IMG/VR virus record: IMGVR_UViG_3300029070_000030
Length of the DNA stretch: 7,067 nt
Source: a virus
Taxonomy: Duplodnaviria > Heunggongvirae > Uroviricota > Caudoviricetes
Reading direction: 5' to 3' (one strand)
Notes under the pieces: model-generated
Database searches by the model: none
What the model saw: only the letters and a program-made list of their open reading frames with translations
What the model was told of the DNA's origin: nothing
Position numbers and translations under genes: made by a program
In this document: in pieces, positions 1 through 7,067 of the stretch
Position numbering within the stretch: position 1 is the stretch's first letter
How the letters are laid out: every line of letters starts with the position of its first letter

Positions 1-303
1 GGCGGCCGTCACTGCCGGGTCAGCCGGGGGCAGACTGCCGGTCACGGCAGCCACCTTTGCGGCCGCGTCGGACGGGGAAACACCAAACACCTTTTCAACC
101 AGTTTCAGGCCGTCACCGGCACCACACTGATTGCAGTACCAGGTGCCGCGCCCCTCCCTGTCATCAAAACGGAAGCGGTCACTCCCGCCACAGACCGGAC
201 AGGGCTGATGACGGTTTTTCAGCACCTGAATCCCCAGCGCCGGGAGAATACGCGGCCAGTGGCCGAGCGCATGGCTGACGGTGGCGGTTACGTTCATTTT
301 CAT
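1..303 (-). CDS. alpha: P4-type replication protein alpha (primase-helicase), N-terminal ~101 codons only; gene continues past the window start
   Basis: Not in the ORF track because it is truncated. Hand translation of the minus strand from ATG 303 gives MKMNVTATVSHALGHWPRILPALGIQVLKNRHQPCPVCGGSDRFRFDDREGRGTWYCNQCGAGDGLKLVEKVFGVSPSDAAAKVAAVTGSLPPADPAVTAA with no stop to position 1. AAGGAG lies 9 nt upstream of the ATG (plus 313-318). The CPVC...CNQC spacing is a zinc-ribbon of the kind found at the N-terminus of P4-type primases. It sits just downstream of the orf106-like gene, as in P4. Confidence 0.8.
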   Translation of the reverse strand, partial: MKMNVTATVSHALGHWPRILPALGIQVLKNRHQPCPVCGGSDRFRFDDREGRGTWYCNQCGAGDGLKLVEKVFGVSPSDAAAKVAAVTGSLPPADPAVTAA

Positions 304-317
304 GGTGTTGTTCTCCT

Positions 318-638
318 TCAGTGCAGTACCGGCGCTTTTATGTGACGGGCACAGAGTTCATCCATCACAACCAGCCCGAGAAAGGACAGCGACGGCGCGG
401 CCTTCAGGGGGCCGGATTCCATTAAATCTTCCAGCAGGGCACAGGCTATCTGACGCCCTTTTTCCTCACCGTGCTGGCGCAGATAAAAGCCTTCCAGCTC
501 AGCGGCGATGGCCGCCTCCAGTGACTCAAGGGTGAGATGCGGGTAGCGGTGCTGACGTTCGCACACGGTCAGCCAGGCACAGGCGACAGCGCGACGGTAA
601 AGGGCAGCGCGTAAGACGGGCGGTAAGGGTGTTTTCAT
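318..638 (-). CDS. P4 orf106-like small protein (possibly the Cnr copy-number regulator homologue; that name is from memory)
   Basis: 106-aa ORF on the minus strand; GGGAGG lies 7 nt upstream of ATG 638; position immediately upstream of alpha matches the P4 left operon; size matches P4 orf106. Confidence 0.65.
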
Positions 639-773
639 TTGTTTTCCTCCCTGTGACAGATGACTGCATTCCGTGCCGGTTGCATTAACTGATAAGGCAT
701 ATCTGCGTCTCCTGAAGACGTGCGTATCCCTGCGCGAATACGCACATTTAATTTTTCGGGTGTCGTTTTTTAA

Positions 774-1229
774 TTACAGATAATTGCGGTAACTGTTATC
801 CGGGGTGATTTCCGGGTCAGGCTCCGTGCGGGGAATTTCCCGCCATTCCCGCGCTACCGGTGCTGCCCGGCTGACCGGAACAGTGTCCTGCGGGTAAATA
901 TCCAGATATTTCTCCCGCCATTTCTGTAATTCCGGGTCTCCGGCCATTTCTTTCAGTACCGCATGCCGGTTTACGGGGCTGCGTTTAAACAGGTCAGGAC
1001 GGTCACAGGTAAATTCCCGCAGAAAACGCCCCAGCGGGATGTCTGTGGTGCGCCCGTCGGCGAGGATACGCACAAGGATACTGAATTTACGGCGGTACGG
1101 GTTCCAGACAATGTCCGGGCAGCGGTACGGCATTTCCCACGGAATACCGTCTTCCAGAATGCCGACCACGGCCACATCGGGAAAACCGGCAGAACGGTAA
1201 ATCTCACCGGGCTGGGGAAAATCAAACAT
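774..1229 (-). CDS. P4 orf151-like hypothetical protein
   Basis: 151-aa ORF on the minus strand; its ATG (1229-1227) overlaps the stop of the upstream epsilon-like ORF (ATGTTTGA), suggesting translational coupling; size and position match P4 orf151 between eps and alpha. Confidence 0.65.
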   Translation of the reverse strand: MFDFPQPGEIYRSAGFPDVAVVGILEDGIPWEMPYRCPDIVWNPYRRKFSILVRILADGRTTDIPLGRFLREFTCDRPDLFKRSPVNRHAVLKEMAGDPELQKWREKYLDIYPQDTVPVSRAAPVAREWREIPRTEPDPEITPDNSYRNYL

Positions 1230-1509
1230 GCGTCCTGTCTCCCCGGTCTTTCTGCTGGGCGAGAAAATCGCGGCACAGGCCTTTGGCTTTCAGCTCATTC
1301 AGCACAAAATCAATATCTTCATTCAGGTAGCTGAAAATATGCGGAATGTAGAGCTGATGCAGGCCGGAGAGTTCACGGTGAATCAAATCACCCCCAACAA
1401 ACTGGGATACGGCGCTGGCGCGGTTGAGCTTATGGTAAGCCTCAATGCTGAGGTGTTCACGGGCGTCATGACGCGCTGAGACGGTCTGAGGGGCTTTTTT
1501 ATTACGCAC
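1222..1509 (-). CDS. eps: Epsilon-like protein (helper-prophage derepression factor of P4 family); 95 aa if initiated at GTG 1509
   Basis: C-terminal part of the 175-aa track ORF 1222..1749. GGAGG (minus-strand sense) lies 6 nt upstream of GTG 1509, giving [30 protein letters not shown]...DRTHV (95 aa). Alternative in-frame ATGs are at 1554 and 1590. The full 1749 start is unlikely because that stretch overlaps another long ORF and is Cys/Pro/Leu-rich. Position upstream of orf151 matches P4 eps. Start codon uncertain. Confidence 0.5.
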
Positions 1510-1837
1510 GGGACACCTCCACCACCGGCAGACGGGCAGCAAGGGAGAGCACATAGTCACGGACAAGGGAACGGCGGGCGCTGCGTTCATCACCGGCGAC
1601 GGTGCGAAGCATACAGATACGGGGATGACGGTCTGCGCGACGGACAGCCGCAAACACAAAGACAAATTCAGGGTGTGAAGGGGTAAGGGTCGTAGCCATA
1701 AGGCAACCTCCGATAACAGCGTAAATGACGCTATCGCCGGAGTTTCCACGCTCGATGGCGATAGCCCAGACGGGGGTGGAAATACCGGCGTTATCGGAAA
1801 CCGGCCAGCCCGGAGGCTGCCCCGCCTGAGCTACCAT
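1502..1837 (-). CDS. Hypothetical protein upstream of eps (111 aa from ATG 1837; may extend to ATG 2101, 199 aa)
   Basis: Part of the 214-aa track ORF 1502..2146. The C-terminal 111 codons ([31 protein letters not shown]...LPVVEVSRA) look protein-like, and the stop TAA 1504-1502 abuts the eps GTG. An upstream in-frame ATGATGATG (2101-2093) overlaps the vis stop, which would give 199 aa, but that N-terminal stretch has odd composition and a lower-GC, palindrome-rich template. No recognisable motif. Low confidence. Confidence 0.3.
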
Positions 1838-2097
1838 TGACTCTGCGGTATAATGAGCGGACGCGGGCAGAATGCACGGAGTGCCATTTGCTCGACTGAC
1901 CACACACCACACCATAATCTGGCGCTCTGTGGCGTTGATTGCGACACAAAAAAAGACGCATGGCGCGTCATATGTCGCCGATAACATACTCGGGTTTCCA
2001 CGCCCGGCTGCCGATTTTGCGGCAGCGGAAAAACTATATCCGCAAATGCCGGAAAAAGGCAAGCCAGAAAAAGGGACTTTTTGCAGAACAGGCATCA

Positions 2098-2364
2098 TCA
2101 TGCGTCGTACCCCCGTTTGCGTCCGGCAATGCGCCCGGCCATCCATGCGGTGACTTCAGAGTGCAGCCAGGCTACATTTTTACCGCCAAGACTCACCTGC
2201 GGCGGAAATTCCCCCTTACGGATGAATTCGTAGATGGTCGAGCGTGACAGGCCGCACAGGTGCATCACTTCCGGCAGACGTAAAAAACGCTCCTGCGTGA
2301 TGTCCGGCAGCGGCATCAGTGGCGTCACAGGGGCGGGAGACGGGGAAGAAAAAACAGCTTGCAT
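2098..2364 (-). CDS. vis: AlpA/Vis-family phage DNA-binding regulator (88 aa), first gene of the leftward operon
   Basis: 88-aa [81 protein letters not shown]; the FLRLPEV...GLSRSTIY...G.FP....G...W core is the AlpA/Vis helix-turn-helix signature. GAGGT lies 6 nt upstream of ATG 2364. It is divergent from sid, as in P4-like satellites where alpA is a core gene. Confidence 0.8.
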
Positions 2365-2466
2365 CGGGCTACCTCGTTAATGTCCATACAGCACCGGATA
2401 AGTCCGTCCGGCTTCGGGTAGCGCTTTATTTTGTGAATATTTTCGGCAGACGCAACAGGGGGGATT

Positions 2467-2484
2467 TGTTCCGGCAGTCTTACA
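2467..2484 (-). promoter_or_regulatory. TGT-N12-ACA dyad, candidate Ogr/Delta-type activator site of a leftward late promoter (P_LL-like) upstream of vis
   Basis: TGT (2467-2469), 12 nt, ACA (2482-2484). The centre is ~110 bp upstream of the vis ATG, consistent with a site centred near -55 and a ~55-nt leader. The motif is only 6 fixed bases, so chance occurrence is possible. Confidence 0.4.
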
Positions 2485-2642
2485 ATGGCTGTGTGTTTTT
2501 TGTACATCAGCGCCAGATAGCTTTAAAACGCTCTGGAAGGAGCTGGAAAAAATTATAGTGAAATACAAATTGTTTTTTCTTATTTATTTCAGTGAATTAA
2601 TAAAAATAAAAAGTAATAAACAGCACAAAAAGCCCATCAACG

Positions 2643-2747
2643 GGTGAACAGTGGTGAACAGACGGTGAACAGTCATTACTGCGATTGTTCACCCTTTAAC
2701 TTACTGTATTACTTATCTTTTTTCTTATGGTGAACAGAGGTGAACAG
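2643..2747. repeat. Iteron cluster: five direct copies of GGTGAACAG plus one inverted TGTTCACC; P4 alpha-binding type-I iteron (TGTTCACC), ori/crr-like
   Basis: GGTGAACAG at 2643-2651, 2653-2661, 2664-2672, 2729-2737 and 2739-2747; inverted TGTTCACC at 2686-2693; embedded in an AT-rich tract (2560-2760). The octamer is the reverse complement of the P4 type-I iteron bound by alpha (from memory of the P4 literature). Confidence 0.7.
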
Positions 2748-2825
2748 TAAAATATAAAAAAACAAACAGTAAGCCGGTTTTTCCTGCGACCTTTTCCTGG
2801 CTTGCCGGTCTGAGGATGAGTCTCC

Positions 2826-2843
2826 TGTGTCAGGGCTGGCACA
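2826..2843 (+). promoter_or_regulatory. TGT-N12-ACA dyad, candidate Ogr/Delta-type activator site of the sid late promoter (P_sid-like)
   Basis: TGT (2826-2828), 12 nt, ACA (2841-2843). The centre is ~80 bp upstream of the sid ATG (2916), consistent with a -55 activator site and a short leader. P2/P4 late promoters carry this dyad (established knowledge). Confidence 0.5.
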
Positions 2844-2915
2844 TCTGCAATGCGTCGTGTTGTTGTCCGGTGTACGTCACAATTTTCTTAACCTGAAGTG
2901 ACGAGGAGCCGGAAA

Positions 2916-3650
2916 ATGTCTGACAACACCATCCCTGAATATCTGCAACCCGCGCTGGCACAACTGGAAAAGGCCAGAGCCGCCCATCTTGAGAACGCCC
3001 GCCTGATGGATGAGACCGTCACGGCCATTGAACGGGCAGAGCAGGAAAAAAATGCGCTGGCGCAGGCCGACGGAAACGACGCTGACGACTGGCGCACGGC
3101 CTTTCGTGCAGCCGGTGGTGTCCTGAGCGACGAGCTGAAACAGCGCCACATTGAGCGCGTGGCACGCCGGGAGCTGGTACAGGAATATGACAATCTGGCC
3201 GTGGTGCTGAATTTTGAACGCGAACGCCTGAAAGGGGCGTGTGACAGCACGGCCACCGCCTACCGGAAGGCACATCATCACCTTCTGAGTCTGTATGCAG
3301 AGCATGAGCTGGAACACGCCCTGAATGAAACCTGTGAGGCGCTTGTCCGGGCAATGCATCTGAGCATTCTGGTACAGGAAAATCCGCTCGCCAACACCAC
3401 CGGCCATCAGGGCTACGTCGCACCGGAAAAGGCTGTCATGCAGCAGGTGAAATCATCGCTGGAACAGAAAATAAAACAGATGCAAATCAGCCTCACCGGC
3501 GAGCCGGTTCTCCGGCTGACCGGACTGTCAGCGGCAACACTCCCGCACATGGATTATGAGGTGGCAGGCACACCGGCACAGCGCAAGGTGTGGCAGGACA
3601 AAATAGACCAGCAGGGAGCAGTGCTTAAGGCCAGAGGACTGCTGTCATGA
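2916..3650 (+). CDS. sid: Sid-like capsid size-determination (external scaffold) protein, 244 aa
   Basis: Track ORF 2898..3650; preferred start is ATG 2916 (MSDNTIPEYLQPALAQLEKARAAH...) with AGGAG 8 nt upstream, while GTG 2898 has no SD. Strongly alpha-helical, Ala/Glu/Leu/Gln-rich sequence. The 244-aa length matches P4 Sid, and the order sid-delta-psu is diagnostic. Confidence 0.8.
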   Translation: MSDNTIPEYLQPALAQLEKARAAHLENARLMDETVTAIERAEQEKNALAQADGNDADDWRTAFRAAGGVLSDELKQRHIERVARRELVQEYDNLAVVLNFERERLKGACDSTATAYRKAHHHLLSLYAEHELEHALNETCEALVRAMHLSILVQENPLANTTGHQGYVAPEKAVMQQVKSSLEQKIKQMQISLTGEPVLRLTGLSAATLPHMDYEVAGTPAQRKVWQDKIDQQGAVLKARGLLS

Positions 3651-3892
3651 TGCGCTGCCCTTTCTGTCGTCATTCAGCGCATACTCGCACCAGCCGGTAT
3701 GTGAGTGACAATGTCAAAGAAAGTTATCTGCAGTGCCAGAATATTTACTGTTCGGCGACATTTAAAACGCATGAGTCAATTTGTGCCGTGATTCGTTCTC
3801 CGGTCACGGAGGAAAAACCAGCACCGGCAAGCACAGCACCGGCTGTTGTCCGAAAAGTTAAAGGCTGTTACAGCTCACCATTTAACCATTAA
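3647..3892 (+). CDS. delta: Ogr/Delta-family zinc-finger late transcriptional activator, single-domain form (81 aa)
   Basis: MMRCPFCRHSAHTRTSRYVSDNVKESYLQCQNIYCSATFKTHESI carries the C-x2-C ... C-x4-C zinc-finger spacing and RTSRY/CQN..CSATF motifs typical of P2 Ogr and P4 Delta. Its ATG overlaps the sid stop (ATGA at 3647-3650); GAGGA lies 8 nt upstream. Confidence 0.85.
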   Translation: MMRCPFCRHSAHTRTSRYVSDNVKESYLQCQNIYCSATFKTHESICAVIRSPVTEEKPAPASTAPAVVRKVKGCYSSPFNH

Positions 3893-3906
3893 TCAGGAGA
3901 CGGGGT

Positions 3907-4479
3907 GTGACCACAATGTCATTACAGCAGGCTTTTGAGGTCTGCCAGAATAACAAAGCGGCATGGCTGCAACGCAAAAATGAGCTGGCAGCGGCCGAAC
4001 AGGAATATCTGCGGCTTCTGTCAGGAGAAGGCAGAAACGTCAGCCGCCTGGACGAATTACGCAATATTATCGAAGTCAGAAAATGGCAGGTGAATCAGGC
4101 CGCCGGTCGTTATATTCGTTCGCATGAAGCCGTTCAGCACATCAGCATCCGCGAGCGGCTGAATGATTTTATGCAGCAGCACGGCACAGCACTGGCGGCC
4201 GCACTGGCACCGGAGCTGATGGGCTACAGTGAGCTGACGACCATTGCCCGAAACTGTGCCATACAGCGTGCCACAGATGCCCTGCGTGAAGCCCTCCTGT
4301 CCTGGCTTGCGAAGGGTGAAAAAATTAATTATTCCGCACAGGATAGCGACATTTTAACGACCATCGGATTCAGGCCTGACGCGGCTTCGGTGGATGACAG
4401 CCGTGAAAAATTCACCCCTGCGCAGAACATGATTTTTTCGCGTAAAAGTGCAGAACTGGCATCACGTCAGTCTGTGTAA
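3907..4479 (+). CDS. psu: Psu-like polarity-suppression / capsid-decoration protein, 190 aa
   Basis: 190-aa ORF; GTG 3907 start with AGGAGA 6 nt upstream (the ATG at 3916 is too far from the SD). Third gene of the sid-delta-psu late operon; the length equals P4 Psu. It is followed by a hairpin and then cos. Confidence 0.85.
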   Translation: MTTMSLQQAFEVCQNNKAAWLQRKNELAAAEQEYLRLLSGEGRNVSRLDELRNIIEVRKWQVNQAAGRYIRSHEAVQHISIRERLNDFMQQHGTALAAALAPELMGYSELTTIARNCAIQRATDALREALLSWLAKGEKINYSAQDSDILTTIGFRPDAASVDDSREKFTPAQNMIFSRKSAELASRQSV

Positions 4480-4512
4480 AATTCCCCGAAAATCCGCCTG
4501 TTTTTACTGAAA

Positions 4513-4543
4513 AAAGCCATGCATCGATAAGGTGCATGGCTTT
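4513..4543 (+). terminator. Candidate intrinsic terminator of the late operon downstream of psu
   Basis: Perfect inverted repeat AGCCATGCA (4515-4523) / TGCATGGCT (4533-4541) with a 9-nt loop, extendable by A:T pairs to ~11 bp, followed by TTT and a further TTTT at 4551-4554. The U-tract is interrupted, so efficiency is uncertain. Confidence 0.4.
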
Positions 4544-4643
4544 GCATGCGTTTTCCCGCCTCATTTCCTGCAGATTACGCCGCGCCCGACGCGGCGTGAG
4601 CGTGTCAGTGCAACTGCATTAAAACCGCCCCGCAAAGCGGGCG

Positions 4644-4662
4644 GGCGAGGCGGGGAAAGCAC
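4644..4662. other. cos site: 19-nt P2/P4-type cohesive-end sequence GGCGAGGCGGGGAAAGCAC
   Basis: Exact match at 4644-4662 to the conserved 19-nt cohesive end shared by P2, 186 and P4 (recalled from the literature). It lies between psu and int, where cos sits in P4, and is flanked by GC-rich dyads (4578-4596 and ~4625-4644). Confidence 0.8.
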
Positions 4663-4687
4663 TGCGCGCGAATGGATGATTTTCAAT

Positions 4688-5644
4688 TTAAATGCCAAGC
4701 AATAATTTTTTCTTGAAGTAGCTTTCAAAGCTATCCTTATCACCATTGAATACACCCATCAACTCATCAGAGTTTATTATTATATTCATTATTTCTCTTA
4801 AATAATTATCAAGTTTAATGCTTTCCTCTGGTAGTTTTCCAACTTTAGATGATTTTAAACTGTCACCATGAGTAACTTTAGAGCGAATGTTATAGAATGA
4901 CTTTATTTCATCAAATGTAGTGATAGGATCAAAGTTATATGGTTTTAAGAAAATAGCGACCCGCTCAGAAAGTTTATGAGAAAGTTCAGAGCTATCTGTT
5001 GAGAATAAGCTCTCAAGTGCGCTGCAGTAGTGAGATATTTTCATTGCGGGATCGAAATCTCGCTTTGCTGATCTTATAAAACTCAATGCCCTTCCATAGC
5101 GAGAATATTTTGAATCAACAAAAGAATCAAAAATAGTAGAGTTATTATTATATAGGTGAGTTTGAACTCGATGGTTTATATCTGCCCACTTAGTTAAGTC
5201 ACTCCTGTTAAATTCAACATCAATATGGCGATAACCGCTTGCCATCGTAAATAAACTTAATAGACTATTGTTCGACCATTCAGAATATGCTTTGCGATCA
5301 GTTTTATTGCAATATGCAATTTCGCAAAGCATGCCATTATCCTTGATAAACCAAGAAGTATTTATAAGCATATCTATCCACAAAAGCCAAGTCGTCAATG
5401 CAAAATTGCTTTTTGTAGACGGCTGAAAAAAATCATCTTTAAGATCGGCAAAAATTATGTGATTTGCATTGTATAAATGTTCATATTCAATGATACCAGT
5501 AAAAGGCTTAATATCTTTGTTAATTATTTTTCTAATTTTTGCCCTATCTCTTATTAGAGTAACTCCGGGAAGGAGGTCAAAATCATCGAAATTATCCCCT
5601 ATAACATTCATAAATCTTAATGTTGTGTAGAATTTAAAGTGCAT
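4688..5644 (-). CDS. Hypothetical protein, 318 aa, AT-rich hotspot cargo; function unknown (candidate anti-phage defence / abortive-infection protein)
   Basis: 318-aa ORF with no internal stops in strongly AT-rich DNA that contrasts sharply with the GC-rich P4 backbone. GGAG lies 7 nt upstream of ATG 5644, and the start overlaps the last codons of int. Located between cos and int, the variable hotspot of P4-like satellites. I recognise no family; the only motif noted is a possible Rx4H (R254...H259, NIRSKVTHGD), which is weak. Confidence 0.8.
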   Translation of the reverse strand: MHFKFYTTLRFMNVIGDNFDDFDLLPGVTLIRDRAKIRKIINKDIKPFTGIIEYEHLYNANHIIFADLKDDFFQPSTKSNFALTTWLLWIDMLINTSWFIKDNGMLCEIAYCNKTDRKAYSEWSNNSLLSLFTMASGYRHIDVEFNRSDLTKWADINHRVQTHLYNNNSTIFDSFVDSKYSRYGRALSFIRSAKRDFDPAMKISHYCSALESLFSTDSSELSHKLSERVAIFLKPYNFDPITTFDEIKSFYNIRSKVTHGDSLKSSKVGKLPEESIKLDNYLREIMNIIINSDELMGVFNGDKDSFESYFKKKLLLGI

Positions 5645-6830
5645 TATATATCTCCATATTCATTTTCGGATATAATCTATCACTATACCATTGCATCATT
5701 TCTTTCCTTTTCTCTAAATATTGTGCATGGTTATATGTGCCTCGAATTGTGTTTTTATCTACATGAGCTAATTGCATTTCAATCCATACACTATTGAATC
5801 CTTTTTCATGCAAAATGGTTGACATGGTATGCCTGAACCCATGACCTGTTGCACGACCTTTGTAGCCTAATAACTCAATCACCTGTGTCACACTTTCTTT
5901 AGATATAGGTTTACTACGATTATTTCTACCTATAAAAATGTAGGGATAATGGCCGCTAATAGGCTTGAGCTGTTTAAAAAGGGCAATCACCTGAGTAGAT
6001 AGAGGTACAATATGAGGTCTGCGCATTTTCATCCTTTCAGCTGGAATCTCCCATATTCCTTTCTCAAGGTCAACTTCATCCCACGTGGCAAAGCGCATTT
6101 CCTGAGTTCTTACGCCAGTTAACATGACAATTTTTGTCGCATTTTTAGTGATGATGCTTCCGGTATACGCTTCAAGATCTTGAATAAAATAAGGCAATTC
6201 TTCGGCAGATAAAAATGGGTGGTGTTTTTGCTTAGGAACGGCCAGAGCGATAGCTAAATCAGGTGCTGGATTGTATTCAGCGCGGCCAGTGATGATCGCG
6301 TAGCGAAACACCTCTCCGCATCGTTGACGTACTTTTCTGGTTTTCTCCAACGCTCCACGTTTTTCTATGCGTTTAAGAACTTCAAGCAGTTCTAGGGGTT
6401 TAATTTCAGCTATTGGCCGTTTACCAATGAAAGGAAAAACATCCTGTTCAAATGTTTTAATAATTTCTTCGCGATAAGCTAAAGTCCAGCGATCTGCTTT
6501 TGTTGCATGCCATTCTCTGCTAACGGCCTCAAAAGAGTTTTCAGTTGATAATTTCTGAGCAATTTTCTGAGCCTTACGTTCTTCTACTGGATCAATGCCG
6601 TTTGCAACCTGTTTACGTGCCGTATCGCGTTTCTCACGTGCTTCCGCGAGGCTTACAAGATCGTAACTACCAAATGACATTAACCGCGCTTTACCGGCAA
6701 AACGAAAGCGGAATCGCCATCCCTTTGAGCCGTCTGGATTGATGAGTAATGACAAGCCTTGCCCATCATTCATTGTATATGGTTTGTCTTGTGGTTTTGC
6801 GCGTTTGATTTGTATATCGGTTAGAGCCAT
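5634..6830 (-). CDS. int: P4-type tyrosine integrase (site-specific recombinase), selC-specific
   Basis: 398-aa ORF beginning MALTDIQIKRAKPQDKPYTMNDGQGLSLLINPDGSKGWRFRFRF, the characteristic N-terminal arm-binding domain of P4-family integrases. C-terminal catalytic region has HGFRHT...LAHVDKNTIRGTYNHAQY (H-x-x-R ... H ... Y). It lies directly downstream of, and co-oriented with, a tRNA gene 3' end. Confidence 0.9.
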   Translation of the reverse strand: MALTDIQIKRAKPQDKPYTMNDGQGLSLLINPDGSKGWRFRFRFAGKARLMSFGSYDLVSLAEAREKRDTARKQVANGIDPVEERKAQKIAQKLSTENSFEAVSREWHATKADRWTLAYREEIIKTFEQDVFPFIGKRPIAEIKPLELLEVLKRIEKRGALEKTRKVRQRCGEVFRYAIITGRAEYNPAPDLAIALAVPKQKHHPFLSAEELPYFIQDLEAYTGSIITKNATKIVMLTGVRTQEMRFATWDEVDLEKGIWEIPAERMKMRRPHIVPLSTQVIALFKQLKPISGHYPYIFIGRNNRSKPISKESVTQVIELLGYKGRATGHGFRHTMSTILHEKGFNSVWIEMQLAHVDKNTIRGTYNHAQYLEKRKEMMQWYSDRLYPKMNMEIYNAL

Positions 6831-6992
6831 GTGTATAACTGAAAACTGCGTATGAAGATTCTATACACATTACTATACATATTTTTCGCGGATTCAGGGA
6901 GATGGTCTCGGACTATTACGGACAAGATGATTATTCATCTTATTGAATATAAAGTATTTTATGGAGTATCTCGGAACTGGCTGGATGAAGTT

Positions 6993-7067
6993 TGGCGGAA
7001 GATCACAGGAGTCGAACCTGCCCGGGACCGCTGGCGGCCCCAACTGGATTTGAAGTCCAGCCGCCTC
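6993..7067 (-). tRNA. selC: tRNA-Sec (selC), 3' 75 nt including CCA; 5' ~20 nt lie beyond the window end
   Basis: Reverse complement of 6993-7067 reads GAGGCGGCTGGACTTCAAATCCAGTTGGGGCCGCCAGCGGTCCCGGGCAGGTTCGACTCCTGTGATCTTCCGCCA, which matches my recollection of positions 21-95 of E. coli selC (anticodon loop CTTCAAATC with UCA, long variable arm, T-arm GGTTCGACTCC, 3' CCA). Confidence 0.9.

Follow-up and report, generated by a model that had tools for sequence, protein, structure and literature searches.

The immunity region of the satellite phage P4 has been a textbook case since the 1990s of a single DNA stretch which serves as promoter, antisense RNA gene, RNA target site and translated reading frame. 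In P4, the CI RNA arises by processing of a primary transcript that is not translated, and pairs with the sequence seqA, located upstream, and the sequence seqC, located downstream, which leads to premature transcription termination (Hershko-Shalev et al., PMC4825925). As summarized by Mageeney et al. (PMC10111431) from Forti et al. (1999), the constitutive promoter of P4 is internal to the gene eta, the transcript starting from this promoter (PLE) is soon terminated, owing to interactions of the RNA at CI and seqA, and gives rise to CI by processing, Kil represents a truncated Eta that is translated upon occasional read-through, and full-length Eta is only made when the upstream late promoter fires.

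Related RNAs have been described from other systems, with IsrK and C4 being structural homologs of seqA and CI RNA of P4 (Barquist et al., PMC3632133). In the immI operon of P1 and P7 (c4, icd, ant), the c4 antisense RNA falls into the Rfam family and clan (C4, c4-a1b1) to which the locus analyzed in this study also belongs, and it shares with this locus the two-box logic, in which one target overlaps with the ribosome-binding site preceding an Icd-like gene. Heteroimmunity between P1 and P7 rests on few compensatory bases that set the specificity, and the main described effect of P1 c4 is a translation block of icd-ant (PMC12197685). In contrast, the outcome described for the P4 type is premature transcription termination, and the P4 region is embedded in the eta frame (PMC4825925; PMC10111431). 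For IsrK, encoded in the Salmonella Gifsy-1 prophage, an action in trans has been reported, by which translation of its own read-through transcript is activated. The similarity of the present locus to IsrK concerns the first 78 nt of its leader, comprising two hairpins and a terminator, which match the corresponding Rfam model.

A further P4-like satellite, the retronphage phiR73, is located at selC and is reportedly heteroimmune to P4. The basis of this heteroimmunity is a change of specificity by few compensatory bases. phiR73 resembles the locus examined here in its P4-like organization, its position beside tRNA-Sec, its short Delta protein, its CI-type immunity and in having a specificity unlike that of P4.

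Setting of the Interval in a P4-Type Satellite Prophage

The window, a stretch of 7,067 nt from the IMG/VR virus record IMGVR_UViG_3300029070_000030 (Caudoviricetes), is a P4-family satellite prophage integrated at selC. Its minus strand carries a DUF5375 gene, orf151, eps (Pfam Derepression), the immunity interval and vis (AlpA family), its plus strand carries sid, the gene of an 81-aa Ogr/Delta protein and psu, and a tyrosine integrase gene adjoining the 3′ part of tRNA-Sec is found at the window end. Between psu and int, a 318-aa HEPN-annotated gene is present and not a retron, which distinguishes the window from phiR73. The tRNA-Sec was found by Rfam, whereas ARAGORN detected no tRNA in the window, because only the 3′ part of the tRNA is contained therein. 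The immunity interval lies between vis and eps on the strand of the left operon, and the gene order matches the P4 annotation, with the succession of vis, interval, eps, orf151 and DUF5375 being common to the window and P4. The two elements differ in their integration site, as P4 integrates at leuX, and in the length of Delta, which comprises 166 aa in P4.

Positions 1400-2500 of the window are 95.4% identical to positions 8066-9166 of the P4 genome (NC_001609) over the full length and without any indel, and full-query matches in the searched collections were restricted to P4 records. The P4 immunity region (PLE, seqA, t1, cI, seqC, kil/eta) is located at ~8168-8767 of NC_001609 and its elements map one to one onto the window, where the coordinate equals the P4 coordinate minus 6666 (1480-2120). 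A first-pass annotation, made from the sequence alone, had suggested that the interval is equivalent to the P4 immunity region and that an alignment of the two would be a suitable check. The alignment, together with three Rfam families, a promoter-like site and covarying pairings between CI and its targets (see below), supports this earlier reading as essentially right. We consequently read the interval as a P4-type satellite RNA immunity region in which the RNA is embedded in the eta frame and whose recognition sequences differ from those of P4, and assign to this reading a probability of roughly 0.93.

The same sequence is found as an identical copy at selC of E. coli WY517-2 (NZ_CP076259.1). 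Similar DNA is present at 1,235 places in 1,039 of 5,426 complete E. coli genomes, with an identity of at least 99% in 95 genomes. The RefSeq record with the identical sequence contains one 199-aa CDS in this interval, labelled as 'Icd-like protein', and is devoid of an ncRNA annotation.

RNA Elements on the Minus Strand

Rfam searches yielded three families on the minus strand of the interval with scores above their gathering scores, namely C4, isrK and c4-a1b1 (Table 1). A relaxed Rfam search of 1480-2120 returned no separate seqC family, and on the plus strand it returned nothing credible, the sole match being NiCo with 13 bits and an E-value of 8.8. Two plus-strand ORFs, 1872-2153 and 1939-2247, were rejected as genes, as they match no family and run opposite to the conserved RNA elements on the other strand.

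Table 1. Features of the immunity interval and its borders (window coordinates).
Feature	Position	Strand	Basis and remarks
vis	2364-2098	−	Pfam Phage_AlpA match
eta (P4 orf199), 199 codons	1502..2101	−	contains promoter-like site, seqA, terminator, cI, seqC and kil
Promoter-like site TTGCCT-18-TATAGT	2033..2062	−	sigma-70-like scan
c4-a1b1 (RF03163)	2039-1987	−	51.5 bits (gathering score 46.7)
seqA, first CI RNA target (a1b1)	1987..2039	−	c4-a1b1 and isrK models, fold, covariation
isrK (RF01394)	2026-1949	−	74.7 bits (gathering score 50), E = 4e-15
seqA hairpin 1 (CTGCCG dyad)	2026-2007	−	fold
seqA hairpin 2	2006-1991	−	box a1 in loop
Box a1, GUGGAAA	2001-1995	−	loop of seqA hairpin 2
Box b1, GUUAUCGG	1985-1978	−	just beyond the Rfam c4-a1b1 match
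Intrinsic terminator GACGC-GCCAU-GCGUC, then U7	1948..1969	−	terminator scan; 3′ hairpin of the isrK model
C4 antisense RNA (RF01695)	1841-1754	−	77.9 bits (gathering score 45), model positions 1-87 of 87
cI gene, CI antisense RNA precursor (C4 family)	1754..1841	−	Rfam C4, fold, stems in relatives
Box b′, CCGAUAAC	1797-1790	−	loop of the second CI hairpin
Box a′, UUUCCAC	1782-1776	−	single-stranded segment after the second CI hairpin
seqC, second CI target	1707..1749	−	exact complementarity to CI boxes, covariation, fold
Box a2, GUGGAAA	1749-1743	−	
Box b2, GUUAUCGGA	1717-1709	−	overlaps the kil Shine-Dalgarno sequence
kil, 65 aa, Icd-like host cell division inhibitor	1502..1699	−	nested within eta, in the same frame and at its 3′ terminus
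eps	1512-1222	−	Pfam Derepression match

The promoter-like site is the only sigma-70-like site found in 1450-2650, is identical in P4, and ends 7 nt upstream of the start of the isrK match. By its position, it corresponds to the constitutive early promoter PLE of P4, which is internal to eta, and the leader transcript would start near 2026, where the isrK model begins. The first 82 nt of the leader fold into hairpin 1, hairpin 2 and the terminator hairpin, the latter followed by seven U (1954-1948, minus strand). This terminator, which we take to be the t1 of the P4 literature, is situated between PLE and cI; the efficiency of t1 reportedly depends on the CI RNA and seqA, and t1 is said to autoregulate CI. 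The sites of CI-dependent premature termination in P4 are t1, t4 and timm, and the only terminator visible by scan in the window was the canonical intrinsic one. Across 1500-1700, the plus strand contains more G than C. The kil RNA is hence rich in C and poor in G, a composition compatible with a Rho loading site.

The gene of the CI RNA is located ~150 nt downstream of the dyads belonging to seqA and the terminator. The CI precursor folds with a minimum free energy of −47.2 kcal/mol (z = −5.1) into a long closing stem around two hairpins, an architecture that is kept in relatives, and the fold leaves an unpaired GCCA tail after the closing stem, a sequence hint of processing. In P4, the leader transcript is processed to a small RNA that is stable, with RNase P acting at the 5′ end. 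The region of seqC also shows a pronounced fold (1690-1760, z = −3.1). A Shine-Dalgarno sequence for kil, GGAGG, is found at 1711-1707, 8 nt upstream of the kil ATG, and since box b2 overlaps this sequence, CI pairing would also occlude the ribosome-binding site of kil.

The first-pass annotation had pointed to a lower GC content at ~1900-2100 and to several short dyads, and had placed a possible regulatory RNA at ~1840-2100. The GC content is indeed 0.51-0.53 at 1900-2100 vs. 0.63-0.65 at 1750-1900. The dyad CTGCCG-N6-CGGCAG is located exactly at 2008-2025, as described there, with a stem extending to 7 bp at 2007-2026, and CATATG is found at 1969-1974. The second dyad, GACGC-N5-GCGTC, is likewise present, but at 1955-1969 and thus shifted by 3 nt from the 1958-1972 originally given. 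Both dyads are real, yet they constitute the seqA hairpin and the terminator and not the CI RNA; similarly, the kind of region was correctly recognized, but the antisense RNA gene itself at 1754-1841 falls partly outside the proposed stretch. As bare patterns, the dyads are not significant, with 2 terminator-like sites in the scan vs. 1.6 expected from shuffles. They gain significance as parts of conserved RNA families (isrK, c4-a1b1, C4) and by their conservation in related satellites, which was checked and showed that both dyads are kept.

Pairing and Covariation in Relatives

Relatives were collected with a 23-mer seed from CI hairpin 1, which yielded 74 IMG/VR loci and 8 GTDB loci, the latter including Erwinia, Pantoea, Hafnia and Cupriavidus. 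Seven of the 8 GTDB loci have a C4 match and six an isrK match, with one locus (L007) matching C4 only and another one (L006) matching neither; L006, which is without any Rfam match and does not align, was rejected as a homolog. Both CI boxes have exact complements at fixed positions, a1 and b1 upstream as well as a2 and b2 downstream, in ~54 of 61 distinct sequences. In the window, these complements are exact, 7-9 nt long and at the same kind of fixed positions. Among the relatives, there are also loci with a mismatched seqA (L036, L079) and loci that are decayed (L035, L045, L029).

Pair counts were made on an alignment of 45 distinct leaders from IMG/VR and GTDB. Compensatory changes, in which both sides differ, were found in five of seven pairs for a1-a′ and likewise for a′-a2 (97.5% of cells being standard pairs in both cases), in six of eight pairs for b1-b′ (97.7%), and in five of nine pairs for b′-b2 (98.9%). 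When the 3′ partners were slid by 1-3 columns as a control, just 35-52% of cells paired, and column shuffling never gave a covariation score as high as the observed one. The sequence of the window itself had served to derive the structure, a procedure that favours the unslid version; the double changes at sites up to ~220 nt apart are, however, too many to be explained by this bias. Within the CI RNA, helices 6-9 are 98-100% paired across the 45 leaders, the closing stem contributing 4 compensatory pairs, and the terminator is kept in relatives with 2 compensatory pairs. The invariance of CI hairpin 1 reflects its use as search seed. Among close relatives, variation is concentrated on the six boxes, where the entropy amounts to 0.58-0.79 bits vs. 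0.09-0.17 bits in the scaffold of seqA and CI outside the boxes.

Predicted Specificity of Immunity in Comparison With P4

Most leader substitutions between the window and P4 are located in or beside the six boxes and are compensatory across seqA, CI and seqC. Box a reads GUGAGAA/UUCUCAC in P4 and GUGGAAA/UUUCCAC in the window, at a1, a′ and a2, and box b reads UUCACAGG(A)/(U)CCUGUGAA in P4 and GUUAUCGG(A)/(U)CCGAUAAC in the window, at b1, b′ and b2. Homoimmunity with P4 would be indicated by identical or cross-pairing boxes, whereas both boxes were found to differ at all three sites. Due to these coordinated changes in all six boxes, the window is predicted to be heteroimmune to P4. Predicted duplex energies for the window CI on its own targets were −20.4 kcal/mol (seqA) and −22.8 kcal/mol (seqC), compared with −5.4 and −7.8 kcal/mol for the window CI on the P4 targets and −6.9 and −9.1 kcal/mol for the P4 CI on the window targets. 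On these thermodynamic grounds, the window and P4 are predicted to possess orthogonal immunities. The a boxes alone are just one mismatch plus one wobble apart between the window and P4. For types sharing one box, intermediate duplex energies were predicted, and partial cross-reactivity of the window type with such types is predicted.

The Eta Frame and Alternative Explanations

A single long ORF spans the interval, as had been recognized before, and comprises 214 codons when starting from the ATG at 2146 or 199 codons when starting from the ATG at 2101, with its end at 1502. The latter ATG (2101-2099) is the first ATG within ATGATGATG (minus strand), correctly reported at 2101-2093, and overlaps the TGA of vis (2100-2098); P4 has the same 214/199-codon ORF and the same arrangement. 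The ATG of kil at 1699 is in frame with eta, the stop codon at 1504-1502 is common to both, and the end of kil overlaps the GTG start of eps at 1509. The window fits the published account of eta and kil point by point, and the identity of kil is taken from that paper (PMC10111431). Kil matches NCBIfam NF033153 (Icd-like) with 76.1 bits against a cut-off of 25, and within the 199-aa ORF this match spans just aa 146-193. In kil, 18 sites vary among close relatives and 12 of them are third codon positions, and the Kil protein is conserved in Erwinia- and Pantoea-type loci. The eta-only part, i.e., the 134 codons upstream of kil, displayed no codon periodicity: the entropy of the spacer amounts to 0.39, 0.38, and 0.42 bits for codon positions 1-3, and the variable sites among close relatives, which are few, number just 2, 2, and 5 at the same positions. 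Of the whole frame, only kil looks like a protein under selection.

It could be argued from the missing periodicity that the 134 codons upstream of kil are never translated, with the open frame being a by-product of a GC-rich, strongly conserved RNA. The comparison of E. coli-type with Erwinia/Pantoea-type loci points in the same direction, as amino-acid conservation does not extend beyond those parts of the ORF that coincide with seqA, the terminator, CI and seqC, and the spacer cannot be aligned as protein between the divergent groups. Nevertheless, the indels between terminator and cI, with lengths of 9, 21, 45, 63, and 84 nt, are without exception multiples of 3, and the frame remains open across them, also in the divergent group with the 45-nt deletion, whose spacer retains only ~45-53% nucleotide identity. 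Nearly all of 64 distinct relatives keep the eta frame open. Of the 61 E. coli-type sequences in which kil could serve as anchor, 60 have no interruption between at least −272 and the kil stop, and an ATG overlapping the vis stop recurs in E. coli-type loci as well as in L022 and L051. Since translation of eta has, moreover, been reported for P4 (PMC10111431, citing Forti et al., 1999), we consider a purely RNA-coding origin of the frame unlikely. We rather infer that it is the RNA sequence together with an uninterrupted frame which is selected upstream of kil, and not an N-terminal domain of Eta. As the eta-only part lacks a codon-position bias, it is the conservation of the frame and the analogy with P4 that argue for translation of eta in the window. 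The opposite explanation, that the interval is simply the gene of a 199-aa Ash/Icd-like protein in which the dyads have no meaning of their own, can draw on the RefSeq annotation of one CDS and no RNA, on the Icd-like match at the C-terminus, and on a match to Pfam Phage_ASH (PF10554) with 83.8 bits covering aa 37-161 of the 214-aa form. Protein homology over the full ORF, which the first-pass annotation had held to speak against an RNA, is thereby nominally present. This does not refute the RNA reading, as the stretch matched by Phage_ASH is the one occupied by the RNA elements and carries no codon-position signal: it corresponds to 2038-1664 of the window, beginning at the −10 element of the leader promoter, covering seqA, the terminator, CI and seqC, and ending just past the kil start, without an excess of third-position variation, which is limited to the Kil part. 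The Pfam 'Ash' family appears to represent, for the most part, conserved RNA elements in translated form. Three independent Rfam covariance models above their gathering scores, 21 compensatory pairs between sites up to ~220 nt apart, which protein constraint does not predict, and the fact that the immunity factor of P4 is an RNA (PMC3632133; PMC4825925) leave next to no likelihood for an interval that is only protein-coding. Of the two options named in the first-pass annotation, a structured RNA rather than a protein or as well as a protein, 'as well as' was hence the correct choice, given the eta ORF with kil nested in it.

An immunity region that is homologous to that of P4 might also have lost its function in a defective prophage. 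Signs of such decay do occur among the relatives, in which seqA is mismatched to the CI boxes (L036, L079), b boxes lack cognate targets (L035, L045), the frame is broken (L045), or the U-run contains a 1-nt insertion (L029). In the window, in contrast, the six boxes are perfectly cognate, the promoter and the terminator are intact, as are the CI stems, kil and the eta frame, the neighbouring P4 genes retain their full length, and the same allele recurs in the 95 complete E. coli genomes mentioned above. It is therefore highly improbable that the window contains a mere remnant.

Proposed Mode of Action

As a P4-type immunity region, the interval is likely to operate in the following way, with RNA processing, termination and the translation of eta and kil being modelled on the work on P4. 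The putative PLE would act constitutively and start a leader near 2026, on which seqA (a1, b1), the intrinsic terminator, cI and seqC (a2, b2) follow each other, seqC lying over the ribosome-binding site of kil. Processing of this leader transcript would yield the CI RNA, a small and stable member of the C4 family, whose box b′ in a hairpin loop and box a′ in a single strand are expected to pair with a1/b1 and a2/b2 on nascent leaders. Such pairing would result in premature termination and in blocked translation of kil, and by blocking the leader it would keep eps, orf151 and alpha (replication, helper derepression) off in the lysogen. Eta would be translatable only from transcripts of the upstream late promoter, and ribosomes crossing the region might render these transcripts insensitive to immunity. 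The P4-type leader is not known to act as a trans-activator in the manner of IsrK.

Allele Diversity and Significance

Among the 61 distinct sequences, at least 17 CI types can be distinguished, in which ~10 alleles of the loop box (b) are combined with ~5 alleles of the single-strand box (a). The type of the window combines the b allele CCGAUAAC with the a allele UUUCCAC. Each of the four common b alleles occurs with two or three a alleles, so that 9 of 12 possible combinations are represented, and each allele is needed at three sites which are interleaved in the order a1, b1, b′, a′, a2, b2. We are somewhat inclined to conclude from this pattern that P4-family satellites carry a combinatorial two-box RNA immunity code. 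If this holds true, the code implies diversifying selection on satellite-satellite exclusion together with a mechanism of reassortment or concerted change, and the loci with a mismatched seqA, L036 and L079, may be snapshots of intermediates of a box change.

The system as such is already known, as the analysis re-identifies the experimentally characterized immunity region of P4, and the combinatorial picture of the alleles may be the only part that goes beyond the literature. Recognition of the region in the window matters mainly for annotation, since the identical RefSeq sequence is labelled as a protein without any RNA gene. The allele survey, in turn, offers a ready-made set of natural antisense-target pairs that are probably orthogonal. 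Neither the annotation point nor the survey will come as a surprise to specialists. The survey also raises the testable question of how immunity types relate to the co-residence of satellites. Co-resident types could be compared in just two genomes of the IMG/VR sample, too few for a conclusion: in one of them, the two loci (L013 and L049) differ in both boxes, and in the other one they (L055 and L059) are of the same type.

The leader and its match to an annotated protein family

The ORF that holds all leader RNA elements, in its 214-aa form, matches the Pfam family Phage_ASH (PF10554) over amino acids 37-161, corresponding to positions 2038-1664 on the minus strand of the window. This match coincides precisely with the stretch encoding the leader RNA elements. 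RefSeq carries no ncRNA annotation there; it lists such ORFs under the name "Icd-like protein" or under "ash family protein". The Phage_ASH family may largely represent the translation of a conserved RNA.

Within the E. coli-type sequences of alignment A2, which comprises 45 distinct leaders, the a boxes (a1, a′, and a2) have three common alleles, one for each possible placement of a single A among two G residues in the core GU(GAG/GGA/AGG)AA; these alleles therefore differ pairwise at exactly two positions. Several of the related loci collected with the CI hairpin 1 seed contain mismatched boxes or broken frames. In locus L036 (8601-8941) seqA is mismatched to its own CI RNA in both boxes, and in L079 (3706-4046) in box b; the b boxes of L035 and L045 are without cognate targets. 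Furthermore, the eta frame is broken in L045 and is shifted in L029 by a 1-nt insertion in the U-run of the terminator. These five loci may represent intermediates of recombination or copies in decay.

Organization of the remaining element

The features located outside of the leader RNA elements are compiled in the table below.

Positions of further features of the satellite element
Feature	Window position	Strand	Context or basis
Overlap of eps GTG start and kil-eta end (GTGCGTAA)	1502-1509	-	Sequence; P4 annotation
Cluster of GGTGAACAG repeats, both orientations	2640-2760		Within AT-rich stretch, GC 0.24-0.38
GC-rich inverted repeats, e.g., CGCCGCGCCCGACGCGGCG and CCGCCCCGCAAAGCGGGCGGGCGAGGCGGGG	4555-4680		3′ of psu, immediately ahead of low-GC cargo gene
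318-aa ORF	4688-5644	-	Low-GC segment, psu/int interval
tRNA-Sec (selC), 3′ part	6997-7067	-	Window end, adjoins integrase

In addition to the overlap at the start of eps, the stop codon of vis is overlapped by the ATG of eta (ATGA). Judged from the sequence, these two overlaps suggest a chain of translational coupling, which would lead from vis via eta/kil to eps. The GGTGAACAG repeat cluster corresponds to the type 1 repeats of the replication origin in the P4 annotation.

The tRNA-Sec gene was identified with an Rfam score of 51.5 bits and is truncated at its 5′ end, because of which ARAGORN made no tRNA-Sec call at this site. At the identical RefSeq locus (E. coli WY517-2), a full-length tRNA-Sec gene is annotated. 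selC is the attachment site of phiR73, whereas the one of P4 is leuX.

The psu-int interval is described in PMC9122126 as an anti-phage hotspot position in P4-like satellites. The 318-aa ORF found in this interval carries the RefSeq name "HEPN domain-containing protein" and yielded no match in PADLOC, Pfam, or NCBIfam; it is a candidate for an uncharacterized defense gene. The inverted repeats next to it are possibly terminators or REP-like elements. In a genome with an element identical to the one in the window (L085), a gene annotated as "TIR domain-containing anti-phage reverse transcriptase" is located directly beyond the alpha (primase-helicase) gene (L085 1-1194, outside the window), and its placement suggests a second cargo or defense position in this satellite.

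What the first reader, a model, noticed from the sequence alone, without database searches (positions are those of the whole stretch)
2467..2484. Second TGT-N12-ACA dyad positioned for a leftward (P_LL-like) promoter upstream of vis
A second copy of the activator-type dyad lies in the same intergenic region, placed to serve the leftward vis operon (centre ~110 bp upstream of the vis ATG). Two such dyads in ~530 bp, each correctly positioned for an opposite gene, is more than expected by chance for a 6-base motif, though not conclusive alone.
Basis: partly seen in the sequence, partly recalled or inferred. Interest (0 to 1): 0.4.

Follow-up and report, generated by a model that had tools for sequence, protein, structure and literature searches.

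The report
P4 satellite late promoter activator site
The 18-base dyad is real and is the counterpart, in an E. coli P4-like prophage, of the well-studied binding site through which the Delta/Ogr zinc-finger activators switch on the leftward late promoter (PLL) of satellite phage P4, so it is ordinary, already-known biology.

Summary
Confirmed and explained. TGTTCCGGCAGTCTTACA lies at 2467-2484, centred 111.5 bp upstream of the vis ATG. The window is a P4-type satellite prophage at tRNA-Sec, 94.9% identical to phage P4 here. The dyad aligns with P4 9133-9150: both half-sites are intact and two spacer bases differ.

In 83 P4-lineage copies (51 distinct sequences) the half-sites vary at one base in one copy, while five of twelve spacer positions are polymorphic.

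The centre lies 47.5 bp from a -10-like hexamer, (C/G)AAAAT, conserved in 36 of 37 sequences compared from P4-like elements (CATAAT in six). That predicts a leftward start near 2419-2422 and puts the dyad at about -55. This matches the annotated activator sites of the P2 and 186 late promoters (55.5-58.5 bp). The element carries its own 81-aa Ogr/Delta gene.

The start site and activator dependence are inferred, not measured.

Two side results:
- The exact N12 dyad at PLL is confined to the P4 lineage (1 of 36 other species' loci), whereas the sid-promoter dyad is present in 35 of 35.
- The roughly 44-bp stretch upstream, the Cox boxes in P4, occurs as three equal-length alleles; this window has a non-P2 allele.

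The parts
2467..2484 (-). Activator (Delta/Ogr) binding dyad of the leftward late promoter PLL. It reads TGTAAGACTGCCGGAACA on the transcribed (minus) strand.
   Evidence: Exact TGT-N12-ACA. It aligns with P4 X51522 9133-9150 with both half-sites kept. Across 51 distinct P4-lineage sequences the half-sites vary at 1 base in 1 sequence, while 5 of 12 spacer positions are polymorphic.
2428..2433 (-). -10-like hexamer CAAAAT of PLL (inferred).
   Evidence: It is the only promoter-like hexamer kept (as C/GAAAAT; CATAAT in six) in 36 of 37 sequences compared (window included) from P4-like elements of many Enterobacterales (L038 has CACAAT). Its 3' T is 47.5 bp from the dyad centre, against 49.5 bp for P2 pF (GAAAAT) and 48.5 bp for the window's sid promoter (CACAAT). 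The consensus sigma-70 scan finds no promoter in 2300-2950, as expected for an activator-dependent promoter with a poor -35.
2419..2422 (-). Predicted PLL transcription start (inferred, not mapped).
   Evidence: The dyad centre minus 55.5-58.5 bp, the offsets annotated for P2 pO, pP, pV, pF and 186 pJ, gives 2417-2420. The position 6-9 nt after the -10-like hexamer gives 2419-2422.
2098..2364 (-). vis (orf88), the first gene served by PLL.
   Evidence: 88-aa ORF. Pfam Phage_AlpA, E=5.4e-21. It aligns with P4 ORF88.
2365..2418 (-). vis leader, almost invariant across P4-like elements.
   Evidence: (36 loci from different species). It folds into a GCUACC/GGUAGC stem that covers the Shine-Dalgarno sequence, but the energy is not exceptional (z = -0.67).
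2509..2552 (-). Variable cassette upstream of the dyad, at the place of the P2 Cox boxes of P4. The window carries allele 'type C'.
   Evidence: P4 has three 10-bp repeats here, annotated 'ori type 2 repeat' at 9176-9205. They fit the cox-box consensus TTAAA(G/C)NC(A/C) given in PMC3936717. The window differs over this stretch only. There are three equal-length alleles among 84 sequences.
2826..2843 (+). sid-promoter dyad (the -55-type site) for the divergent sid-delta-psu operon.
   Evidence: Identical in P4. An exact TGT-N12-ACA is present on the sid side in 35 of 35 loci from other species.
2864..2881 (+). Second sid-promoter dyad, 38 bp downstream, overlapping the -10-like CACAAT.
   Evidence: Identical in P4. 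The same 38-bp pair is seen in L037 and L044.
3647..3892 (+). delta, the element's own Ogr/Delta-family zinc-finger activator (81 aa, one domain).
   Evidence: Pfam Ogr_Delta PF04606, E=1.4e-18. 51% identical to the N-terminal domain of the 166-aa P4 Delta. It carries the CX2CX22CX4C motif, read from the translation; the motif is given in PMC3931495.

Best explanation
The dyad is the upstream activator site of PLL, the leftward late promoter of a P4-type satellite prophage.

Proposed mechanism:
- A C4 zinc-finger activator binds the two half-sites TGT and ACA, whose centres are 15 bp apart. The activator is either the element's own 81-aa Delta or the Ogr/B-type protein of a P2-like helper.
- The site is centred about 55-57 bp upstream of the start. 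From there the activator contacts the alpha subunit of RNA polymerase.
- This recruits polymerase to a core promoter that has a -10-like CAAAAT but no usable -35.
- Transcription then runs leftward from about 2419-2422 through vis and on into the immunity/replication operon.
- The stretch just upstream (2509-2552) is where a helper's Cox-type protein binds in P4, giving a second, helper-dependent input.

Shown here: the sequence, its orthology to P4, its geometry, its conservation pattern, and the presence of the activator gene.

Inferred: the start site, activator binding, and activator dependence in this particular element.
For: (1) Orthology. The window is 94.9% identical to P4 over 2000-3000. 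The dyad aligns with X51522 9133-9150 (TGTTCAGGCTGTCTTACA); both half-sites are kept and 2 spacer bases differ. In the 6 kb of P4 examined, the only three TGT-N12-ACA matches are this one and the two sid-promoter ones.

(2) Geometry. RefSeq annotation of P2 gives activator-site centres 55.5-57.5 bp from the mapped starts of pO, pP, pV and pF; for 186 pJ the offset is 58.5 bp. Here the centre is 47.5 bp from the 3' end of the conserved (C/G)AAAAT hexamer, against 49.5 bp in P2 pF and 48.5 bp in the window's sid promoter. The chance of a match falling within a 5-bp tolerance is about 0.002.

(3) Selection pattern. Of 93 P4-lineage-anchored sequences, 86 have a perfect dyad (84 in register plus 2 shifted by a 1-bp indel), 1 has TGT changed to TAT, and 6 are unrelated hits. 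In 51 distinct sequences the six half-site bases show a single variant, while spacer positions 7, 8, 9, 10 and 13 and the upstream flank are polymorphic.

(4) The cognate activator gene is present (PF04606, E=1.4e-18).

(5) No consensus sigma-70 promoter is found in the region.

(6) Literature held here. Ogr binds conserved inverted repeats centred near -55 and needs the RNA polymerase alpha subunit (PMC3152322). TGT-N12-ACA is the consensus of the P2 late promoters (PMC3931495). PLL is the P4 late promoter, activated by P2 Cox bound upstream (PMC3936717, PMC5009727).

(7) From my own recollection, not checked here: Deho et al. 1988 (J Virol 62:1697) defined PLL as Delta/Ogr-dependent, and Julien & Calendar 1995 (J Bacteriol 177:3743) footprinted Delta at about -55 on both Psid and PLL.
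Against: - No transcript or binding data exist for this element, and the primary P4 papers could not be opened. The -55 assignment therefore rests on the -10 inference and on analogy.
- A second hexamer, GAAAAT, lies 11 bp upstream (2444-2439) and would put the dyad at about -44. It is disfavoured because three distant loci lose it while keeping the downstream hexamer.
- The exact N12 dyad is not conserved at this place outside the P4 lineage. Of 36 loci from other species, 1 has it, 17 have TGT-N11/N13-ACA at the same position, and 18 have nothing. On the sid side, 35 of 35 keep an exact dyad. The PLL site is thus less constrained, or its geometry is more tolerant, than the sid site.
- Much of the surrounding promoter and leader is also near-invariant in the P4 lineage, so conservation of the half-sites alone is not unique to them. 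In addition, positions 23-39 after the dyad were fixed by the search pattern.
Confidence: 0.9

Rival explanations
1. A chance occurrence of a 6-base-specified motif in an intergenic region, with no function.
For: One match in 551 bp has P about 0.20 under a Markov model. The window total of 4 is reached by 12 of 200 shuffles. The match at 761-778 is demonstrably chance. Half of the distant P4-like loci have no such dyad at this place.
Against: It is orthologous to the dyad in P4. It is perfect in 86 of 87 P4-lineage copies despite spacer polymorphism. Its distance to the conserved -10-like hexamer matches annotated activator sites.
Confidence: 0.03
2. A binding site for a different protein: the element's Vis (AlpA-family regulator and excisionase), the alpha replication protein (the left half, TGTTCC/TGTTCAGG, resembles the TGTTCACC iteron), or an extension of the helper Cox array.
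For: Vis is said to regulate PLL (my recollection of Polo et al. 1996, not checked). The P4 record places the stretch inside a broadly drawn 'origin of DNA replication' feature, 9086-9809. The Cox boxes start about 25 bp upstream of the dyad.
Against: Vis is about 70% conserved in the distant loci, yet the dyad is not conserved there; what is conserved with Vis is the core promoter and leader. The annotated iterons lie 160-280 bp away, and the dyad matches them at only 6 of 8 positions in P4 and fewer here. The cox-box consensus TTAAA(G/C)NC(A/C) (PMC3936717) does not fit the dyad. The same motif at the same geometry marks the sid promoter and resembles the annotated helper sites.
Confidence: 0.05
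3. The stem of a rightward intrinsic terminator (hairpin 2474-2492 followed by GTGTTTTTTG on the plus strand).
For: The consensus scan lists it: 6 pairs, a 7-nt loop and a T-run. The T-run is invariant in the P4 lineage.
Against: The folding energy is no better than shuffles: -7.1 kcal/mol, z = -0.38, and in P4 -5.7, z = -0.34. The two commonest haplotypes (21 of 83 copies) break two of the five stem pairs, and no compensatory change is seen. No rightward gene or promoter lies upstream, since that strand is antisense to vis.
Confidence: 0.01

Closest known systems
PLL, the leftward late promoter of satellite phage P4 (X51522, dyad 9133-9150, upstream of orf88/vis)
   Same: Same position, same half-sites, same flanks (ATTGTAAG...GAACAAAT), and an identical core promoter, leader and vis start. 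Identity across the region is 94.9%.
   Different: Two spacer bases differ. The roughly 44-bp Cox-box stretch upstream is replaced by a different allele. The resident activator is an 81-aa single-domain Delta rather than the 166-aa two-domain P4 Delta. The prophage sits at tRNA-Sec.
Psid, the P4 sid-operon late promoter (window 2826-2843 and 2864-2881)
   Same: Same motif, a similar distance from dyad centre to -10 (48.5 against 47.5 bp), the same presumed activator, and a divergent arrangement in one intergenic region.
   Different: Psid has two exact dyads 38 bp apart, whereas PLL has one and no exact second site (reading). The Psid dyad is kept in 35 of 35 distant loci, the PLL dyad in 1 of 36.
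Ogr/B-dependent late promoters of helper phages P2 (pO, pP, pV, pF) and 186 (pV/p12, pJ)
   Same: An upstream dyad centred 55.5-58.5 bp from the start, a weak -35, and a -10 such as GAAAAT in pF. Activation is through the RNA polymerase alpha subunit (PMC3152322).
   Different: The annotated helper sites read TGT-N12-CCA (P2 pO/pP and pF; 186 pV/p12 and pJ) or TGT-N11-ACA (P2 pV), not the fully symmetric TGT-N12-ACA of the satellite.

Membership tests
P2/P4-type late promoter dependent on an Ogr/Delta zinc-finger activator | Upstream dyad TGT-N12-ACA (helper variants TGT-N12-CCA) | tested here: met
   Exact match at 2467-2484. Consensus as given in PMC3931495. Helper sites were read from the RefSeq annotation.
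P2/P4-type late promoter dependent on an Ogr/Delta zinc-finger activator | Dyad centred about 55 bp upstream of the transcription start | tested here: inconclusive
   No start is mapped for this element. The conserved -10-like hexamer at 2433-2428 puts the centre at about -54 to -57. The alternative hexamer at 2444-2439 would give about -44.
P2/P4-type late promoter dependent on an Ogr/Delta zinc-finger activator | Core promoter with a -10-like element but no good -35, so inactive without the activator | tested here: met
   The consensus scan finds no sigma-70 promoter in 2300-2950. CAAAAT is present, and the hexamer 17 bp upstream is GTTGCG, matching 2 of 6 (read).
P2/P4-type late promoter dependent on an Ogr/Delta zinc-finger activator | Cognate activator encoded by the element or its helper | tested here: met
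   The 81-aa ORF at 3647-3892 matches PF04606 Ogr_Delta, E=1.4e-18. Homologues occur in 210 phage records, mostly P2-like.
P2/P4-type late promoter dependent on an Ogr/Delta zinc-finger activator | Transcription and protein binding depend on the activator | not testable with these tools
   This needs footprinting or gel shift and reporter or 5'-end assays.
Orthologue of phage P4 PLL | Collinear alignment with the P4 vis-sid intergenic region, with the dyad at the homologous column | tested here: met
Orthologue of phage P4 PLL | P2-type Cox boxes immediately upstream of the dyad | tested here: not met
   The three P4 repeats (9176-9205) are replaced in the window by a different sequence of equal length. 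At most one TTAAAGC remains.

The most novel reading that the evidence does not exclude
The PLL control region may be modular and matched to the helper. Its activator dyad in exact N12 form is confined to the P4 lineage. The 44 bp just upstream, which bind P2 Cox in P4, have been exchanged as a cassette of constant length. Three alleles occur in E. coli-type satellites, and Apl-like TTGCCA repeats occupy the same place in other Enterobacterales.

On this reading the window's 'type C' allele would make this satellite respond to the Cox/Apl-type protein of a helper other than P2. The repertoire of alleles would then record which helper each satellite is tuned to.
Probability: 0.3. Interest if true: 0.45.

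Novelty: already known. Interest (0 to 1): 0.12.

Why it matters
For annotation, it fixes the position of the leftward late promoter in a widespread family of E. coli P4-like prophages. About 1,060 of 5,426 complete E. coli genomes carry this intergenic sequence, and none of the RefSeq records inspected annotates it. It adds nothing new to the mechanism of Ogr/Delta activation. The more useful by-products are comparative: the sid-promoter site is universal, the PLL site is lineage-specific, and the adjacent Cox-box stretch is allelic. Together these could be used to predict satellite-helper pairings.

Tried and rejected
- **Primary P4 literature.** Julien & Calendar 1995 and 1996, Van Bokkelen 1991, Halling & Calendar 1990, Saha 1989, the Lindqvist 1993 review, Christie & Dokland 2012 and Christie & Calendar 2016 are not held. 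Text searches for PLL/Psid found only the P2 Cox papers.
- **Terminator reading of the hairpin at 2474-2492.** Rejected.
- **Fourth dyad at 761-778 as a further activator site.** Rejected: P4 has GGT there.
- **A second, '-18-type' exact dyad at PLL, like the one at Psid.** None was found. The nearest is CTG-N12-ACA at 2449-2432 (reading).
- **GAAAAT at 2444-2439 as the -10.** Disfavoured, because it is lost in L023, L039 and L042 while the downstream hexamer is kept.
- **Scan of viral contigs with the 14-mer CTCCTTCCAGAGCG** to find a helper carrying the window's cassette repeat. The hits were too unspecific: more than 120, mostly unrelated environmental contigs.
- **tRNA search with ARAGORN.** It found nothing because the tRNA-Sec is cut by the window end. 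Rfam found it.

Full report
**Observation**

The sequence TGTTCCGGCAGTCTTACA lies at 2467-2484 and is an exact TGT-N12-ACA. Its centre (2475.5) is 111.5 bp upstream of the ATG of the minus-strand ORF 2098-2364. The window has four matches against 1.5 expected, and 12 of 200 shuffles reach four, so the count alone is weak.

Three of the four fall inside the 551-bp region between the divergent ORFs (2467, 2826, 2864). A first-order Markov model of that region gives 0.22 matches on average, P(>=1)=0.20 and P(>=3)=0.0017. The fourth match (761-778) is not shared with P4, which reads GGT there, and is best taken as chance.

**What the window is**

The stretch 2000-3000 is 94.9% identical to phage P4 (X51522 8666-9667).

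| Coordinates (strand) | Feature | Evidence |
|---|---|---|
| 318-638 (-) | orf106/DUF5375 | |
| 774-1229 (-) | orf151 | |
| 1754-1841 (-) | C4-family immunity RNA | |
| 1949-2039 (-) | isrK and c4-a1b1 target elements | |
| 2098-2364 (-) | vis/orf88 (Phage_AlpA, 5e-21) | |
| ~2641-2760 | GGTGAACA iterons | |
| 2916-3650 (+) | sid | |
| 3647-3892 (+) | 81-aa Ogr/Delta protein (PF04606, 1.4e-18) | |
| 3907-4479 (+) | psu (PF07455) | |
| 4688-5644 (-) | 318-aa cargo ORF | |
| 5634-6830 (-) | tyrosine integrase | |
| 6997-7067 (-) | 3' part of tRNA-Sec | |

The PLL control region (2365-2640) is 99.6% identical to E. coli strain 300709. There the element is a prophage next to tRNA-Sec, and the cargo ORF is annotated as a HEPN-domain protein. 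About 1,063 of 5,426 complete E. coli genomes carry the vis-proximal intergenic sequence.

**Orthology to P4 PLL**

In a gapless part of the alignment the dyad falls on X51522 9133-9150, TGTTCAGGCTGTCTTACA. Both half-sites are identical and two spacer bases differ. Everything from the dyad down to the vis ATG is otherwise identical apart from one base. In the 6 kb of P4 examined, the only three TGT-N12-ACA matches are this one and the two in front of sid.

Papers held here describe PLL as the P4 late promoter, with P2 Cox binding just upstream of it (PMC3936717, PMC5009727). The three 10-bp repeats annotated at P4 9176-9205 fit the quoted cox-box consensus and lie 26 bp upstream of the dyad.

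I recall, but could not check, two further points. PLL was defined as Delta/Ogr-dependent by Deho et al. (1988). Delta was footprinted at about -55 on both Psid and PLL by Julien & Calendar (1995).

**Geometry**

The RefSeq records of the helpers carry mapped starts and activator sites.

| Promoter | Site centre | Start | Offset |
|---|---|---|---|
| P2 pO | 3071.5 | 3127 | 55.5 bp |
| P2 pP | 3071.5 | 3016 | 55.5 bp |
| P2 pV | ~10251.5 | 10308 | ~56.5 bp |
| P2 pF | 17569.5 | 17626-17628 | ~57.5 bp |
| 186 pJ | 14100.5 | 14159 | 58.5 bp |

Applied to the window, these offsets predict a leftward start at about 2417-2420. An independent line agrees. Anchoring 36 vis-upstream regions from different Enterobacterales shows a near-invariant core, CTTGTTGC-N12-AAAATATTCACAAAATAGAGAGCTACCCG. 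Within it, the hexamer (C/G)AAAAT (CATAAT in six loci; window 2433-2428) is kept in all but one locus (L038, CACAAT). The upstream GAAAAT is lost in three loci.

The dyad centre is 47.5 bp from the 3' end of that hexamer. The same measure is 49.5 bp in P2 pF (GAAAAT) and 48.5 bp in the window's own sid promoter (CACAAT). The hexamer 17 bp upstream is GTTGCG, and the consensus scan finds no sigma-70 promoter anywhere in 2300-2950. Both fit a promoter that needs an activator. The chance of a random match falling within 5 bp of the right place is about 0.002.

**Conservation inside the P4 lineage**

A scan of viral contigs with the 17-mer that follows the dyad, together with E. coli and P4 sequences, gave 93 sequences:
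- 84 have a perfect dyad in register.
- 2 have a perfect dyad shifted by a 1-bp change in the C-run.
- 1 (L079) has TGT changed to TAT.
- 6 are unrelated hits.

In 51 distinct sequences the six half-site bases show that single variant. Spacer positions 7, 8, 9, 10 and 13 and the flank positions -10, -9, -8, -4, -3 and -2 are polymorphic. The conserved unit is ATTGTAAG-n4-CC-n-GAACAAAT, which has the form expected of two half-sites read by a dimeric or two-domain protein. One caveat: positions 23-39 after the dyad were fixed by the search pattern, and the core promoter is also invariant, so conservation is not unique to the half-sites.

**The wider family**

In 36 loci from other species (Vis 64-99% identical) the result splits:
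- Only L004 (98% Vis) has the exact N12 dyad at this place.
- 17 have TGT-N11-ACA and/or TGT-N13-ACA at the same place, for example TGTGTGGTGGGCCACTACA, with centres shifted by 0.5-1.5 bp.
- 18 have nothing.

By contrast, all 35 loci with enough upstream sequence have an exact TGT-N12-ACA (typically TGTGGCAnnnnTGGCACA) on the sid side, in most of them about 82 bp before the first ATG of the sid-like ORF, as in the window. The off-by-one form resembles the annotated P2 pV site (TGTTGTCTGGTAGTTCTACAAATGA), which is itself TGT-N11-ACA. The other annotated helper sites are TGT-N12-CCA. The family therefore tolerates some variation. Even so, the PLL site is clearly less constrained than the sid site, and its exact form is a feature of the P4 lineage.

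**Rivals**

- Chance is excluded by orthology, conservation and placement.
- The terminator-like hairpin reported by the scan (2474-2492) folds no better than shuffles (z = -0.38 here, -0.34 in P4). It is broken at two of five pairs in the two commonest haplotypes, without compensation.
- A Vis operator is unlikely. Vis and the core promoter and leader are conserved across the family, while the dyad is not.
- The replication iterons lie 160-280 bp away.

**Mechanism**

The best-supported reading is class-I-type activation. Delta (here an 81-aa single-domain protein with the CX2CX22CX4C motif) or a helper Ogr/B binds the dyad at about -55. It contacts the RNA polymerase alpha subunit (PMC3152322) and drives leftward transcription from about 2419-2422 through vis into the left operon. 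The upstream stretch gives a second input from the helper's Cox-type protein (PMC3936717). Binding, start site and dependence are inferred for this element.

**Verdict**

The feature is the known PLL activator site of P4 in a close relative, so it is already known and of low interest.

**Seen in passing**

1. The 44 bp at 2509-2552 occur as three equal-length alleles among 84 P4-lineage sequences. The P4 type has three cox-box repeats (39 copies). A second type, CCTTCAGAAC CCTTTGAGAC CCTTCCAGTC, has 20 copies. The window's type, TTCCAGCTCC TTCCAGAGCG TTTTAAAGCT ATCTGGCGCT, has 25 copies.
2. The second type shares the 12-mer CCCTTCCAGTCC with the ogr-int region of phage WPhi. It also resembles the 12-nt repeat CCTAGAA(A/G)GGAC between WPhi C and cox. 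WPhi Cox is reported to recognise a 12-nt direct repeat and not to activate P4 (PMC5009727).
3. Distant satellites carry (A/T)TTGCCA repeats at 10-11 bp spacing at the same place, like the Apl operators of 186.
4. Together these suggest, without proving, that the stretch is a helper-sensing module exchanged to match the helper.

Noticed in passing
window 2509-2552 (minus strand), just upstream of the dyad; also L046-L053 and L055-L134: The stretch that holds the three P2 Cox boxes in P4 occurs as three discrete alleles of identical length among 84 P4-lineage sequences: P4 type 39, O157-like type 20, window type 25. The flanks are conserved. The window's allele has two TTCCAG boxes 10 bp apart and at most one P2-like TTAAAGC. 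The O157-like allele shares the 12-mer CCCTTCCAGTCC with the phage WPhi ogr-int region and resembles the WPhi 12-nt repeat. This may be a helper-Cox sensing module swapped to match different helpers.
   Followed up: partly
L005-L042, about 120-200 bp upstream of vis (e.g. L008, L025): Distant P4-like elements carry arrays of (A/T)TTGCCA / TTACCA repeats at 10-11 bp spacing at the position of the P4 Cox boxes. These resemble the annotated Apl operators of phage 186 (ATTGCCATTGTTTGCCAATAATTACC).
   Followed up: partly
window 2826-2843 and 2864-2881; L005-L044: The sid promoter has two exact dyads 38 bp apart. An exact TGT-N12-ACA is present on the sid side in 35 of 35 loci from other species (in most about 82 bp before the first ATG of the sid-like ORF), whereas the PLL dyad is exact in only 1 of 36. 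L037 and L044 keep the 38-bp pair.
   Followed up: yes
window 3647-3892: The Delta protein here is 81 aa with one Ogr/Delta zinc-finger domain. P4 Delta is 166 aa with two such domains, and the window protein is 51% identical to the first and 38% to the second. The same dyads are therefore presumably read by a dimer here and by a covalent tandem protein in P4.
   Followed up: partly
window 2365-2418 (minus strand): The vis leader is almost invariant across Enterobacterales P4-like elements. It can form a GCUACC/GGUAGC stem that covers the Shine-Dalgarno sequence, plus an inner CCGGA/UCCGG hairpin. The energy is not exceptional (z = -0.67), so the conservation may reflect a protein operator rather than RNA structure.
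   Followed up: partly
window 4688-5644 (minus strand): A 318-aa ORF with no Pfam hit lies between psu and int, where P4 has other genes. It is annotated as a HEPN domain-containing protein in E. coli 300709, whose element also carries a TIR-domain anti-phage reverse transcriptase beyond alpha, outside the window. It is probably defence cargo.
   Followed up: no
window 6997-7067 (minus strand): This is the 3' part of tRNA-Sec, cut by the window end (Rfam RF01852). ARAGORN missed it. The prophage is therefore integrated at the selC tRNA gene.
   Followed up: yes
window 761-778: The fourth TGT-N12-ACA in the window (TGTCGTTTTTTAATTACA) lies at the end of orf151. P4 has GGT instead of TGT in an otherwise 99% identical stretch, so it is a chance match and not a further activator site.
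   Followed up: yes
L079 (IMG/VR contig IMGVR_UViG_2740892487_000003), minus strand near 7276-7300: This is the only P4-lineage copy found with a broken half-site (TATAAGACTGCCGGAACA). It is a natural test case for whether the dyad is needed.
   Followed up: no
L054 (P2) 3063-3080, 10243-10259, 17561-17578; L137 (186) 3798-3817, 14091-14110: None of the annotated helper activator sites is an exact TGT-N12-ACA. They read TGT-N12-CCA (P2 pO/pP and pF; 186 pV/p12 and pJ) or TGT-N11-ACA (P2 pV). The fully symmetric form is a property of the satellite promoters.
   Followed up: partly

What the first reader, a model, noticed from the sequence alone, without database searches (positions are those of the whole stretch)
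2643..2747. Cluster of six TGTTCACC-type iterons in the sid-vis intergenic region (ori/crr-like)
Five tandem or near-tandem copies of GGTGAACAG plus one inverted copy sit in an AT-rich tract. The octamer equals the alpha-binding type-I iteron of P4, so this is probably a replication origin or cis-replication region. Its placement inside the divergent late-promoter region suggests replication initiation and late transcription share DNA.
Basis: partly seen in the sequence, partly recalled or inferred. Interest (0 to 1): 0.5.

Follow-up and report, generated by a model that had tools for sequence, protein, structure and literature searches.

The report
Replication origin of a P4-like satellite
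The six repeats are the already-characterised replication origin (ori) of satellite phage P4, here in a P4-like prophage sitting in the E. coli selC tRNA gene, so the finding is correct but ordinary.

Summary
Five GGTGAACAG copies and one inverted TGTTCACC lie at 2643-2747, where chance predicts 0.02 copies. They are flanked by DNA of 20-24% G+C.

The window is a P4-like prophage at selC. Bases 1-4643 match phage P4 (X51522) at 96.9%. The six octamers coincide one-to-one with the six "ori type 1 repeat" features inside P4's annotated rep_origin, and the 105-nt block differs from P4 at 2 bases.

The layout is 3 direct, 1 inverted, a 35-bp AT-rich spacer, then 2 direct, phased at about 10.7 bp. 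It persists in diverged P4-like elements. A 99.7%-identical complete element encodes an alpha primase-helicase 99% identical to P4's, including the solved origin-binding domain (PDB 1KA8). That element also carries crr repeats with the same octamer.

So this is ori, not crr, and it is already known.

The most interesting thing lies next door. P4's "type 2 repeats", which match the consensus of P2 Cox boxes, are replaced here by a different allele. That allele resembles the Cox operator of another P2-like helper lineage.

The parts
2643..2650 (-). Type I iteron 1 (TGTTCACC on the minus strand; reads GGTGAACA on plus)
   Evidence: Exact match. Corresponds to X51522 'ori type 1 repeat' 9310-9317.
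2653..2660 (-). Type I iteron 2
   Evidence: Corresponds to X51522 9320-9327.
2664..2671 (-). Type I iteron 3
   Evidence: Corresponds to X51522 9331-9338.
2686..2693 (+). Type I iteron 4, inverted relative to the other five
   Evidence: Corresponds to X51522 9353-9360. Together with iteron 3 it forms the 11-bp inverted repeat that the terminator scan flagged.
2694..2728 (.). 35-bp AT-rich spacer (20% G+C) between iterons 4 and 5; probable unwinding segment
   Evidence: Composition. Its length and most of its sequence are conserved in 46 distinct P4-like origin blocks. It differs from P4 at 2 bases.
2729..2736 (-). Type I iteron 5
   Evidence: Corresponds to X51522 9396-9403.
2739..2746 (-). 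Type I iteron 6
   Evidence: Corresponds to X51522 9406-9413. In diverged relatives it is often GGTGAATAG.
2556..2642 (.). AT-rich tract (23% G+C) to the left of the iterons, inside P4's annotated rep_origin
   Evidence: P4 rep_origin 9086-9809 corresponds to roughly window 2420-3143.
1..303 (-). First 101 codons of alpha, the primase-helicase-origin-binding initiator; the rest lies beyond the window's left end
   Evidence: Translation. P4 alpha CDS mapped. The full-length alpha of a 99.7%-identical element is 99% identical to P4 alpha, and its residues 671-770 match PDB 1KA8.
318..638 (-). cnr (P4 ORF106, DUF5375). From memory, it is the copy-number regulator that acts on alpha binding.
   Evidence: Pfam DUF5375, E=2.9e-63. 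Coincides with P4 ORF106. The function is from memory and was not tested here.
2509..2553 (.). Context: the block that replaces P4's three 'ori type 2 repeats', which match the P2 Cox-box consensus. It is not part of the replication iterons.
   Evidence: Divergent from P4 in alignment A1. At least three discrete alleles exist on near-identical origin backgrounds. Its resemblance to helper Cox-operator regions is shown.
2467..2484 (.). Context: TGT-N12-ACA dyad on the vis/PLL side (Ogr/Delta-type activator site by consensus)
   Evidence: The assignment as an activator site is from memory of the P2/P4 late-promoter literature.
2826..2881 (.). Context: two TGT-N12-ACA dyads (2826-2843 and 2864-2881) upstream of sid (Psid side)
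   Evidence: The assignment is from memory.

Best explanation
The cluster is the replication origin (ori, also called ori1) of a P4-type satellite prophage. Six 8-bp type I iterons lie on one face of the helix with a period of about 10.7 bp. They are the binding sites for the C-terminal winged-helix domain of the element's own alpha protein, which combines primase, SF3 helicase and origin binding. Alpha bound at ori acts together with the second iteron-bearing site, crr, downstream of the alpha gene. It opens the adjacent AT-rich DNA, loads itself as helicase and primes synthesis, so the excised element can replicate without the host initiator. What is shown here: sequence identity with the annotated P4 origin, conserved architecture, the cognate alpha and crr in the same element type. 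What is inferred from P4 literature: alpha binding, melting, the need for crr, and modulation by Cnr.
For: The six octamers map one-to-one onto the six 'ori type 1 repeat' features inside the rep_origin of X51522/NC_001609. The 105-nt block has only 2 mismatches to P4. The repeat count is far beyond chance, 5 observed against 0.02 expected. The iteron offsets of 0, 10, 21, 43, 86 and 96 bp give a phase concentration of R=0.97-0.98 at a period of 10.67-10.75 bp. The same 3+1+spacer+2 layout is kept in elements whose intergenic region is only 68-79% identical. It is also kept in 46 distinct IMG/VR blocks, where the iteron 3-4 spacer varies but iterons 3, 4 and 5 barely do. A complete element 99.7% identical to the window (L003) has an intact alpha 99% identical to P4's. 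Its residues 671-770 match the solved P4 origin-binding domain 1KA8 at E=1e-63. The same element has two crr units with 3 exact TGTTCACC each, and 12 copies in 19 kb against 0.54 expected. A diverged alpha (84% identical) keeps the GTGAACA core at both ori and crr. On the literature: the title of Ziegelin et al. 1993 names origin recognition as an alpha activity (cited in PMC8628076), and Yeo et al. 2002 describe the origin-binding domain (cited in PMC2777425).
Against: Nothing here measures alpha binding or replication for this particular element. The window holds only the first 101 codons of alpha and no crr, so their integrity rests on a 99.7%-identical relative. In that relative the two crr units are 2.6 kb apart instead of about 190 bp, and its effect on replication is unknown. 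The primary P4 replication papers could not be opened in the held library, so details such as the 123-bp minimal ori1 are from memory.
Confidence: 0.93

Rival explanations
1. It is the cis-required region (crr) rather than the origin proper.
For: crr carries the same TGTTCACC octamer, so the word alone does not tell the two sites apart.
Against: In P4, crr lies downstream of alpha (4291-4590) and consists of two 120-bp direct repeats. In the element type of this window, the crr units lie beyond the window's left end (L003 3837-3919 and 1220-1302). The window block aligns base-for-base with P4 9310-9413, the ori repeats between ORF88 and sid.
Confidence: 0.02
2. The repeats are operator sites through which alpha or another factor regulates the divergent late promoters (PLL/Psid), and replication is secondary.
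For: The cluster lies between the two divergent late transcription units. Initiator binding at origins can repress neighbouring promoters in other replicons (general knowledge).
Against: The iterons are 159 bp and 80 bp from the nearest activator-type dyads and do not overlap them. The same word recurs at crr, downstream of alpha's terminator, where the P4 record annotates no promoter. It also recurs downstream of the primase-helicase gene of an unrelated satellite type, in a typical origin position.
Confidence: 0.04
3. It is a fossil: an origin sequence retained in a defective prophage that no longer replicates.
For: Many P4-like prophages are cryptic. In the closest complete relative the crr units are separated by a 2.6-kb retron insertion.
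Against: The iteron block is identical in L003 and many IMG/VR contigs and is 2 mismatches from functional P4. alpha, cnr, vis, sid, delta, psu, int and both att repeats are intact in L003. 442 E. coli genomes carry at least 80% of the window.
Confidence: 0.1

Closest known systems
Phage P4 origin of replication, ori / ori1 (X51522 9310-9413, within rep_origin 9086-9809)
   Same: The same six TGTTCACC octamers in the same order, orientation and spacing. The same 35-bp AT-rich spacer apart from 2 substitutions. The same position between ORF88/vis and sid. The cognate alpha is 99% identical.
   Different: The host element is integrated at selC with a different integrase and cargo, and has a single-domain 81-aa delta. 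The neighbouring 'type 2 repeat' block inside P4's annotated ori region is replaced by another allele.
Phage P4 crr (cis replication region; X51522 4291-4590)
   Same: It uses the same octamer and, per the P4 literature, the same binding protein.
   Different: It has a different architecture (two 120-bp direct repeats with mixed-orientation iterons) and a different location (downstream of alpha). It is not in this window.
Origins of Gram-negative PICI-type satellites (two iteron sets flanking an AT-rich region, downstream of pri-rep; PMC6092414)
   Same: One such element (L006, with capsid, decoration and small-terminase genes) carries at least 9 exact TGTTCACC copies just downstream of a primase-helicase. 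That protein is 48% identical to alpha residues 290-771, including the origin-binding domain. 43 of 120 IMG/VR pattern hits share its geometry of inverted pairs 128 bp apart.
   Different: The N-terminal part of the protein does not align with alpha's, the iteron arrangement differs, the origin follows the initiator gene, and the satellite family is different.
Iteron-type plasmid origins in general (named from memory; not compared here)
   Same: The same logic: helically phased direct repeats for an element-encoded initiator next to an AT-rich unwinding segment (PMC2777425).
   Different: By the domain organisation given in PMC2777425, alpha carries primase, SF3 helicase and winged-helix domains in one polypeptide. 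From memory, P4 replication does not need DnaA, DnaB or DnaG but does need the distant second site, crr.

Membership tests
P4 ori (ori1) | Six type I iterons with the octamer TGTTCACC | tested here: met
   Six exact copies, each aligned to an annotated 'ori type 1 repeat' of X51522.
P4 ori (ori1) | Arrangement of 3 direct, 1 inverted, an AT-rich spacer, then 2 direct, spaced close to the helical repeat | tested here: met
   Offsets are 0, 10, 21, 43, 86 and 96 bp, giving R=0.97-0.98 at 10.67-10.75 bp. The spacer is 35 bp at 20% G+C.
P4 ori (ori1) | Map position between vis (ORF88)/PLL and Psid/sid | tested here: met
   vis is at 2098-2364 (minus strand) and sid at 2917-3650 (plus strand).
P4 ori (ori1) | Cognate alpha protein with the C-terminal origin-binding winged-helix domain encoded by the same element | tested here: met
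   The window has alpha codons 1-101. The 99.7%-identical element L003 has a full alpha 99% identical to P4's, and residues 671-770 match 1KA8 at E=1e-63. The C-terminus itself is not in the window.
P4 ori (ori1) | A crr with type I iterons present in cis | tested here: met
   L003 has two crr-like units aligned to P4 crr repeats A and B. They lie outside the window and are separated by 2.6 kb in that element.
P4 ori (ori1) | Specific binding by alpha and alpha-dependent initiation of replication | not testable with these tools
   This needs EMSA or footprinting and a replication assay.
P4 crr | Two 120-bp direct repeats downstream of the alpha gene and its terminator | tested here: not met
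   There is no 120-bp direct repeat at 2643-2747. The block lies 2.3 kb upstream of alpha's start, not downstream of its end.

The most novel reading that the evidence does not exclude
The invariant origin sits directly beside a swappable helper-sensing cassette. P4's so-called 'ori type 2 repeats' match the P2 Cox-box consensus, and P2 Cox is known to bind upstream of PLL and switch it on. In this window they are replaced by a different ~45-bp allele (2509-2553) that resembles the Cox-operator region of another P2-like helper lineage. A third allele resembles yet another lineage. If true, P4-like satellites change which helper can induce them by exchanging this small cassette, while keeping ori, alpha and the late promoters unchanged.
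Probability: 0.4. Interest if true: 0.45.

Novelty: already known. Interest (0 to 1): 0.1.

Why it matters
For the finding itself the value is annotation. It identifies the origin of a common E. coli satellite prophage (at least 80% of the window is present in 442 of 5,426 complete genomes) and shows that the origin module is essentially frozen across the family. It does not open a new question. The neighbouring Cox-box allele variation could matter more, because it offers a testable molecular basis for which helper phage can wake which satellite.

Tried and rejected
1. crr identity was rejected on position and architecture.

2. I tested whether P4's type 2 repeats are integrase arm-type sites that co-vary with the different integrase. 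They are not: P4's arm repeats (TTGGGGGCATAT-like) are unrelated, and the type 2 word is unique in P4.

3. I considered whether the type 2 block tracks Vis. This is unlikely, because Vis is 98% identical to P4's while the block is replaced. Both of the substitutions fall within the stretch matched by the HTH-type Pfam models, so it is not excluded.

4. A direct BLAST of the window's type 2 allele against 50,697 phage records gave only chance hits. The resemblance to helper operators appeared only with targeted local alignment.

5. The sigma-70 promoter scan of 2300-2950 found nothing, as expected for activator-dependent late promoters. The 'terminator' it reported at 2664-2693 is simply iterons 3 and 4 in inverted orientation.

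6. The 'consensus -10' and '5' untranslated region' features of the 1984 record X02534 do not correspond to credible signals and were not used.

7. The primary P4 replication papers and reviews were not held in the library under the ids I tried. Three literature searches failed on term length.

Full report
**Observation.**
The window contains exactly six perfect copies of TGTTCACC, all between 2643 and 2746. Five are on the minus strand, reading GGTGAACA(G) on the plus strand, at 2643, 2653, 2664, 2729 and 2739. One is on the plus strand at 2686-2693. The 9-mer GGTGAACAG occurs five times where dinucleotide-preserving shuffles give a mean of 0.02 and never reach five. The repeats form a tandem triplet (spacing 10 and 11 bp) and a tandem pair (10 bp) that starts 65 bp after the triplet's last copy, with the inverted copy between them. 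The surrounding DNA is AT-rich:
- the 35-bp stretch 2694-2728 is 20% G+C;
- 2556-2642 is 23% G+C;
- 2747-2775 is 24% G+C;
- the whole window is 49% G+C.
The observation and its coordinates are confirmed.

**What the window is.**
Bases 1-4643 match phage P4 (X51522 / NC_001609) positions 6667-11624 at 96.9%. The gene order is that of P4:

| Feature | Window position | Strand |
|---|---|---|
| alpha, first 101 codons | 1-303 | minus |
| cnr / ORF106 | 318-638 | minus |
| orf151 | 774-1229 | minus |
| epsilon | 1222-1509 | minus |
| Ash/Icd-like ORF | 1502-2146 | minus |
| vis | 2098-2364 | minus |
| sid | 2917-3650 | plus |
| delta | 3647-3892 | plus |
| psu | 3907-4479 | plus |

Rfam finds the C4-type immunity RNA with its a1/b1 targets, and isrK, at 1754-2039. 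It also finds a 5'-truncated tRNA-Sec at 6997-7067. To the right of psu lie a 318-aa gene that RefSeq calls HEPN-domain, and a 398-aa tyrosine integrase. The window is 99.7% identical to a prophage in E. coli WY517-2, and 442 of 5,426 complete E. coli genomes hold at least 80% of it. In that genome a 23-bp direct repeat, TTTGGCGGAAGATCACAGGAGTC, at the 3' end of selC and again 12 kb away delimits an element of about 11.98 kb.

**Identity of the repeat cluster.**
The P4 GenBank record carries a rep_origin feature (9086-9809) containing six 'ori type 1 repeat' features. In alignment with the window they fall exactly on the six octamers, with the same strands. From about 2620 to the start of sid the window and P4 are nearly identical. 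The 105-nt iteron block differs at two positions, both in the AT-rich spacer. Its hedge 'ori/crr' resolves to ori. crr is annotated in P4 at 4291-4590, downstream of alpha, as two 120-bp direct repeats, and it lies outside this window.

**Anatomy.**
The iteron offsets are 0, 10, 21, 43, 86 and 96 bp. They are tightly phased for a period of 10.67-10.75 bp (circular concentration R=0.97-0.98, against 0.16 at 10.0 bp). All six sites therefore lie on one face of the helix. From memory of Tocchetti et al. 1999 (J Virol), which I could not open here:
- the minimal P4 ori1 is 123 bp and comprises the six iterons and a 35-bp AT-rich region;
- it is inactivated by deleting an iteron or by inserting 6 or 10 bp.
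The 35-bp, 20% G+C spacer at 2694-2728 fits that description.

**Conservation.**
Two diverged E. coli elements have intergenic regions only 68% and 79% identical to the window. Both keep the 3+1+spacer+2 layout with the GTGAACA core. Of all 124 loci examined, which include four fetched earlier, 69 carry a P4-type block, in 46 distinct versions. The first two iterons are fixed by the search pattern, so they say nothing. Among the rest, iterons 3, 4 and 5 are almost invariant, while the short spacer between iterons 3 and 4 is freely substituted. This sample is biased toward close relatives and is supportive rather than decisive.

**The partners.**
The window holds only the N-terminus of alpha. 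The complete, 99.7%-identical element L003 encodes a 777-aa alpha that is 99% identical to P4's. Its residues 671-770 match the crystallised P4 origin-binding domain, PDB 1KA8, at E=1e-63. L003 also has two crr-like units that align with both P4 crr repeats, each with three exact TGTTCACC. An alpha only 84% identical (L004) still sits with GTGAACA clusters at both ori and crr. Two papers support alpha as the origin recogniser:
- Ziegelin et al. 1993, whose title is quoted in PMC8628076;
- Yeo et al. 2002, cited in PMC2777425, which also describes alpha's primase, SF3 helicase and winged-helix organisation.

**Mechanism.**
What is shown here is sequence identity with the annotated origin, phasing, conservation, and presence of the cognate initiator and crr. 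What is inferred from P4 work is the following. Alpha binds the phased iterons through its C-terminal winged helix. It cooperates with crr in cis, melts the AT-rich DNA, and acts as its own helicase and primase. Cnr modulates binding to limit copy number. I put 0.93 on this.

**Relation to late transcription.**
Three of the window's four TGT-N12-ACA dyads fall in this intergenic region, at 2467-2484, 2826-2843 and 2864-2881. From memory, this is the Ogr/Delta activator consensus. They bracket the iterons at distances of 159 and 80 bp without overlapping them. The origin and the divergent late promoters share an intergenic region, as on the published P4 map, but not binding sites. No evidence here suggests coupling.

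**Rivals.**
- crr is excluded by position and architecture.
- A purely transcriptional operator role is unlikely. The same word recurs at crr, where the P4 record annotates no promoter, and at an origin-like position downstream of the primase-helicase gene of a different satellite.
- A fossil origin cannot be excluded without experiment. However, all replication and hijacking genes are intact in L003 and the block is identical across many contigs.

**Next to the origin (outside the finding's coordinates).**
The one strongly divergent stretch between the window and P4 is 2509-2553. It corresponds to P4's three 'ori type 2 repeats', CCACTTAAAG / TCATTTAAAG / CCACTTAAAG.

*Link to Cox.* The P4 type 2 repeats match the P2 Cox-box consensus TTAAA(G/C)NC(A/C). 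P2 Cox binds upstream of P4 PLL and activates it (PMC3936717). WPhi Cox recognises a different repeat and does not activate P4 (PMC5009727).

*Alleles.* Among IMG/VR elements whose iteron blocks differ from the window by at most 3 of 105 bases, this block occurs as at least three discrete alleles. These are the P4 type, the window type and a third type. More distant elements carry 3-5 tandem ~10-bp repeats of yet other words.

*Comparison with helper operators.* I aligned each allele locally against 68 distinct C-cox intergenic regions of P2-like phages.

| Satellite allele | Best-matching helper type | Score | Dinucleotide shuffles reaching it |
|---|---|---|---|
| A (P4) | P2 type | 31 | 0 of 300 |
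| B (this window) | L170 type | 29 | 1 of 300 |
| C | L201 type | 29 | 2 of 300 |

Scores against the P2 and WPhi reference types are 12-19, although allele B also scores 25-26 against other WPhi-family helpers including L201. Coding-sequence controls from the same loci score 20-24. This suggests that the 'type 2 repeats' are a helper-sensing cassette with alleles matched to different Cox specificities. The evidence is suggestive only. I found no paper on it in the held library.

**Other things noticed.**
- In L003 the two crr units are 2.6 kb apart because a type XII retron RT-TIR gene lies between them. The usual gap is about 190 bp. Four other loci also show insertions at or next to crr.
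- A capsid-encoding PICI-like satellite (L006) has a primase-helicase 48% identical to alpha residues 290-771, followed by at least nine TGTTCACC copies. 43 of the 120 IMG/VR hits share that geometry.
- Delta here is a single 81-aa Ogr/Delta domain, against P4's 166 aa.

**Verdict.**
The feature is the well-characterised P4 origin in a common selC-integrated relative. It is already known and of low interest (0.1). The most novel reading still open concerns the neighbouring Cox-box cassette, not the iterons.

Noticed in passing
window 2509-2553: P4's three 'ori type 2 repeats' match the P2 Cox-box consensus TTAAA(G/C)NC(A/C). Here they are replaced by a different ~45-bp allele. At least three discrete alleles exist on near-identical origin backgrounds. 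Each one best resembles the cox-upstream operator region of a different P2-like helper lineage (scores 29-31; 0-2 of 300 shuffles reach them).
   Followed up: partly
L003 1170-3957 (NZ_CP076259.1; left of the window): The two crr repeat units are 2.6 kb apart instead of about 190 bp, because a type XII retron RT-TIR defence gene and a wHTH pseudogene lie between them. L059, L058, L005 and L045 also have insertions at or next to crr, which suggests a second, minor cargo site in P4-like satellites.
   Followed up: partly
L006 5047-7100 (NZ_CP024815.1): A satellite of another type, with major capsid, decoration and small-terminase genes, encodes a 605-aa primase-helicase 48% identical to alpha residues 290-771. 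It carries at least 9 exact TGTTCACC iterons just downstream. 43 of 120 IMG/VR pattern hits share its geometry of inverted pairs 128 bp apart. The helicase, origin-binding domain and iterons are therefore shared as a module between satellite families.
   Followed up: partly
window 3647-3892: delta is an 81-aa single Ogr/Delta zinc-finger domain, half the size of P4's 166-aa delta. From memory this resembles phiR73, which also integrates at selC.
   Followed up: no
window 4688-5644 (minus strand): A 318-aa cargo gene lies between psu/cos and int, the known P4 defence hotspot. RefSeq calls it HEPN-domain, but it has no Pfam or PADLOC hit at E<=0.001.
   Followed up: partly
window 5634-7067: A 398-aa tyrosine integrase is followed by a 5'-truncated tRNA-Sec (selC). 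In the full element, a 23-bp att repeat TTTGGCGGAAGATCACAGGAGTC bounds an island of about 11.98 kb.
   Followed up: yes
window 1754-2039 (minus strand): Rfam hits to C4 antisense RNA, its a1/b1 targets and isrK mark the P4-type RNA immunity region. They overlap a 214-aa Ash/Icd-like ORF (1502-2146) that is longer than the 137-aa 'cI' ORF of the old P4 record.
   Followed up: no
window 2664-2693: The terminator-like hairpin reported by the consensus scan is just iterons 3 and 4 in inverted orientation (11-bp arms, 8-nt loop). It is probably not a terminator.
   Followed up: partly

What the first reader, a model, noticed from the sequence alone, without database searches (positions are those of the whole stretch)
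2826..2843. TGT-N12-ACA dyad positioned as a Delta/Ogr-activated sid promoter
The dyad sits ~80 bp upstream of the sid ATG, matching the architecture of P2/P4 late promoters where the activator site is centred near -55. No strong -35 is visible, as is typical of activator-dependent promoters. This supports a still-functional helper-responsive late operon.
Basis: partly seen in the sequence, partly recalled or inferred. Interest (0 to 1): 0.4.

Follow-up and report, generated by a model that had tools for sequence, protein, structure and literature searches.

The report
Known P4 satellite sid late promoter
The dyad is real and is the activator-binding site of the well-studied late ("sid") promoter of satellite phage P4; this E. 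coli prophage carries a base-for-base copy of it, so the finding is correct but ordinary.

Summary
TGT-N12-ACA is at 2826-2843 as stated. Its centre is 81.5 nt upstream of the sid ATG (2916).

As a bare pattern it is barely above chance: 4 matches in the window against 1.5 expected. Context settles the question.
- Window 2730-2925 is 100% identical to the phage P4 sid promoter region.
- All 18 diverged P4-like satellites examined (Sid 57-67% identical, about ten genera) have an exact dyad 85-91 nt before sid. The half-sites (TGTG.CA / T...ACA) are invariant and the four central bases vary.
- An invariant CA(C/G)AAT -10 element (2878-2883) and a conserved A at 2890 predict a transcription start that puts the dyad centre at -55.5. 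P2's annotated late promoters have the same geometry.
- No -35 element is present.
- sid, an 81-aa single-zinc-finger delta and psu are all intact.

A second exact dyad lies at 2864-2881, centred at about -17.5. The dyad of the leftward late promoter lies at 2467-2484. Cox acts at that leftward promoter, not at sid.

The feature is already known and interest is low. Activation itself and the transcription start were not measured.

The parts
2826..2843 (.). Site I: the TGT-N12-ACA dyad of the sid promoter, which is the Ogr/Delta activator site. It is centred at 2834.5, or -55.5 from the predicted start.
   Evidence: identical to P4 9493-9510; present 85-91 nt before sid in 18 of 18 diverged loci, with invariant half-sites and a variable centre (2833-2836).
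2864..2881 (.). Site II: a second exact TGT-N12-ACA dyad (TGTCCGGTGTACGTCACA), centred at 2872.5, about -17.5. It overlaps the -10 element.
   Evidence: identical to P4 9531-9548. In diverged loci it reads TGT-N12-AGA; the left TGT (inside TTGTTGT, 2861-2866) is invariant. Its role as a second Delta site is from my memory of Julien & Calendar 1995 and Reiter et al. 1998, which are not held.
2878..2883 (+). -10-like hexamer CACAAT (CAGAAT in relatives; 4 of 6 match TATAAT).
   Evidence: C, A, -, A, A, T invariant in 19 of 19 sequences. There is no -35 partner.
2890..2890 (+). Predicted sid transcription start (A, +/-2 nt).
   Evidence: Inference: it lies 7 nt after the -10 element, A is conserved in 18 of 19 sequences, and it lies 55.5 nt from the site I centre, as in P2 pO, pP and pV. 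Not measured.
2903..2908 (+). Shine-Dalgarno GAGGAG for sid.
   Evidence: X02534 annotates the ribosome-binding site at the equivalent position. GAGGA is conserved in most of the diverged loci.
2916..3650 (+). sid (244 aa), the capsid size-determination scaffold and first gene of the late operon.
   Evidence: Its DNA lies within the 95.9%-identical colinear block with P4.
3647..3892 (+). delta (81 aa), a single Ogr/Delta zinc-finger activator (C4, C7, C30, C35). It is the element's own activator for this promoter.
   Evidence: PF04606, E=1.4e-18; only 51% identical to the N-terminal half of P4 Delta; the same short form occurs in all diverged satellites.
3907..4479 (+). psu (190 aa from GTG 3907; RefSeq starts it at ATG 3916), the last gene of the operon.
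   Evidence: 95% identical to P4 Psu; PF07455.
2467..2484 (.). Dyad of the divergent leftward late promoter P_LL (TGTTCCGGCAGTCTTACA). It lies about 54 nt upstream of a predicted leftward start near 2421-2422 and drives vis/alpA (2364-2098).
   Evidence: The -10-like TATTCACAAAAT is near-invariant across the loci.

Best explanation
The dyad at 2826-2843 is the upstream activator site (site I) of Psid, the rightward late promoter of a P4-family satellite prophage integrated at tRNA-Sec in E. coli.

The promoter has a weak -10 element (CACAAT, 2878-2883) and no -35, so RNA polymerase alone should use it poorly. A small zinc-finger activator of the Ogr/Delta family binds the dyad centred about 55 bp upstream of the start. 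That activator is either the helper phage's Ogr or the satellite's own 81-aa Delta, encoded two genes downstream. It recruits RNA polymerase through the alpha subunit and so switches on sid-delta-psu. Because delta lies in the operon, activation should reinforce itself. A second dyad at about -18 (2864-2881) probably modulates the response.

Shown here: the sequence, its identity to P4 Psid, positional conservation, absence of a -35, and an intact operon and activator.

Inferred: the start site at about 2890, activator binding, and the alpha-subunit contact.
For: 1. The dyad is present at the stated coordinates.
2. Window 2730-2925 is 100% identical to P4 X51522 upstream of sid. The window is colinear with P4 over 1-3769 at 95.9% identity.
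3. Phylogenetic footprint. All 18 diverged P4-like loci (Sid 57-67% identical; Scandinavium, Mangrovibacter, Enterobacter, Citrobacter, Kluyvera, Klebsiella, Raoultella, Buttiauxella and others) carry an exact TGT-N12-ACA 85-91 nt before the sid ATG. The background density elsewhere in these loci is 0.24 per kb. Positions 2826-2829, 2831-2832, 2837 and 2841-2843 are invariant, while the centre 2833-2836 varies.
4. Geometry. The invariant CA.AAT at 2878-2883 and a conserved A at 2890 put the dyad centre at -55.5. The P2 RefSeq annotates activator sites 55.5 nt (pO, pP, pV) and 57-59 nt (pF) from mapped starts. P2 pO/pP shares the left half TGTGTCAG with the window.
5. No sigma-70-like promoter in 2300-3000.
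6. The cognate activator is present: PF04606 with an intact CX2CX22CX4C motif.
7. Literature. Ogr binds inverted repeats centred at about -55 and needs a contact with the RNA polymerase alpha subunit (PMC3152322). The TGT-N12-ACA consensus and the zinc motif are given in PMC3931495. psu-delta-sid is one operon under the sid promoter (PMC13586616). The phiR73 short Delta activates a P2 late promoter in synthetic circuits (bioRxiv 10.1101/2022.11.09.515794).
Against: No transcription start, binding or activation was measured for this element.

The primary P4 papers could not be read, so the -55/-18 footprint data rest on my recollection and on secondary citations.

The bare pattern is weakly specific: 4 matches against 1.5 expected in the window. 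P2's own annotated activator sites are not exact TGT-N12-ACA, and P2's five exact matches lie elsewhere.

The resident activator is a short Delta only 51% identical to the N-terminal half of P4 Delta. Its action on this P4-type promoter is inferred, not shown.
Confidence: 0.93

Rival explanations
1. The dyad belongs to the P4 replication origin, for example as a site for the alpha primase-helicase or an unwinding element, and is not a transcriptional activator site.
For: The P4 records annotate 'origin of DNA replication' across 9086-9809, which spans the dyad. The alpha-binding type 1 repeats (GGTGAACA) lie only 80-190 bp upstream, at window 2640-2750.
Against: The annotated ori repeats are a different motif and end at about 2750. 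The other alpha-binding region, crr, carries type 1 repeats, but no exact dyad lies within crr (4291-4590); the nearest, at 4642, falls inside the alpha gene. The dyad keeps a fixed distance to the sid -10 and ATG across genera. The same kind of element sits at -55 of P2 late promoters, which have no P4 ori.
Confidence: 0.03
2. The dyad is a chance match to a loose 6-base pattern and has no function of its own.
For:: 4 matches against 1.5 expected, and 12 of 200 shuffles reach 4; exact matches in P2 are not at its late promoters.
Against: It is present at the same position in 18 of 18 diverged loci, with invariant half-sites around a variable centre. It is 100% identical to P4 Psid.
Confidence: 0.02
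3. The inverted repeat acts as a DNA or RNA hairpin, such as a terminator or processing site for read-through transcripts from the ori side, rather than as a protein-binding site.
For: It could form a 7-8 bp stem (sequence).
Against: No T-tract follows it, and the terminator scan does not report it. Position 5 of the half-sites is never complementary (T/G in P4-type sequences, C/C in the others). No compensatory changes are seen and the loop is only 2-4 nt. It lies upstream of the predicted sid start.
Confidence: 0.01

Closest known systems
Psid, the sid late promoter of satellite phage P4 (X51522 / NC_001609, about 9440-9583)
   Same: Identical in sequence over window 2730-2925: both dyads, the -10 element, the ribosome-binding site and the start of sid. 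It has the same neighbours: ori type 1 repeats upstream and sid-delta-psu downstream.
   Different: The activator gene downstream is an 81-aa single-domain delta instead of P4's 166-aa tandem delta, and the homology break falls exactly at the delta ATG. The element sits at tRNA-Sec with a different integrase, and a HEPN-domain protein gene occupies the cos-int hotspot where P4 carries gop/beta/cII.
The four late promoters of helper phage P2 (pP, pO, pV, pF; NC_001895)
   Same: An activator site centred 55.5-59 nt upstream of the mapped starts. The left half-site TGTGTCAG of pO/pP is identical to the window. They depend on an Ogr-family zinc-finger activator (PMC3152322, PMC3931495).
   Different: The P2 sites are imperfect dyads (right half ..GCCA, or a different spacing at pV). 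The window's site I is an exact and more extended dyad. P2 promoters show no second exact dyad at -18.
sid promoters of other P4-like satellites of Enterobacterales (L005-L023)
   Same: Same layout: a conserved upstream block, the dyad at about -90 from the ATG, TTGTTGT, CA.AAT, the ribosome-binding site, sid and a short delta.
   Different: In these the -18 element is TGT-N12-AGA, not an exact dyad, and the dyad centre is T-rich or GAAC rather than GGGC.
Retronphage phiR73 (a P4-like satellite at selC with a short Delta).
   Same: Integration next to tRNA-Sec, a short Delta, and a reverse-transcriptase gene beside alpha in the near-identical genome NZ_CP076259.
   Different: The reverse transcriptase there is annotated as a TIR-domain anti-phage RT. 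Identity to phiR73 itself was not tested.

Membership tests
Ogr/Delta-dependent late promoters of P2/P4-type elements | A partial dyad of the TGT-N12-ACA type upstream of the core promoter | tested here: met
   exact dyad at 2826-2843, with 7 of 9 positions per half symmetric.
Ogr/Delta-dependent late promoters of P2/P4-type elements | Dyad centred about 55 bp upstream of the transcription start (predicted geometry) | tested here: met
   The conserved -10 (2878-2883) and conserved A at 2890 give -55.5. The P2 annotated sites lie at 55.5-59 nt. The start here is predicted, not measured.
Ogr/Delta-dependent late promoters of P2/P4-type elements | An experimentally mapped start and dependence on the activator in vivo | not testable with these tools
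   Needs 5' mapping and reporter assays. The primary P4 papers are not held.
Ogr/Delta-dependent late promoters of P2/P4-type elements | A weak core promoter with no recognisable -35 | tested here: met
   no sigma-70-like site in 2300-3000. The -10 element matches 4 of 6.
Ogr/Delta-dependent late promoters of P2/P4-type elements | A cognate Ogr/Delta zinc-finger activator (CX2CX22CX4C) available | tested here: met
   (PF04606, 67 bits against a cut-off of 26.3); motif C4, C7, C30, C35. The motif definition is from PMC3931495.
P4 Psid specifically | Sequence identity with the characterised P4 promoter and the same flanking genes | tested here: met
   100% identity over 2730-2925; colinear with P4.
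P4 Psid specifically | A second activator site near -18 | tested here: met
   exact dyad at 2864-2881, centred at -17.5, identical to P4. That Delta binds it is from memory only.
P4-like satellite (core gene set int, psu, delta, sid, alpA, epsilon/ash, alpha; PMC8628076) | Core genes present in the P4 order | tested here: met
   int, Psu, Ogr_Delta, Sid, AlpA, Ash and the derepression protein lie in the window. Alpha lies just outside it in the 99.7%-identical genome.

The most novel reading that the evidence does not exclude
The sid promoter region may hold a further, undescribed control layer.

- A 30-bp block at 2783-2812 (-107 to -78) is as conserved across genera as the dyad. 17 nt of it recur, 16 of 17 identical, over the -35 region of the leftward early promoter P_LE (2074-2058). 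This could be a shared binding site for a satellite regulator such as Vis/AlpA that couples early and late transcription.
- This element pairs a P4-type two-dyad promoter with a single-domain Delta. The -18 site may therefore be used differently here, for example for auto-limitation, than with P4's tandem Delta.
Probability: 0.15. Interest if true: 0.3.

Novelty: already known. Interest (0 to 1): 0.08.

Why it matters
It matters little beyond annotation. It confirms that this tRNA-Sec prophage keeps the complete helper-responsive switch of a P4-type satellite: Psid, P_LL, delta, sid, psu and cos. The element can therefore plausibly still be mobilised by a P2-like helper, carrying its HEPN hotspot gene with it. 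P4-type Psid at 95% identity or more occurs in 982 of 5,426 complete E. coli genomes. That makes the promoter a common and reliable landmark for annotating such satellites. The cross-genus footprint gives a sharper consensus (TGTG-Y-CA-N4-T-G-S-C-ACA, 90 nt before sid) than the loose TGT-N12-ACA.

Tried and rejected
1. Reading the primary papers. Reiter 1998 (PMC107552), Julien & Calendar 1995 (PMC177091) and two reviews under PMC ids I guessed are not held. The -55/-18 footprint statements therefore rest on memory and on secondary sources.
2. GenBank promoter annotation for P4. There is none for Psid in X51522 or NC_001609. The old X02534 'consensus -10' feature maps onto the dyad itself (TGTCAGG, L002 1950-1956) and is not a credible -10.
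3. Using the exact pattern as a detector in P2. It fails: the five exact matches are not late promoters, and the annotated activator sites are imperfect. The pattern alone is neither necessary nor sufficient.
4. A sigma-70 promoter reading of the conserved upstream block. It has a -35-like TTGCCG at 2802-2807, but no -10 follows at 16-18 bp (sequence).
5. The hairpin/terminator reading. Rejected because there is no T-tract and no covariation.
6. The Rfam scan found nothing in 2365-2915.
7. The fourth dyad, at 761-778 between ORF151 and ORF106, was not followed up and is probably chance.

Full report
OBSERVATION. The sid ATG is at 2916. The ORF list shows a GTG-started ORF from 2898 whose seventh codon is the ATG of MSDNTIPEYL, and this matches P4 sid. 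The dyad therefore starts 90 nt and is centred 81.5 nt upstream of the ATG. Symmetry extends beyond TGT/ACA to 7 of 9 positions per half.

As a bare pattern the match is only marginal. There are four matches in 7,067 bp against 1.5 expected, and 12 of 200 shuffles reach four. Three of the four (2467, 2826, 2864) lie in the 551-bp vis-sid intergenic region, where about 0.12 would be expected by my arithmetic. The consensus scan finds no sigma-70-type promoter in 2300-3000, so 'no strong -35' holds.

WHAT THE WINDOW IS. The window is part of a P4-family satellite prophage in an E. coli chromosome.
- It is 99.7% identical over its full length to NZ_CP076259, where it sits next to tRNA-Sec. Rfam finds the 3' part of tRNA-Sec at 6997-7067.
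- It is colinear with phage P4 from ORF106 through sid (window 1-3769, 95.9% identity) and again through psu and cos (3922-4643, 96.3%).
- Pfam supports Ogr_Delta, Psu, AlpA, Ash, the epsilon 'Derepression' family and a tyrosine integrase.
- The gene order is ORF106, ORF151, epsilon, cI/ash region, vis/alpA (all minus strand), the ori type 1 repeats (GGTGAACA, 2640-2750), then sid, delta and psu (plus strand), cos, a HEPN-domain gene and int.

IDENTITY WITH THE KNOWN PROMOTER. A pairwise alignment of the vis-sid intergenic region with P4 X51522 shows 100% identity from about window 2730 through the first codons of sid. This stretch includes the dyad (P4 9493-9510), a second exact dyad TGTCCGGTGTACGTCACA at window 2864-2881 (P4 9531-9548), and the ribosome-binding site. 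The feature is therefore the P4 sid promoter itself, not merely something that resembles it.

INDEPENDENT COMPARATIVE EVIDENCE. I collected Sid homologues, aligned 16 of them and fetched 20 loci from species-representative genomes. Eighteen are diverged P4-like elements with enough upstream sequence. Their Sid proteins are 57-67% identical to the window's, and they come from Scandinavium, Mangrovibacter, Enterobacter, Citrobacter, Kluyvera, Klebsiella, Raoultella, Buttiauxella and others.
- Every one has an exact TGT-N12-ACA whose first base lies 85-91 nt (mostly exactly 90) before the sid ATG.
- Elsewhere in these loci the pattern occurs at 0.24 per kb.
- Column counts over 19 distinct sequences show a classical protein-site footprint. 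TGTG (2826-2829), CA (2831-2832), T (2837) and ACA (2841-2843) are invariant. The four central bases 2833-2836 are free (majority base in at most 11 of 19).
- Position 5 of the two half-sites is never complementary and shows no compensatory change, which argues against a hairpin function.

GEOMETRY. The same alignment shows an invariant CA(C/G)AAT at 2878-2883 (4 of 6 to TATAAT) and an A at 2890 conserved in 18 of 19 sequences.
- Taking 2890 as the start puts the site I centre at -55.5 and the second dyad centre at -17.5.
- The P2 RefSeq record annotates activator-binding sites and mapped starts for its four late promoters. The centre-to-start distances are 55.5 (pO), 55.5 (pP), 55.5 (pV) and 57-59 (pF).
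- P2 pO/pP shares the left half TGTGTCAG with the window.
- PMC3152322 states that Ogr binds inverted repeats centred at about -55 and needs a contact with the RNA polymerase alpha subunit.
- PMC3931495 gives the TGT-N12-ACA consensus and the CX2CX22CX4C zinc motif.
- From memory (Julien & Calendar 1995; Reiter et al. 1998; neither is held), P4 Delta footprints at -55 and -18 in Psid. This fits the two dyads, but I could not verify it here.

A caution on the pattern. P2's own activator sites are not exact TGT-N12-ACA: pO/pP reads TGTGTCAGTGATAAGCCA and pF reads TGTGCTGTCGATTAGCCA. The five exact matches in P2 lie elsewhere. The bare pattern is thus neither necessary nor sufficient. Position and homology carry the argument.

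THE ACTIVATOR AND THE OPERON. sid (244 aa), delta (81 aa) and psu (190 aa) are open and overlap or abut as in P4. Delta matches PF04606 and has C4, C7, C30 and C35 in the CX2CX22CX4C arrangement.
- It is not P4's 166-aa tandem Delta. It is only 51% identical to the N-terminal half of that protein, and DNA homology with P4 breaks exactly at the delta ATG and resumes in psu.
- All 18 diverged satellites carry this short form (67-87 aa, one zinc finger), so P4's tandem Delta is the exception.
- A short Delta from phiR73 is used as an activator of a P2 late promoter in synthetic circuits.

MECHANISM. The following is what I think most likely; inferred steps are marked.
- The weak, -35-less core promoter (shown) is silent until an Ogr-family activator binds site I (inferred from identity to P4, from conservation and from the literature).
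- The activator recruits RNA polymerase through alpha-CTD (literature).
- Transcription starts near 2890 (inferred) and yields sid-delta-psu.
- Delta then feeds back on Psid and on the leftward late promoter (inferred).
- Site II overlaps the -10 element and probably tunes the output (speculative).

RIVALS. Three alternatives are disfavoured:
- An ori function. The P4 'rep_origin' feature does span the site, but the alpha-binding repeats are a different motif and no exact dyad lies within crr (the nearest, at 4642, is inside the alpha gene).
- Chance. This is contradicted by the conservation pattern.
- A hairpin. There is no T-tract and no covariation.

VERDICT. The feature is a textbook element present at 95% identity or more in 982 of 5,426 complete E. 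coli genomes. It is already known, and interest is low. Functionality ('still functional') remains an inference from intact sequence.

Noticed in passing
window 2864-2881: A second exact TGT-N12-ACA dyad lies 38 bp downstream of the reported one. It is centred at about -17.5 and overlaps the -10 element. It is identical in P4. In diverged P4-like satellites it reads TGT-N12-AGA with the left TGT invariant.
   Followed up: yes
window 2783-2812 and 2058-2074 (minus strand): A 30-bp block (TTTCCTGCGACCTTTTCCTGGCTTGCCGG) at -107 to -78 of Psid is as conserved across genera as the dyad. 17 nt of it recur, 16 of 17 identical, over the -35 region of the leftward early promoter P_LE (-10 TATAGT at 2038-2033). 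This may be a shared regulator site; its function is unknown.
   Followed up: partly
window 2505-2555: The three tandem P4 'ori type 2 repeats' (P4 9176-9205; they fit the TTAAAG/CNCA cox-box consensus of PMC3936717) are replaced by unrelated sequence, and only one TTAAAG box is left. Activation of P_LL by P2 Cox may be altered, or tuned to a different helper.
   Followed up: partly
window 2467-2484: The P_LL dyad is an exact TGT-N12-ACA only in P4-type elements. Diverged satellites have TGT-N11/13-ACA at that position, while the -10-like TATTCACAAAAT and an upstream TGTTGC are near-invariant.
   Followed up: partly
window 3647-3921: There is a mosaic junction. Identity to P4 drops exactly at the delta ATG and resumes in psu. 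The 81-aa single-finger delta replaces P4's 166-aa tandem delta. The short form is the norm in P4-like satellites.
   Followed up: yes
window 4688-5644 (minus strand): A 318-aa ORF with no Pfam hit, which RefSeq calls 'HEPN domain-containing protein', occupies the cos-int hotspot where P4-like satellites usually carry anti-phage defence genes (PMC13586616). Its 3' end overlaps the int start by 11 nt.
   Followed up: no
window 1754-1841, 1949-2039 (minus strand): Rfam finds the C4 antisense RNA, isrK and the c4 a1/b1 target region. C4 presumably corresponds to the P4 CI immunity RNA (my inference). The satellite's RNA-based immunity system therefore appears intact.
   Followed up: no
window 4597-4678: This stretch is 88-95% identical to the cos region of P2-like phages. 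It is the satellite's packaging site, located between psu and the HEPN gene.
   Followed up: no
window 761-778: A fourth exact TGT-N12-ACA (TGTCGTTTTTTAATTACA) lies between ORF151 and ORF106. It is probably a chance match.
   Followed up: no
L004 (URND01000141.1): A contig labelled 'uncultured Clostridiales bacterium' carries a P4-identical sid/delta region (Sid 99% identical, tandem 166-aa delta). It is probably a mis-binned Enterobacterial contig.
   Followed up: no
L003 1752-3383 (NZ_CP076259): In the 99.7%-identical genome, a 'TIR domain-containing anti-phage reverse transcriptase' lies beyond alpha, at the far end of the element. This recalls retronphage phiR73, which also sits at selC (the phiR73 comparison is from memory).
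   Followed up: no

What the first reader, a model, noticed from the sequence alone, without database searches (positions are those of the whole stretch)
3647..3892. Delta is the short single-finger (Ogr-like) form, not the fused double form of P4
The activator here is 81 aa with one C-x2-C...C-x4-C unit, whereas my recollection is that P4 Delta is a tandem duplication of about twice that length. This places the element nearer the phiR73/Ogr-like lineage and may affect which helper promoters it activates.
Basis: partly seen in the sequence, partly recalled or inferred. Interest (0 to 1): 0.35.

Follow-up and report, generated by a model that had tools for sequence, protein, structure and literature searches.

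The report
Ordinary one-finger Delta in P4-like satellite
The gene is an intact, common 81-residue single-zinc-finger version of the late-gene activator Delta in a P4-like satellite prophage at the selC tRNA gene; it is a known kind of protein, not a broken copy of P4's double-length Delta.

Summary
Window 3647-3892 (+) encodes an 81-aa protein with one C-x2-C-x22-C-x4-C unit and one Pfam Ogr_Delta domain (E 1.4e-18). P4 Delta is 166 aa with two such domains.

It is not a truncated double Delta:
- psu starts 14 nt after the stop codon.
- Both halves of P4 Delta match only the one finger.
- The 81-aa length and a C-terminal KGCYSSPFxH tail are conserved under purifying selection in at least eight enterobacterial genera.

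The rest of the element is about 96% identical to P4. Only a ~295-bp cassette (delta plus the first ~13 psu codons), the cargo gene and the integrase differ. The element abuts tRNA-Sec (selC) and its integrase is 39% identical to P4 Int, which matches what I recall of phiR73. I could not obtain phiR73's delta sequence to compare directly.

Delta type is a freely reassorting module. The identical protein occurs in a satellite at tRNA-Thr, and a natural P4/short hybrid exists. The Psid promoter and its two TGT-N12-ACA dyads are 100% identical to P4, so nothing here supports a changed promoter range.

The exact protein occurs on at least 1000 public contigs and the cassette in 155 of 5426 complete E. 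coli genomes. One finger is the family default. This is already known and of low interest.

The parts
3647..3892 (+). delta gene: 81-aa single-domain Ogr/Delta-family late-gene activator. Its ATG overlaps the sid stop codon (ATGA).
   Evidence: ORF. Pfam Ogr_Delta E 1.4e-18, one stretch. PHROG 603 'transcriptional regulator'. RefSeq WP_000984201.1 'ogr/Delta-like zinc finger family protein'.
3653..3781 (+). Zinc-finger (Ogr_Delta) domain, residues 3-45, with C4, C7, C30 and C35.
   Evidence: Pfam match at residues 3-45. All four Cys are invariant in the alignment with P2 Ogr and both halves of P4 Delta.
3854..3889 (+). Conserved C-terminal tail, residues 70-81 (KVKGCYSSPFNH). It is specific to the short satellite Deltas.
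   Evidence: K72, G73, C74, Y75, S77, P78 and F79 are invariant in 14 homologues. pN/pS is 0.14-0.17 at pS 0.73-0.87. The tail is absent from P2 Ogr and P4 Delta.
3652..3945 (+). Cassette that differs from P4: delta, a 14-nt spacer and the first ~13 psu codons. It replaces about 608 bp of P4 (roughly 10319-10926).
   Evidence: The pairwise alignment shows about 99% identity up to the delta ATGAT, divergence across the cassette, and identity again from CAGAATAAC. blastn HSPs are. E. coli hits with the P4-type cassette span 1896 bp against 1582 bp here.
2916..3650 (+). sid (capsid-size scaffold), first gene of the sid-delta-psu operon. The ATG at 2916 gives 244 aa as in P4; the ORF listing extends the ORF to a GTG at 2898.
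3907..4479 (+). psu (polarity suppression protein). The likely start is GTG 3907, behind the Shine-Dalgarno AGGAG at 3895-3899. PGAP calls ATG 3916.
   Evidence: Pfam Psu E 1.7e-88. Tatumella has an ATG and other genera a GTG at the homologous position. PGAP annotation.
2826..2881 (+). Psid late promoter region with two TGT-N12-ACA dyads (2826-2843 and 2864-2881). These are the presumed Delta/Ogr binding sites.
   Evidence: Pattern search. The region is 100% identical to P4.
2467..2484 (.). TGT-N12-ACA dyad in the leftward late promoter (PLL) region.
   Evidence: It differs from P4 at two spacer positions only.
5634..6830 (-). Tyrosine integrase of the element, 39% identical to P4 Int.
   Evidence: Pfam. 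BLASTP against P4 Int.
6997..7067 (-). 3' part of tRNA-Sec (selC), cut off by the window end. This is the integration site.
   Evidence: Rfam RF01852, 51.5 bits. A full tRNA-Sec is annotated in E. coli WY517-2.

Best explanation
This is an intact, functional single-domain member of the Ogr/Delta family of zinc-binding late-gene activators. It is encoded by a P4-like satellite prophage integrated at selC. It is the middle gene of the sid-delta-psu late operon and is translationally coupled to sid through an ATGA overlap.

Inferred mechanism, from what is established for P2 Ogr, 186 B and P4 Delta: the Cys4 finger binds one zinc ion. Two monomers occupy the TGT-N12-ACA dyad upstream of the helper's late promoters and of the satellite's own Psid and PLL promoters. 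They recruit RNA polymerase through its alpha subunit. This switches on helper capsid, tail and lysis genes and feeds back positively on sid-delta-psu. P4 supplies the two fingers in one 166-aa chain; this protein supplies them as two separate 81-aa chains.

The gene sits on a ~295-bp cassette that recombination has exchanged for the P4-type cassette in an otherwise ~96% P4-identical backbone.

Shown here: the ORF, domain, motif, conservation, selection, cassette boundaries, identical cis sites, context and prevalence. Inferred: zinc binding, dimerisation, DNA site and polymerase contact.
For: - One Ogr_Delta domain, E 1.4e-18, with C-x2-C-x22-C-x4-C spacing. That spacing is the Ogr motif as cited in PMC3931495.
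- 46-47% identical to P2 Ogr, 51% to P4 Delta finger 1 and 38% to finger 2.
- Homologues of 79-88 aa occur in Salmonella, Citrobacter, Enterobacter, Kluyvera, Klebsiella, Raoultella, Tatumella and Mangrovibacter. In four species representatives they lie directly upstream of psu.
- pN/pS is 0.25-0.35 overall and 0.14-0.17 in the tail.
- No second-finger remnant anywhere in the window.
- Cassette boundaries are sharp.
- Psid dyads are 100% identical to P4.
- The exact protein is on at least 1000 contigs, and the cassette is in 155 of 5426 complete E. coli genomes.
- phiR73 delta is used experimentally as a strong activator of the P2 PF promoter (bioRxiv 10.1101/2022.11.09.515794).
Against: - No experiment on this particular protein is available.
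- The AlphaFold model has low confidence (pLDDT 54), and sequence search finds no solved structure of the family. The fold and any dimer interface are therefore unverified.
- Identity with the characterised phiR73 delta could not be checked because its sequence was not obtainable.
- The function of the conserved C-terminal tail is unknown.
Confidence: 0.9

Rival explanations
1. It is a truncated pseudogene: the N-terminal remnant of a P4-type two-finger Delta after a deletion or frameshift.
For: It sits exactly where P4 has a 166-aa gene, in a backbone about 96% identical to P4. Its first 45 residues align with P4 finger 1.
Against: - Residues 46-81 are unrelated to the P4 linker. They are conserved across genera with pN/pS 0.14-0.37.
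- psu begins 14 nt after the stop, behind its own Shine-Dalgarno sequence.
- tblastn with the P4 Delta linker and second finger finds only the single finger at 3656-3823; all other hits have E >= 0.2.
- Finger DNA identity to P4 is only about 60%, against 99% in the flanks. It is a different allele, not a decayed copy.
- The 81-aa length recurs next to psu genes only 61-65% identical to this one.
Confidence: 0.02
2. The short allele is functionally distinct from P4 Delta. Its different promoter preference or helper range, or a tail-specific partner, would make the cassette swap adaptive: a specificity switch in the conflict between satellite and helper.
For: - Two very different alleles persist in near-identical backbones, in 155 and 932 genomes.
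- The cassette boundaries are sharp, and a hybrid allele, P0007, exists.
- The tail is satellite-specific and strongly constrained.
- From my memory of Julien and Calendar 1996, family members differ quantitatively in promoter preference.
Against: - Psid with both dyads is 100% identical in the two backgrounds, and the PLL dyad arms are kept.
- Both forms belong to one family that recognises the same dyad.
- No data here link the allele to the helper type.
Confidence: 0.25
3. It is the Ogr-type activator of a P2-like helper prophage rather than a satellite Delta.
For: Its best matches in the phage collection are Ogr/B-type activators of P2-like phages, at 54-57% identity over residues 1-60.
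Against: - It lies between sid and psu in a P4-like element with AlpA, epsilon, CI RNA, cos and an integrase.
- The window contains no P2 structural genes.
- The tail motif is absent from Ogr.
Confidence: 0.01

Closest known systems
phiR73 delta (retronphage phiR73, a P4-like satellite at selC)
   Same: From memory, phiR73 delta is a single-domain satellite Delta of about Ogr size. The element here shares phiR73's reported features: it is P4-like over most of its length, integrated at selC, and has an integrase about 40% identical to P4 Int (39% here).
   Different: Direct sequence identity was not tested. M64113 is not in the collections and the primary papers are not held. The window contains no retron. 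In the best-matching genome the reverse transcriptase beyond alpha is a TIR-domain fusion, not the 316-aa Ec73 RT as I recall it.
P4 Delta (NP_042043.1, 166 aa)
   Same: Same position between sid and psu, the same ATGA coupling to sid, the same Psid and PLL cis sites, and the same Pfam family. Finger 1 is 51% identical and shares the NIYCSATF motif.
   Different: P4 Delta has two Ogr_Delta domains in one chain and this protein has one. The linker and second finger of P4 have no counterpart here, and the KGCYSSPFxH tail here has no counterpart in P4. P4 has a 73-nt delta-psu spacer; here it is 14 nt.
P2 Ogr / 186 B / PSP3 Pag (helper-phage late activators, about 72 aa)
   Same: Single Cys4 domain with identical C-x2-C-x22-C-x4-C spacing, and similar size. 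It is 46-47% identical to Ogr overall and 55% to 186 B over residues 1-60.
   Different: This protein is encoded by a satellite, not a helper. The C-terminal 30 residues differ: a Pro/Ala-rich linker plus the KGCYSSPFxH tail. Ogr Tyr42, the rpoA109-suppressor position as I recall it, is His42 here.

Membership tests
Ogr/Delta zinc-finger late activators (Pfam PF04606) | Match to the family profile above the curated threshold | tested here: met
   67 bits against a cut-off of 26.3, E 1.4e-18, residues 3-45.
Ogr/Delta zinc-finger late activators (Pfam PF04606) | Cys4 motif C-x2-C-x22-C-x4-C | tested here: met
   C4, C7, C30 and C35. Motif as cited in PMC3931495.
Ogr/Delta zinc-finger late activators (Pfam PF04606) | Binds one zinc ion per finger | not testable with these tools
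   Needs metal analysis of the purified protein.
Ogr/Delta zinc-finger late activators (Pfam PF04606) | Activates sigma-70 late promoters that carry a TGT-N12-ACA dyad, through the RNA polymerase alpha subunit | not testable with these tools
   Only the cis sites can be seen. Dyads lie at 2826-2843, 2864-2881 and 2467-2484, and the Psid ones are identical to P4.
P4-type fused double Delta | Two Ogr_Delta domains in one chain of about 166 aa | tested here: not met
   One domain in 81 aa, against two stretches in P4 Delta. No second-finger remnant.
[quoted passage not shown] | Co-located core genes in P4 order | tested here: met
   int, psu, delta, sid and AlpA by Pfam. epsilon ('derepression protein') and alpha come from RefSeq annotation of a 99.7% identical locus. 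Window 1-3769 and 3922-4672 are about 96% identical to P4.
phiR73-type retronphage | Integration into selC (tRNA-Sec) | tested here: met
   Rfam tRNA-Sec at 6997-7067 (-), next to int. A full tRNA-Sec is annotated in L010. That phiR73 integrates at selC is from memory of Sun et al. 1991 and Inouye et al. 1991.
phiR73-type retronphage | Carries retron Ec73 | tested here: inconclusive
   There is no retron in the window. The best-matching genome has a different, TIR-domain reverse transcriptase beyond alpha.
phiR73-type retronphage | delta identical or nearly identical to phiR73 delta | not testable with these tools
   The phiR73 sequence is not in any collection. No phiR73 label appears among the cluster names.

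The most novel reading that the evidence does not exclude
The delta locus is a swappable specificity cassette. One-finger and two-finger alleles are exchanged by recombination between otherwise ~96-99% identical P4 backbones. Breakpoints lie at the sid/delta overlap, inside psu codon ~14, and in the hybrid P0007 inside the finger at NIYCSATF. On this reading the allele, together with the satellite-specific KGCYSSPFxH tail, tunes which helper phages or promoters the satellite can exploit.
Probability: 0.2. Interest if true: 0.4.

Novelty: already known. Interest (0 to 1): 0.12.

Why it matters
It matters little beyond correct annotation. The gene should be called an intact single-domain Delta, not a pseudogene, and the element a P4-like satellite at selC.

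Two modest points may be useful to people who work on satellites. First, delta type reassorts independently of integrase and cargo, so it is not a lineage marker. Second, the short satellite Deltas carry a strongly constrained C-terminal tail that helper Ogr proteins lack. That tail is an obvious target for mutagenesis.

Tried and rejected
- phiR73 delta comparison: M64113 is not in the phage collection. Julien and Calendar 1995 and 1996, the Lindqvist review and Pountney 1997 are not held. Five literature searches found no text on Delta domain number. The one preprint that uses phiR73 delta has no supplement held. Cluster member names carry no phiR73 label.
- Structure: the AlphaFold2 model from a 14-sequence alignment reached only pLDDT 54 and pTM 0.27, so I ran no fold search. 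The PDB sequence search gave only NrdR at E 0.13.
- Species survey: the Psu-seeded scan of genome contigs returned only six loci.
- Terminator idea: I looked for a terminator or promoter in P4's longer delta-psu spacer that the short cassette might lack. Neither element has a + strand signal there.
- Zinc-mediated dimerisation by tail residues C74 and H81: I dropped this idea because H81 is Tyr in the P0019 cluster.
- H120 as a possible phiR73: it carries the long Delta and sits at another site.

Full report
**1. The observation**

The + strand ORF at 3647-3892 exists as described. It encodes 81 aa with a single Cys4 unit, C4-x2-C7-x22-C30-x4-C35. Pfam finds one Ogr_Delta domain at residues 3-45, at 67 bits against a gathering score of 26.3 and E 1.4e-18. 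PHROGs places it in phrog_603, 'transcriptional regulator'.

In NC_001609 the delta gene is 10314-10814 and encodes 166 aa. Pfam finds two Ogr_Delta stretches in it, against one each in P2 Ogr and the window protein.

**2. It is not a truncated double Delta**

I looked for it and found none.
- The stop codon is followed by a 14-nt spacer containing AGGAG, and then psu.
- tblastn with whole P4 Delta, with its linker plus finger 2, and with finger 2 alone hits only the single finger at 3647-3823. Everything else in the window has E >= 0.2.
- The part after the finger is not junk. Homologues of 79-88 aa occur in Salmonella, Citrobacter, Enterobacter, Kluyvera, Klebsiella aerogenes, Raoultella, Tatumella, Mangrovibacter and others. 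They share an invariant K-G-C-Y-x-S-P-F near the C-terminus.
- In four species-level genomes the 81-aa gene lies directly upstream of a psu that is only 61-65% identical to the window's.
- Codon comparison with those four genes gives pN/pS of 0.25-0.35 for the whole gene. For tail residues 70-81 it is 0.14-0.17, with synonymous sites nearly saturated at pS 0.73-0.87. The constraint is therefore on the protein, not on the DNA.

**3. What surrounds it**

The window is a P4-like satellite prophage. Window 1-3769 matches P4 6667-10436 at 95.9%, 3922-4643 matches P4 10903-11624 at 96.3%, and 4644-4672 matches the P4 left end (cos). The recognisable parts are:
- the 5' end of alpha, then orf106 (DUF5375) and orf151;
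- epsilon and the CI-RNA immunity region (Rfam C4 antisense RNA, isrK and c4-a1b1);
- AlpA/Vis, the ori repeats and Psid;
- sid, delta, psu and cos;
- a low-GC cargo gene and a tyrosine integrase.

The window ends inside tRNA-Sec (Rfam, 6997-7067, minus strand). A genome that is 99.7% identical shows the complete selC gene next to the integrase. The integrase is 39% identical to P4 Int.

As I recall the abstract of Sun et al. 1991, phiR73 is P4-like over most of its length, sits in selC, and has an integrase about 40% identical to P4's. On those criteria the element is phiR73-like. I could not verify this against the paper or the sequence.

**4. The delta cassette**

Aligned with P4, sid is about 99% identical up to the shared ATGAT at the delta start. 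Identity then falls to roughly 60% through the finger, apart from a 24-nt island that encodes NIYCSATF, and disappears after it. It returns at CAGAATAAC, about 13 codons into psu. About 295 bp here therefore replace about 608 bp in P4.

The first psu codons in the window (MTTMSLQQ) resemble those of the diverged satellites that carry short Deltas (MTTLTLQQ), not those of P4 (MESTALQQ). The GTG at 3907 aligns with an ATG in Tatumella. So the cassette came from, or is shared with, the short-Delta satellites.

Among 5426 complete E. coli genomes, 155 carry this cassette at 95% identity or more and 932 carry the P4-type cassette. Most sid-psu hits span 1896 bp rather than 1582 bp for that reason.

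**5. Delta type is a module, not a lineage marker**

- The identical protein (WP_000984201.1) sits in a P4-like satellite at tRNA-Thr near proA, with a different integrase and cargo.
- Another copy lies next to a Hachiman-like cargo.
- An element with the long Delta carries a retron in the psu-int hotspot at yet another site.
- Only 15 genomes have the window's exact sid-delta-psu-HEPN-int combination.
- A natural hybrid, P0007, has residues 1-39 identical to P4 finger 1 and residues 40-81 of the short form. This shows recombination inside the gene at the shared motif.

**6. One finger is the default**

A search of 1.84 billion cluster representatives returned 161 relatives. The best 150 have a median length of 82.5 aa, and 120 of them have exactly one Cys4 unit. 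Only the P4 cluster and two or three others look two-unit or long. The exact window protein occurs on at least 1000 contigs. In addition, the two halves of P4 Delta are only about 17% identical to each other, and the window protein scores closer to P2 Ogr than either half does. P4's fused form is the derived exception.

**7. How it most likely works**

Shown here:
- the gene is the middle member of sid-delta-psu and is coupled to sid by an ATGA overlap;
- the Psid region with two TGT-N12-ACA dyads (2826-2843 and 2864-2881) is 100% identical to P4;
- the dyad in the PLL region (2467-2484) differs only at two spacer bases.

Inferred, from established knowledge of Ogr, 186 B and P4 Delta:
- the finger binds zinc;
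- two monomers occupy the dyad near -55;
- they contact the RNA polymerase alpha subunit;
- they activate the helper's late operons and the satellite's own late promoters.

A preprint uses phiR73 delta as the strongest of three activators of the P2 PF promoter (10.1101/2022.11.09.515794). Quantitative differences remain possible.

**8. What could not be done**

- The AlphaFold model was poor (pLDDT 54), and sequence search finds no solved structure of the family. The fold, the dimer interface and the role of the tail are open.
- phiR73's delta sequence was unobtainable.

**9. Verdict**

The phiR73 affinity is plausible for the element but not diagnostic from delta alone. The specificity idea is unsupported. 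This is a very common, already annotated protein of a known kind, and its interest is low.

Noticed in passing
window 4688-5644 (-): A 318-aa, low-GC (about 33%) ORF lies in the psu-cos-int hotspot and overlaps the integrase start by 11 nt. PGAP calls it 'HEPN domain-containing protein'. It has no Pfam or PADLOC hit and only a weak match to phrog_28161. It is a candidate anti-phage cargo gene of unknown type. Only 15 of 5426 genomes have this cargo together with this sid-delta-psu and integrase.
   Followed up: partly
protein P0007 (E. coli); corresponds to window ~3740-3765: A natural hybrid Delta. Residues 1-39 are identical to P4 Delta finger 1 and residues 40-81 are the short-form C-terminus. 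The junction is at the shared NIYCSATF motif, a 24-nt island of DNA identity.
   Followed up: partly
window 3854-3889 (+): The short satellite Deltas share a C-terminal motif, (V/I)KGCY(S/H/N)SPFxH, under strong purifying selection. It is absent from P2 Ogr and P4 Delta and its function is unknown.
   Followed up: partly
window 3895-3918 (+): The psu start is probably GTG 3907, 7 nt after AGGAG; Tatumella has an ATG at the homologous position. This gives 190 aa as in P4. RefSeq annotates ATG 3916, giving 187 aa.
   Followed up: partly
window 6997-7067 (-): The 3' 70 nt of tRNA-Sec (selC), cut by the window end. ARAGORN missed it because it is truncated, but Rfam found it.
   Followed up: yes
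window 1754-2039 (-): P4-type RNA immunity region: C4 antisense RNA (CI RNA) at 1754-1841, isrK at 1949-2026 and c4-a1b1 target repeats at 1987-2039.
   Followed up: no
L010 252-1883 (E. coli WY517-2, outside the window): In the 99.7% identical element, a 'TIR domain-containing anti-phage reverse transcriptase' and a degraded wHTH gene lie beyond alpha. This would be a second cargo site carrying a retron-like system, reminiscent of phiR73.
   Followed up: no
L011 6270-9419 (E. coli PF9285); L013 5484-7840 (E. coli F8704-2): In PF9285, psu is split by ISEc12 and the hotspot carries a HamA-like protein plus a DEAD/DEAH helicase. In F8704-2, a long-Delta satellite carries a retron St85-family RT in the hotspot.
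   Followed up: no
proteins P0171 (194 aa), P0173 (131 aa), P0200 (171 aa): A few long representatives of the Ogr/Delta family that are not close to P4 Delta. P0171 shows two finger units and P0173 matches the Cys4 pattern twice. P0200 gave two matched stretches, but only one finger is evident in its sequence. P0171 may be an independent fusion.
   Followed up: no
L001 10314-10814 (P4 delta): The two finger domains of P4 Delta are only about 17% identical to each other (7 of 41 aligned residues). Finger 1 is much closer to the short Delta and to Ogr than finger 2 is.
   Followed up: no

What the first reader, a model, noticed from the sequence alone, without database searches (positions are those of the whole stretch)
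4644..4662. Intact P2/P4 cos 19-mer: the satellite looks packaging-competent
The exact 19-nt cohesive-end sequence GGCGAGGCGGGGAAAGCAC is present in the expected place between psu and int. Together with intact sid, delta and psu this suggests the element can still be packaged by a P2-like helper terminase and is not a decayed remnant, so the cargo gene is potentially mobile between hosts.
Basis: partly seen in the sequence, partly recalled or inferred. Interest (0 to 1): 0.45.

Follow-up and report, generated by a model that had tools for sequence, protein, structure and literature searches.

The report
Intact cos site of P4-like satellite
The 19-base sequence is the packaging (cos) site of a well-preserved P4-type phage satellite inserted at the selenocysteine tRNA gene of E. 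coli; by sequence it looks fully usable by a P2-type helper phage, but this layout is already well documented and very common.

Summary
GGCGAGGCGGGGAAAGCAC occurs once, exactly, at 4644-4662 (+), and in none of 200 shuffles.

It lies 164 bp after the psu stop codon, as in phage P4. It sits inside the 55-bp P2/P4 cos core (4615-4669), which matches P4 at 54/55 and P2 at 53/55 positions. No base differs from both.

In 119 of 119 IMG/VR P4-like satellites with enough sequence, the 19-mer lies exactly 115 bp after a distal TGCAT-rich motif. Conservation ends 7 bp to its right (TGCGCGC), where the variable cargo hotspot starts. The window has all of these features.

The rest of the window is 96-97% P4. 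sid, psu, epsilon, orf88, the ori repeats and the C4 immunity RNA are intact (pooled pN/pS 0.20 against P4). delta is an intact single-domain form.

Near-identical complete copies measure 11,956 bp between att repeats at tRNA-Sec, which is P4-sized.

So "packaging-competent" is supported by sequence, but packaging was not tested.

It is not novel. The cos-adjacent defence hotspot in P4-like satellites is published. The 55-mer is in 41% of complete E. coli genomes, and 442 genomes hold a match covering at least 80% of this window.

The parts
4644..4662 (+). 19-nt cohesive-end sequence (cos nick sites before 4644 on the top strand and after 4662 on the bottom strand)
   Evidence: Exact and unique, 0/200 shuffles. 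Identical to P4 bases 1-19 and to P2 cosL. The 5'-protruding 19-nt ends are stated in PMC3931495.
4615..4669 (+). [quoted passage not shown]
   Evidence: 54/55 to P4, 53/55 to P2, 0 positions differing from both. P2-like prophage matches in E. coli start at about 4597-4615 and end at 4669. The 55-bp figure is quoted from the literature (PMC9594776, PMC3931495).
4663..4669 (+). TGCGCGC, the right-hand limit of the conserved cos region; the variable hotspot starts at 4670
   Evidence: Mean information is 1.92 bits here and 0.21 bits at +8..+20 across 108 unique satellite sequences. The same break is seen in six satellites from other genera.
4625..4644 (.). Imperfect GC hairpin abutting the left nick; on the - strand it is followed by a T-run (terminator-like)
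   Evidence: Terminator-like hit on the - strand. Lies inside the conserved core.
4512..4556 (+). Distal conserved block: an 11-bp perfect hairpin (4513-4523 / 4533-4543) with T-tract, carrying TGCAT at 4520, 4533 and 4543 (-124, -111, -101 from the nick)
   Evidence: Inverted repeat I1. Mean information 1.75 bits. Same TGCAT offsets in P4, P2, STYP1, RCIP0057 and MDG94-186. Spacing to the 19-mer is invariant at 115 bp in 119/119 satellites.
4577..4597 (+). GC-rich 8-bp hairpin (ACGCCGCG/CGCGGCGT), a rare sequence variant of a hairpin that most satellites keep at this place
   Evidence: Inverted repeat I4. The only cluster of differences from P4. The variant occurs in 2 of 118 sequences with dG -12.2; 80 of 108 unique satellites fold at or below -5 kcal/mol here.
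4609..4619 (+). TGCAACTGCAT, the proximal TGCAW pair at -35 and -29
3907..4479 (+). psu (polarity suppression / capsid decoration protein)
   Evidence: Pfam Psu E=1.7e-88. 95% identical to P4 Psu.
3647..3892 (+). delta, single-domain Ogr/Delta zinc-finger activator of helper late genes (81 aa; P4 has a 166-aa tandem form)
   Evidence: Pfam Ogr_Delta E=1.4e-18. 51% identical to the N-terminal half of P4 delta.
2916..3650 (+). sid (capsid size determination scaffold)
   Evidence: 244 aa, 99% identical to P4 Sid.
2643..2746 (.). P4 ori type-1 repeats (6 x TGTTCACC)
   Evidence: 6 matches against 0.21 expected, with the same order and spacing as P4 9310-9413.
1754..1841 (-). C4/CI-type immunity RNA (its targets isrK and c4-a1b1 lie at 1949-2039)
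   Evidence: Rfam RF01695 77.9 bits, RF01394 74.7 bits, RF03163 51.5 bits.
4688..5644 (-). Cargo gene in the cos-adjacent hotspot: 318-aa Apea-like HEPN protein; its stop codon is 26 bp from the 19-mer
   Evidence: ORF. RefSeq name 'HEPN domain-containing protein'. Homologues are named Apea-like HEPN. No Pfam, PADLOC or NCBIfam hit. Homologues at 72-73% identity also sit next to int in other P4-like satellites.
5634..6830 (-). Tyrosine integrase (398 aa), overlapping the cargo ORF by 11 nt
   Evidence: Pfam Arm-DNA-bind_3, Phage_int_M and Phage_integrase.
6997..7067 (-). 3' part of tRNA-Sec (selC), the attachment site; cut off by the window end
   Evidence: Rfam tRNA-Sec 51.5 bits. ARAGORN and RefSeq annotation in L001. 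att direct repeat 11,956 bp apart in L001.

Best explanation
Bases 4644-4662 are the cohesive-end sequence of the cos site of an intact P4-family satellite integrated at selC (tRNA-Sec).

The expected course of events is as follows. A P2-type helper infects the cell or is induced. The satellite excises (int plus orf88/AlpA) and replicates as a circle (alpha, ori, crr). It switches on helper late genes (delta, epsilon) and shrinks the helper capsid (Sid, Psu). The helper terminase then recognises the cos region on the circular monomer. It makes staggered nicks before 4644 (top strand) and after 4662 (bottom strand), and packages a linear DNA of about 12 kb with 19-nt 5' overhangs. The cargo gene lies immediately inside the left end of that DNA.

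Shown here: the sequence, position, spacing and family-wide conservation of every recognisable cos element, and the integrity of the neighbouring hijacking genes.

Inferred: recognition, cutting and packaging. Also inferred is that the TGCAT array at -124/-111/-101/-35/-29 is the terminase-binding part of the site.
For: - The 19-mer is exact and unique.
- The 55-bp core has 1 mismatch to P4, 2 to P2 and none to both.
- 344 bp to the left are 95% identical to the right end of P4, and window 1-4643 is 96.9% identical to P4.
- The distance from the psu stop to cos is the same as in P4.
- The 19-mer lies exactly 115 bp after the distal motif in 119/119 IMG/VR satellites, without a single indel.
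- Conservation is high across 4512-4669 and vanishes after +7.
- The TGCAT offsets are shared with P2, STYP1, RCIP0057 and MDG94-186.
- Sid is 99% and Psu 95% identical to P4, and delta is intact.
- Pooled pN/pS against P4 is 0.20 over six genes.
- The ori repeats are 6 of 6, and the C4 immunity RNA and its targets are present.
- Full copies that are 99.0-99.7% identical to the window carry a full-length alpha gene (both), and one (L001) measures 11,956 bp between att repeats, against 11,624 bp for P4.
- Precedent: phiR73, a P4-like element at selC, gives infectious virions with P2 (PMC6868368, citing Inouye 1991 and Sun 1991).
- The small capsid holds about 12 kb (PMC9122126).
Against: - No experimental evidence of cutting or packaging exists for this element.
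- The window stops inside alpha and inside tRNA-Sec. The integrity and size of the rest are therefore known only from relatives that are 99.0-99.7% identical (L001, L036).
- In those relatives the crr/alpha-3' region is duplicated around a second cargo gene (TIR-reverse transcriptase). The effect on replication is unknown.
- The GC hairpin at 4577-4597 is a rare variant that departs from the family consensus at four well-conserved positions.
- Every satellite examined retains a cos-like site, so the presence of cos does not by itself separate active from inactive copies.
- The reference strain WY517-2 shows no second cos-bearing element, so no resident helper is evident there.
Confidence: 0.82

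Rival explanations
1. The element is a cryptic, domesticated P4-like prophage. The cos sequence survives only because the element is young or hitch-hikes with a useful defence gene, and it is no longer mobilised.
For: - A match covering at least 80% of the window sits in 442 complete E. coli genomes; the six copies read (L001, L036; H71, H72, H74, H75) are all beside tRNA-Sec, which could reflect vertical inheritance.
- No helper-like cos is seen in strain WY517-2.
- The cargo and a second cargo gene (TIR-reverse transcriptase) could be what selection keeps.
Against: - All ten reading frames in the window are open.
- The hijacking genes show pN/pS of 0.20 against P4, which indicates purifying selection on functions that only matter for mobilisation.
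- Intergenic cos elements are conserved base for base and without indels, whereas DNA 8 bp further on is unconserved.
- ori and the immunity RNA are intact.
- The size is P4-like.
Confidence: 0.1
2. The conserved block mainly serves other roles: transcription termination for psu and for the leftward int-cargo operon, and a recombination junction for swapping cargo. Packaging would be secondary or lost.
For: - The hairpin with T-tract at 4513-4556 follows psu.
- The hairpin plus T-run on the - strand at 4644-4621 is the first terminator-like signal after the cargo stop codon.
- Homology between elements breaks exactly at +7.
- The literature proposes that cos is linked to hotspot diversification (PMC9122126, PMC8628076).
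Against: - These roles do not explain an exact 19-mer identical to the helper's cohesive end.
- They do not explain the invariant 115-bp spacing.
- They do not explain the same TGCAT offsets in P2-like phages, whose flanking genes are different.
- The roles are compatible with packaging rather than alternatives to it.
Confidence: 0.06
3. The 19-mer is a chance match or an assembly artefact.
For: None.
Against: - 0 of 200 shuffles gave a match.
- The surrounding 4.6 kb is P4.
- The same 55-mer is found in 2,239 complete E. coli genomes.
Confidence: 0

Closest known systems
Satellite phage P4 (NC_001609 / X51522) cos site
   Same: - Identical 19-mer.
- Identical 29 bp to its left.
- Same 164-bp distance from the psu stop.
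- Same TGCAT offsets.
- 95% identity over 344 bp of left flank.
- Same gene order psu - cos - accessory genes - int.

   Different: - The base after the 19-mer is T (as in P2 and most satellites), not C.
- The GC hairpin at 4577-4597 has a different sequence and register.
- The accessory genes gop/beta/cII are replaced by one Apea-like HEPN gene.
- The integrase and attachment site differ (selC). P4's own site is a leucine tRNA gene, which is my recollection and was not tested here.
- delta is single-domain.

Phage P2 (NC_001895) and P2-like helpers: cos site
   Same: - Identical 19-mer.
- 53/55 in the core.
- TGCGCGC on the right.
- TGCAT at -111, -101 and -29.

   Different: - Outside the core and the TGCAT motifs the flanks are unrelated.
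- P2 has no GC hairpin at -67..-47.
- The two core differences lie in the loop of the hairpin next to the nick.

Retronphage phiR73 (P4-like satellite at selC)
   Same: It is integrated in the selenocysteine tRNA gene and is P4-like. It carries a defence-type cargo, and a P2 helper gives infectious particles that lysogenise at selC (PMC6868368). A single-domain delta in phiR73 is my recollection and was not tested here.
   Different: The cargo at the cos hotspot here is a HEPN gene. The reverse transcriptase gene in the full-length relatives lies downstream of alpha, not at the cos hotspot.
cos-adjacent defence hotspot of P4-like satellites (Rousset et al. 2022; de Sousa & Rocha 2021)
   Same: A variable gene set lies between psu/cos and int, directly next to the cos signal and in either orientation. 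HEPN-domain proteins are listed among the hotspot contents (PMC9122126).
   Different: None in architecture. Whether this particular HEPN gene defends against phage is untested, and it had no PADLOC hit.

Membership tests
P2/P4-type cos site | 19-nt cohesive-end sequence GGCGAGGCGGGGAAAGCAC (or a close variant) | tested here: met
   Exact match at 4644-4662. Identical to P4 1-19 and to P2 cosL.
P2/P4-type cos site | 55-bp core conserved between P2 and P4 around the cohesive ends | tested here: met
   Window 4615-4669: 54/55 to P4, 53/55 to P2, no base novel to both. P2-like prophage matches end at 4669.
P2/P4-type cos site | Flanking sequence beyond the core as found in functional sites | tested here: met
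   TGCAT at -124/-111/-101/-35/-29 as in P4 and the P2-like helpers. The 115-bp spacing is invariant in 119/119 satellites. The window agrees with the family consensus at all strongly conserved positions except four in the GC hairpin.
P2/P4-type cos site | Cut by P2-type terminase to give 19-nt 5' overhangs, and supports packaging | not testable with these tools
   Needs an in vivo transduction assay or an in vitro ter assay.
P4-like satellite | Core genes int, psu, delta, sid, alpA (orf88), epsilon and alpha in conserved order | tested here: met
   int, psu and delta by Pfam. sid 99% to P4. orf88 and epsilon have the same length as in P4 with 2 and 1 amino-acid changes. Only the last 303 nt of alpha are in the window, but alpha is full-length in the 99.7% relative L001.
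P4-like satellite | No capsid, tail or terminase genes of its own; size near 10-12 kb, fitting the small capsid | tested here: met
   No structural genes are annotated in L001. att repeats are 11,956 bp apart. This was measured on a relative, not on the window's own genome.
P4-like satellite | P4-type replication origin and RNA-based immunity | tested here: met
   Six of six ori type-1 repeats. C4 RNA, isrK and c4-a1b1 found by Rfam.
phiR73-type (selC-integrating) satellites | Integration into the 3' end of tRNA-Sec | tested here: met
   tRNA-Sec at 6997-7067. att repeat containing the tRNA 3' end in L001.
phiR73-type (selC-integrating) satellites | Sequence similarity to phiR73 itself | not tested
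   No phiR73 record surfaced in the phage collection, and the original papers are not held.

The most novel reading that the evidence does not exclude
The working recognition signal for P2-type terminases may not be the 19-mer itself. It may instead be a phased array of TGCAT motifs (-124, -111, -101, -35, -29) together with the TGCGCGC just right of the cut. The array is held at an invariant distance from the nick in helpers and satellites alike, whereas the overhang sequence drifts (14 variants among the 120 sequences examined; more diverged still in L135 and L136). If so, the published 55-bp core understates the site. Satellite-helper compatibility would then be set by the array rather than by the cohesive ends.
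Probability: 0.35. Interest if true: 0.35.

Novelty: already known. Interest (0 to 1): 0.12.

Why it matters
The result confirms that the HEPN cargo gene rides on a satellite that has, by sequence, everything needed to be packaged by P2-type phages. The gene is therefore plausibly transferable between enterobacterial hosts. This is the standard picture for defence genes in P4-like satellites and adds no new principle. The survey made along the way could guide mutational mapping of the P2 terminase recognition site and the design of P2/P4 cosmids. It showed the invariant 115-bp spacing, the TGCAT array shared with helpers, and the sharp right-hand limit at +7.

Tried and rejected
- **Primary papers not held.** The paper on cos requirements (Ziermann & Calendar 1990) and the phiR73 sequence paper (Sun et al. 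1991) are not in the library. The 55-bp core and the phiR73 mobilisation are therefore cited second-hand (PMC9594776, PMC3931495, PMC6868368). My recollection of a roughly 125-bp minimal fragment was not used as evidence.
- **Thin genome scan.** A scan of genome contigs with Psu returned only 6 loci. The family survey was instead built from a DNA-pattern scan of IMG/VR.
- **Cargo protein.** Pfam, PADLOC and NCBIfam gave no hit for it. Its HEPN (Apea-like) label rests on names given to homologues and on RefSeq annotation.
- **Second cargo gene.** Rfam found no retron or other RNA next to the TIR-reverse transcriptase gene of the full-length relative.
- **Recombination within cos.** I considered that the T after the 19-mer (P2-like, unlike P4) marks helper-satellite recombination within cos. 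I rejected this because T is the consensus among satellites and P4 is the outlier.
- **TGCAT enrichment.** TGCAT is not enriched over the whole window (26 found, 25 expected). Only the local cluster and its conservation are meaningful.
- **First script.** It failed because of file naming and was rerun.

Full report
**1. The observation**

The sequence GGCGAGGCGGGGAAAGCAC is present exactly once, at 4644-4662 on the + strand. No other site matches even with three mismatches, and none of 200 dinucleotide-preserving shuffles produced a match.

One detail needs correcting. The site lies between psu (3907-4479, +) and a 318-aa cargo gene (4688-5644, -). The integrase gene (5634-6830, -) comes after the cargo gene, followed by the 3' part of tRNA-Sec (6997-7067, -).

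**2. What the window is**

Window 1-4643 is 96.9% identical to phage P4 bases 6667-11624. It ends exactly at the right end of P4, and 4644-4672 continues into P4 bases 1-29.

The window therefore carries these P4 parts:
- the 3' end of alpha, orf106, orf151, epsilon and orf88;
- the immunity region, with the C4-type RNA at 1754-1841 and its isrK and c4-a1b1 targets;
- the ori, with all six TGTTCACC repeats in P4's order and spacing;
- sid (99% identical protein);
- a single-domain delta of 81 aa (Pfam Ogr_Delta; 51% identical to the first half of P4's 166-aa delta);
- psu (95% identical protein).

To the right of cos, P4's gop/beta/cII genes are replaced by one gene whose homologues are named Apea-like HEPN. 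It has no Pfam, PADLOC or NCBIfam hit.

**3. The whole element in close relatives**

The best complete-genome match is E. coli WY517-2 (99.7% identical, locus L001). There the element sits at selC. A direct repeat of the tRNA-Sec 3' end lies 11,956 bp away, against 11,624 bp for P4.

An IMG/VR contig (L036) is the same element at 99% identity. In all, 442 complete E. coli genomes hold a match covering at least 80% of the window.

**4. The cos region compared with functional sites**

I anchored the comparison on the 19-mer.
- The 29 bp to the left are identical to P4.
- The 7 bp to the right (TGCGCGC) are identical to P2; P4 has CGCGCGC.
- Over the 55-bp block 4615-4669 the window has 1 mismatch to P4 and 2 to P2. 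At no position does it differ from both.

This block matches the "55-bp cos region" that the literature attributes to Ziermann & Calendar 1990 (quoted in PMC9594776 and PMC3931495). It also reappears empirically. In complete E. coli genomes, P2-like prophages match the window from about 4597-4615 up to 4669, whereas P4-like elements match the whole 173-nt query.

Further left, 157 of 170 bases are identical to P4. Ten of the 13 differences cluster in 4573-4597.

**5. A family survey**

A pattern scan of IMG/VR with the distal motif AAGGTGCATGGNTTTGCATGC returned 120 loci, mostly contigs of 10-14 kb.

- **Spacing.** In 119 of the 119 loci with enough sequence, a 19-mer of the cos type starts exactly 115 bp after the motif start, as in the window (4529 to 4644). 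There is not one indel in this intergenic stretch.
- **19-mer types.** The exact P2-type 19-mer accounts for 47 of the 120 sequences with a 19-mer (119 loci plus the window). The next most common are GGCGTGGCGGGGAGAGCAT (42) and GGCGGGGCGGGGAGAGCAT (14).
- **Conservation by segment.** Over 108 unique sequences, mean information was as follows:

| Segment | Window coordinates | Mean information (bits) |
|---|---|---|
| Distal block | 4512-4556 | 1.75 |
| Core, left of the nick | 4615-4643 | 1.64 |
| 19-mer | 4644-4662 | 1.79 |
| Right boundary (TGCGCGC) | 4663-4669 | 1.92 |
| +8 to +20 | 4670-4682 | 0.21 |

The conserved cos region therefore ends 7 bp right of the 19-mer, where the variable hotspot begins. 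The same break appears in six satellites from Enterobacter, Tatumella, Kluyvera, Citrobacter and Photorhabdus.

The window matches the consensus at every strongly conserved position except four, all inside the hairpin at 4577-4597.

**6. Motifs shared with helper phages**

TGCAT (or TGCAA) occurs at -124, -111, -101, -35 and -29 relative to the nick in the window and in P4. The helpers compare as follows:
- P2 has TGCAT at -123, -111, -101 and -29.
- STYP1, RCIP0057 and MDG94-186 have it at -124, -111 and -101. The last two also have it at -29.
- pro147 has it at -121, -111 and -29.

TGCAT is not enriched over the whole window (26 found, 25 expected). The signal is the local, phased and conserved array.

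More diverged satellites carrying HEPN homologues (L135, L136) keep the TGCAT blocks and the TGCGCGC, while their 19-mers have drifted further. I infer, but have not shown, that this array is the terminase-binding part of the site. It fits the report that longer cos flanks raised P2 cosmid transduction by several orders of magnitude (PMC9594776).

**7. The one divergent patch**

At 4577-4597 the window has a perfect 8-bp GC hairpin (ACGCCGCG/CGCGGCGT). P4 and the family consensus have a different GC hairpin a few bases to the left.

The window's version is rare (2 of 118 sequences) but folds strongly (-12.2 kcal/mol). Of the 108 unique satellite sequences, 80 fold at or below -5 kcal/mol here. 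P2 has no such hairpin, so sequence-specific recognition of this patch by the P2 terminase is unlikely. I treat it as a tolerated variant, with residual uncertainty.

**8. Is the element decayed?**

- All reading frames in the window are open.
- Across orf106, orf151, epsilon, orf88, sid and psu there are 27 synonymous and 17 non-synonymous differences from P4. That gives pS 0.043, pN 0.009 and a ratio of 0.20.
- These genes serve only the satellite life cycle, so this argues for continued selection on mobilisation.
- Together with the intact ori, immunity RNA, integrase and P4-like size, the element reads as active rather than as a remnant.

**9. Mechanism**

Established knowledge of P2/P4 (PMC9122126, PMC6893505, PMC8628076) gives the following. 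The helper terminase packages the satellite through the shared cos signal. Sid and Psu redirect the capsid to the small form, which holds about 12 kb.

Applied here, cutting would occur before 4644 on the top strand and after 4662 on the bottom strand. That would give 19-nt 5' overhangs (PMC3931495). The HEPN gene would start 26 bp inside the left end.

A direct precedent is phiR73, a P4-like element at selC that yields infectious, selC-lysogenising particles with P2 (PMC6868368).

All steps after the sequence comparison are inferred.

**10. Rivals**

- **Domesticated, immobile prophage.** This cannot be excluded without experiment. The selection signal and the indel-free conservation of non-coding cos elements argue against it.
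- **Terminator or recombination junction.** A role for the conserved block as a transcription terminator or as a recombination junction (PMC9122126, PMC8628076) is compatible with packaging. Neither role explains the exact helper-type overhang or the phased motifs shared with helpers.
- **Chance.** This is excluded.

**11. Novelty and verdict**

The cos-adjacent hotspot between psu and int is described, with HEPN proteins among its contents (PMC9122126). P4-like satellites are reported in about 44% of E. coli isolates (PMC9122126, citing de Sousa & Rocha). The 55-mer of this window occurs in 2,239 of 5,426 complete E. coli genomes.

Homologues of the cargo gene at 72-73% identity also lie next to int in P4-like satellites elsewhere. 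This fits the view that the gene family travels with these elements.

The only mildly new material is the survey: the invariant spacing, the TGCAT array shared with helpers, and the sharp +7 boundary. Its functional meaning remains to be tested.

Noticed in passing
L001 3185-3669 and 5802-6367 (outside the window; window = L001 8001-15068): In the full-length relatives, the crr repeat plus the 3' end of alpha is duplicated (88-94% identity). The two copies flank a 543-aa gene annotated 'TIR domain-containing anti-phage reverse transcriptase'. This looks like a second cargo site downstream of alpha. It raises the element from about 9.3 kb to 11,956 bp, close to P4 size. Rfam found no retron RNA beside it.
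   Followed up: partly
window 4529-4644; IMG/VR loci L015-L134: The distance from the distal TGCAT-rich motif to the 19-mer is exactly 115 bp in 119/119 P4-like satellites, with no indels. The TGCAT offsets (-111, -101, -29) are the same in P2-like helper phages.
   Followed up: yes
IMG/VR loci L015-L134; L010-L014; L135; L136: The cohesive-end 19-mer comes in discrete types among satellites: P2-type 47, GGCGTGGCGGGGAGAGCAT 42, GGCGGGGCGGGGAGAGCAT 14, and others rarer. L135 and L136 are more diverged still, while TGCGCGC and the TGCAT blocks persist. The types may track different helper lineages.
   Followed up: partly
window 4577-4597: The GC hairpin between the psu terminator and the cos core is kept as a structure in most satellites, but its sequence and register vary. 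The window carries a rare, very stable variant. Its function is unknown.
   Followed up: partly
window 5634-5644 and 4621-4690: The integrase and HEPN reading frames overlap by 11 nt, which suggests one leftward operon. There is no hairpin between the HEPN stop (4688) and cos. The first terminator-like signal on the - strand is the hairpin plus T-run at 4644-4621, inside the cos core, so transcripts probably run across the 19-mer.
   Followed up: no
window 3647-3892: delta is a single Ogr/Delta unit of 81 aa, whereas P4's is a 166-aa tandem form. This region is the only P4 backbone segment replaced left of cos: window 3770-3921 has no P4 match.
   Followed up: partly
L136 6957-7242: A P4-like satellite from a Logan assembly carries a 72%-identical HEPN homologue next to int but has no psu gene. 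A diverged cos-like site with TGCAT blocks and TGCGCGC lies directly between the cargo gene and delta.
   Followed up: no
L009 (URND01000141.1): A 6.8-kb contig labelled 'uncultured Clostridiales bacterium' carries a P4-like psu (95% identical) and an exact P2-type cos. It is most likely an enterobacterial contig mis-binned into that metagenome-assembled genome.
   Followed up: no
window 3907-3917: The psu frame opens with GTG at 3907 (VTTMSLQQ), whereas P4 has MESTALQQ. RefSeq starts the protein at the internal ATG (187 aa). The true start is not settled.
   Followed up: no

What the first reader, a model, noticed from the sequence alone, without database searches (positions are those of the whole stretch)
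4688..5644. AT-rich 318-aa orphan gene in the psu-cos-int hotspot: candidate undescribed anti-phage defence protein
This gene occupies the slot between cos and int where P4 carries gop-beta-cII and where P4-like satellites are known to carry swappable anti-phage systems (established knowledge). Its composition is visibly far more AT-rich than the flanking backbone (I did not compute exact GC), indicating separate acquisition. It is a single gene with no partner ORF, so any activity would be a one-protein system. I cannot match it to any defence family or protein I know. A possible HEPN-like Rx4H motif (R254-SKVT-H259, coords ~4868-4885) hints at an RNase-type abortive-infection mechanism, but such a short motif can occur by chance.
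Basis: partly seen in the sequence, partly recalled or inferred. Interest (0 to 1): 0.85.

Follow-up and report, generated by a model that had tools for sequence, protein, structure and literature searches.

The report
Untested single-gene HEPN defence candidate
The AT-rich 318-aa gene carried between cos and int of this P4-like satellite belongs to a large, widespread family of two-domain proteins with a C-terminal HEPN ribonuclease domain; it is very probably a one-protein anti-phage system, and it has already been catalogued and predicted as such, but I found no report of an experimental test.

Summary
There is a 318-aa ORF at 4688..5644 (-) with GC 0.32, against 0.53-0.58 in the backbone. 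It lies between the exact P4 cos site (4644-4662) and int (5634-6830), with no room for a partner gene.

The "orphan / no match" claim is wrong:
- A profile search finds 853 cluster representatives at E<=1e-30, nearly all about 310-330 aa, across many phyla.
- Rousset et al. 2022 list this accession as a single-gene "HEPN_Apea" cargo of the P4 hotspot.
- DefensePredictor lists it as a predicted novel defence gene.
- I found no record of an experimental test.

It fails the ApeA, DARNA and HepS membership tests. It is solitary everywhere, and in Vibrio cholerae it is a one-gene integron cassette.

Best reading: an auto-inhibited sensor plus HEPN RNase that acts as an abortive-infection protein, a new variant of a known kind. 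Interest is moderate.

The parts
4688..5644 (-). [quoted passage not shown]
   Evidence: ORF list; identical annotated CDS in 16 complete E. coli genomes; 126 homologs by word-index search and 853 representatives at E<=1e-30 by exhaustive profile search
5135..5644 (-). N-terminal alpha/beta domain (residues ~1-170), the presumed sensor/regulatory domain; invariant G50, W98 and D102, with E53 at >=90%
4691..5101 (-). C-terminal HEPN domain (residues ~182-318), all-helical; invariant E211, Y251, R254, S255, H259 and G260; near-invariant E220, H223, E227, R228, K248, D279 and R283
4868..4885 (-). R254-S-K-V-T-H259, the Rx4H catalytic motif of the HEPN domain
   Evidence: Coordinates computed; R, S, H and the following G are invariant in 121 sequences of 21-38% identity
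5652..5655 (-). GGAG Shine-Dalgarno 7 nt upstream of the ATG, inside the last codons of int; the ATG (5642-5644) overlaps the int stop region (int ends at 5634)
   Evidence: Sequence read directly; no sigma-70-like site upstream of the ATG within the int 3' end. Co-transcription and translational coupling with int are inferred.
4684..5670 (.). Approximate extent of the swapped cargo module. The left edge is just after cos; the right edge lies inside the int 3' end, so the last ~12-27 int codons travel with the cargo.
   Evidence: Other satellites match the psu-cos side only up to window ~4683 (H20) and the int side only from ~5670-5715 onward, at 79-84% identity
4644..4662 (+). P4 cos site (GGCGAGGCGGGGAAAGCAC), the backbone landmark on the left of the hotspot
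   Evidence: Exact match, 0 expected by chance
4625..4644 (-). G+C-rich hairpin followed by TTTT, a terminator-like site downstream of the gene (backbone sequence)
   Evidence: Consensus scan; function not shown
5634..6830 (-). Tyrosine integrase (398 aa), the backbone landmark on the right of the hotspot
   Evidence: ORF list; RefSeq annotation WP_001414312.1
6997..7067 (-). tRNA-Sec (selC) attachment site, cut by the window end
   Evidence: Rfam RF01852, 51.5 bits; full tRNA-Sec annotated in the matching genome

Best explanation
The gene encodes a self-sufficient, one-protein anti-phage immune protein carried as swappable cargo in the psu-cos-int hotspot of a P4-like satellite integrated at selC.

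The protein has two domains: an N-terminal alpha/beta domain of unknown fold family (about residues 1-170) and a C-terminal HEPN ribonuclease domain (about 182-318) with the catalytic R254-x4-H259.

Proposed mechanism:
- It is made constitutively at a low level, probably co-transcribed and translationally coupled with int.
- It is kept inactive as a dimer or higher oligomer.
- It is switched on by an infection cue sensed through the N-terminal domain or an N-domain/HEPN interface.
- It then cuts RNA, most likely tRNA anticodon loops as in ApeA, DARNA, HepS and PrrC. This stops translation and aborts the infection.

Shown here: gene, position, composition, family size, invariant catalytic residues, HEPN fold, solitary and mobile genetic context.

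Inferred: RNase activity, anti-phage phenotype, oligomeric state, trigger and RNA target.
For: 1. HEPN fold and active site.
- The AF2 model is confident (pLDDT 91.9, pTM 0.90).
- R254, S255, H259 and G260, plus E211 and Y251, are invariant across 121 homologs of 21-38% identity.

2. Defence-type location.
- cos is at 4644-4662 and int at 5634-6830.
- 2252 E. coli genomes share the flanks, but only 18 carry this cargo.
- Rousset et al. 2022 (PMC9122126) established this slot as an anti-phage hotspot. Their Table S1 lists this accession 13 times as single-gene 'HEPN_Apea' cargo.

3. Autonomy.
- There is no conserved neighbour among 465 flanking ORFs of 35 loci.
- In Vibrio cholerae the 45%-identical homolog is a one-gene superintegron cassette. 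It is flanked by attC sites on both sides and has different neighbours in each strain.

4. Patchy, mobile distribution.
- The family occurs in Enterobacteria, Pseudomonas, Vibrio, Arcobacter, Acidobacteriota, Cyanobacteria, Bacteroidota, Bacillota and Verrucomicrobia.
- Neighbours include integrases, Septu PtuA, AriAB-like proteins, RM methylases, reverse transcriptases, an AbiJ N-domain protein and a relaxase.

5. Absent from 50,697 phage genomes.

6. Independent prediction. DefensePredictor gives WP_001710916.1 a log-odds of 10.7, labels it 'Predicted novel defense gene', and reports a remote hit to a Gao_Ape~ApeA cluster.

7. Mechanistic precedent. ApeA, DARNA and HepS are single HEPN proteins that cleave tRNA anticodon loops when triggered.
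Against: - No experimental phenotype exists for any member that I could find.
- A different P4-hotspot HEPN protein (pFR83, HEPN-TPR) gave no protection in Rousset's panel. Hotspot position plus a HEPN domain therefore does not guarantee a detectable phenotype.
- The window protein matches no PADLOC model, and it matches no Pfam or NCBIfam model at a significant level; the only Pfam hit is DUF2985 at E = 0.11, below threshold.
- No own promoter was detected.
- Neighbourhoods are mixed, with many housekeeping genes, and I ran no matched control for defence enrichment.
- The tRNA target and the sensing role of the N-domain rest on analogy only.
Confidence: 0.65

Rival explanations
1. It is a true but streamlined member of the ApeA (Gao_Ape) system and works exactly like ApeA. 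That would mean a ligand pocket between the N-domain and HEPN domain that binds small nucleotide products of infection, ring-shaped oligomers, and tRNA anticodon cleavage.
For: - Rousset et al. labelled the protein HEPN_Apea.
- One relative (P0109) reaches Pfam PF18739 at exactly the gathering score.
- The DefensePredictor table reports probability 96.1 to a Gao_Ape~ApeA cluster.
- Integron cassettes are known to hold streamlined versions of defence systems.
Against: - The PADLOC ApeA models give no hit for the window protein or for 44 relatives.
- Pfam HEPN_Apea hits 0 of 121 and 3 of 44 family members, and not the window protein.
- There is no ApeA_NTD1 and no Mid domain. The protein is 318 aa, against about 580 aa and three domains in ApeA.
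- The reported remote hit covers only about 12% of the protein.
Confidence: 0.15
2. It is a toxin-type addiction or stabilisation module for mobile elements (satellite, integron array, plasmids) rather than an anti-phage system. On this reading a HEPN RNase penalises loss of the element.
For: - HEPN toxins are common in toxin-antitoxin pairs such as HEPN-MNT, and the best structural matches include HepT toxins.
- Vibrio superintegrons are stabilised by toxin-antitoxin cassettes.
- The gene always rides on mobile or variable DNA.
Against: - There is no antitoxin. No conserved neighbour exists in 35 loci.
- There is no space for one in the 1-kb cargo.
- There are no repeats that could encode an RNA antitoxin.
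- A single-gene cassette with its own attC cannot be a two-part addiction module.
Confidence: 0.08
3. It serves the satellite's own life cycle, for example manipulating the P2 helper or host RNA during P4 induction, rather than immunity against unrelated phages.
For: It lies directly downstream of int and overlaps it, with a ribosome-binding site inside int. It may therefore be expressed with integration/excision functions.
Against: - The same full-length family occurs in integron cassettes, integrative elements, plasmids and chromosomes of many phyla that have no P4-like satellites.
- Only 18 of the more than 2000 E. coli genomes that share the flanks of this slot carry it. It is therefore not needed for satellite biology.
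Confidence: 0.04
4. It is an active HEPN RNase defence, but it acts directly on phage RNA without killing the cell (non-abortive), as reported for Ec1ApeA against ssRNA phages.
For: The preprint on Ec1ApeA reports cleavage of phage genomic RNA without cell death. Nothing here fixes the target.
Against: Most characterised single-protein HEPN defences (ApeA against DNA phages, DARNA, HepS) cleave host tRNAs and arrest growth.
Confidence: 0.08

Closest known systems
ApeA (Gao_Ape; Gao et al. 2020; Juozapaitis et al. 2026 preprint 10.64898/2026.01.26.701840)
   Same: Both are single-gene systems with a C-terminal HEPN domain of the Apea-like branch and an essential Rx4H. In both, non-HEPN N-terminal sequence is presumed or shown to sense infection. 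Both are found in E. coli mobile elements. There is weak profile-level similarity in the catalytic region.
   Different: ApeA is about 580 aa with three domains (N-terminal, Mid, split HEPN_ApeA), forms decamers or dodecamers, and binds ligands in an N-domain/HEPN pocket. This protein is 318 aa with one unrelated alpha/beta N-domain. It fails the PADLOC ApeA models and the Pfam HEPN_Apea and ApeA_NTD1 models.
HepS (HEPN Solo, Gifsy-1 prophage; PMC13043305)
   Same: Both are mobile-element-encoded, self-sufficient HEPN abortive-infection proteins; HepS is an anticodon nuclease.
   Different: HepS is a standalone HEPN domain of under 250 aa with R100-H105 and no extra domain. It is triggered by a siphovirus tail-tip protein. 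This protein has a 170-aa N-domain and its motif is at 254-259.
DARNA / PD-T7-3 (preprint 10.64898/2026.02.22.705581)
   Same: Both are single-protein HEPN defences with an extra non-catalytic domain; DARNA cleaves tRNA anticodon loops when activated.
   Different: DARNA is 456 aa with the HEPN domain at the N-terminus (R117-H122) and a Pds5-like helical C-domain. It is a dodecamer activated by ssDNA presented by phage SSB. The domain order and partner domain differ here, and there is no PADLOC hit.
Minimal HEPN toxins (HepT of HEPN-MNT toxin-antitoxin pairs; AF0298; HI0074)
   Different: They are proteins of 120-150 aa controlled by an adjacent MNT antitoxin. Here there is no partner gene, and the HEPN domain is fused to a conserved N-domain.
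Other P4-hotspot and integron HEPN cargos (HEPN-TPR pFR83 of Rousset 2022; Esos and Taranis of the V. cholerae N16961 superintegron; DS-11 CBS-HEPN of DefensePredictor)
   Same: They share the genetic niches (P4 psu-int hotspot, Vibrio superintegron) and the same logic of a HEPN domain fused to a variable second domain.
   Different: These are different proteins. pFR83 is longer and TPR-containing, and gave no protection. DS-11 has a CBS domain. Esos is described only as 'HEPN-like'. I could not obtain its sequence, and no member of this family from a complete N16961-type chromosome appeared, so identity with Esos is unlikely but not excluded.

Membership tests
HEPN superfamily | All-alpha HEPN core fold | tested here: met
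HEPN superfamily | Conserved Rx4-6H catalytic motif | tested here: met
   R254 and H259 are invariant in 44 sequences and in 121 sequences of 21-38% identity. It is the only such motif in the protein.
HEPN superfamily | Metal-independent RNase activity from a composite dimer active site | not testable with these tools
   Needs biochemistry. A multimer prediction was not possible with the tools allowed.
ApeA / Gao_Ape defence system | Match to the curated ApeA protein models used by defence finders | tested here: not met
   PADLOC-DB gives no hit at E<=10 for the window protein and no ApeA hit in 44 relatives.
ApeA / Gao_Ape defence system | Pfam HEPN_Apea (PF18739) domain at or above the gathering score | tested here: inconclusive
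   The window protein has no hit. 3 of 44 relatives hit; the best, P0109, scores 24.4 bits, equal to the cut-off. 0 of 121 diverse members hit. Third-party tables call it HEPN_Apea or report probability 96.1 over about 12% of its length.
ApeA / Gao_Ape defence system | Three-domain architecture of about 580 aa (ApeA N-terminal domain, Mid domain, split HEPN_ApeA) | tested here: not met
   The protein is 318 aa with a single alpha/beta N-domain of about 170 aa. There is no PF18862 or any other Pfam hit.
ApeA / Gao_Ape defence system | Ring-shaped decamer or dodecamer and a conserved ligand pocket | not testable with these tools
   The ApeA structures are not in the PDB copy searched.
P4-like satellite hotspot cargo (Rousset et al. 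2022) | Lies between psu/cos and int of a P4-like element | tested here: met
   psu, delta and sid-like genes; cos at 4644-4662; int at 5634-6830; C4/CI RNA and isrK; tRNA-Sec attachment site.
P4-like satellite hotspot cargo (Rousset et al. 2022) | Variable content between otherwise similar satellites | tested here: met
   2252 genomes match the flanks, but only 18 hold the gene. int-side homology starts at about 5670-5715.
P4-like satellite hotspot cargo (Rousset et al. 2022) | Demonstrated anti-phage activity | not testable with these tools
   The accession is listed in their Table S1. It is not among the tested systems in the part of their Tables S2A/S2B that I read, and the only HEPN-named entries in that file are pFR83 (HEPN-TPR) and pFR103 (putative HEPN, P2 locus).
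HEPN-MNT type toxin-antitoxin | Adjacent cognate antitoxin gene | tested here: not met
   There is no conserved neighbour in 35 loci. The cargo holds one ORF. It is a single-gene attC-bounded cassette in Vibrio.
HepS | Standalone HEPN protein of under 250 aa without extra domains | tested here: not met
   The protein is 318 aa with a conserved 170-aa N-domain.
DARNA / PD-T7-3 | N-terminal HEPN domain plus C-terminal Pds5-like helical domain, about 456 aa | tested here: not met
   The domain order is opposite (HEPN is C-terminal), and there is no PADLOC hit.

The most novel reading that the evidence does not exclude
This roughly 318-aa family is a distinct, very widespread, minimal sensor-effector immune protein. 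On this reading its conserved N-terminal alpha/beta domain (invariant G50, W98, D102) recognises a new kind of infection signal, not the ApeA dinucleotide pocket, the HepS tail-tip peptide or the DARNA ssDNA. That signal would then allosterically open a HEPN RNase site. It would be a new named defence system, with a compact architecture small enough to travel as a single integron cassette.
Probability: 0.35. Interest if true: 0.65.

Novelty: new variant of a known kind. Interest (0 to 1): 0.4.

Why it matters
If confirmed, this would add a compact, one-protein HEPN immune system. It is common across bacterial phyla (hundreds of 50%-identity clusters) and moves on three different kinds of vehicle: P4-like satellites, Vibrio superintegron cassettes, and integrative elements and plasmids.

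Its N-terminal domain has no known relative, so working out what it senses could reveal a new infection cue. Its small size would make it a tractable model for how HEPN RNases are kept off and then switched on.

The gene is not a surprise to the field. It is already listed as HEPN cargo of the P4 hotspot and as a machine-learning-predicted defence gene. The value lies in testing it, not in discovering it.

Tried and rejected
- **Direct family scans of the window protein.** Pfam, NCBIfam and PADLOC gave nothing significant, and PHROGs gave only a weak partial hit (phrog_28161, E = 2e-6, unknown function).
- **Profile search of PDB sequences.** Only chance-level hits to CED-3/CED-4; rejected.
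- **Foldseek against PDB and BFVD.** No significant match. AFDB50 was not available.
- **HEPN-domain-only profile search, meant to bridge to full-length ApeA.** It returned mainly truncated fragments of the same family. No direct sequence or structure comparison with a real ApeA protein was therefore possible.
- **Is the validated V. cholerae cassette 'Esos' (HEPN-like) the same family?** Its sequence and locus tag were not in the held text or supplements. The Vibrio homolog cluster is not found on a contig over 1 Mb, which argues against N16961. This stays unresolved.
- **DARNA, HepS, HEPN-TPR (pFR83) and DS-11.** I considered each and rejected identity with all of them on architecture.
- **A hidden partner.** I looked for a conserved neighbour, an RNA antitoxin and tandem repeats, and found none.
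- **An own promoter.** The simple promoter scan found no site upstream of the start codon.

Full report
**1. What is in the window**

The 7067-base window is most of a P4-like phage satellite integrated at selC. Its contents are:
- Backbone genes: the 5' end of the primase gene, an Icd-like gene, an HTH regulator, a sid-like gene, delta and psu.
- The P4-type immunity RNA region: Rfam C4 at 1754-1841, isrK at 1949-2026 and c4-a1b1 at 1987-2039.
- The exact 19-nt P4 cos sequence at 4644-4662.
- A tyrosine integrase at 5634..6830 on the minus strand.
- The 3' part of tRNA-Sec at 6997-7067.

The same arrangement is annotated in E. coli strain 300709, at 99.9% identity, next to yicJ-yicI.

**2.

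- The ORF at 4688..5644 (-) encodes 318 aa.
- Its GC content is 0.322 (third codon positions 0.286). This compares with 0.529 for psu, 0.582 for the sid-like gene, 0.572 for the first 2.4 kb and 0.408 for int.
- Satellites with other cargo match the psu-cos side only up to about 4683. They match the int side only from about 5670-5715 onward. The exchangeable module is therefore about 1 kb, holds this single ORF, and includes the last 12-27 codons of int.
- The ATG overlaps the end of int by 11 nt, and a GGAG lies 7 nt upstream of it, inside int. No sigma-70-like site precedes the start codon. I infer co-transcription and translational coupling with int; this is not shown.

**3. The gene is not an orphan**

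- It is present at full length in 18 of 5426 complete E. coli genomes: 16 at >=99% identity and 2 at 84%. The five copies whose neighbourhood I inspected (H1, H17, H19, H22 and the Citrobacter locus L009) lie directly next to the integrase, and H1, H17 and H19 show the tRNA-Sec site.
- A word-indexed search found 126 homologs down to about 27% identity.
- An exhaustive profile search of 1.84 billion cluster representatives found 853 at E<=1e-30, 2768 at <=1e-10 and 10,470 at <=1e-3. The best 150 are almost all 290-340 aa and align over the full length.
- One genome per species gave 34 loci. They come from Citrobacter, Pseudomonas, Methylomonas, Arcobacter, Acidobacteriota, a cyanobacterium, Alphaproteobacteria, Bacteroidota, Bacillota and Verrucomicrobia.

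**4. What the protein is**

- AlphaFold2 with a 44-sequence alignment gives a confident model (mean pLDDT 91.9, pTM 0.90). It has a mixed alpha/beta N-terminal domain (about 1-170) and an all-helical C-terminal domain (about 182-318).
- In 121 homologs that are 21-38% identical to the query (one closer, at 71%), E211, Y251, R254, S255, H259 and G260 are invariant. E220, H223, E227, R228, K248, D279 and R283 are nearly invariant.
- A lone Rx4H would appear in 35% of shuffled sequences of this composition. The evidence is therefore the invariance plus the fold, not the motif itself.

**5. Genetic behaviour points to an autonomous defence gene**

- Among 465 flanking ORFs from 35 loci, no protein family recurs in more than three loci.
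- In Vibrio cholerae the 45%-identical homolog is a single-gene cassette of the chromosomal superintegron. A VCR-type attC lies directly upstream. Its own attC lies directly downstream and is identical in three strains whose next cassette differs. In one strain it is the first cassette, next to the integron integrase.
- In Burkholderia it sits in an integrase-bounded element.
- In Flavobacterium it sits next to a reverse transcriptase, a HEPN/Toprim-like gene and a relaxase.
- In Citrobacter it occupies the same P4-like slot at selC.
- The 131 nearest neighbours in 25 other loci include 5 integrases, 2 Septu PtuA ATPases, 2 AriAB-like proteins, type I and type II methylases, HNH nucleases and DUF3375, alongside housekeeping genes. 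I ran no matched control, so this is supportive only.
- No sequenced phage carries the gene (0 of 50,697), and nine plasmids do.

**6. Comparison with known systems**

- *Hotspot.* Rousset et al. 2022 validated the psu-int slot as an anti-phage hotspot. Their Table S1 lists WP_001710916 13 times as "HEPN_Apea". The tested systems I could read do not include it. A different hotspot protein, HEPN-TPR (pFR83), gave no protection.
- *DefensePredictor.* Its supplement scores WP_001710916.1 at log-odds 10.7 and labels it "Predicted novel defense gene". It reports a remote hit (probability 96.1, coverage 0.12) to a Gao_Ape~ApeA cluster. Neither the accession nor sequence motifs of this family occur in the tested-system tables.
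- *ApeA.* It is about 580 aa with three domains, forms decamers or dodecamers, cleaves tRNA anticodon loops, and (for Ec2ApeA) is activated by 5'-phosphorylated deoxydinucleotides. The window protein does not match the PADLOC ApeA models or Pfam HEPN_Apea. Only 3 of 44 and 0 of 121 relatives reach that Pfam model, and the best sits exactly on the threshold.
- *DARNA.* It has an N-terminal HEPN domain and a Pds5-like C-domain.
- *HepS.* It is a HEPN-only protein of under 250 aa.

The gene therefore works like these systems in outline but is not a member of any of them. It represents an outlying branch of the Apea-like HEPN clade fused to its own N-terminal domain.

**7. Mechanism**

The most likely mechanism (confidence about 0.65) has three steps:
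- The protein is made at a low level together with int and held inactive, probably as a HEPN dimer or larger assembly.
- An infection cue is sensed through the N-domain.
- The Rx4H site is released to cut RNA, most likely tRNA anticodon loops, which arrests translation and aborts infection.

The fold, the catalytic residues and the autonomous, mobile context are shown. RNase activity, phenotype, trigger, target and oligomeric state are inferred by analogy.

Rivals:
- A streamlined true ApeA (0.15).
- A mobile-element addiction toxin (0.08). The absence of any partner argues against it.
- A non-abortive RNase that acts on phage RNA (0.08).
- A satellite life-cycle function (0.04). The family's presence far outside satellites argues against it.

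**8. Verdict**

The claim of an unmatched orphan is refuted. The claim of an undescribed candidate needs softening: the gene is catalogued and computationally predicted but, as far as I could find, untested. It is a new variant of a known kind, of moderate interest.

Noticed in passing
window 1754-2039 (-): P4-type immunity RNA region: Rfam C4 antisense RNA (77.9 bits), isrK (74.7 bits) and the c4-a1b1 target element (51.5 bits). This confirms the element is a P4-like satellite.
   Followed up: partly
L001 262-1869 (E. coli 300709; beyond the left end of the window, past the primase gene): The same satellite carries a second defence-type gene, annotated 'TIR domain-containing anti-phage reverse transcriptase', next to a winged-helix pseudogene. 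This element therefore has cargo at both ends.
   Followed up: no
window ~5634-5715 (int 3' end): The last ~12-27 codons of int are not shared with int genes of satellites that carry other cargo; their homology, at 79-84% identity, stops at about 5670-5715. Cargo exchange therefore recombines inside int and rewrites its C-terminus. GC falls to 0.315 in the last 200 nt of int.
   Followed up: partly
L044 2473-3012 (E. coli ES4, hit H19): A decayed copy: an IS5 element cuts the gene after roughly residue 170-179. This removes the HEPN domain and the rest of the satellite, and leaves int plus an N-domain-only 'hypothetical protein'.
   Followed up: partly
L043 (E. coli E1, hit H17) and L009 (Citrobacter amalonaticus): Divergent alleles of the gene (84% nucleotide identity in E. 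coli; 75% protein identity in Citrobacter) sit in the same slot of divergent P4-like satellites at selC. The cargo-slot association is therefore older than a single recent transfer.
   Followed up: partly
window 2400-2900: An AT-rich stretch of about 530 bp (GC 0.37-0.41) with no long ORF lies between the HTH regulator gene and the sid-like gene. It is presumably the divergent promoter/control region of the satellite.
   Followed up: no
L002 7958-8120, L004 6295-6424, L005 3275-3420 (Vibrio cholerae): The cassette's own attC site is a distinct variant of the Vibrio cholerae repeat. It is identical in three strains, while the upstream attC belongs to the common type, so the gene and its attC move as one unit.
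   Followed up: yes
window 4625-4644 (-): A G+C-rich hairpin with a T-run lies immediately beyond cos, on the strand of the HEPN gene. It is backbone sequence that could terminate the int-cargo transcript.
   Followed up: no

What the first reader, a model, noticed from the sequence alone, without database searches (positions are those of the whole stretch)
5634..5644. Cargo start codon lies inside the last codons of int: cargo appears wired as the distal gene of the int transcript
The cargo ATG (5644-5642, minus strand) overlaps the int 3' end (int stop at 5636-5634), with GGAG 7 nt upstream inside int coding sequence. There is no intergenic space for an independent promoter unless one is embedded in the int 3' end. 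This implies the cargo is expressed with the integrase in the prophage state, as expected for a gene that must act while the satellite is lysogenic.
Basis: partly seen in the sequence, partly recalled or inferred. Interest (0 to 1): 0.5.

Follow-up and report, generated by a model that had tools for sequence, protein, structure and literature searches.

The report
Promoterless defence gene abutting satellite integrase
In a P4-like phage satellite sitting next to the E. coli selC tRNA gene, a candidate anti-phage HEPN nuclease gene starts inside the last codons of the integrase gene with no room for its own promoter, a compact layout that turns out to be common among such satellites and is ordinary operon architecture rather than a new mechanism.

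Summary
The cargo ATG is at 5644-5642, giving an 11-nt overlap, with GGAG at 5655-5652 and a 7-nt spacer. Family-wide N-terminal conservation shows this ATG is the true start.

The window is a P4-like satellite beside selC. The cargo occupies the known psu-int defence hotspot. It is a 318-aa Apea-like HEPN protein that Rousset et al. 2022 already list as a hotspot system.

The cassette is only SD + ORF + about 25 nt, spliced at the int stop on one side and at cos on the other. The overlap itself is incidental: int has no stop at the junction and reads into the cassette leader. Orthologous cassettes show gaps of -11, -11, +14 and +17 nt.

In a survey of 130 satellites, 41 of 73 distinct int-proximal genes are co-oriented with int, and 28 of those start within 40 nt of the int stop. 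None has a hairpin in the gap, whereas convergent cassettes usually do.

Co-transcription from upstream of int is therefore the most economical reading, but it is not shown. An internal promoter cannot be excluded. P4-family integrases repress their own promoters, so "expressed with int in the prophage" remains unproven.

The parts
6997..7067 (-). 3' part of tRNA-Sec (selC), cut by the window end; attL side of the integrated satellite. It is on the same strand as int and the cargo.
   Evidence: Rfam RF01852, 51.5 bits; RefSeq tRNA-Sec annotation in L001; identical to K-12 selC up to the CCA end.
6831..6996 (-). selC-int spacer, the presumed location of the int promoter and Int arm sites (not demonstrated). 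No terminator-like motif and no consensus promoter were detected.
   Evidence: By analogy with P4, whose attP arm repeats flank the int start.
5634..6830 (-). int, a P4-family tyrosine integrase of 398 aa.
   Evidence: Pfam Arm-DNA-bind_3, Phage_int_M and Phage_integrase; NCBIfam PRK09692.
5637..5669 (-). Cassette-encoded C-terminal tail of Int (PKMNMEIYNAL). It lies beyond the conserved end ...QWYSDRLY (the Y codon ends at 5670).
   Evidence: Alignments A1 and A2. Related ints stop at or within 2-3 codons of LY. The tail differs at 4 of 11 residues in the 85% variant (PKFNMEGSYAL).
5652..5655 (-). GGAG Shine-Dalgarno of the cargo, 7 nt before its ATG, inside int codons M-E.
   Evidence: SD-like motifs sit at the same place in the orthologues (GGAG, GGGA, AAGG).
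5634..5644 (-). 11-nt int/cargo overlap. The int stop TAA (5636-5634) is formed by cargo codons 3-4 (TTT AAA).
4688..5644 (-). Cargo: a 318-aa protein with an N-terminal alpha/beta domain and a C-terminal HEPN domain (WP_001710916).
4868..4885 (-). Codons for R254-S-K-V-T-H259, the Rx4H HEPN catalytic motif.
   Evidence: R254 and H259 are invariant in alignment A3 of 25 homologues.
4663..4687 (-). 25-nt cassette 3' tail between the cargo stop and cos.
4644..4662 (+). cos cohesive-end sequence GGCGAGGCGGGGAAAGCAC.
   Evidence: Read. The same 19-mer is in the P4 and P4-like clones of Rousset 2022 Table S2.
4621..4644 (-). GC-rich hairpin followed by TTTT on the int/cargo strand, immediately beyond cos. 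It is a conserved cos flank and a candidate terminator for leftward transcripts (function not shown).
   Evidence: Terminator scan. RNA fold gives a 9-bp GC stem followed by UUUU.
3907..4479 (+). psu, convergent with the cargo; the other border of the hotspot.
   Evidence: Pfam Psu, E = 1.7e-88.

Best explanation
The window is the int-proximal end of a P4-like satellite integrated at selC. The slot between cos/psu and int is the known variable defence hotspot. Here it holds a minimal cassette (about 4663-5669): roughly 20 nt of leader with an SD, a 318-aa short Apea-like HEPN protein (probably an abortive-infection RNase), and 25 nt of tail.

The cassette is joined within a codon or two of the natural int stop. 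Int therefore has no stop of its own and reads 11 codons into the leader, ending at a TAA made by cargo codons 3-4. That is all the overlap is.

The cassette brings no promoter and nothing terminates between the genes. The cargo is therefore most likely transcribed as the distal gene of a bicistronic int-cargo mRNA that starts upstream of int. The source would be the int promoter, possibly with read-through from selC. The transcript would end at the hairpin plus U-run next to cos. The cargo would be translated from its own exposed SD, with possible help from ribosomes terminating 8 nt downstream of its AUG.

Shown: the anatomy, the true start codon, the HEPN fold and motif, the cassette boundaries, and the recurrence of the layout. 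Inferred: co-transcription, the terminator function, the anti-phage role, and the expression level. P4-family integrases repress their own promoters. The expected output is thus a low, self-limited level in the lysogen, with a burst when the satellite enters a cell that has no Int. That would suit a toxic effector.
For: Anatomy and start codon.

Cassette boundaries: int homology among selC satellites with different cargos (SIR2; DEAD helicase) ends at ...LY, and those cargos begin 12 and 19 nt later with only an SD in between. cos lies 25 nt after the cargo stop.

Orthologous cassettes always sit directly after int, at -11, -11, +14 and +17 nt. Homologues outside satellites have leaders of 62-320 nt.

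Survey of 130 Psu-anchored loci: 28 of 41 distinct co-oriented cassettes start within 40 nt of the int stop and 12 overlap it. 0 of 34 tight junctions contain a hairpin, against 24 of 38 convergent junctions.

No promoter-like site above chance in the int 3' end. Terminator-like hairpin after the cargo. Unstructured junction RNA, z = +0.24.

Anecdotal experimental hint from Rousset 2022 Table S2: three tight-junction systems (gaps 3, 27 and about 29 nt), cloned with only about 90-125 nt of the int 3' end, showed no defence. Two of three systems with leaders of at least 55 nt were active, and the third became active under Ptet.

Int autorepression: PMC2951348 and PMC7286903.
Against: There are no transcript data. 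The consensus and PWM scans are insensitive: they find no int promoter either, and the positive control (long-leader cassettes) beats the negative control only at p = 0.08. AT-rich foreign DNA is known to contain many weak intragenic promoters. One decent internal site exists about 400 nt upstream of the cargo ATG (6073-6045, TTGACC-17-GAGATT, 11.7 bits). If full-length int mRNA is scarce in lysogens, as I recall for P4 but could not verify, an int-dependent cargo would be nearly silent in the prophage. That would be odd for a defence gene. The inactive clones in Rousset 2022 could have failed for many other reasons (n = 6). The survey uses heuristic gene calls and a sample dominated by E. coli-like elements.
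Confidence: 0.55

Rival explanations
1. An internal promoter embedded in the int coding sequence (3' end or mid-gene) drives the cargo independently of the int promoter. The abutment only reflects where cassettes recombine.
For: The int 3' end and the cargo are AT-rich (GC 0.29-0.37), a composition that often yields intragenic promoters (general knowledge). A TTGACC-17-GAGATT site scores 11.7 bits at 6073-6045. Many P4-family ints carry a perfect TATAAT at the catalytic Tyr codons (T-Y-N-H), including the 85% variant L005. The PWM method also misses the int promoter itself, so negatives carry little weight.
Against: In the window the TATAAT is TATAAC, which loses the critical T6. The best site within 200 nt of the ATG scores 7.1 bits. 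The last 298 nt of int score no better than 82% of shuffles. Int 3' ends facing co-oriented tight cassettes are no richer in promoter-like sites than those facing convergent cassettes (p = 0.25). Three tight-junction systems cloned with 90-125 nt of the int 3' end were inactive.
Confidence: 0.25
2. Transcription of int and cargo in the lysogen comes mainly from read-through of the strong selC tRNA promoter, because integration places int directly downstream of selC on the same strand.
For: selC, int and the cargo are co-directional. No terminator-like motif lies between the tRNA 3' end (about 6997) and the int ATG at 6830.
Against: This is purely positional. Rho-dependent termination in the untranslated 166-nt spacer and tRNA 3' processing could uncouple the transcripts. 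The K-12 site could not serve as an empty-site control because it carries an int remnant, yicT.
Confidence: 0.15
3. The 11-nt overlap is a selected translational-coupling device that ties cargo synthesis to Int translation.
For: Overlaps of -4, -8, -11 and -13 nt recur at int-cargo junctions (12 of 41 co-oriented clusters). The int stop lies 8 nt downstream of the cargo AUG, within range of termination-reinitiation (general knowledge).
Against: Orthologous cassettes have +14 and +17 nt gaps. The Int tail created by the overlap is poorly conserved (4 of 11 residues differ at 85% DNA identity). The cargo has its own SD at ideal spacing. The junction RNA is unstructured, so the SD is not masked.
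Confidence: 0.1
4. The annotated cargo start is wrong. The real start is M12 (ATG 5611-5609), so there is no overlap and a 22-nt gap.
For: An in-frame ATG exists at codon 12.
Against: Residues 2-11 are conserved across the family, and homologues begin at the same position. There is no SD before M12, whereas GGAG lies 7 nt before M1.
Confidence: 0.03

Closest known systems
Defence hotspot between psu/cos and int of P4-like satellites (Rousset et al. 2022, PMC9122126; 2026 follow-up PMC13586616)
   Same: Same position (cos-adjacent, between psu and int) and same P4 core genes. The cargo varies between otherwise similar satellites. This exact protein (WP_001710916) is listed in their Table S1A as a single-gene 'HEPN_Apea' system.
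   Different: The passages of those papers that my term searches returned (promoter, transcription, operon, orientation, intergenic and similar terms) describe content and turnover, not how cassettes are joined to int. They say systems occur in either orientation and were cloned 'with native promoters'. Here the cassette has no room for one.
int-cII arrangement of P4 itself (NC_001609)
   Same: A hotspot gene lies downstream of int on the same strand, followed by an annotated terminator.
   Different: P4 has a 66-nt int-cII gap. In my survey all 8 co-oriented cassette clusters next to a P4-type int have gaps of at least 87 nt. The selC-type and two other int families mostly have gaps of 40 nt or less.
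Integron gene cassettes expressed from the Pc promoter at the integrase gene
   Same: Promoterless, exchangeable single-gene cassettes placed next to a tyrosine recombinase gene and dependent on a platform promoter. V. cholerae homologues of this cargo lie among small cassette-like genes (DUF645, DUF3709), which looks like the chromosomal integron array; in L175 one sits 253 nt from a divergent integrase (the integron identification is my inference).
   Different: No attC-like or other flanking repeats. The cassette is co-directional with int and downstream of it, rather than divergent. Exchange presumably uses homologous recombination between the conserved int 3' end and cos/psu (inference).
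Lambda cI-rexA-rexB: defence genes riding on a lysogeny transcript (general knowledge)
   Same: An abortive-infection function is placed distal to a prophage maintenance or establishment gene, so that it needs no promoter of its own.
   Different: The upstream gene here is the integrase, whose promoter is autorepressed, not the repressor gene that is actively transcribed in lysogens.
ApeA HEPN defence proteins (bioRxiv 10.64898/2026.01.26.701840)
   Same: HEPN fold with an invariant Rx4H motif. Some sources label homologues 'Apea-like HEPN'.
   Different: The alignment used to define the ApeA family in that preprint spans residues 21-557 of Ec1ApeA, so Ec1ApeA is at least 557 aa; the cargo is 318 aa. 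It does not reach Pfam PF18739 or any PADLOC model. Only 1 of 120 listed homologues carries a precomputed PF18739 hit.

Membership tests
P4-like satellite psu-int defence hotspot | Element carries P4 core genes (psu, delta/ogr, sid, alpA/vis, epsilon region, alpha primase, CI/C4 immunity RNA) | tested here: met
   Pfam Psu, Ogr_Delta, AlpA and DUF5375; PHROG sid-like match; primase and Icd-like annotations in L001; Rfam C4, isrK and c4-a1b1.
P4-like satellite psu-int defence hotspot | Variable locus lies between psu and int, next to cos | tested here: met
   psu 3907-4479, cos 4644-4662, cargo 4688-5644, int 5634-6830.
P4-like satellite psu-int defence hotspot | Different cargo in otherwise homologous satellites | tested here: met
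   SIR2 in L002 and DEAD helicase plus a hypothetical protein in L003, at the same selC site. 73 distinct int-proximal genes in 130 loci.
P4-like satellite psu-int defence hotspot | Cargo protects against phage | not testable with these tools
   Only inferred from the HEPN fold and the location.
ApeA (HEPN_Apea, PF18739) | HEPN domain with Rx4-6H catalytic motif | tested here: met
ApeA (HEPN_Apea, PF18739) | Sequence match to the family model | tested here: not met
   No Pfam, NCBIfam or PADLOC hit at E <= 0.01-0.1. Rousset's table labels it HEPN_Apea; I did not check by what method.
ApeA (HEPN_Apea, PF18739) | Size of about 560 aa or more, large ring oligomer, ligand pocket, tRNA anticodon cleavage | tested here: not met
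   Size is not met: 318 aa against an Ec1ApeA alignment spanning residues 21-557. Oligomer, ligand binding and activity cannot be tested here.
Bacterial operon pair (co-transcribed adjacent genes) | Same strand, with a distance below about 20-30 nt or an overlap | tested here: met
   -11 nt.
Bacterial operon pair (co-transcribed adjacent genes) | No terminator between the genes | tested here: met
   0 of 34 tight junctions in the survey contain a hairpin.
Bacterial operon pair (co-transcribed adjacent genes) | No promoter serving the distal gene alone | tested here: inconclusive
   No site above chance, but the method has low power and also misses the int promoter.
Bacterial operon pair (co-transcribed adjacent genes) | A single mRNA spans both genes | not testable with these tools
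   Needs RNA-seq, RT-PCR or Northern blot on a lysogen.
Integron cassette system | attC recombination site at the cassette end, attI next to the integrase | tested here: not met
   Only chance-level short repeats around the cassette.

The most novel reading that the evidence does not exclude
P4-like satellites that use non-P4-type integrases (selC-type and others) work as an integron-like expression platform. Promoterless defence cassettes, trimmed to SD + ORF, are swapped by recombination exactly at the int stop codon and depend on the autoregulated int transcript. This would give a burst of defence expression when the satellite enters a naive cell and a low, self-limited level in the lysogen. 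It would also explain why some hotspot systems are inactive when cloned with only the int 3' end as their 'native promoter'.
Probability: 0.35. Interest if true: 0.5.

Novelty: new member of a known kind. Interest (0 to 1): 0.3.

Why it matters
If the tight-junction cassettes really depend on transcription coming through int, there are three consequences.

1. The expression of many satellite-borne defence genes would be set by integrase autoregulation, and perhaps by the tRNA promoter upstream. That links defence level to establishment and excision of the satellite.

2. Functional screens that clone hotspot systems with a short upstream fragment would systematically under-express this class and miss active systems.

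3. The precise splice points (the int stop on one side, cos on the other) define the homology arms used to swap cassettes. This is useful for predicting and engineering hotspot content.

None of this changes the current view of P4 hotspots. It refines it.

Tried and rejected
- **Alternative start at M12:** rejected by N-terminal conservation.
- **Pfam, NCBIfam and PADLOC on the cargo:** no hits. PHROGs gave only a weak unknown-function hit.
- **Genome-contig scan with a single Psu protein:** only 6 loci. I rebuilt the query as an alignment and used the viral and metagenome collections instead.
- **First start-picking heuristic in the survey:** it mis-called several loci, including the window's twin L095. 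It was replaced. Two clusters (L086, L117) are still mis-called as gaps above 300.
- **PWM promoter comparison of tight, long-leader and convergent classes:** no significant differences and a weak positive control, so it is inconclusive.
- **K-12 selC as an empty-site control for tRNA read-through:** unusable, because the site carries an int remnant, yicT.
- **Piazzolla et al. 2006 (P4 int transcripts in lysogens):** not held in the library, and citing papers give only the autorepression statement.
- **Search for attC-like or duplicated flanks of the cassette:** nothing beyond chance.
- **Structure-mediated translational coupling:** the junction RNA is unstructured.

Full report
**1. Observation**

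On the minus strand the window reads ...TAT CCG AAA ATG AAT ATG GAG ATA TAT AAT GCA CTT TAA.
- The int ORF (5634-6830, 398 aa) ends at TAA 5636-5634.
- The next ORF (4688-5644, 318 aa) starts at ATG 5644-5642, so the two overlap by 11 nt.
- GGAG lies at 5655-5652, 7 nt before the ATG.

The ORF table and the RefSeq annotation of a 100%-identical E. coli chromosome segment agree with this. The only other candidate start, M12, is excluded. Residues 2-11 are conserved across 25 aligned homologues down to about 30% identity, and the family is uniformly 315-320 aa with near-full coverage.

**2. What the locus is**

The window carries these features on the given strands:
- a sid-like gene, delta/ogr and psu on the plus strand
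- alpA, DUF5375 and other P4 left-operon ORFs on the minus strand
- the P4-type immunity RNAs C4, isrK and c4-a1b1 at 1754-2039
- the 3' part of tRNA-Sec at 6997-7067

It is a P4-like satellite integrated at selC. The 19-nt cos sequence GGCGAGGCGGGGAAAGCAC is at 4644-4662, 25 nt beyond the cargo stop. The cargo therefore fills the cos-adjacent slot between psu and int. Rousset et al. 2022 described that slot as a hotspot of anti-phage systems. Their Table S1A lists this very protein, WP_001710916, as a single-gene 'HEPN_Apea' system.

Base composition supports foreign origin:
- GC is about 0.55 in the P4 core.
- GC is 0.40-0.44 in most of int.
- GC is 0.29-0.37 from the int 3' end through the cargo.

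**3. The cargo**

No Pfam, NCBIfam or PADLOC model matches the cargo. A database search finds 126 homologues, some labelled 'Apea-like HEPN' by their sources. The alignment has an invariant R254...H259 (Rx4H) motif and other invariant acidic and basic residues.

The ApeA family alignment in the preprint spans residues 21-557 of Ec1ApeA, so ApeA is roughly twice the size of the cargo. ApeA forms ring oligomers that cleave tRNA anticodon loops. The cargo is 318 aa and fails the family model. I call it a short Apea-like HEPN protein and a probable abortive-infection RNase, not an ApeA. Its activity is inferred only.

**4. Where the cassette begins and ends**

Two other selC satellites carry a SIR2 protein (L002) or a DEAD helicase plus a hypothetical protein (L003) in the same slot, on the int strand. 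The three int genes align up to ...MMQWYSD(K/R)LY and diverge immediately after that point.
- In L002, int stops there and SIR2 starts 12 nt later behind a GAGG.
- In L003, int ends LYPN* and the helicase starts 19 nt later behind AAGGA.
- In the window there is no stop at that point. Int reads on as PKMNMEIYNAL through the cassette's SD and ATG.

The same HEPN cassette was found in three further satellites:
- An E. coli lineage with 85% DNA identity keeps the -11 overlap, with the tail PKFNMEGSYAL.
- Two metagenomic or assembly loci with 72-73% protein identity have gaps of +17 and +14 nt, and an int that ends at LY* or a few codons later.

The roughly 20-nt leader is homologous in all four, so it belongs to the cassette. 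At the other end, only 15-25 nt separate the cargo stop from the conserved cos flank. No flanking repeats were found.

The overlap therefore arises because the cassette is spliced at the int stop and the first in-frame stop happens to be formed by cargo codons 3-4. The extra Int tail is poorly conserved. Tight abutment is conserved, but the overlap is not.

**5. How general the layout is**

I anchored on Psu and collected loci from the viral and metagenome collections plus those already in hand. In 130 of them I located int, its stop, cos and the first hotspot gene. They contain 73 distinct int-proximal genes, of which 41 are co-oriented with int (78 loci) and 32 are convergent (52 loci). This fits the published statement that systems occur in either orientation.

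Gaps among the 41 co-oriented clusters:

| Gap from int stop to cargo start | Clusters |
|---|---|
| Overlap (six at -4, two at -8, one each at -11, -13, -14, -29) | 12 |
| 0 to 12 nt | 8 |
| 19 to 40 nt | 8 |
| 55 to 167 nt | 11 |
| Above 300 nt (mis-called starts) | 2 |

Int family matters:
- All 8 clusters next to a P4-type int have gaps of at least 87 nt. P4's own int-cII gap is 66 nt.
- 28 of 33 clusters next to other int families have gaps of 40 nt or less.

Hairpins were counted on a slightly finer split of distinct junctions:

| Junction class | Junctions with a perfect GC-containing hairpin |
|---|---|
| Convergent (between int stop and cargo stop) | 24 of 38 |
| Co-oriented, gap of 40 nt or less | 0 of 34 |
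| Co-oriented, gap above 40 nt | 4 of 16 |

Outside satellites, cargo homologues are stand-alone genes with leaders of 62-320 nt. V. cholerae copies lie among small cassette-like genes, which looks like the chromosomal integron array. Fusion to int is therefore a feature of the satellite hotspot, not of the gene family.

Caveats: the gene calls are heuristic, and the sample is the best 80 Psu hits per collection, so it is dominated by E. coli-like elements.

**6. Is there a promoter for the cargo alone?**

- The consensus scan finds no promoter-like site on the minus strand between 5645 and 7067. The nearest sites lie inside the cargo.
- A PWM scan gives 7.1 bits for the best site in the 200 nt before the ATG (TTTAGA-17-TGCAAT, which lacks the key -10 A). 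On the same scale lacP1 scores 7.9 and lacUV5 11.7.
- In the last 298 nt of int the maximum is 8.3 bits, and 82% of shuffles do at least as well.
- Across the survey, int 3' ends before tight cassettes are no richer in such sites than int 3' ends facing convergent cassettes (p = 0.25). The positive control, long-leader cassettes, is only marginally higher (p = 0.08).
- The scan also finds no int promoter upstream of int.

So the test is weak. It gives no support for an embedded promoter but cannot exclude one. A better site (11.7 bits) lies mid-gene at 6073-6045.

**7. Downstream and translational signals**

Just beyond cos on the int strand lies a GC-rich hairpin followed by TTTT (4644-4621). 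This is a conserved cos flank that looks like an intrinsic terminator for leftward transcripts. The junction RNA is unstructured (z = +0.24), so the SD is accessible. The cargo can be translated on its own. Reinitiation by ribosomes terminating 8 nt downstream of its AUG is possible but is not required.

**8. Experimental hints from the literature**

Rousset et al. cloned hotspot systems 'with native promoters'. For int-side systems the inserts begin only about 30-125 nt before the int stop.
- Three systems with tight junctions showed no defence: NOD-2 (gap 3), SIR2 M605 (gap 27) and NOD-1 (gap about 29).
- Two of the three systems with leaders of at least 55 nt were active: Hydrolase+3TM (55 nt) and RT-nitrilase. 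The third, PARIS-1, became active under Ptet.

This fits dependence on transcription through int, but n = 6 and other causes are possible.

On int expression:
- P4 Int and Vis negatively regulate int (PMC2951348).
- I recall that Piazzolla et al. 2006 detected full-length int mRNA only after infection and not in lysogens. The paper is not held, so this remains unverified.

**9. Conclusion**

The most economical model is a promoterless SD+ORF cassette read as the distal gene of a transcript that starts upstream of int and ends at the cos-adjacent hairpin (confidence about 0.55).

Its expected behaviour is low, Int-limited expression in the lysogen and a burst on entry into a naive cell. That is plausible for a toxic HEPN effector.

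Rivals are an internal promoter in int (about 0.25), selC read-through as the main source (about 0.15), selected translational coupling (about 0.1) and a wrong start codon (about 0.03).

The element, the hotspot and the protein are already catalogued. The tight int-cargo splice and its frequency are a modest refinement. In the passages my term searches returned from the two hotspot papers I did not find it described.

Noticed in passing
window 1754-2039 (minus strand): Rfam finds the P4-type immunity set: C4 antisense RNA (1754-1841, 77.9 bits), isrK (1949-2026) and the c4-a1b1 target element (1987-2039). They lie inside the ORF that RefSeq calls 'Icd-like'.
   Followed up: no
window 6831-7067; L174 (K-12) 423-757: selC, int and the cargo are all on one strand, with no terminator-like motif between the tRNA end and int. 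Read-through from the tRNA promoter is therefore possible. K-12's 'empty' selC site carries yicT, which aligns to the start of this int and so is an old integrase remnant.
   Followed up: partly
window about 5728-5733 (minus strand); many survey loci: The codons of the catalytic-tyrosine motif T-Y-N-H (ACT TAT AAT CAT) give a perfect TATAAT -10 hexamer in many P4-family int genes, about 85 nt before the int stop. The window has TATAAC, while the 85% variant L005 has TATAAT. I could not tell whether this ever acts as a promoter.
   Followed up: partly
survey loci L014-L173: Gap length depends on int family. All 8 co-oriented cassette clusters beside a P4-type (leuX-type) int have leaders of at least 87 nt. 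28 of 33 clusters beside selC-type and two more distant int families have leaders of 40 nt or less.
   Followed up: partly
survey loci, convergent class: When the first hotspot gene is convergent with int, the short spacer between the two stop codons usually holds a perfect GC-containing hairpin (24 of 38 junctions). It looks like a shared bidirectional terminator.
   Followed up: partly
L175-L177 (Vibrio cholerae): Homologues of the cargo (46% identity) lie among small cassette-like genes (DUF645, DUF3709), which looks like the V. cholerae chromosomal integron array. In L175 the gene sits 253 nt from a divergent integrase gene.
   Followed up: no
L001 352-1983 (outside the window, beyond the alpha primase): The same satellite carries a second defence-type gene at its other end, annotated as a TIR domain-containing anti-phage reverse transcriptase.
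   Followed up: no
L006 6040-7134: In one orthologous satellite the HEPN cassette is followed by a convergent DUF5677 gene, with a hairpin between them. The same cassette can therefore be combined with a second one in the hotspot. A DUF5677 gene also lies near the V. cholerae homologue in L175.
   Followed up: no
window 4507-4556 (plus strand): A hairpin plus T-run (GCCATGCA...TGCATGGC TTTGCATGCGTTTT) follows psu. The terminator scan missed it because its loop is 9 nt. It is conserved in the P4-like clones of Rousset Table S2.
   Followed up: no

What the first reader, a model, noticed from the sequence alone, without database searches (positions are those of the whole stretch)
4688..6830. int plus cargo form a compositionally distinct module relative to the GC-rich P4 backbone
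By eye, the backbone (alpha through psu, 1-4480) is GC-rich, the integrase is noticeably more AT-rich, and the cargo is strongly AT-rich. The conserved P4 core therefore appears joined to an int-cargo segment with a different history, consistent with modular exchange of the integration/hotspot end between satellites targeting different tRNA loci.
Basis: inference. Interest (0 to 1): 0.4.

Follow-up and report, generated by a model that had tools for sequence, protein, structure and literature searches.

The report
P4 satellite integrase and defence cassette
The AT-rich block is the integrase gene plus a swappable anti-phage gene at the known variable end of a P4-like phage satellite sitting in the E. 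coli selC tRNA gene, so the pattern is real but already described.

Summary
The compositional step is real. GC is 0.546 for 1-4687, 0.322 for the cargo and 0.408 for int. The main change point is at 4670 (LRT 185; best of 500 shuffles 20.6) and a second lies at 5816, inside int. The window is a P4-like satellite integrated at selC. Its backbone is 96% identical to phage P4 and 97-99% identical to other E. coli selC satellites. Homology to all of them stops 7 nt after the cos cohesive end (4644-4662).

The cargo (318 aa, WP_001710916) is a short Apea-like HEPN protein. Rousset et al. 2022 already list it as a P4 hotspot item.

Backbone and int/cargo do have different histories: the same backbone carries int genes 40-60% identical at leuX and thrW, and many other cargos at selC. 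But composition does not show this. Every selC int allele, the thrW int and P4's own int and cargo show the same three GC tiers.

Int and cargo are not one discrete module. Int is a statistically supported mosaic of other selC alleles. Only its 3' tail tracks the cargo. Even so, seven HEPN-bearing elements differ by 0-3 SNPs across int plus cargo while their backbones differ by up to 5%. Known biology; low to moderate interest.

The parts
1..4643 (.). Conserved P4-like backbone: 3' end of the alpha primase gene, DUF5375/orf106, orf151, epsilon/derepression, icd-like, alpA-like, the ori and promoter region, sid, delta and psu.
   Evidence: 95.9-96.3% identical to phage P4 NC_001609 and 96.7-98.7% identical to seven other E. 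coli selC satellites (96% to L010). Pfam finds Psu, Ogr_Delta, Phage_AlpA and DUF5375. RefSeq annotation of the 99.7% identical locus L001. GC 0.546.
2401..2897 (.). AT-rich dip inside the backbone (GC 0.408), corresponding to the P4 ori and early/late promoter region.
   Evidence: Maps to P4 from about 9070 to 9580, which overlaps the annotated origin at 9086-9809.
4644..4662 (+). The 19-nt cohesive end of the cos site, GGCGAGGCGGGGAAAGCAC.
   Evidence: Exact match, with 0 expected by chance. Identical to the first 19 nt of the linear P4 genome.
4663..4669 (.). Left junction of the variable region: a conserved 7-mer, YGCSCGY, after which all compared elements diverge completely.
   Evidence: Junction sequences of 11 elements and P4. 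BLAST break at 4668-4669. GC change point at 4670.
4625..4644 (-). Terminator-like GC-rich hairpin followed by a T run on the minus strand, just past cos and downstream of int and cargo.
   Evidence: Consensus scan only. The sequence belongs to the conserved backbone. Function is inferred, not shown.
4688..5644 (-). Cargo: a 318-aa single-gene Apea-like HEPN protein (WP_001710916.1), with an N-terminal alpha/beta domain (about residues 1-166) and a C-terminal HEPN domain carrying R254-x4-H259.
5634..6830 (-). P4-type tyrosine integrase specific for selC, 398 aa (WP_001414312.1). It is a mosaic allele, and its last codons overlap the cargo start by 11 nt.
   Evidence: Pfam Arm-DNA-bind_3, Phage_int_M and Phage_integrase. 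GC 0.408. Mosaic structure. The C-terminal tail is shared only with the HEPN85-linked allele in L009. Overlap read directly from the sequence.
5634..5816 (-). AT-rich 3' end of int (GC about 0.30), which contains the right-hand limit of homology to other alleles (about 5664-5691).
   Evidence: Change point at 5816. The last 180 nt of all 10 selC alleles have GC 0.30-0.38. BLAST homology resumes at 5664-5691.
6831..6993 (.). Spacer between int and selC (int promoter and attL arm region), GC 0.35.
   Evidence: 161-163 nt long with GC 0.34-0.36 in all ten selC elements.
6994..7067 (-). Part of the selC tRNA-Sec gene (attL core side), cut off by the end of the window.
   Evidence: L001 annotates tRNA-Sec at locus 14994-15088, which equals window 6994 onwards. 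ARAGORN finds nothing in the window because the gene is truncated. 5425 of 5426 E. coli genomes have a match somewhere in the window, which I attribute to this segment.

Best explanation
The window is the right-hand part of a P4-like phage satellite integrated at selC. The three GC tiers (backbone about 0.55, int about 0.41, cargo about 0.32) are the standard architecture of this satellite family.

The cargo occupies the known psu/cos-int defence hotspot. It is a short Apea-like HEPN protein, so a predicted RNase and presumably an anti-phage effector.

The backbone is kept nearly uniform across E. coli satellites at several tRNA sites. The cargo is replaced as a cassette. Its left junction is fixed 7 nt beyond the cos cohesive end. 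Its right junction falls at variable points inside the 3' part of int.

Int therefore exists as deeply diverged, recombining alleles. Only the 3' tail is tightly linked to a given cargo, although over short timescales the whole int-cargo-selC stretch is inherited together.

Shown here: the composition, the junctions, the mosaicism and the linkage. Inferred: homologous recombination as the mechanism, co-transcription of int and cargo, and the RNase or defence function.
For: Composition and its generality:
- GC values and change points for the window.
- The same tiers in ten selC elements and in P4.

Identity as a P4-like satellite at selC.

Hotspot behaviour:
- Backbones 96.7-98.7% identical to the window over 1-4669 carry AAA, DEAD+DUF2290, TrlF, misBC, pentapeptide (Hailong-like), P-loop and AAA+HNH cargos. 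L010 (RT+SLATT) is 96% identical apart from a delta indel, and L013 (SIR2) is 97.6% identical over sid-psu.
- Sharp left junction next to cos in all compared elements.

History of int:
- Int alleles are 76-88% identical to each other while backbones are 94.5-99.6% identical.
- Third codon positions are 53-70% identical and second positions 95-98%.
- Mosaic segments are supported by 0 of 200 permutations.
- A thrW int has a selC-like C-terminus next to a 61% cargo homologue.

Short-term linkage: 0-3 SNPs in 2.2 kb of int plus cargo, against up to 5.3% divergence in the backbone.

Cargo fold and motif.

Literature: PMC9122126 (hotspot; Table S1A lists WP_001710916), PMC8628076 (discordant int phylogeny), PMC13586616 (rapid swaps).
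Against: - The recombination mechanism is inferred from sequence patterns only.
- The link between the int 3' end and the HEPN cargo is weak at nucleotide level (nt 991-1160 compared with L009: 10 of 200 permutations reach the observed value). It rests mainly on the shared C-terminal tail and on one chimeric thrW example.
- PMC13586616 reports a low correlation (0.2 or less) between defence similarity and each core gene, so tight int-cargo linkage may not hold generally.
- No promoter-like signal for the cargo was found, and promoter-like hits in the region were fewer than in shuffles.
- The window protein itself does not reach Pfam HEPN_Apea or any PADLOC model.
- Anti-phage activity of this protein has not been tested.
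Confidence: 0.8

Rival explanations
1. One reading: int and cargo form one discrete module that arrived together from a different, AT-richer source and was joined to a P4 core. Such modules would be exchanged between satellites that target different tRNA genes.
For: - Int plus cargo is nearly invariant (0.14% or less) across elements whose backbones differ by up to 5.3% and carry different delta and psu variants.
- Cargo homologues at 61-85% identity always lie directly downstream of a P4-type int, in the same orientation, with an overlap or a gap of 20 nt or less.
- Int divergence and cargo divergence rise together, from 93%/85% down to 60%/61%.
- The backbone is shared with leuX and thrW satellites that have unrelated int genes.
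Against: - Int (0.41) and cargo (0.32) differ in GC, and the step between them lies inside int.
- Every selC int allele has the same GC and the same GC gradient regardless of cargo or cargo orientation.
- Int is a mosaic with segments 98-99% identical to alleles linked to other cargos.
- This int-cargo pair was found only at selC.
- Outside Enterobacterales the cargo family has no P4-type int within 5 kb: 35 of 36 genome loci lack one next to it, and it also occurs as Vibrio integron cassettes.
Confidence: 0.3
2. The low GC of int and cargo reflects selection or function rather than history. Examples would be AT-rich DNA kept for H-NS-type silencing or tight control of a recombinase and a toxic effector, or arm-site and promoter content.
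For: - The GC level and the 5'-to-3' gradient of int are conserved in all ten selC alleles despite 12-24% divergence.
- The enterobacterial HEPN cargo stays at GC 0.31-0.34 on backbones of GC 0.50-0.60 and beside host flanks of 0.47-0.58.
- Cargo homologues are at least 5 GC points below their flanks in 22 of 36 genomes across phyla.
- All hotspot regions compared are 0.32-0.38 whatever they encode.
Against: - It does not explain the discordant divergence (backbone 1-3%, int 12-24%) or the homology breaks, which show different histories directly.
- This explanation is compatible with the best explanation rather than an alternative to it.
Confidence: 0.35
3. The int-cargo segment did not move. 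A single ancestral satellite kept its int-cargo end, while its backbone was repeatedly overwritten in patches by gene conversion from the many other P4-like satellites in E. coli. The diverged int acted as a barrier to recombination.
For: - Differences among HEPN-bearing elements are clustered in blocks (1501-2000, 2501-2750, 3501-4000) rather than spread evenly.
- E. coli genomes carry up to 6 sid-psu backbone copies that could act as donors.
- Int alleles are 12-24% diverged, which should hinder homologous exchange.
Against: - The existing int mosaicism shows that recombination does occur inside int.
- The data cannot distinguish the direction of transfer. This is largely the same process as in the best explanation, seen from the other side.
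Confidence: 0.4
4. The GC step is a chance fluctuation, or an artefact of reading the sequence by eye.
For: None. The only partial support is the backbone's own AT-rich dip at 2401-2897, which shows that local GC dips occur without any change of history.
Against: LRT 184.6 against a maximum of 20.6 in 500 shuffles. The step coincides to the base with an independent homology break.
Confidence: 0.01

Closest known systems
Phage satellite P4 (NC_001609) and the P4-like satellites of Enterobacterales
   Same: Same gene order and 96% nucleotide identity over alpha through psu. Identical cos cohesive end. The same three GC tiers (backbone, int, hotspot genes). Variable genes lie between cos and int.
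   Different: It integrates at selC rather than leuX, with an int only 40% identical in protein sequence. Delta is the short 81-aa form. The hotspot holds one HEPN gene instead of gop-beta-cII.
P4 psu-int defence hotspot (Rousset et al. 2022, PMC9122126; Moura de Sousa et al. 2026, PMC13586616)
   Same: The position next to cos, the replacement of cargo on near-identical backbones, and low GC. The exact protein WP_001710916 is listed in their Table S1A as 'HEPN_Apea'.
   Different: In the passages I read (Discussion and hotspot sections of PMC13586616; keyword passages of PMC9122126 and PMC8628076), the right-hand junction is not said to fall inside int, nor int to be a mosaic with a cargo-linked 3' tail. 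PMC13586616 leaves int out of its core-gene tree and core similarity measure and says the recombination process is still to be elucidated.
ApeA anti-phage defence protein (Gao et al. 2020; bioRxiv 10.64898/2026.01.26.701840 and 10.64898/2026.03.20.713152)
   Same: A single-gene system with a C-terminal HEPN domain of the Apea type carrying an Rx4H motif, and an N-terminal domain of unknown homology. It likely works as an infection-activated RNase.
   Different: The characterised ApeA is described as about 600 aa, whereas this protein is 318 aa. No PADLOC model hits it, and it has no direct Pfam HEPN_Apea hit. Oligomeric state, ligand pocket and RNA targets are unknown.
Hitch-hiking of genes next to loci under diversifying selection in E. 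coli, for example gnd next to the O-antigen rfb cluster (from general knowledge, not tested here)
   Same: A housekeeping-type gene next to a hypervariable cassette shows deep, mosaic allelic divergence, while the rest of the unit is nearly uniform.
   Different: Here the unit is a mobile satellite and the linked gene is its own integrase. No population-genetic test was run.

Membership tests
P4-like phage satellite | Core genes psu, delta, sid, alpA, epsilon/ash, alpha and int, in P4 order | tested here: met
   Pfam finds Psu, Ogr_Delta, Phage_AlpA and the integrase domains. Sid, epsilon and alpha are identified by 96% nucleotide identity to P4 and by RefSeq annotation of L001. Only the 3' end of alpha lies in the window.
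P4-like phage satellite | P2/P4-type cos site between psu and the hotspot | tested here: met
   Exact 19-mer at 4644-4662, identical to the left end of P4.
P4-like phage satellite | Integration next to the 3' end of a tRNA gene by a P4-type tyrosine integrase | tested here: met
   tRNA-Sec lies 163 nt from the int start in L001. Int domains.
P4-like phage satellite | Mobilisation by a P2-like helper phage | not testable with these tools
   Needs an induction and transduction experiment.
P4 psu-int defence hotspot | Unrelated gene sets at the same position on near-identical backbones | tested here: met
   Ten different cargos across eleven E. coli elements compared (ten at selC, one at thrW), with the break at 4669/4670.
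P4 psu-int defence hotspot | The cargo confers phage resistance | not testable with these tools
   WP_001710916 is listed in Table S1A of PMC9122126. The only HEPN entries found in the tested-systems table (S2B) are different proteins.
HEPN superfamily | Rx4-6H motif in a four-helix HEPN fold | tested here: met
Pfam HEPN_Apea (PF18739) | Match to the family profile at the gathering score | tested here: inconclusive
   The window protein gives no hit even at E of 10 or less. A 33%-identical homologue, P0109, scores exactly at the cut-off (24.4 bits). Rousset Table S1A and UniRef names call close relatives HEPN_Apea or Apea-like.
ApeA defence system (Gao 2020) | Protein of about 600 aa recognised by the ApeA defence model | tested here: not met
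   318 aa, and no PADLOC family at E of 0.01 or less. The length of characterised ApeA is taken from bioRxiv 10.64898/2026.03.20.713152.
ApeA defence system (Gao 2020) | Infection-activated RNase (tRNA anticodon or phage RNA cleavage) in an oligomeric assembly | not testable with these tools
   Biochemistry is required. Only the catalytic motif is seen.
   GC 0.41 against 0.32, with the step inside int. Int is a mosaic with segments 98-99% identical to alleles linked to other cargos.
   0.14% or less against 0.06-5.3% in 7 elements. 19 records have int at 99% or more, and 17 have cargo at 99% or more, one of them truncated.

The most novel reading that the evidence does not exclude
Defence-cassette swapping in P4-like satellites may work by homologous recombination between two arms. 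One is a fixed left arm ending 7 nt past the cos cohesive end. The other is a variable right arm inside the conserved 3' catalytic region of int. Each cassette would then drag along an int C-terminal tail, sometimes overlapping its own start codon. SelC int alleles would persist as ancient, mosaic lineages (third codon positions only 53-70% identical) because they are linked to cargo under diversifying selection. Chimeric integrases, such as thrW body plus selC-like tail, would be the footprint of transfer between tRNA sites. This would give a concrete answer to the recombination process that PMC13586616 calls still to be elucidated.
Probability: 0.4. Interest if true: 0.45.

Novelty: already known. 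Interest (0 to 1): 0.25.

Why it matters
This is a textbook-like example of how phage satellites act as platforms that carry and exchange bacterial immune genes. The conserved hijacking core, the site-specific integrase and the defence cassette evolve on three different timescales.

The useful practical lesson is that low GC alone does not date or source the int gene, because the whole family shares the pattern. Comparative breakpoints do reveal history.

The fine-scale result could help explain how cassettes are swapped and how satellites change insertion site: the left junction is fixed at cos, the right junction lies inside int, and int is mosaic. That would need confirmation on thousands of elements.

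The cargo is an uncharacterised short relative of the ApeA RNase defence protein and a reasonable candidate for testing.

Tried and rejected
- ARAGORN on the window found no tRNA. This is because the window cuts selC. It was resolved with the annotated locus L001.
- Pfam, NCBIfam and PADLOC scans of the cargo gave nothing at E of 0.1 or less. PHROGs gave only an unnamed family.
- H118 looked like a recombinant: the int 5' half is 100% identical and the rest is missing. It is an IS1-truncated remnant, so it was rejected as evidence of recombination.
- I looked for a cargo promoter inside the AT-rich int 3' end. Promoter-like sites were fewer than in shuffles (3 against 7.8), so no support.
- I asked whether AT-richness of the int 3' end is specific to this cargo. 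It is not, because all alleles show it.
- I asked whether AT-richness is intrinsic to the cargo protein family. Homologues range from GC 0.27 to 0.56 and partly track their hosts, so it is not intrinsic.
- I did not run a large-sample test of association between int alleles and cargo types. The tools list at most 60 records per search and allow 30 region fetches.
Full report
OBSERVATION

The compositional claim holds. GC is 0.546 for 1-4687, 0.322 for the cargo (4688-5633) and 0.408 for int (5634-6830). GC3 is 0.285 for the cargo and 0.331 for int, against 0.56-0.65 in most backbone genes (delta is 0.44). A likelihood change-point search places the main step at 4670 (LRT 184.6) and a second at 5816 (LRT 33.8). 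In 500 shuffles of the window the largest LRT was 20.6.

The second step lies about 180 nt inside the 3' end of int, not at the gene boundary. The backbone also has its own AT-rich dip at 2401-2897 (GC 0.408), which corresponds to the P4 ori and promoter region.

WHAT THE WINDOW IS

Pfam recognises Psu, Ogr/Delta, AlpA, DUF5375 (P4 orf106) and a three-domain P4-type tyrosine integrase.

The window is 99.7% identical to E. coli WY517-2. There the element lies at selC, with tRNA-Sec starting 163 nt from the int start. The window end cuts that tRNA, which explains why ARAGORN found nothing.

Window 1-3769 and 3922-4643 are 96% identical to phage P4. The gap between them is a short form (81 aa) of delta instead of the long form (166 aa).

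The 19-nt cos cohesive end sits at 4644-4662.

WHERE SYNTENY AND IDENTITY BREAK

I fetched ten other E. coli selC satellites, one thrW satellite and P4 itself.

Seven selC satellites with typical backbones that were aligned over the full window are 96.7-98.7% identical over window 1-4669. L010 is 96% identical apart from a delta indel. All then lose homology at 4668-4669, exactly at the GC change point. In every element where the exact cos 19-mer was found, P4 included, the conserved sequence ends with cos plus a 7-mer (YGCSCGY), and completely unrelated sequence follows.

The cargos seen in this slot are:
- AAA ATPase
- DEAD helicase plus DUF2290
- TrlF
- misB/misC
- pentapeptide plus hypothetical (Hailong-like)
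- P-loop NTPase
- AAA plus HNH
- RT plus SLATT
- SIR2
- at thrW, a Gabija-like pair

This is the psu-int defence hotspot of Rousset et al. 2022 (PMC9122126). Table S1A of that paper lists this exact protein, WP_001710916, as 'HEPN_Apea'.

Homology resumes at about 5664-5691, inside the last 10-20 codons of int, but only at 83-89% identity.

IS LOW GC EVIDENCE OF A SEPARATE HISTORY?

Not by itself. All ten selC int alleles have GC 0.40-0.43. They share the same decline from about 0.47 at the 5' end to about 0.32 at the 3' end, whatever cargo follows and in whichever orientation. The int-selC spacer is 0.34-0.36 and the hotspots are 0.32-0.38.

The thrW int is 0.45. P4 itself shows backbone 0.49-0.61, int 0.46 and gop/beta/cII 0.34-0.37. 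The three tiers are therefore a family trait.

Cargo homologues in other phyla range from GC 0.27 to 0.56 and are usually below their flanks (22 of 36 loci). The enterobacterial clade stays at 0.31-0.34 on backbones of 0.50-0.60.

DO BACKBONE AND INT/CARGO HAVE DIFFERENT HISTORIES?

Yes, and this is shown directly by divergence.
- Backbones of the E. coli selC satellites are 94.5-99.6% identical to each other. Their int genes are 76-88% identical. The exception is the L002/L007 pair at 96%, and these two carry the same cargo family.
- Third codon positions of int are only 53-70% identical, while second positions are 95-98% identical. These are old alleles under purifying selection.
- The same backbone carries a 60%-identical int at thrW (98% over sid-psu) and a 40%-identical int at leuX (96%, phage P4).

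This agrees with Moura de Sousa and Rocha 2021 (PMC8628076). They found that integrase distances are uncorrelated with those of psu, sid and delta (rho 0.01-0.16) and concluded that integrases are often exchanged.

IS INT PLUS CARGO ONE MODULE?

Over short timescales, yes. Cargo at 99% identity or more occurs in 17 of 5426 complete E. coli genomes (one copy truncated), and two further genomes carry an 85% version. The int allele at 99% or more occurs in 19 records, and all other selC alleles are below 95%.

Seven HEPN-bearing elements encode identical Int and HEPN proteins and differ by 0-3 SNPs across 2.2 kb. Their backbones differ by 0.06-5.3%, in blocks at 1501-2000, 2501-2750 and 3501-4000, the last of which includes the short and long delta forms.

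An element with a very different backbone (68% identical in the multiple alignment; the BLAST-alignable parts are about 79%) carries an 85% cargo. Its 398-aa int has the same unusual C-terminal tail and the same 11-nt overlap.

Cargo homologues at 71-75% identity, from metagenomes and from Citrobacter, also sit 9-20 nt downstream of a selC-type int.

Over longer timescales, no. The window's int is a mosaic.
- nt 191-580 are 1.5-2.6% diverged from the alleles linked to misBC, AAA and P-loop cargos.
- nt 551-920 are 1.6% diverged from the allele linked to RT+SLATT.
- Elsewhere divergence is 18-24%. In both cases 0 of 200 permutations reached the observed contrast.
- Only the last 170-240 nt lean towards the HEPN85-linked allele, and weakly (10 of 200 permutations).

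A 61% cargo homologue overlaps by 4 nt the stop codon of a thrW-type int. Residues 1-300 of that int are 92-95% identical to another thrW int. Its last 37 residues are only 42% identical to that thrW int and resemble selC-type tails (59-72%). This is a single case of a chimeric integrase next to this cargo family.

Outside Enterobacterales the family is not tied to P4-type integrases. 35 of 36 species-representative loci lack one next to the gene; one Pseudomonas locus has a 34% tyrosine recombinase 2.5 kb upstream in the opposite orientation. Vibrio cholerae homologues are superintegron cassettes.

MECHANISM (INFERRED)

Cassettes appear to be exchanged by recombination. The left arm is fixed at cos. 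The right arm lies at variable positions in the conserved 3' part of int, or beyond it in selC.

The cargo therefore carries a variable length of int with it. Repeated events leave a mosaic int whose linkage to the cargo decays with distance. An equivalent view is that the uniform backbone is repeatedly overwritten from other P4-like copies, of which there are up to 6 per genome, while the diverged int resists conversion.

Moura de Sousa et al. 2026 (PMC13586616) document the rapid swaps. They report low linkage of defences with each core gene and state that the recombination process remains to be elucidated. They leave the integrase out of their core-gene tree and core similarity measure.

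Int and cargo may be co-transcribed. They have the same orientation and an 11-nt overlap, and a terminator-like hairpin on the same strand follows at 4625-4644. No promoter evidence was found, so this is inference.

THE CARGO

It has 126 homologues at E of 0.001 or less, spread across many phyla. R254 and H259 (RSKVTH) are invariant, together with E211, E227 and R228.

Sequence searches of the PDB and Foldseek found nothing significant for the whole protein.

The characterised ApeA defence protein is described as about 600 aa. It cleaves tRNA anticodon loops or phage RNA after ligand binding (bioRxiv 10.64898/2026.01.26.701840 and 10.64898/2026.03.20.713152). The window protein is 318 aa and is not recognised by PADLOC, nor directly by Pfam HEPN_Apea.

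I therefore call it a short Apea-like HEPN protein that probably works as an infection-triggered RNase. I do not call it a member of ApeA.

VERDICT

The element, the hotspot and even this cargo protein are already catalogued.

The modest additions, not found in the sections of the three papers I read, are:
- the base-precise left junction at cos
- the right junction inside int
- the statistically supported int mosaic
- the near-invariance of int plus cargo across diverged backbones
- one chimeric thrW/selC-type int

Interest is low to moderate.

Noticed in passing
L001:3752-5383 (outside the window, beyond alpha): The same satellite in strain WY517-2 carries a 'TIR domain-containing anti-phage reverse transcriptase' between alpha and the far att side. 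This is the minor primase-att hotspot described in PMC13586616.
   Followed up: no
window 2401-2897: AT-rich dip (GC 0.41) within the GC-rich backbone, matching the P4 ori and promoter region. Among HEPN-bearing elements, the 2501-2750 part of it is a swapped block, about 9% diverged.
   Followed up: partly
window 3647-3892: Delta is the short 81-aa form. P4, L010 and L023 carry a 166-aa form. L023 has the identical int and cargo, so the delta form varies independently of the int-cargo end.
   Followed up: partly
L024:4826-6951 and L025:3445-5555: A thrW-type integrase has a C-terminal ~40 residues that look selC-type. Its stop codon overlaps by 4 nt the start of a 61% HEPN homologue. A partial tRNA-Thr-like 3' end lies just upstream (identified from memory), and another island (YfjJ/AlpA genes) lies to the left.
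   Followed up: partly
L029:4786-6957; also L028 and L030: Vibrio cholerae homologues of the cargo (45% identity) lie among cassette-type small genes (DUF645 and similar). In L029 the homologue lies 250 nt from an integron-type integrase next to infC, rpmI and rplT.
   Followed up: no
window 4625-4644, minus strand: A GC-rich hairpin plus T run immediately past cos, on the strand of int and cargo. It could terminate the int-cargo transcript. It belongs to the conserved backbone.
   Followed up: no
L010:1-13403: In strain 2015C-4136CT1 a P4-like satellite with an RT+SLATT cargo sits between selC and the LEE type III secretion island (escF, espF).
   Followed up: no
L014:9040-10134: In a metagenomic selC satellite the 73% HEPN homologue is accompanied by a DUF5677 gene in the hotspot. 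A DUF5677 gene also occurs near the Vibrio homologue in L029 (9591-10313).
   Followed up: no
L018:8248-9462: An IS1A insertion truncates this same int allele at selC in strain 90-9281 and the rest of the satellite is gone. This is a decayed remnant.
   Followed up: yes
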